Assembly (NCBI GenBank): GCA_052168235.1
Contig: JBQLZK010000101.1
Coordinates: 1 to 17,461 of the forward strand
Source of the DNA: Thainema sp.
GTDB lineage: Bacteria; Cyanobacteriota; Cyanobacteriia; Phormidesmidales; Phormidesmidaceae
Length of the DNA stretch: 17,461 nt
Direction: 5' to 3'
Every line of letters starts with the position of its first letter. Within the stretch, counting starts at the first letter, position 1. The translations under genes and the position numbers were made by a program. The notes under the pieces were generated by a model. It saw nothing but the letters and a program-made list of their open reading frames with translations, was not told the DNA's origin and searched no databases. This document shows positions 1 to 17,461 of the stretch, piece after piece.

Positions 1-46
1 GCGATTCTCTGATAGGTTCGTACAAAACCCCTACAGGATTAGCTTT

Positions 47-68
47 TTAAGGGGGGCTAGGGGGGATC
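47..68. repeat. Half-copy of a cyanobacterial short dispersed repeat (TTAAGGGGGGCTAGGGGGGATC)
   Basis: Intergenic G6-CTA-G6-ATC motif. It resembles one arm of the GATCCCCCCTAGCCCCCCTT/AAGGGGGGCTAGGGGGGATC repeats common in filamentous cyanobacteria (recalled). The opposite arm is not visible. Confidence 0.5.
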
Positions 69-156
69 TTACAGAGCATAGAACCCAATAAGTACCTGGG
101 CCGTATCCGCCCAATGCAAGACTTAAAAATACAGCAACCAAGGGGGCAAACAACCA

Positions 157-1866
157 TTGACCGCGAGTAGTACCGTTAACCCATCACTCCCCGAAGTGGA
201 GTCCTTGTCATTAGCTGAACAAGTGGCGCAAATGGTCGTCGTGCGTACCACAGGCCATTTATTCGACCATCAGCGGCAATATCCCCACATTGAAGCCAAT
301 GCCGCTCAGCTCAGCAAATGGCTAGGAGATCTCGGCGTAGGCGGCGTCATTCTACTCGGCGGCAGTGCAGGCGAAGTGGGTCTACGCACCCAGCAGCTCC
401 AGTCACAGGCATCGATCCCCTTACTGATCGCCGCTGACATCGAAGAAGGCGTCGGACAGCGGTTTGCTGGGGCAACTTGGTTTCCACCACCGATGGCATT
501 AAGTGCGATCTCAAATCGCAACCTCCCCCAAGCCCTCCAGCTTGCCGAGCAAATGGGCAGCATCATCGCCCGTGAAGCTCTGGCAATTGGCCTCAACTGG
601 ATTCTGGCTCCGGTCGTGGACGTGAACAACAATCCTGCCAACCCCGTGATCAACGTGCGCTCCTTTGCCGCTGATCCCGAAATCGTCAGCCAGCTCGCCA
701 CGGCCTTTATTCGCGGTGCCCAGCAGCAGCCCGTGCTGACCACGGCCAAACACTTTCCGGGACATGGCGACACCGCAACGGATTCGCACCTAGAGCTACC
801 CGTTATTCCCCACGATCTTCAGCGGCTCGATCAGATTGAACTGCCGCCGTTCCGATCTGCGATCGCAGCCGGAGTTGATGCGGTGATGACCGCACATTTG
901 AACTTACCGCAGCTCGATCCCACCTATCCCGCCACACTCTCACCTGCCATCCTCACGGGAATGCTGCGACAGGAGATGGGCTTCAACGGCCTGATTGTCA
1001 CCGATGCTCTGATGATGGGTGCGATCGCAAATCGCTATGGTGATGGCGAGGCCGCCGTTCTCGCAGTCGAGGCGGGCACCGATATCCTCTTGATGCCCAC
1101 TGACCCAGAAGCGGCTATTCATGCCGTCTGTGATGCCGTAGCAGACGGTCGCCTGACACGGGAGCGGATTCGCTATTCCGTGGAACGGATATGGCGAGCC
1201 AAGCATAAGGTGGGATCAGCCCTCACAACTGATGCCCCCTCACGCCACGCCTGGGAGCATTTGCCACCACCACCGATTCGACTGGATCAGGTGGCTCAAC
1301 CCGATGCGCTGGCCTGCGCCGCTGCAATTTCGCAGCAGTCAATGCAGTTTTCACAGCGAGATCAGGCGTTACCAATTACCATCGATCCCAACGTCACGAA
1401 TCGCCGGAATGTGATCTTGGTTGATCAGGTGCTGGATTGCCCGTTTCTGAACCGTACCGCACCTGCGATCGCATATCCCCGCAGTCTCGGCTATACAACC
1501 AAGCTAATCAGCACTCAGGATGCTGACAGCGCCGCCCTTCCAGCAACGCAGGTGCAAACCAGCTATGCTGAGCCGACACTATTGCAAATCTTTATTCGCG
1601 GCAATCCGTTTCGCGGCAGTGCGGCTCCCACTCAGCTCGCCCAAGACTGGCTACAAGCGCTAGTGCAGGCCGAAAACCTACAGGCGCTCTTGATCTATGG
1701 CAGTCCCTACGCAATGGATTCCTTGCTCCCGCAGCTACCAGACGAGATCCCCTACGTCTTTTGCTATGGGCAAATGCCCAGCGCTCAGCGGGTTGCGCTG
1801 ACCCAGCTATTCGGTCAGGTCGCAATCGATCGGTTAGAAAATTGCGATCGCACCTTCACCACCTGA
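157..1866 (+). CDS. nagZ: Glycoside hydrolase family 3, beta-N-acetylglucosaminidase (NagZ-type)
   Basis: 569-aa ORF with TTG start. GH3 motifs ADIEEGVG, APVVDVN and NPVINVRSF; NagZ signature KHFPGHGDTATDSH (KH[F/I]PG[H/L]Gx4D[S/T]H); nucleophile region VTDALMM. Confidence 0.88.
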   Translation: MTASSTVNPSLPEVESLSLAEQVAQMVVVRTTGHLFDHQRQYPHIEANAAQLSKWLGDLGVGGVILLGGSAGEVGLRTQQLQSQASIPLLIAADIEEGVGQRFAGATWFPPPMALSAISNRNLPQALQLAEQMGSIIAREALAIGLNWILAPVVDVNNNPANPVINVRSFAADPEIVSQLATAFIRGAQQQPVLTTAKHFPGHGDTATDSHLELPVIPHDLQRLDQIELPPFRSAIAAGVDAVMTAHLNLPQLDPTYPATLSPAILTGMLRQEMGFNGLIVTDALMMGAIANRYGDGEAAVLAVEAGTDILLMPTDPEAAIHAVCDAVADGRLTRERIRYSVERIWRAKHKVGSALTTDAPSRHAWEHLPPPPIRLDQVAQPDALACAAAISQQSMQFSQRDQALPITIDPNVTNRRNVILVDQVLDCPFLNRTAPAIAYPRSLGYTTKLISTQDADSAALPATQVQTSYAEPTLLQIFIRGNPFRGSAAPTQLAQDWLQALVQAENLQALLIYGSPYAMDSLLPQLPDEIPYVFCYGQMPSAQRVALTQLFGQVAIDRLENCDRTFTT

Positions 1867-1880
1867 TACTGATCACCCAG

Positions 1881-1944
1881 TAACAACCGTAGGAACAAAT
1901 GGCCATCAATAACAAACGGTAGGGGCGAATGGCCAATCGCCCCT
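1881..1944. repeat. GTAG-type REP-like palindrome with a degenerate tandem copy, between convergent genes
   Basis: GTAGGGGCGA-ATGGCCAA-TCGCCCCT at 1919-1944 (8-bp stem AGGGGCGA/TCGCCCCT). A decayed copy TAACAACCGTAGGAACAAATGGCCA starts at 1881 and repeats as TAACAAACGGTAGGGGCGAATGGCCA at 1910. Confidence 0.7.
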
Positions 1945-2016
1945 GATAGCGGATACATCCTGACAGACCCGACCAGCTCTTCAGCAGCTTAGTTTTGGTC
2001 TGACAGCAATTGAATC

Positions 2017-2304
2017 CTACGACTGCCCGCTGAACACAGGTCGAGGATTAATCCCTAAAAAATCCGTACGCTCATCGTAAATGGTGTATTCCGTTGGCTT
2101 AGCGCGCATGACCTCTTGGCTGACAATAATCGCATTCTCACCCTTCAGGTCTTCGATGAAGCCAAACTGCTCAGCTTCTGCCTCAGATTTGCTGTCGTAA
2201 GGGCCAAAGTAGTAGGTGCATTCGGGATCATCCGTCACTACCTTGATCCACCAATCCAAGCCAATGCCAAGCGACTCTAATACGTTTGTCAATAAATTCT
2301 TCAT
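2017..2304 (-). CDS. DUF1816 family small cyanobacterial protein
   Basis: 95 aa with the WWIKVVTxxPxCTYYFGPY...GFIEDLxxE...KPxxxT motif; lies downstream of rlmB, its usual cyanobacterial position. Confidence 0.85.
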   Translation of the reverse strand: MKNLLTNVLESLGIGLDWWIKVVTDDPECTYYFGPYDSKSEAEAEQFGFIEDLKGENAIIVSQEVMRAKPTEYTIYDERTDFLGINPRPVFSGQS

Positions 2305-2379
2305 AACTATTTGCCAGCTACGTCCTTGTGATTACTCCAGCGTATGAACGAGAACGAACACAGGTCTTTAGTGCAGCTC

Positions 2380-3486
2380 TCACGATTCAGGTTCAAATTT
2401 CGTTATACTCTGTTGCATTTTTTTTTGCAAAGACTTTAGGTCGAGTGTTTTTATCCATCTTTGGCGATAAATCTCGTACAGTGCCATGCCTGCCGCAACG
2501 GAAGCATTCAAACTGGGAGTGTGCCCCTGGAGGGGAACAGAAACCAAAACGTCACAGCGCTTCTGAATCGACAGTCCTAAACCCTCTCCTTCAGAACCAA
2601 TAACTAATACAGTCGGTTGAGAAAATTCTGCTTCGTATACGGGCTGACTACCAGTTGATTCAGCTCCGTAAATCCAAAATCCACTTTCCTTTAAATTCTC
2701 TAAGGCTCGCCCCAGATTGACAACCCTTGCGACCGGAAAATTTTCTAAAGCACCCGCCGCAACTTTGACCACTGTAGACGTGATCCCCACGGCTCGGCGC
2801 TGCGGGATCACGATCCCATTTGCTCCCAGCGCTTCAGCCGTTCGAATAATTGCACCTAAGTTATGCGGATCTGTAATACCGTCGGCAGCCACAATGACAG
2901 GACGTTCTGACTTATTGAACGCCTGCTGAATCAAATCATCCAGTTCTGTATAGTGATGCGGCGAAATTTGAGCCACGATCCCCTGATGATTTGCCCCTTG
3001 AGTCATCTGACCCAGCCGCTGATGATCAACTTCATCAACAACCGTGCCGCTGGCCTTGGCCTCATTCAGCAAACTATGAAACTGAGGATCGTAGCGCAGT
3101 TTGGTCTGCACCCAGATTCGGTTGATGTTGCGATCGCTCTCCAGAGCCGCTAAGACGGGATGACGACCATAGATCAAATCATAATTTTCATCCTGCCTTG
3201 AGTCATCAAATGACCGCTCAGAGCGAAATCGCTGAGGTTGATAGTCCCGGTTTCGATCGCCTTGATCACGGGATCGAGAGGGCTGAGCACGGTACTTGTC
3301 CCCCCGATTATCACGATTCTCTGACCTACGCGGTTCGGATCGGCGGGTATCAGACTTGCGCGGCGATTCGCTCCGAGATGATGAGCTGCGTGATGATGAG
3401 CTGCGTGATGACGATGAATTCCGCTTCGGCTTCGGCGTATTTTTCCGGGGATAGCGGGAGCCGTTTCCTGATTTCTGATCTGCCAT
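2380..3486 (-). CDS. rlmB: 23S rRNA (guanosine-2251-2'-O)-methyltransferase RlmB, SpoU family
   Basis: IYGRHPV substrate-binding start; HQGIVA; SPOUT motifs [19 protein letters not shown] and SLNASVA; long R/S-rich disordered N-terminus. ATG at 3486 preferred over TTG at 3510. Confidence 0.93.
2402..2430 (-). promoter_or_regulatory. Putative sigma70-type promoter inside the rlmB 3' end, pointing at the DUF1816 gene
   Basis: Minus strand TTGCAA (2430-2425), 17-nt spacer, TATAAC (2407-2402); about 100 nt upstream of the DUF1816 ATG. Confidence 0.6.
3377..3410. repeat. In-frame 15-bp tandem repeat encoding the Ser/Arg-rich tract ([14 protein letters not shown]) in the RlmB N-terminal tail
   Basis: GATGATGAGCTGCGT at 3377-3391 and 3392-3406, followed by a partial third unit. 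Confidence 0.85.
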
Positions 3487-3575
3487 GTCAAACCCTGCCT
3501 CTCGGCCCATAATTGGCCAATAATCGAACTGAAGATTTTAAAGAGAAATGAACTTGAATTAAACCTGAGCTTATT

Positions 3576-3639
3576 TCTACTTATATGTCTACTTTTTGTA
3601 TGTCTACTTGTTATACGTCTACTTACTTAATCTCTGCTT
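3576..3639. repeat. Degenerate 15-bp-period minisatellite with a GTCTACTT core
   Basis: TCTACTT at 3576; GTCTACTT at 3587, 3602 and 3617; decayed CTCTGCTT at 3632. Located in the AT-rich mrnC-rlmB spacer. Confidence 0.75.
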
Positions 3640-3862
3640 ATTGATCTAAATGCTCTAAATGCAAGAACCTGCACACACATCACAATCTTATTAACAACCT
3701 ATTAATGATTGGCCTAATCAACCTATAACTTCTGACCCAATTGGCCTCTGACTGACGAACCATTAATCTTGGTATCCGTTACCGATTCGCGCACCCATTC
3801 AGCCAACCATCAACAATGAATCTCCCTCAATGCTCACGACAAACTTAGATAACAGAGCGATC

Positions 3863-4387
3863 CTAGCGATCTCCTTCTGTCCTATCCAATTCCCGCAAAT
3901 ACGCAAAAATCAGATTCATGAGTTGTTCCAGACGATCTAAATCTGTGAGATATAAATATCCAATCAGTGTTTCAAGCGCAGTAGCCTGCTGATAAGCCTC
4001 TGGATTAGTACGGTTGGGCCGTTTAGGAGCGGCATTGCGTCCTCGCCGAACAATGTCCAATTCGCGATCGCACAAATGGGGTAAAAGCTGCTGCAAATAT
4101 TCGGCTTGGCGGTCGGCGTTGACCTGTTCAACTACCTGCTGATGATAGGCACGGATGCGGCGACGAGGAAACAGATGATGAGTCCGCATATAAAGCTCGT
4201 ACACGGCATCACCCACATAGGCTAACGCAACGGGTGAAAGCTGCCGGATCTCACCTGCCGACAAACTCAGGGGGGGGAAGCGCGAGGGCAACATGGCATC
4301 AGCCACTACCTGGGAAGTGTTTGACACAGAGGGCTGATTCGTAGTGGTTTCGTTCGCAGGGGGTTGATTGCGATCGCACGTGGCCAA
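3863..4387 (-). CDS. mrnC: Mini-ribonuclease III (23S rRNA maturation)
   Basis: LAYVGDAVYELY, RRGRNA and YQQATALETLIGYLYL motifs; no dsRBD. TTG at 4387 chosen because AAGGAGGTGA (4399-4390) overlaps the GTG at 4393 and its GGAGG core lies 5 nt before the TTG. Confidence 0.9.
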   Translation of the reverse strand: MATCDRNQPPANETTTNQPSVSNTSQVVADAMLPSRFPPLSLSAGEIRQLSPVALAYVGDAVYELYMRTHHLFPRRRIRAYHQQVVEQVNADRQAEYLQQLLPHLCDRELDIVRRGRNAAPKRPNRTNPEAYQQATALETLIGYLYLTDLDRLEQLMNLIFAYLRELDRTEGDR

Positions 4388-4619
4388 ATTCACCTCCTTG
4401 CGATGTTCAGCTCAATTGACCAAATAAAAAAGAGCGTAGCTACAGGAAAGATTCCCTAAACGCCCTTTCATATCTTGACTATAAATCGACCGTAAATTGA
4501 CTGATAGGCCGTCTAAACGGATGGGTTTAGCCTATTCTTGGCCCATTGGTTTGGCCCATTGAAGTATCAGAAACTTACAACCTATCGCCTGAGGCTCGTC
4601 GCCTGAGACTATAGGCATT

Positions 4620-4988
4620 CTAGGTATCTTTCAGATTTTCAAGCGCTTGGTCAACGGAAGGCTGTAGGGACAAGAACTTTTCAAGCCGAACCAGTTTGAC
4701 AGTCTGCGTCACCCTTGGATTGGTGACTAGCTGCACACTGCCTTCTTTCGTTTGGGCTTTCTTAACCAGCTGAACCAGTGCTCCCAACCCAGAACTATCC
4801 ACAAAGTCAATTTGAGACAAGTCTAAGATGATGTTGCTTGGCCCTTCATCTACGTACTTGCCGAGAGCTTTGCGGAAATTGGGCTCCGAGAATGCATCCA
4901 GCAACCCTGTGAGGCGAAAAATTTGGCAATTATCCCTAACATCGCGTGTGCCTCTCAAACTAACAGTTAGGGTTAACGTTTCAGGAAT
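4620..4988 (-). CDS. STAS-domain anti-sigma factor antagonist (SpoIIAA/RsbV-like), probable ATT start
   Basis: LDLSQIDFVDSSGLGALV motif containing the phosphorylatable Ser. The frame extends upstream of the track's TTG (4958) as IPETLTLTVSL to an ATT at 4988, 5 nt after GAGGAGG (5000-4994). In-frame TGA at 5021-5019. Confidence 0.88.
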   Translation of the reverse strand: MPETLTLTVSLRGTRDVRDNCQIFRLTGLLDAFSEPNFRKALGKYVDEGPSNIILDLSQIDFVDSSGLGALVQLVKKAQTKEGSVQLVTNPRVTQTVKLVRLEKFLSLQPSVDQALENLKDT

Positions 4989-5035
4989 AGTTGCCTCCTC
5001 GTCCTTCGTCCAAGATCTTCAACGTTCGGGGAATA

Positions 5036-5065
5036 AGTATAGGTCAGGTTAAGACTAAATCGCAA
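5036..5065 (-). promoter_or_regulatory. Candidate sigma70-type promoter for the STAS-mrnC-rlmB cluster
   Basis: Minus strand TTGCGA (5065-5060), 18-nt spacer, TATACT (5041-5036), shortly upstream of the STAS ribosome-binding site. Confidence 0.45.
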
Positions 5066-5338
5066 GTCAATTGTGGAATAACCTGCTGCGGGATGAAAGA
5101 TGCCCTCAATATTCGGCTACGGATCTCACTGGGGTTGACTCACCCATCTGGTATCAAATCCAACCATTATTTTATCCTCGAATCATTTTGCCTGACTTTG
5201 CTCCCCTACAACCATACACTGCCCGGATTGACGTAATCTTTAACAATCGCGGTTCTGCCCTGATTATCAGCTCTTAACGTCGGTTCCCTATGATGAGCGA
5301 ATAAAAAATAAGCCGATGGGGACAGGGCAACAAAAAAT

Positions 5339-6448
5339 ATGGCGGATTGGGGAATTTATACATTGGCAAATGATCTGGTGTACGACCAGTTAGTGGCGCT
5401 GCTGAACAGTATTGAGATTCATATAGGGAATTCGATCCCGGTCTGCATTATTCCGTTTGACTCGCAAATAGAGCGGGTGCAGCAGGAGGTGAAAGTGAGA
5501 TCGCAGGTCTCCTTGTTTGACAACTGGGATGCGATCGGGCGCTGGCAGCAGTTTGCCACTCAGGTTTGGTCGGCCTATCCCAAGGCGCAGCGCAAGAAGC
5601 TGGCTCCTCCTGGCTGGTATCGCTGTCACCTAGAACGTAAGTTTGCCGCGTTTGATGGGCCGTTTGAGCAGTTTATTTTCATCGATGCTGACAGCTTGGT
5701 GATGAAACCGCTGGATGGCGTGATTCAAAAGCTGGATCAGTATGATTTTGTGTTTGACGATTGGGAACACCAGAAAACGGGTGATCAAACGGCGCTGGAT
5801 CTGGAGAAAATTGAGCAGGCCGGAGCCTATCGAGCCGCTGATGTGCAGCCCAAGCTGCACTGTTCCAGCTTCTTCGCTGCTAAGTGCCAGACGTTTACGG
5901 CTGAGGATCTGGCTGATTTGCAGGATCGCCTAATAACTAACCAAGAAGTGAGCTGGATTCGAGAGTGGTGGGATGATGCCCAGTTATTTAACTATTTAAC
6001 GCTGCGCTCTGAGCGCCCCATGTTTAACTACACCCAAAGCCCCGATCCCGCCGAGCGGACGGGCAACTGCGCTGGGGTCGATCCGTTTGTGGTTCAGAAT
6101 CACGTCCTCTACAACCAGGATGGCTTGAAACCAATCCATCGGCTGCACTACATGAGCTACAGTTCGCGGTTGTTTACCCGCCTCTGCCAGGGTGAAGCGG
6201 TCAACATTCCCCATCGCGATCTGTTTTTGCACTACCGCTACTGGCATCAGCCGCAACAGTATCCGCTCAGTCTCCGATCCCCCAGTTGGTTGGAACGGGC
6301 AAACCGCCGGATCAACCACGGTCTGCATCGCATCAGTTGCCGGACGCGCTATATGTGGGAGCAGGTTGCGTCTTGTTTCTTGCCAATGGGGCTGATTGAG
6401 GAGCAAGGGCGAGGGGACAAGGGAGCAGAGGGAGCAAGTGTTTCCTAG
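5339..6448 (+). CDS. Npun_R2821/Npun_R2822-family putative GT-A-fold glycosyltransferase
   Basis: N-terminal GIYTLANDxVYDQLVALLNSIE; DxD motif in FIFIDADSLV; AAFDGPFE; C-terminal HRLHYM and FLHYRY. Family assignment is from recalled motifs. Confidence 0.72.
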   Translation: MADWGIYTLANDLVYDQLVALLNSIEIHIGNSIPVCIIPFDSQIERVQQEVKVRSQVSLFDNWDAIGRWQQFATQVWSAYPKAQRKKLAPPGWYRCHLERKFAAFDGPFEQFIFIDADSLVMKPLDGVIQKLDQYDFVFDDWEHQKTGDQTALDLEKIEQAGAYRAADVQPKLHCSSFFAAKCQTFTAEDLADLQDRLITNQEVSWIREWWDDAQLFNYLTLRSERPMFNYTQSPDPAERTGNCAGVDPFVVQNHVLYNQDGLKPIHRLHYMSYSSRLFTRLCQGEAVNIPHRDLFLHYRYWHQPQQYPLSLRSPSWLERANRRINHGLHRISCRTRYMWEQVASCFLPMGLIEEQGRGDKGAEGASVS

Positions 6449-6529
6449 TTAGGGAAAGATAGAATAGCCTAGGATGAGGCGAATCATGGATTTCCATCGG
6501 CTTGATTGGCGAAGGGCGAAGCAATTGCT

Positions 6530-7468
6530 ATGAAGCTGTTCTACTATCAATTTCCAGCACAGCGCTATCCCAAAGGGTTGAGCAACTTTGGCGATGATCT
6601 TAATCCCTGGCTGTGGCAGCGGCTCATTCCGGAGTATTTGAACGACGACCCCCGCCAAGTGTTTGTCGGTATTGGTACGTTACTGAATCGGGGACTCTCC
6701 AAACGCTTTGCCAGCACTCCGCATCTGATTGTGTTTAGCTCTGGCATGGGCTATGGCGGCGGCTTGCCAACGGTGACACCTGCTTGGCGAGTGTACTGTG
6801 TGCGTGGCCCGCTCACGGCGCAGGCATTGGGCTTACCCGATCGCAAAATTGCTACAGACGGTGGAGCGCTGGTGCGACAGGTGTTTCAGCCCGCCCGACG
6901 GACGCGGTTCCGCTACAGCTTTATGCCCCACGTGGAACATGCAGATCTGGGCGGGCGGGTTTGGAACAAAATCTGCGATCGCATTGGCTTTCACTACATT
7001 GACCCCCGCTGGCCTGTAGAAACGGTGCTCACCGCAATTGGCGAAACCGAGGTTTTACTCACCGAAGCGATGCACGGTGCGATCGCAGCCGATGCCTTTG
7101 GTATTCCCTGGATTCCCATTCGCACCAGCAGCCGAGTTTTAACCTTCAAGTGGGAAGACTGGTGCGGTTCGCTGGGCCTTGCGTACGAACCGCAGACGAT
7201 TCTGCCGCTGTGGGATCTGTACCGCTTTGCGCCGGGAGTGCGCTCGTCGTTACGCTACTGCACCGATTGGTTCAAACAAGATCGACTCCGATCTGCGAGA
7301 TCGCTACTGGCCGATCCGGATAAATCTGTGTCTACCCAACTGGTGAGAATTGCCAAATCAGTACGACCGACATTAAGCGATCGCAAACAGCTTAACTACA
7401 GAATTGAACAGCTTGAGGAACACCTACATCAGTTTCGCACCGATGTTCAAGTTGGCCGCTTTGATTGA
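6530..7468 (+). CDS. Polysaccharide pyruvyl transferase (ExoV-like)
   Basis: MKLFYY, NFGDDLNPWLW, VGIGTLL, VRGPLTA, FMPH, TEAMHGAIAADAFGIPWIP and FKWEDW motifs. ATG at 6530 preferred over TTG at 6506. Confidence 0.85.
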   Translation: MKLFYYQFPAQRYPKGLSNFGDDLNPWLWQRLIPEYLNDDPRQVFVGIGTLLNRGLSKRFASTPHLIVFSSGMGYGGGLPTVTPAWRVYCVRGPLTAQALGLPDRKIATDGGALVRQVFQPARRTRFRYSFMPHVEHADLGGRVWNKICDRIGFHYIDPRWPVETVLTAIGETEVLLTEAMHGAIAADAFGIPWIPIRTSSRVLTFKWEDWCGSLGLAYEPQTILPLWDLYRFAPGVRSSLRYCTDWFKQDRLRSARSLLADPDKSVSTQLVRIAKSVRPTLSDRKQLNYRIEQLEEHLHQFRTDVQVGRFD

Positions 7469-7494
7469 ATAGACTCCCTTTTGCAATTCATTTG

Positions 7495-7561
7495 GCAGGG
7501 GCGGGGCTAGTCCTAAATTAGGGTTACTCAATCCATCCTGATCCGCGAAACCTGCCCCTGC
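7495..7561. repeat. REP-like inverted repeat (GCAGGGGCGGG...CCTGCCCCTGC)
   Basis: 11-nt arms at 7495-7505 and 7551-7561 (10 Watson-Crick pairs plus one G-U) around a 45-nt spacer; a variant of the GTAGGGGCGGG...CCCGCCCCTAC family. Confidence 0.6.
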
Positions 7562-7626
7562 AGCAGCGCTGCATTCTGGCGCGCGTGTTTCAAACTGCCA
7601 AATCACCCAATTTTTTTATCGAAATG

Positions 7627-7655
7627 TCCTGATGGAATGACCATAACTGAGTAAA
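7627..7655 (+). promoter_or_regulatory. DIF1-like promoter (TCCTGA-N18-GTAAA)
   Basis: TCCTGA at 7627-7632 is one mismatch from the DIF1 motif TCCGGA and starts exactly 35 nt upstream of the NsiR1-like 5' end at 7662. GTA is at 7651. Confidence 0.5.
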
Positions 7656-7661
7656 CGGTAG

Positions 7662-7713
7662 TGGTAGATGCACCCTGATTGATCCCTGGCCTTCGGGTCG
7701 GGGATTTTTTTTT
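7662..7713 (+). ncRNA. Putative NsiR1-like small RNA (~52 nt)
   Basis: 5' TGGTAGATGCACCCTGAT matches my recollection of the conserved NsiR1 5' segment. It is followed directly by a cUUCGg-capped hairpin and a T10 tract, and preceded by a DIF1-like motif at -35. Confidence 0.6.
7682..7713 (+). terminator. Rho-independent terminator
   Basis: ATCCC(T)GGCC-TTCG-GGTCGGGAT stem-loop (one bulge, one G-U pair) with ten Ts at 7704-7713. Confidence 0.8.
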
Positions 7714-7738
7714 GGAAGAGGTGAGGAGTAATTAGTCC

Positions 7739-8470
7739 TCAACATTTTACTTTCCTTGCCCAACCGATCCAAGCTCCTGCCAGCAGCAGAAATGCGATCG
7801 CACTGGACTCTGGCACGGCTACATGAGACGCAAAGGTGGCGCTGAACTCGGTGTAGTACAGGGCAGTTGTGCCTTCAAAGCCGGAGTCGGTACCAAAGTA
7901 TAACCAAGCACTGCCGCTGTCATCGGTTTTGAATCGAAACGGATTGGCTTGATTATCACGGCGAATTAGTGAGTAGTCCCAGCTATCATCCCCAATAGGT
8001 TTCGCCAAGTCACCCAGCAGCACGGCATCGCGGCCAACCTGACTCTGATTGCCCTTGTCGATATTGAGCCGCAGAAAGTCTTCGTCTGGATCAACCAAAT
8101 TCGGCAGCGGTTCAACTTGAGTCGCCCCGGCTTTGAGATAGACGCTGGTGGCGGGACTGCCGCCAATGCCGAAGCTGTCGGCTGGTGCATTGCTAGCCAG
8201 TTCCAGATCAAACGTAACGTGGTAGCGCGTGTTGGGTGCTAACCCCGTCACGAACTGGCGAAAGTACATAAACAGGTCATCGCTGCGGTTGTCGCCCGTG
8301 ATGAATAGAGCTTGATCGCCGCCCAGGTTGAACGGTCGCGATCGCACATCGGCACCTAACCGATAAAACGCTTCTTGACCGGGAGGATAGTCAGCAAAAT
8401 CGGCTTGCCAACTGAAAGCATCAGCGGTCGAAAAATCCCAGCTAAACGTTTGAAACGCTTGATTGTTCAT
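7739..8470 (-). CDS. PEP-CTERM sorting-domain protein
   Basis: C-terminal VPESS, hydrophobic helix AIAFLLLAGAWIGW and basic tail RKVK. The body is beta-rich, with FADYP, NRSDDLFMY and GTDSGFEGTTALYY. Confidence 0.75.
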   Translation of the reverse strand: MNNQAFQTFSWDFSTADAFSWQADFADYPPGQEAFYRLGADVRSRPFNLGGDQALFITGDNRSDDLFMYFRQFVTGLAPNTRYHVTFDLELASNAPADSFGIGGSPATSVYLKAGATQVEPLPNLVDPDEDFLRLNIDKGNQSQVGRDAVLLGDLAKPIGDDSWDYSLIRRDNQANPFRFKTDDSGSAWLYFGTDSGFEGTTALYYTEFSATFASHVAVPESSAIAFLLLAGAWIGWARKVKC

Positions 8471-8527
8471 ATTCTTCCATTATTTTTCCGTTGCGAAAAC
8501 GTGGATTCTCACCCTAGATGATTGGTT

Positions 8528-8572
8528 CAGACGTTTTTGTGGCGCGGCTTCGCCGCGCCACAAAAACGTCTG
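8528..8572. repeat. Perfect 45-nt palindrome, core of a probable small dispersed/MITE-like element
   Basis: CAGACGTTTTTGTGGCGCGG-CTTCG-CCGCGCCACAAAAACGTCTG has a 20-bp perfect stem (21 counting the inner C-G). A GTCCTAAC direct repeat follows at 8574 and 8585. Confidence 0.85.
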
Positions 8573-8823
8573 TGTCCTAACCGAGTCCTAACAGAGCTGA
8601 TATATGTAACACTTTGCGAGGGCAGACTGGCAGTTCTGAGCAGGGTGCGATACGCTTTCGCCATTGTCTGGTTCCGGGTGATGTTTTACCCGGTTTTTAC
8701 CGAAAAATTCTATAAACTAACCCGACAAAATAGTACGACGAGTTTGACCAAACGAATTGCGATCGCAACGTCAAGCTTTTACGCTACAATCGCTGCCCAA
8801 GACGACGCTAAATTGTCTCGTTC

Positions 8824-8854
8824 GCCTTCATGCTACTGGCCTTCATGCTACTGG
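8824..8854. repeat. 15-bp perfect tandem duplication
   Basis: GCCTTCATGCTACTG at 8824-8838 and 8839-8853. Confidence 0.85.
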
Positions 8855-8868
8855 ATAGTTTGGAATCC

Positions 8869-11028
8869 ATGAACACATCAGTTTGTCAACGTCCCTTCGC
8901 CCAACTTGAAACTAGCCTGCGGCAGGTTTTACAGGCACAAGCCGTTGACTTTGAAGATCTCGAACTGCGCTGTGCAGTCCGTCGCCAAGTGCTGATGATT
9001 TTGGCTCAGCATCCAGCTTATGCCGTGGCCGATCCGGAGCAACTGCTGGATGACCTGGCAGCGGCGGCGACCCATTTGCCGCTCAGCCTGATTCAAACCT
9101 GCATCACAGCGACAGATGCCCTGGATGACGCGGAGGAATCTGATCAGGCTGCGTCATCGTCGCCAAGATCGCCCTTCATGGATGGTGTGCCAACGCTGAG
9201 TGGCGAAATTGAAGATTTTTACCCACCTTACGCACCGTCCGCATCGCAATCCAACTCCCAATCCGATGCGCCAACCCAGTCATCTCAGTCCTCAAAACCC
9301 CAGTCCTCAGAACCGGAATCGGGTGCGATTCCGCTCCAGTTTTTTCTCCGAACAACAGATCAAGCGCGGCCCTATCAAACCCGGCGCTACTGGCTGATTC
9401 CATCTACCGAATCAACATCTGATCTTCAATCAGAAGAACCGGATCTGGAGCGCATTTTTGAGGAAGCCGAGTTTCGCCTCGAACGGGTCGATCCTGTAAC
9501 GGCTAACTCCGCCACGCCCGACCAGACAGCGGGTCATACCGATGACGCTGATCAGGCTGATAATGCTGGCGATCCTGAATCAGCCAATCAGAGTTTTGAG
9601 ATCGCACCATATGCCAATCCTCAGCAAAACGGACTCGCAGAGGCATCCTCAGATGCTCTCAGCCCGGAGATGGTGGCGTCAGAGTCAGCGACCGAGGCCA
9701 GTCCCCCAACTGCCAGTCAGCCAGCCTGGTTGGCAAAGCTTGAAAGCTGGCCGATTGGCATTCTAGCGAGCGGCGTTGTGGGCGTACTGGCCTTTACAGG
9801 TGCGTTCTATGCCCTGACTCGACCCTGCGTGATTGGCGGCTGTTCAACACTGACGGATGCGGAAGCGTTGAGCCAAGCGGCTCTGGGTGAGCTGACCGAA
9901 GATCCAACGGCGCAAACAGTGCAGCTCGTGCATTCCGATATTCAAAAGGCGGATCGGCTGCTGGAGTCGATTCCCTTCTGGTCACGCTATCACAGCCAAG
10001 CCGAGGATTTGCGGGCTTCGTATCAAACTCAAGCTCAAGAACTTGACCAAATCATGTCGGCCCAGCGGTTTGCCACGTTAGCGGCGGAGCAAAGCCAAAA
10101 TCCGCCCCATCCCGTTAGCCAGTGGCAGGATATTCGCAATCTGTGGAGTCGTGCGATCGCAGAATTGGATGCCATTCCGGCCAATAGCGACCTCAGTGTA
10201 TTCATTGCTCGCAAGCGAGGTGAATATCAAACGAACCTCAGCGCCATCGATCAGCGCATTGCCGCCGATCAGCAGGCTGAAAATCACTTCAACCTAGCCG
10301 TTTCTGCTGCCGAAGCAGCCCAACTGAGCGAAAGCACTGCCGATTCACTCTCCGATCGCAAGGCCCTCGTGAACAGTTGGCAGCAGGTAATCAATCACCT
10401 CAACCGGATTCCTCAAGGCACCCTCGTTCACAGCGAAGCCCAGCAGCTTCTGCAAACCTACGAGCAAAAGCTGGCTGATGCTAAAGTTCGCTACACCCAG
10501 GAACAACTGAGTGTTGATGCCTATGAACGAGCCAATCGCTATGCTGACTCGGCTCGCAGCTATGAGCAGCAGAATCAGTGGACAATGGCGGTTACAACCT
10601 GGCGACAGGCGCTCAGCAACATCCGCCAAGTGCCGGAATCTACTGCCAACTATGAAGCAGCGCAGCCTCTGATCGGCAGCTATCGCACAGCACTAGAAAA
10701 GGCTGAAGGACAACTGCGCTCAGCCGTCTCTCGCCAAAAAGTCGCTCAAGATTTACAGAAAGCCTGCGCTGGATCGCCGACCATCTGCACCTACACGATT
10801 TCGCCCGATTTGATTGAGGTTCGCCTGACTGCCGCATACGATCGCACCATTCAAGACAGCATGGTCAACGCTGCTCTAAAAGGGGACGCCGCGAAGCAGG
10901 CTCAAATTCGGCAGCACGTGGACAGCCTATTACGAACATTGACCGTAATTGGGCAGAATGCAGGCATGTCTCTCCAGCTCTACGATGCACGGGGCGCGTC
11001 TTTGGGGCGCTATACGCCCGGTCTGTAG
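8869..11028 (+). CDS. Hypothetical single-pass membrane protein with TPR-like helical repeats
   Basis: N-terminal domain and acidic S/P-rich linker; one TM segment (IGILASGVVGVLAFTGAFYAL); repeats of Wxx[A/V][I/L]xx[L/I]xx[I/V]P followed by A[Q/R]x5Y; Cys pairs (PCVIGGC, CAGSPTIC). ATG at 8869 preferred because the ATG at 8830 lies inside the tandem duplication. Confidence 0.75.
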   Translation: MNTSVCQRPFAQLETSLRQVLQAQAVDFEDLELRCAVRRQVLMILAQHPAYAVADPEQLLDDLAAAATHLPLSLIQTCITATDALDDAEESDQAASSSPRSPFMDGVPTLSGEIEDFYPPYAPSASQSNSQSDAPTQSSQSSKPQSSEPESGAIPLQFFLRTTDQARPYQTRRYWLIPSTESTSDLQSEEPDLERIFEEAEFRLERVDPVTANSATPDQTAGHTDDADQADNAGDPESANQSFEIAPYANPQQNGLAEASSDALSPEMVASESATEASPPTASQPAWLAKLESWPIGILASGVVGVLAFTGAFYALTRPCVIGGCSTLTDAEALSQAALGELTEDPTAQTVQLVHSDIQKADRLLESIPFWSRYHSQAEDLRASYQTQAQELDQIMSAQRFATLAAEQSQNPPHPVSQWQDIRNLWSRAIAELDAIPANSDLSVFIARKRGEYQTNLSAIDQRIAADQQAENHFNLAVSAAEAAQLSESTADSLSDRKALVNSWQQVINHLNRIPQGTLVHSEAQQLLQTYEQKLADAKVRYTQEQLSVDAYERANRYADSARSYEQQNQWTMAVTTWRQALSNIRQVPESTANYEAAQPLIGSYRTALEKAEGQLRSAVSRQKVAQDLQKACAGSPTICTYTISPDLIEVRLTAAYDRTIQDSMVNAALKGDAAKQAQIRQHVDSLLRTLTVIGQNAGMSLQLYDARGASLGRYTPGL

Positions 11029-11066
11029 TAGACAGTCCAAGTGATTTTCTTTGTTCCTGAAAGTGC

Positions 11067-12356
11067 GTGCTTATGGATCGGTTGGGTTTTCAGCAATATT
11101 TGGGGCTAATGCTTGGTCTAGCTAATTTCCGTGCGAAGTGGCGACGTTGGCTACAGGCGATTCTGCTAGGTGGGTTGACCTTTGGGCTAATTATGAGTGG
11201 GATGGGTAATGGATCGGTGGTGCGATCGCAACCTGCTCCTACCATTGCTCTAACAACCTCTCACTTGTTTGCCACCTCTGTTGACGACCTGCGCCAGAAA
11301 CAGCAGCAAATTGACAATGAACACCAGCGAGTCCAGTCTGAGCGGGAACGGCTGAAAAACCTGGAAGAATCCGCAGAAGATCGGCTCGAAGGGCTTCAGC
11401 AAACGATTCAGAGCACGACGGTTCAAATTAAAGACAATGAGTATCGGCTAGAACTGGCTACCCAGCGACTGAAGCATTTGCAGGCTGATTTGTTGGTGGC
11501 CGAGGAAACCTACGATCAAATGCAGCGATCGACCGTGGCGCGGCTGCAGTTTCTCCAGCGCCAGCAAGGGGTGAAAGGCTGGGCCGTTTTGCTGCAAAGC
11601 CAAAATCTGAATGAGTTTTTAGATAAGCGCCGCCAGTTGAAGCTGGTCTACGAAGCCGATCAGCACATGCTGGGCAAGCTGGATGAAACCGCCAAGCAGT
11701 TGGAGCAGCAGCGGCTTGAGGTAGAAGTTCAAAAAAATGAAATCGCTCTCATTGTGCAGCAGCTTGAGCTGGAAAAGCAGCAGTACGAAGCCCAAGCTCA
11801 AACCCAAACGACGCTCGTCGATCGTCTCAGAGTGGATCGACAAGCGCTAGAAGCAGCAGAAGCCAAACTTGCCAAAGACTCGGAGGGGGTTGCTGACCTG
11901 ATTCGTCAGAAACTTGCCGAACAAGAAGCGGCCCGTCTCGCTGCCGATCGCAACCGCATTATCACCAGCGGCTCAGGACAATTCAGCTACCCCGTCAGCG
12001 CCAGCATCACCAGCAGCTTTGGCACCCGTATACATCCTATTTTGGGCTATCGTCGATTCCACGCAGGCGTTGATTTTGGCGCATCCCACGGCAGCACGAT
12101 TCGCGCCGCTGACTCAGGTACGGTCATCTTCTCTGGCTGGTACGGAGGCTATGGCCGTTCAGTGATTATCAGCCACGGTGGCGGACTGACCACACTCTAT
12201 GCTCACGCTAGTGCAACCTACGTAAAAGAAGGTACTAGCGTCCAAAAGGGAGAACCGATCGCCGCCGTTGGCTCTACTGGGCTTTCCACTGGGCCTCATT
12301 TACACTTTGAAGTTCGTAAAAATGGCGAACCAGTCAATCCAATGAGCTATTTGTAA
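11067..12356 (+). CDS. M23 (LytM) family peptidase with long coiled coil (EnvC/CwlO-like architecture)
   Basis: N-terminal hydrophobic segment, long coiled coil, and a C-terminal LytM domain with intact zinc ligands HAGVD and HLH. Start uncertain (GTG 11067, ATG 11073 or ATG 11109). Confidence 0.88.
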   Translation: MLMDRLGFQQYLGLMLGLANFRAKWRRWLQAILLGGLTFGLIMSGMGNGSVVRSQPAPTIALTTSHLFATSVDDLRQKQQQIDNEHQRVQSERERLKNLEESAEDRLEGLQQTIQSTTVQIKDNEYRLELATQRLKHLQADLLVAEETYDQMQRSTVARLQFLQRQQGVKGWAVLLQSQNLNEFLDKRRQLKLVYEADQHMLGKLDETAKQLEQQRLEVEVQKNEIALIVQQLELEKQQYEAQAQTQTTLVDRLRVDRQALEAAEAKLAKDSEGVADLIRQKLAEQEAARLAADRNRIITSGSGQFSYPVSASITSSFGTRIHPILGYRRFHAGVDFGASHGSTIRAADSGTVIFSGWYGGYGRSVIISHGGGLTTLYAHASATYVKEGTSVQKGEPIAAVGSTGLSTGPHLHFEVRKNGEPVNPMSYL

Positions 12357-12365
12357 TCTTTGATT

Positions 12366-12395
12366 TTGATGCAATCTATGAGGAAGTGCTACAAT
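12366..12395 (+). promoter_or_regulatory. Putative tRNA promoter
   Basis: TTGATG (12366-12371), 18-nt spacer, TACAAT (12390-12395), with an extended -10 TG at 12387-12388; 15 nt before the tRNA. Confidence 0.55.
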
Positions 12396-12410
12396 CAAAT
12401 GGCCGCATAA

Positions 12411-12483
12411 GGGCGCGTGGCTCAGTGGATAGAGCATCAGATTCCGGTTCTGAGGGTCGCAGGTTCGAATCCTGCCGCGCTCG
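12411..12483 (+). tRNA. trnR: tRNA-Arg(CCG)
   Basis: Cloverleaf: acceptor GGGCGCG/CGCGCTC; D arm GCTC/GAGC; anticodon arm TCAGA-TTCCGGT-TCTGA; T arm GCAGG-TTCGAAT-CCTGC; discriminator G; CCA not encoded. Confidence 0.97.
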
Positions 12484-12495
12484 TTGAGCAAAATC

Positions 12496-12550
12496 CTAAT
12501 TGATTAAAGCAAAAGCTGCGCTCAGCGCAGCTTTTGCTTTAATCAATTAG
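12496..12550. terminator. Near-perfect 55-nt palindrome after the tRNA (probable terminator hairpin or REP-like element)
   Basis: CTAATTGATTAAAGCAAAAGCTGCGCT-C-AGCGCAGCTTTTGCTTTAATCAATTAG: 27-nt arms around a single central base. Confidence 0.65.
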
Positions 12551-12638
12551 ATTAATGATTGAATTTGTCAGACAAACGACCAACCTACTCCCGTCTGTCT
12601 TATCATGACAGTATGAAGATTACATTTTGTAAAGTATT

Positions 12639-13253
12639 TTGACCTCGGCATTTCAATCCACTCATGATGCCATGCTGCCAACGGCATGGCATGCACTAGA
12701 GCCAATTTGGGAAGGCGGTGAAACAGTCGTTCGGCGAGGACTGCCTCACGATCAGCTAGCTCCAGCTTGGCAAATCCTGCTGCTGGGCGATGGTTCACCC
12801 ACGCGACATCTACAGCTTTTGACGAGTGAACGCACTGAAGTTGATGTAATTGACATGTCTTTAATTGGCATGTCGCCGGATGGTGCGCCTGATTTGATTG
12901 CGCGAGTTCCTGGCCCTCGACTGCGCCGCCAAGTCTGGTTGCGTACGGCATCCGGTCAGCGGCTCGCATATGCAACCTCTTGGTGGGAAGCTAGCCATGT
13001 GGATGAATACTTACAAAATCGGTCACTACCGATTTGGGCCAGCCTATCCCGGTTGCGAACTGAACTCTATCGGGATATTCAAGGCATTCACTACGGGCAC
13101 TCAGCGGCGTTGACAGAAGCTTTTCAGGAAGATGGCCCATTCTGGGGGCGACACTACCTGTTTTGGCATAATGGCCAGCCACTGACTTTGATTTATGAGG
13201 TTTTCTCTCCTTATTTATCCAAATATCTCGGGCCAATGGGTGCGACCTCTTGA
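12639..13253 (+). CDS. Chorismate pyruvate-lyase (DUF98/Ycf21 family, UbiC-like)
   Basis: 204 aa with TTG start. WQILLLGDGSPTRHLQLLT, RRQVWL, LAYATSWW, PIWASL and WGRHYLFWHxGQPLTLIYEVFSP motifs. Confidence 0.85.
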   Translation: MTSAFQSTHDAMLPTAWHALEPIWEGGETVVRRGLPHDQLAPAWQILLLGDGSPTRHLQLLTSERTEVDVIDMSLIGMSPDGAPDLIARVPGPRLRRQVWLRTASGQRLAYATSWWEASHVDEYLQNRSLPIWASLSRLRTELYRDIQGIHYGHSAALTEAFQEDGPFWGRHYLFWHNGQPLTLIYEVFSPYLSKYLGPMGATS

Positions 13254-14002
13254 GGAACGGTAGTGTCGTGCTTGCCAATGTCTTGAAATAAAGGGCATTT
13301 GGGGGCATATTAAGCATAATTGCCTGTTCGAACACTCTGCTTTTGATCATCTTCAAGGGTAGTGAATTGGAGTTGTGTGAGTAATGCTTAGATAACTCAG
13401 AATTGCTACTTTTTAAAATTCATCTATCGCAGTAGCTACATCTATTAGGACGTTGGGAAACTCTGGAAACGTTCAAGCGTTTCAACGTTGGATTCTGTAA
13501 CTGTCTCGACCGAAATGGCGACGGCTACAAATCTTGCATCAATCTCTAGGAGGGTTACTTTGTCACAATGTGGCGGCAAAGTAATCCTTACGGGTGCCAA
13601 TTTTATAAGGCACAAGAGATACAAACCTGCTCTTTCATTCGACTTAACCTCGTTTTGTCCAAACCGAATCGCGAACATTATTACGCCAACTTTTGCTGAA
13701 ATAGATGGTCGCTTTACTGCAAATTTGGGTTGCAATTGAGCCTAGTTGTGATGAGCGATGGACGTTACCAGTTATCCATAAATCAATGGTGCATCTGTAG
13801 CTTTGATACCAGAACTTTTGCACAAAAGCTCTGACACAAGAGTTTCTTGGCCTGACTATCGTACTTGTGCAAACATTTGTGATCCTTGTGACCCTGTAAG
13901 GGTACATTCAGTCGAGGCATTTTGGCGCAGTACATAAGATTTAAGTGGTCAATCCATTTCACTCAACGGCAGGTCGAACAACAGCAACGAGTAAGTAGGC
14001 TT

Positions 14003-16294
14003 ATGACAAGAAAGAGTTTAAATATTTCTCTCTCTCGGCGCGAATTTCTTGTCTTGGAAAGCCATTGCCGTCAGTCGGCTCGCTCGCAATCGGATGTCGT
14101 TCGTGACTGCATTCTGCATTATTTGGGCGAACAGGGGAGTAGTTCAAAATCGCCTTCTAGAGATGAATTGCTGCGACAGGTTTGCCAATTGCAGCATCAG
14201 CTACAAACTCTCCAGCAAGAGCGCGATCAGCTGCTGCAACAGCTAAATCTTGAGCCAAAATCGTCATCGGTTGCAACCGATGATCAGAATGCTCAACCCG
14301 TGGAGATGCGATCGCACTCCTCGCAACTCCAACCCCGTACACCACAAACTAACGCACAGCAGCAGGATCGCCTCCTGGATGCTTTACCCACTCCCGTTTT
14401 AATCTCGCGCATTGAAACGGGAGATATCCTCTATGCCAATTCTGCCTTGGGGAAAACCATTGGGCTGACCTGTGCCGACTTACTCAACCGCAAGTCACTG
14501 GATTTTTACAGTAATCCTGCCGATCGGATGCAAATTTTGGAACTGCTGAGTCAGCAAGGCTATGTTCAGGGTTATGAGCTACAGGTACAAAAAGCCAATG
14601 ATGAACTGGCCTGGCTGGACTTATACATTCAGCCGCTGGAGCTCAATGGTGAGCCAGTTTTGCTAAGTGTGGTTTTAGATATCACTGAAAAAAAGCAGGT
14701 AGAGCAATCGCTTTATCAGCAAGAGGAGCATAACCGAGCGGTGCTAGAGGCTATTCCTGACCTGCTGGTTCGAGTGCGGCGGGATGGCACTTGTCTGAAT
14801 GTTATTCATCCCCAGTCCAATCAAGCGGGCCGTTTCCTACCGCTAGAGTCTCATTTAAGTGAAGTCCTGCCGCCCAGTTTGCTCCAGCAGCAGATGGACT
14901 ACATTCACTATGCGTTGACGAGTCGTCAAATGCAGATCTATGAGCATCAGCTAGACAAGTATGGCCAGCGGGTGTTTGAGGAGGTGCGCGTTGTCCCAGT
15001 CACCGAAGACGAAGCGCTGCTGATGGTGCGGGACATCACCGAGCAAAAACAGGCCGAAGAAGAACGCGATCGCTTTTTTGATCTGTCAATCGATATGTTT
15101 TGTATCGCGGGTTTTGATGGCTATTTTCAGCGACTGAATCCAGCCTGGGAAAAAACGTTGGGCTACCCTCGCGCGGAGCTCTTGGCGAATCCCTATCTCT
15201 CGTTTGTGCATCCAGACGACATTGCTAAAACCATCGGAGAAGCCCAGCAGATCGCAGAGGGAGCCAACACGCTTGAGTTTGAAAACCGCTATCGCTGCAA
15301 GGACGGCAGCTACCGCTGGCTGCTCTGGAACTCAATTCCGCTCATCGATCAGGGAGTTATCTACTGCGTGGTGCATGACATTACAGAGCGTAAGTTAGTT
15401 GAAGAAAATCTGCGCCATAGTGAAGCCACCAAGCAAGCTATGATTGCCGCCGTGCCGGATCTGATGATACGGGTGCATCAAGACGGTACGTATCTAGATA
15501 TTTATGGCCAACGTAATTTTCCCATTCATGCCCCTGAGAACCTACAGGTTGGTGGACACATCTACGACGCATTACCGCTAGATCTGGCCCAGCGCTGTCT
15601 AAAACTCATCCAAAGAGCTATTCAAACCCAAGTCATCCAGCAGTACGATCAAACTATCGCGGTGAATGGTGAACTGCGCTATGAAGAAGTGCGGATCGTA
15701 GCGCTAAATGAAGATGAAGCTCTGGTAACCGTGCGAGATATGACCTCGCGTCGTCAGGCAGAAATTGCCCTCAAGCAGGCCGAGCGCAGCTATCGCAGCA
15801 TTTTCGAAAACGCATTTAGCGGTATTTTTCAATCGACTGCTGATGGCCGCTACCTACGAGTCAACCGGGCAATGGCGAGTTTGCATGGCTATGAATCGCC
15901 CCAGCAAATGCTGGCGGAGGTTCAATCCATTGCCCAGCAAATCTACGTCGATCCAGCCATTCGGCAGCAGTTTACCCAGCAACTTGAAGCACAAGGTGAA
16001 GTTTTGGGGTTTCAGTACCAAGCCTATCGACGGGATGGTATTAAGATTTGGTTGGAAGAAAACGCCAGAGCTGTGTGCGATATCAACGGGAATTTGCTGT
16101 ATTACGAAGGTAGTGTGGTCGATATTACCCAGCGGAAGCAAGACGAGGAAGCCTTAAAACAACAATTGCAGAAGTTGCAGGTTGAAGTGGATTTGCAAAA
16201 GCGAGATCGCGATGTGGCCGATATCGTCAACACTGACTTTTTTCAAGCCCTACAGTCTGAAATTGAAGAGCTGCGCAGAGACGACGCCCCTTAG
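14003..16294 (+). CDS. Ribbon-helix-helix + coiled coil + five PAS/PAC domain sensor, no catalytic output domain
   Basis: N-terminal CopG-like KSLNISLSRREFLVLESHCRQSARSQSDVVRDCI. Five PAS units end in DITEKK, DITEQK, DITERK, DMTSRR and DITQRK, followed by a short helical C-tail. ATG at 14003 preferred over TTG at 13922. Confidence 0.85.
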   Translation: MTRKSLNISLSRREFLVLESHCRQSARSQSDVVRDCILHYLGEQGSSSKSPSRDELLRQVCQLQHQLQTLQQERDQLLQQLNLEPKSSSVATDDQNAQPVEMRSHSSQLQPRTPQTNAQQQDRLLDALPTPVLISRIETGDILYANSALGKTIGLTCADLLNRKSLDFYSNPADRMQILELLSQQGYVQGYELQVQKANDELAWLDLYIQPLELNGEPVLLSVVLDITEKKQVEQSLYQQEEHNRAVLEAIPDLLVRVRRDGTCLNVIHPQSNQAGRFLPLESHLSEVLPPSLLQQQMDYIHYALTSRQMQIYEHQLDKYGQRVFEEVRVVPVTEDEALLMVRDITEQKQAEEERDRFFDLSIDMFCIAGFDGYFQRLNPAWEKTLGYPRAELLANPYLSFVHPDDIAKTIGEAQQIAEGANTLEFENRYRCKDGSYRWLLWNSIPLIDQGVIYCVVHDITERKLVEENLRHSEATKQAMIAAVPDLMIRVHQDGTYLDIYGQRNFPIHAPENLQVGGHIYDALPLDLAQRCLKLIQRAIQTQVIQQYDQTIAVNGELRYEEVRIVALNEDEALVTVRDMTSRRQAEIALKQAERSYRSIFENAFSGIFQSTADGRYLRVNRAMASLHGYESPQQMLAEVQSIAQQIYVDPAIRQQFTQQLEAQGEVLGFQYQAYRRDGIKIWLEENARAVCDINGNLLYYEGSVVDITQRKQDEEALKQQLQKLQVEVDLQKRDRDVADIVNTDFFQALQSEIEELRRDDAP

Positions 16295-16328
16295 TTTGAC
16301 CGTATGCGATGTTGAGTTCGAGTAAGTA

Positions 16329-17081
16329 ATGCCCAAGATTATTGCTGTTCACTCTTATCGAGGAGGAACTGGAAAATCCAATCTCGTTGCTAATCTGGCA
16401 ACACTCCTTGCTGCCCAACGATTTCGAGTCGCGGTGATTGATACCGACTTACAGTCACCAGGAGTCCATAACATCTTTGATCTGGCTGAAGATCAGGTTC
16501 AGTACACGCTGAATGATTACCTGTGGAAGCGCTGTGATATTGAAGCCACGGCCTATGATGTCAGCCAAGCGGCAGGAGTCGAAAATCGGGGCCAGATCTG
16601 GTTAGTTCCGGCCAGCATTAATCCAAATGAGATTGCTCGAATTCTCAGTGAGGGATACAGCGCCAGCCATTTGAACAGCGGCATGAACCGATTAATGCGG
16701 CAGTTTGATCTTGACTATTTGCTGATCGATACTCACCCTGGCTTGAGCAAAGAAACGTTTTTTTCGATTGCGATCGCAAATTTGCTGCTGCTGCTGCTGC
16801 GTCCGGATCGGCAAGATTTTCAGGGTACGGCGGTGACGGTTGATGTGGCGCGTCAATTGCAGGTGCCGAATATGCGGCTGGTGGTGAATAAGGTGCTGCA
16901 AAATGTGGATACCGACGATCTCACCGCTCAGCTTGAGCAAACGTACGATACACCTGTGGCCGGAATTTTGCCTGCTTGCCAGGAAATGATGCAGCTCGGC
17001 AGTGAAGGGGTTTTTTGTCAGTACTATCCGGCTCACCCGTGGACGGAAGCGTTGAGTGCGCTAGTTCAAGGGATTATTTAA
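16329..17081 (+). CDS. MinD/ParA-family ATPase (RGGTGKS subtype)
   Basis: Deviant Walker A HSYRGGTGKSN; IDTDLQSPG; Walker B LLIDTHPG; LVVNKV. Starts 34 nt after the PAS gene and is probably co-transcribed. Confidence 0.88.
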   Translation: MPKIIAVHSYRGGTGKSNLVANLATLLAAQRFRVAVIDTDLQSPGVHNIFDLAEDQVQYTLNDYLWKRCDIEATAYDVSQAAGVENRGQIWLVPASINPNEIARILSEGYSASHLNSGMNRLMRQFDLDYLLIDTHPGLSKETFFSIAIANLLLLLLRPDRQDFQGTAVTVDVARQLQVPNMRLVVNKVLQNVDTDDLTAQLEQTYDTPVAGILPACQEMMQLGSEGVFCQYYPAHPWTEALSALVQGII

Positions 17082-17110
17082 AAATTCCCTTAAGCTTTTA
17101 TCATGTAAAA

Positions 17111-17407
17111 TCAGTCCCACTGCTTATTCAAAGCCTTTTCTACAATTTGCTTAGCTTCTTCAATAGATATATCATTATCTCGATTTGCAATGATTTGCGG
17201 TAACTTGTCACAATCTCTGTTAGAGAGGCTTTTATCCATATTTGATGGCAATGTAACTCCGCAAAGATAAGGTTGTTCATCTCCATCTAGTTGCTCTAGA
17301 GAAAGGTTTTTGGCTGTACTTAGATCTGCTTCTATTAATAAAGCTCCAGCAAGTTTAGCATCACAAAGATTCGTCTCGCGGAAGTTTGTATTAATAAGAT
17401 TGGCACC
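17111..17407 (-). pseudogene. 3' fragment of a pentapeptide-repeat protein gene (not in the ORF track)
   Basis: Open minus-strand frame GANLINTNFRETNLCDAKLAGALLIEADLSTAKNLSLEQLDGDEQPYLCGVTLP...NRDCDKLPQII...EEAKQIVEKALNKQWD-stop (TGA at 17113-17111). There is no standard start codon upstream of the repeats, and an in-frame TAG lies at 17425-17423. Confidence 0.75.
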
Positions 17408-17461
17408 CAGGGCTATTTCATTCTAAACAAGTAGCCTAATATGGGATCGAAGCTGACGCTC
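17408..17461. mobile_element. Possible terminus of an insertion sequence truncating the pentapeptide gene
   Basis: The pentapeptide frame breaks at CAGGGCTATTTCATTCTAAAC, which resembles a CAGGGCTGTTTCATTC end I recall from cyanobacterial IS4-like elements. No transposase is visible in the window. Confidence 0.3.

Follow-up and report, generated by a model that had tools for sequence, protein, structure and literature searches.

Does a short intergenic stretch between two convergent genes of a cyanobacterium encode a small RNA of the NsiR1 family, and what could such an RNA do in a filament without heterocysts? The question is raised by positions 7627–7713 of a 17,461-nucleotide stretch of DNA from Thainema sp. 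(referred to below as the window). An initial annotation, made from the letters of the window, had proposed a solitary NsiR1-like small RNA with a DIF1-like promoter at this place, away from any hetF context and among surface-polysaccharide genes. Taken as a whole, the evidence makes it probable that the locus encodes a small RNA of the NsiR1 family as a transcription unit of its own, and that this RNA most likely belongs to the HetZ/HetR circuit and acts through an invariant 5' segment, the seed; these parts are judged jointly.

Anatomy of the Locus

The features to which the argument refers are the following (class A copies are the box-bearing copies of the promoter survey described below).

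7627–7632 (+): –35 element TCCTGA, a box of the DIF1/sigma-HetZ type with one deviation (G-32 to T)
7650–7655 (+): –10-like element AGTAAA (A-12 G-11 T-10 A-9 A-8 A-7), with the positions conserved in class A copies
7662–7713 (+): NsiR1-family small RNA of about 51–52 nt, from the RF02399 match and the fold
7662–7679 (+): conserved 5' segment (seed) TGGTAGATGCACCCTGAT, identical to the Rfam consensus
7663–7665/7672–7674 (+): 3-bp mini-hairpin within the seed
7681–7713 (+): intrinsic terminator with an 11-bp stem (7681–7691/7696–7706), C(UUCG)G, the loop UUCG at 7692–7695 and a T-run at 7705–7713
6506–7468 (+): upstream ORF of 320 aa, with a weak partial match to polysaccharide pyruvyl transferase (Pfam PF04230)
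7739–8470 (–): convergent downstream ORF of 243 aa, for which no family was found

Using cmscan with gathering thresholds, positions 7662–7712 (+) were matched to the Rfam family NsiR1 (RF02399) with 52.3 bits against a cut-off of 39 (E = 5.5e-08). The match covers model positions 1–60 of 60, and the homology to NsiR1 that had been proposed for this locus was thereby confirmed by a covariance model over its full length. At curated thresholds, the only other Rfam match in the 17.5-kb window is one tRNA. Two further marks of membership in RF02399 are present: the conserved 5' segment UGGUAGAUGCACCCUGAU, to whose consensus positions 7662–7679 are equal at 18 of 18 positions, and an intrinsic terminator directly after a short linker, which was also called by a consensus scan. 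The RNA folds with –19.7 kcal/mol (z = –2.35; 7 of 200 shuffles fold equally well) into the two-hairpin shape of the family.

Most of what the initial annotation had read in the letters is found there: TCCTGA at 7627–7632, followed by 18 bases and GTAAA at 7651–7655; a start of the RNA at 7662, 35 nt after the T of TCCTGA, with the expected 5' segment; and, 3' of the seed, a UUCG-loop hairpin with its stem at 7681–7691/7696–7706. The run of ten T that was claimed after the hairpin is a run of nine. The unit indeed lies between convergent genes, the ORFs at 6506–7468 (+) and 7739–8470 (–). There is little to show that it is set among surface-polysaccharide genes: for the upstream ORF, the PS_pyruv_trans match is partial (E = 1.8e-07 over 53 residues), and the ORF that precedes it belongs to the Npun_R2821/R2822 family. 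The family search with the downstream ORF returned none.

Public transcript data were also searched. In three metatranscriptome runs, all from one study, a contig of a relative (about 92% identical) spans 6500–8487 and with it both convergent genes; no discrete RNA was seen in these runs, in which DNA carry-over is possible. None of the 22 public runs listed held half or more of the query words.

NsiR1 Copies in the Host Genome

The host genome (7.54 Mb in 205 contigs, G+C 50%) holds at least four NsiR1 matches over the cut-off, located on contigs C35, C101 (the window), C1 and C30, as found by scoring 150 of 1175 first-look candidates. When all contigs were scanned for the motif, the same four copies were returned together with one sibling on C57 and one truncated match on C87, the latter being an NsiR1-like stretch without promoter or terminator. 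The sequence GTAGATGCACCCTG is common to the four copies and to the C57 and C87 matches. In the four copies, the box ends 28–30 nt before the RNA start and reads CCCGGA, TCCTGA, TCCGGA and TCCGGA. Their neighbours are unrelated and their orientations various:

C35 copy: cytochrome oxidase genes and prs
C1 copy: an aminotransferase and an ArsR/P-type ATPase pair
C30 copy: a thioesterase and a DUF2358 protein
C101 copy (window): the pyruvyltransferase-like ORF

The gene beside a Nostoc NsiR1 array is HetF (NF045509). The hetF orthologue of the host (54% identical over 353 residues) was found at C1:43755(+), some 67 kb away from the closest NsiR1 copy, and none of the 34 CHAT-domain matches in the host genome lies by an NsiR1 copy. 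Instead of a tandem array upstream of or antisense to hetF, the window locus has a single copy, and hetF is on another contig. The element is therefore, as had been claimed, away from hetF, with no copy linked to it. The word "solitary" applies to the window locus, where the copy is single, but not to the genome, in which it is one of four dispersed copies. Nor is the window copy tied to its neighbourhood outside the genus: homologues of the upstream ORF occur in 26 of 41 genomes (30 loci), and an NsiR1 motif is nearby in 2 of the 30, those of the host and of a same-genus genome.

Promoter Type and Its Conservation

In a 2026 study, HetZ is established as a sigma factor whose sigma-4 domain reads T-35 C-34 C-33 G-32 G-31 A-30, with a promoter consensus of TCCGGA-N16-17-TGNA-N7-9-T and with T-35, G-32 and A-30 of the DIF1 box being replaceable (PMC13342950). 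TCCTGA in the window occupies exactly –35 to –30, and GTAAA corresponds to G-11 to A-7. The promoter TCCtGA-N17-aGTA-N8-T has two mismatches to the published consensus, one in each element, with that of the box at –32, and so falls within the limit of at most two mismatches used for scanning in the same study. The proposal of a DIF1-type promoter is borne out to this extent: the box lies in the exact register that would be read by sigma factor HetZ. According to the supporting information of that study, one nsiR1 promoter is among those from which the consensus was built, and its datasets report a HetZ ChIP peak over nsiR1(1-12) that is reduced in the hetZ4-201 mutant. The same dataset row gives nsiR1 expression as "up" in this leaky mutant of Anabaena. 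Since expression is "up" although the ChIP peak is "down", HetZ dependence is not simple even in Anabaena.

For a promoter survey, one genome per species was scanned for the seed followed by a T-run, which gave at least 116 named-genome loci and 200 copies with at least 60 nt upstream. The loci were sorted by genus name, using what we take to be the morphology of each genus, into 28 heterocystous, 59 non-heterocystous and 27 cyanobacterial loci without a genus name; one ambiguous Plectonema locus and one chance match in Bacteroidaceae were left over. Among the 200 copies listed, exact TCCGGA within 60 nt upstream starts only at –36 to –34. It is present, among the matches listed, in 36 of 67 heterocystous, 43 of 97 non-heterocystous and 16 of 32 genus-less copies; with at most one mismatch allowed, the box is found in 47/67, 68/97 and 21/32 of these, against 0–1 copies in each of two control windows. 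Tandem copies are not independent, and the same comparison was made by locus: among the matches listed, 38 of the 59 non-heterocystous loci and 19 of the 28 heterocystous ones have at least one copy with the box at no more than one mismatch. The DIF1 box of named non-heterocystous genomes is thus in the same position as that of heterocyst-formers, as far as the matches listed go. TCCTGA, the form in the window, is the second commonest variant in the non-heterocystous group (20/97) and occurs once in the heterocystous group, again among the matches listed. In the –10 region of the listed class A copies, G-11 is kept in 131 of 139, A-9 in 134 and A-7 in 119; each of these bases is present in the window.

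The host and the same-genus genome are 87% identical over the locus as a whole. Hardly any change falls in the box, the –10 region or the RNA, where one loop base differs and one T fewer is present, while the spacer just after the box and the flanks drift. As a genome-wide finder, the relaxed sigma-HetZ consensus proved too unspecific, with 252 matches in the host genome.

Circuit Genes and Lifestyle of the Host

A search for hetR, hetF and nif genes, which the initial annotation had advised, returned hetR, patX, hetF, one hetP-family gene, nifH and nifD, the last two being over their cut-offs. The host hetR scores 262.9 bits with PF03574 and 539.5 bits with NF009718 (cut-off 489). Directly upstream of it lies a PatX-like ORF of 77 aa with two RGSGR motifs, so that the host encodes HetR and PatX. 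This patX-hetR unit is preceded by TCCTGA-N17-CGTA-N8-T, which mirrors the TCCTGA-N17-AGTA-N8-T of the window. A DIF1 promoter has been predicted for the patX-hetR unit of another non-heterocystous filament (PMC11298460).

The gene for HetZ was sought by two routes: among ORFs that neighbour palindromes of the HetR type, and as the partner of a DUF1822 protein. Neither route identified hetZ or its partner PatU in the host. In the former, ORFs of 300–520 aa near such palindromes gave 21 pairs, which stricter settings reduced to six. Among the six are an aldolase, a radical-SAM protein, a protease and a nucleoside hydrolase, and no sigma factor was matched in the PDB by any of them. A 400-aa ORF close to the one perfect palindrome was rejected as well, as it is a pentapeptide-repeat protein. 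The latter route took PatU, as a guess, to be a DUF1822 protein, of which the host has four genes. A 471-aa partner of one of them, on C40, belongs to no family, has no PDB match and is given only as "hypothetical" among 120 relatives listed. It is present in 40 of 151 genomes, including a family that is hetR-negative, and because of this patchy distribution it is not regarded as HetZ. The presence of hetZ in the host is presumed from the literature for a genus of the same family, with PCC 9330 among the strains (PMC12669612).

The family of the host includes the genome of a Nodosilinea sp. (a MAG), which was placed there by matches with identical coordinates and scores, whereas one Elainellaceae and one Drouetiella genome fall in two other families. 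For Nodosilinea strains, thin filaments without heterocysts are described (PMC7996595). This shared family placement leads us to regard the host as a thin filament that fixes nitrogen and is probably non-heterocystous, as had been suspected from the style of the sequence. The tandem NsiR1 arrays that are typical of heterocyst-formers appear in families other than that of the host.

Distribution across Cyanobacteria

In the host's order, which as sampled is a single family, each of the 121 genomes has NsiR1 matches over the cut-off; they belong to 15 genera and have 1–8 matches each. The window element is an ordinary feature of its lineage and no oddity. In a class-wide sample of 151 genomes with a completeness of 90% or more, NsiR1 was found in 83 and hetR in 82. 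Both are present in 81 genomes and neither in 67; two have NsiR1 only (G127 and G130) and one has hetR only (G170). When tallied by family, NsiR1 and hetR are nearly all-or-none and almost identical. As kin are not independent, this co-occurrence is offered as a pattern, with no test statistic attached.

The distribution of nitrogenase is a different one. With E at most 1e-150, nifD is present in 47 of the 151 genomes, i.e., in 30 of the 83 with NsiR1 and in 17 of the 68 without it. Within the family of the host, nifD is found in 2 of 10 genomes and NsiR1 in 10 of 10, and the same-genus genome has four NsiR1 copies and no nifD match. It follows from these distributions that NsiR1 goes with hetR and not with nitrogenase or heterocysts. 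The earlier suggestion of a HetR/DIF1-sRNA circuit that is not tied to heterocysts fits the pattern, in which only three of 151 genomes are discordant.

Proposed Mode of Action and Scan for Targets

Transcription would start at or next to T7662, from a promoter that would be read by the alternative sigma factor HetZ. HetZ works in a loop with HetR, and the RNA would then be made once this circuit is turned on, which in Nostoc happens after nitrogen step-down. The resulting RNA of 51–52 nt may act in trans: its 5' seed, predicted to be largely unstructured, would pair with the leaders of mRNAs and lower their translation. This proposal leans on the analogy with Nostoc, where NsiR1 is reported to lower the translation of hetF as an antisense RNA and that of alr3234 in trans (PMC9045159). 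The four sibling copies would then be a permanent component of the HetR/HetZ circuit in filamentous cyanobacteria. In a non-heterocystous filament such as this, the window RNA cannot serve the formation of heterocysts.

Possible targets were ranked by a crude duplex scan, in which the 22-nt seed was paired with 5493 start regions (mean –13.3, sd 2.8 kcal/mol) and accessibility and true 5' ends were ignored. By this crude measure, blind to accessibility and true 5' ends, hetF ranks 2924 of 5493, and the hetP-family gene, with –13.5 kcal/mol, falls in the 44th percentile. The top match (–37.7) is a perfect complement of 20 nt located 22–41 nt upstream of a Rieske-domain gene on C87. This gene was not found, with the query used, in 60 other genomes of the family and was therefore set aside as a general trans-target; the anti-seed on C87 represents either what is left of an sRNA copy or a target specific to the strain. 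The further top matches, namely a hybrid histidine kinase, an amidase fragment, a short-chain dehydrogenase, an M15 peptidase, an SLH protein and a Ser/Thr kinase, have no common theme.

Alternative Explanations

The small RNA could be real and made, but uncoupled from HetR/HetZ, with its transcription being constitutive, driven by another sigma factor or governed by NtcA alone. Such uncoupling would agree with the two candidate routes by which hetZ was not found in the host, with a window box that is not the canonical hexamer, with the relation of patX and hetR in Leptolyngbya BL0902, which is reported to differ from that in Anabaena (PMC11298460), and with the dataset entry of nsiR1 as "up" in a hetZ mutant of Anabaena (PMC13342950). 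We nevertheless consider it unlikely. The box keeps its exact register in 68 of the 97 non-heterocystous copies among the matches listed, and the position at which the window deviates, –32, is one of those reported as replaceable (PMC13342950). The promoter of the host's own patX-hetR unit has the same variant with the same spacing. Moreover, NsiR1 occurs together with hetR in 81 genomes and is discordant with it in only three of 151.

Two further explanations deny the locus an RNA that works mainly in trans, and both are much less probable. According to one, there is no independent RNA: the hairpin and T-run terminate the pyruvyltransferase-like mRNA, next to an NsiR1-like sequence in decay. 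Quite possibly the upstream mRNA does end at the window hairpin, since the scan placed no terminator from the stop at 7468 up to the box at 7627, and NsiR1 relics do exist, as the truncated stretch on C87 without promoter or terminator demonstrates. The element, though, exceeds a curated cut-off across the full model and keeps its promoter elements within the genus while the neighbouring bases drift; the layout recurs in three other copies with unrelated surroundings, and copies over the cut-off are kept in 121 of 121 genomes of the order. All this makes the relic quite improbable. That the element mainly acts in cis on the convergent gene at 7739–8470 (–), through transcriptional interference or as an antisense to read-through transcripts, we regard as scarcely credible. 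The RNA does end 26 nt from the stop codon of that gene, and minus-strand transcripts could read into the element because its hairpin has no T-run on that strand. Yet the remaining three copies lie next to unrelated genes in various orientations, the linkage to this neighbourhood was found only within the genus (2 of 30 loci), and conservation falls on the seed rather than the flank.

A Sibling Class of Copies

A separate observation concerns copies that share the seed without the box. Among the matches listed, 49 of the 200 copies in the promoter survey have no DIF1 box; 14 of them are from heterocystous, 24 from non-heterocystous and 11 from genus-less genomes. A GGG-N5-CCC palindrome at about –46 to –18 together with a TATAAT-like –10 box is found in 44 of these 49, compared with 6 of the 139 box-bearing copies among the matches listed. 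The box-less copies listed also have a different type of terminator, with G(A/G)GAG in 45 of 49, usually start with AAG or ATG and not with TGG, and in many loci lie beside gatB. The site bound by HetR is the 17-bp sequence GAGGGGTCTAACCCCTC, in which GGG-N5-CCC is required (PMC4192349), and the palindromes of the box-less copies fit it.

The sibling in the host (C57:29269) scores 28.1 bits on the NsiR1 model, which is below the cut-off; when it was compared with all Rfam families at E up to 1, NsiR1 was the only match. Its palindrome is one of only six sites in the host genome within one mismatch of the 12 defined positions. The joint occurrence of palindrome and hetR was followed in five genomes, and four came out as predicted: two without the palindrome had no hetR match, and two had both. 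In the fifth, hetR is present and the copy seen has no palindrome.

A tentative interpretation, which we put forward with less than even confidence, is that NsiR1 may belong to an ancient pair of sister sRNAs with a common seed (GUAGAUGCACCCUGAU), which are wired to the two arms of the HetR/HetZ circuit. Class A would be NsiR1 proper, with its sigma-HetZ/DIF1 promoter. Class B would be an uncatalogued RNA, usually downstream of gatB, whose TATAAT-like –10 box is overlapped by a HetR-type palindrome. Should this be true, the shared seed and a conserved target would be part of what HetR originally did in filamentous cyanobacteria, a role older than heterocysts.

Comparison with Known NsiR1 and Significance

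The role of hetR, hetZ and patU in filamentous cyanobacteria without heterocysts is described as unknown (PMC11298460, PMC12669612). An NsiR1 gene of the HetZ/HetR circuit would offer a compact and easily assayed read-out of this circuit and a route to its targets, because it is kept order-wide, behind a promoter of the sigma-HetZ type, with or without nitrogenase. The single window locus adds little alone. In the figure legend of a 2015 review, NsiR1 is tied to heterocyst-forming cyanobacteria (PMC6596454), and the present findings correct this review-level view of an RNA restricted to heterocyst-formers.

The kind of element is already known, however, and its novelty is lower than the initial annotation had assumed, since non-heterocystous homologues are on record. 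Table S3 of a 2016 study gives NsiR1 homologues in 38 genomes, of which 27 are counted as heterocystous and 11 are not; the latter include Trichodesmium IMS101, Arthrospira PCC 8005, Oscillatoria PCC 7112, 6506 and 6304, and Microcoleus FGP-2 (PMC4734099). For Limnospira indica PCC 8005, which has no heterocysts, a 57-nt NsiR1-like RNA named RNA162 was reported in 2021 (PMC8400943). Like the window element, these are NsiR1-like sRNAs in hetR-bearing filaments without heterocysts. They are presented as a table row (PMC4734099) and a passing remark (PMC8400943), in which no promoter analysis, copy census or link to HetZ was seen. In the full-text literature searched, no mention of the seed sequence was found, and no systematic treatment of NsiR1-like homologues turned up.

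The closest known system is NsiR1 of Nostoc/Anabaena sp. PCC 7120. The window sRNA has the same 18 nt at its 5' end, the same two-hairpin layout with terminator and a similar size, and like the Nostoc RNA it has a DIF1-type –35 box and multiple sibling copies. The differences lie in arrangement and detail. Nostoc is reported to have 12 tandem copies upstream of hetF, copy 1 being antisense to the hetF leader (PMC9045159), whereas the host has four dispersed copies and none near hetF. The box of the window is TCCTGA instead of TCCGGA, and the terminator has a shorter stem with a UUCG loop. In Nostoc, NsiR1 is described as pairing with the leader of hetF and with a hetP-like mRNA (PMC9045159), while the crude duplex scan did not predict such pairing in the host. 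Induction of Nostoc NsiR1 on nitrogen step-down is described as dependent on HetR and NtcA and as specific to one cell type. Expression in Nostoc is reported only from developing heterocysts (PMC9045159), in contrast to a host lineage that has none. With the published sigma-HetZ promoter (PMC13342950), the window shares the –35 register, a 17-nt spacer, the G-N-A core of the –10 element and the T at the start. What is added here to the known homologues is the register-exact conservation of a promoter of the sigma-HetZ type in non-heterocystous lineages, among the matches listed, and the census of NsiR1 in 121 of 121 genomes of the host's order, with a distribution that matches hetR rather than nifD.

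The promoter of patX-hetR

The hetR gene of the host is directly preceded by a patX-like ORF of 77 aa with two RGSGR motifs.

Host contig C12, 16917-18565 (locus L175, 2918-4566): patX-like ORF and hetR

The sequence TCCTGA-N17-CGTA-N8-T lies 5' of the patX-like ORF. This promoter and that of the window sRNA are identical in architecture and share the same variant of the DIF1-type -35 box, TCCTGA. The predicted patX-hetR transcript would start at TAGTAGA, which strongly resembles the start of NsiR1.

A second sRNA class with the NsiR1 seed

A second class of sRNA was observed to have its seed in common with NsiR1, while carrying promoter and terminator types of its own.

Host contig C57, 29228-29322 (L009, 6029-6123), + strand: host copy, with NsiR1 seed

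The promoter combines a HetR-type GGG-N5-CCC palindrome with a TATAAT-like -10 box, and the terminator is of the GGGAGAG type. Among the matches listed, this class makes up 49 of the 200 copies, frequently downstream of gatB.

Loci with the second class: L042, L063, L066, L070-L072, L074, L081, L087-L089, L092, L095, L099, L112, L113, L118, L119, L126, L132, L135, L141, and others

The host copy of this class scores 28.1 bits on the NsiR1 model, below the NsiR1 cut-off, and none of the other Rfam families was matched.

A seed complement on another contig

A 222-aa Rieske-domain gene is preceded, at a distance of 22-41 nt, by a 20-nt stretch perfectly complementary to the NsiR1 seed.

Host contig C87, 10560-10581 (L010, 6061-6082): NsiR1 seed complement, 5' of ORF 10601-11269 (+)

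Its opposite strand reads as an NsiR1 5' end lacking both box and terminator. The Rieske-domain gene had no match in 60 other genomes of the host's family.

Other features of the window

12411-12483, + strand: gene for a tRNA, 66.6 bits on the Rfam tRNA model
7536-7570, + strand: second TCCTGA with consensus-like spacing, 91 nt 5' of the sRNA's box

The second TCCTGA is enclosed by a G+C-rich inverted repeat and is probably a chance match, among 252 genome-wide. In a relative from metatranscriptome contigs (~92% identity), positions 7622-7704 are free of indels, the sRNA's T-run is one T shorter and a 21-nt insertion lies shortly past the terminator, at 7720.

DUF1822 genes

Host loci of the four DUF1822 genes:
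C40, 25783-28586
C9, 140360-142845
C115, 6677-9093
C25, 59228-60154

Three of the four have an upstream partner from a single family (~460-470 aa) in which no Pfam domain was found, and CHAT-domain genes adjoin three of the four. The partner family is patchy in cyanobacteria (40 of 151 genomes), and its distribution does not track hetR.

Other NsiR1 copies

The top-scoring host copy of NsiR1 reaches 55 bits.

Host contig C35, 19028-19083 (L006, 6029-6084), - strand: NsiR1 copy

Just upstream, on the same strand, are ctaD and ctaE (cytochrome c oxidase) and a short EAL-domain fragment.

Away from the hetF array, heterocyst-formers also have a conserved NsiR1 variant in single copy, TGGTAGATGCACCCTGGTTAAGCCC..., whose box is TTCCGGAT.

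Heterocystous genera, solitary variant: L027, L051, L073, L077, L084, L085, L091, L094, L115

Since heterocyst-formers carry this variant, solitary NsiR1 copies are not peculiar to non-heterocystous hosts.
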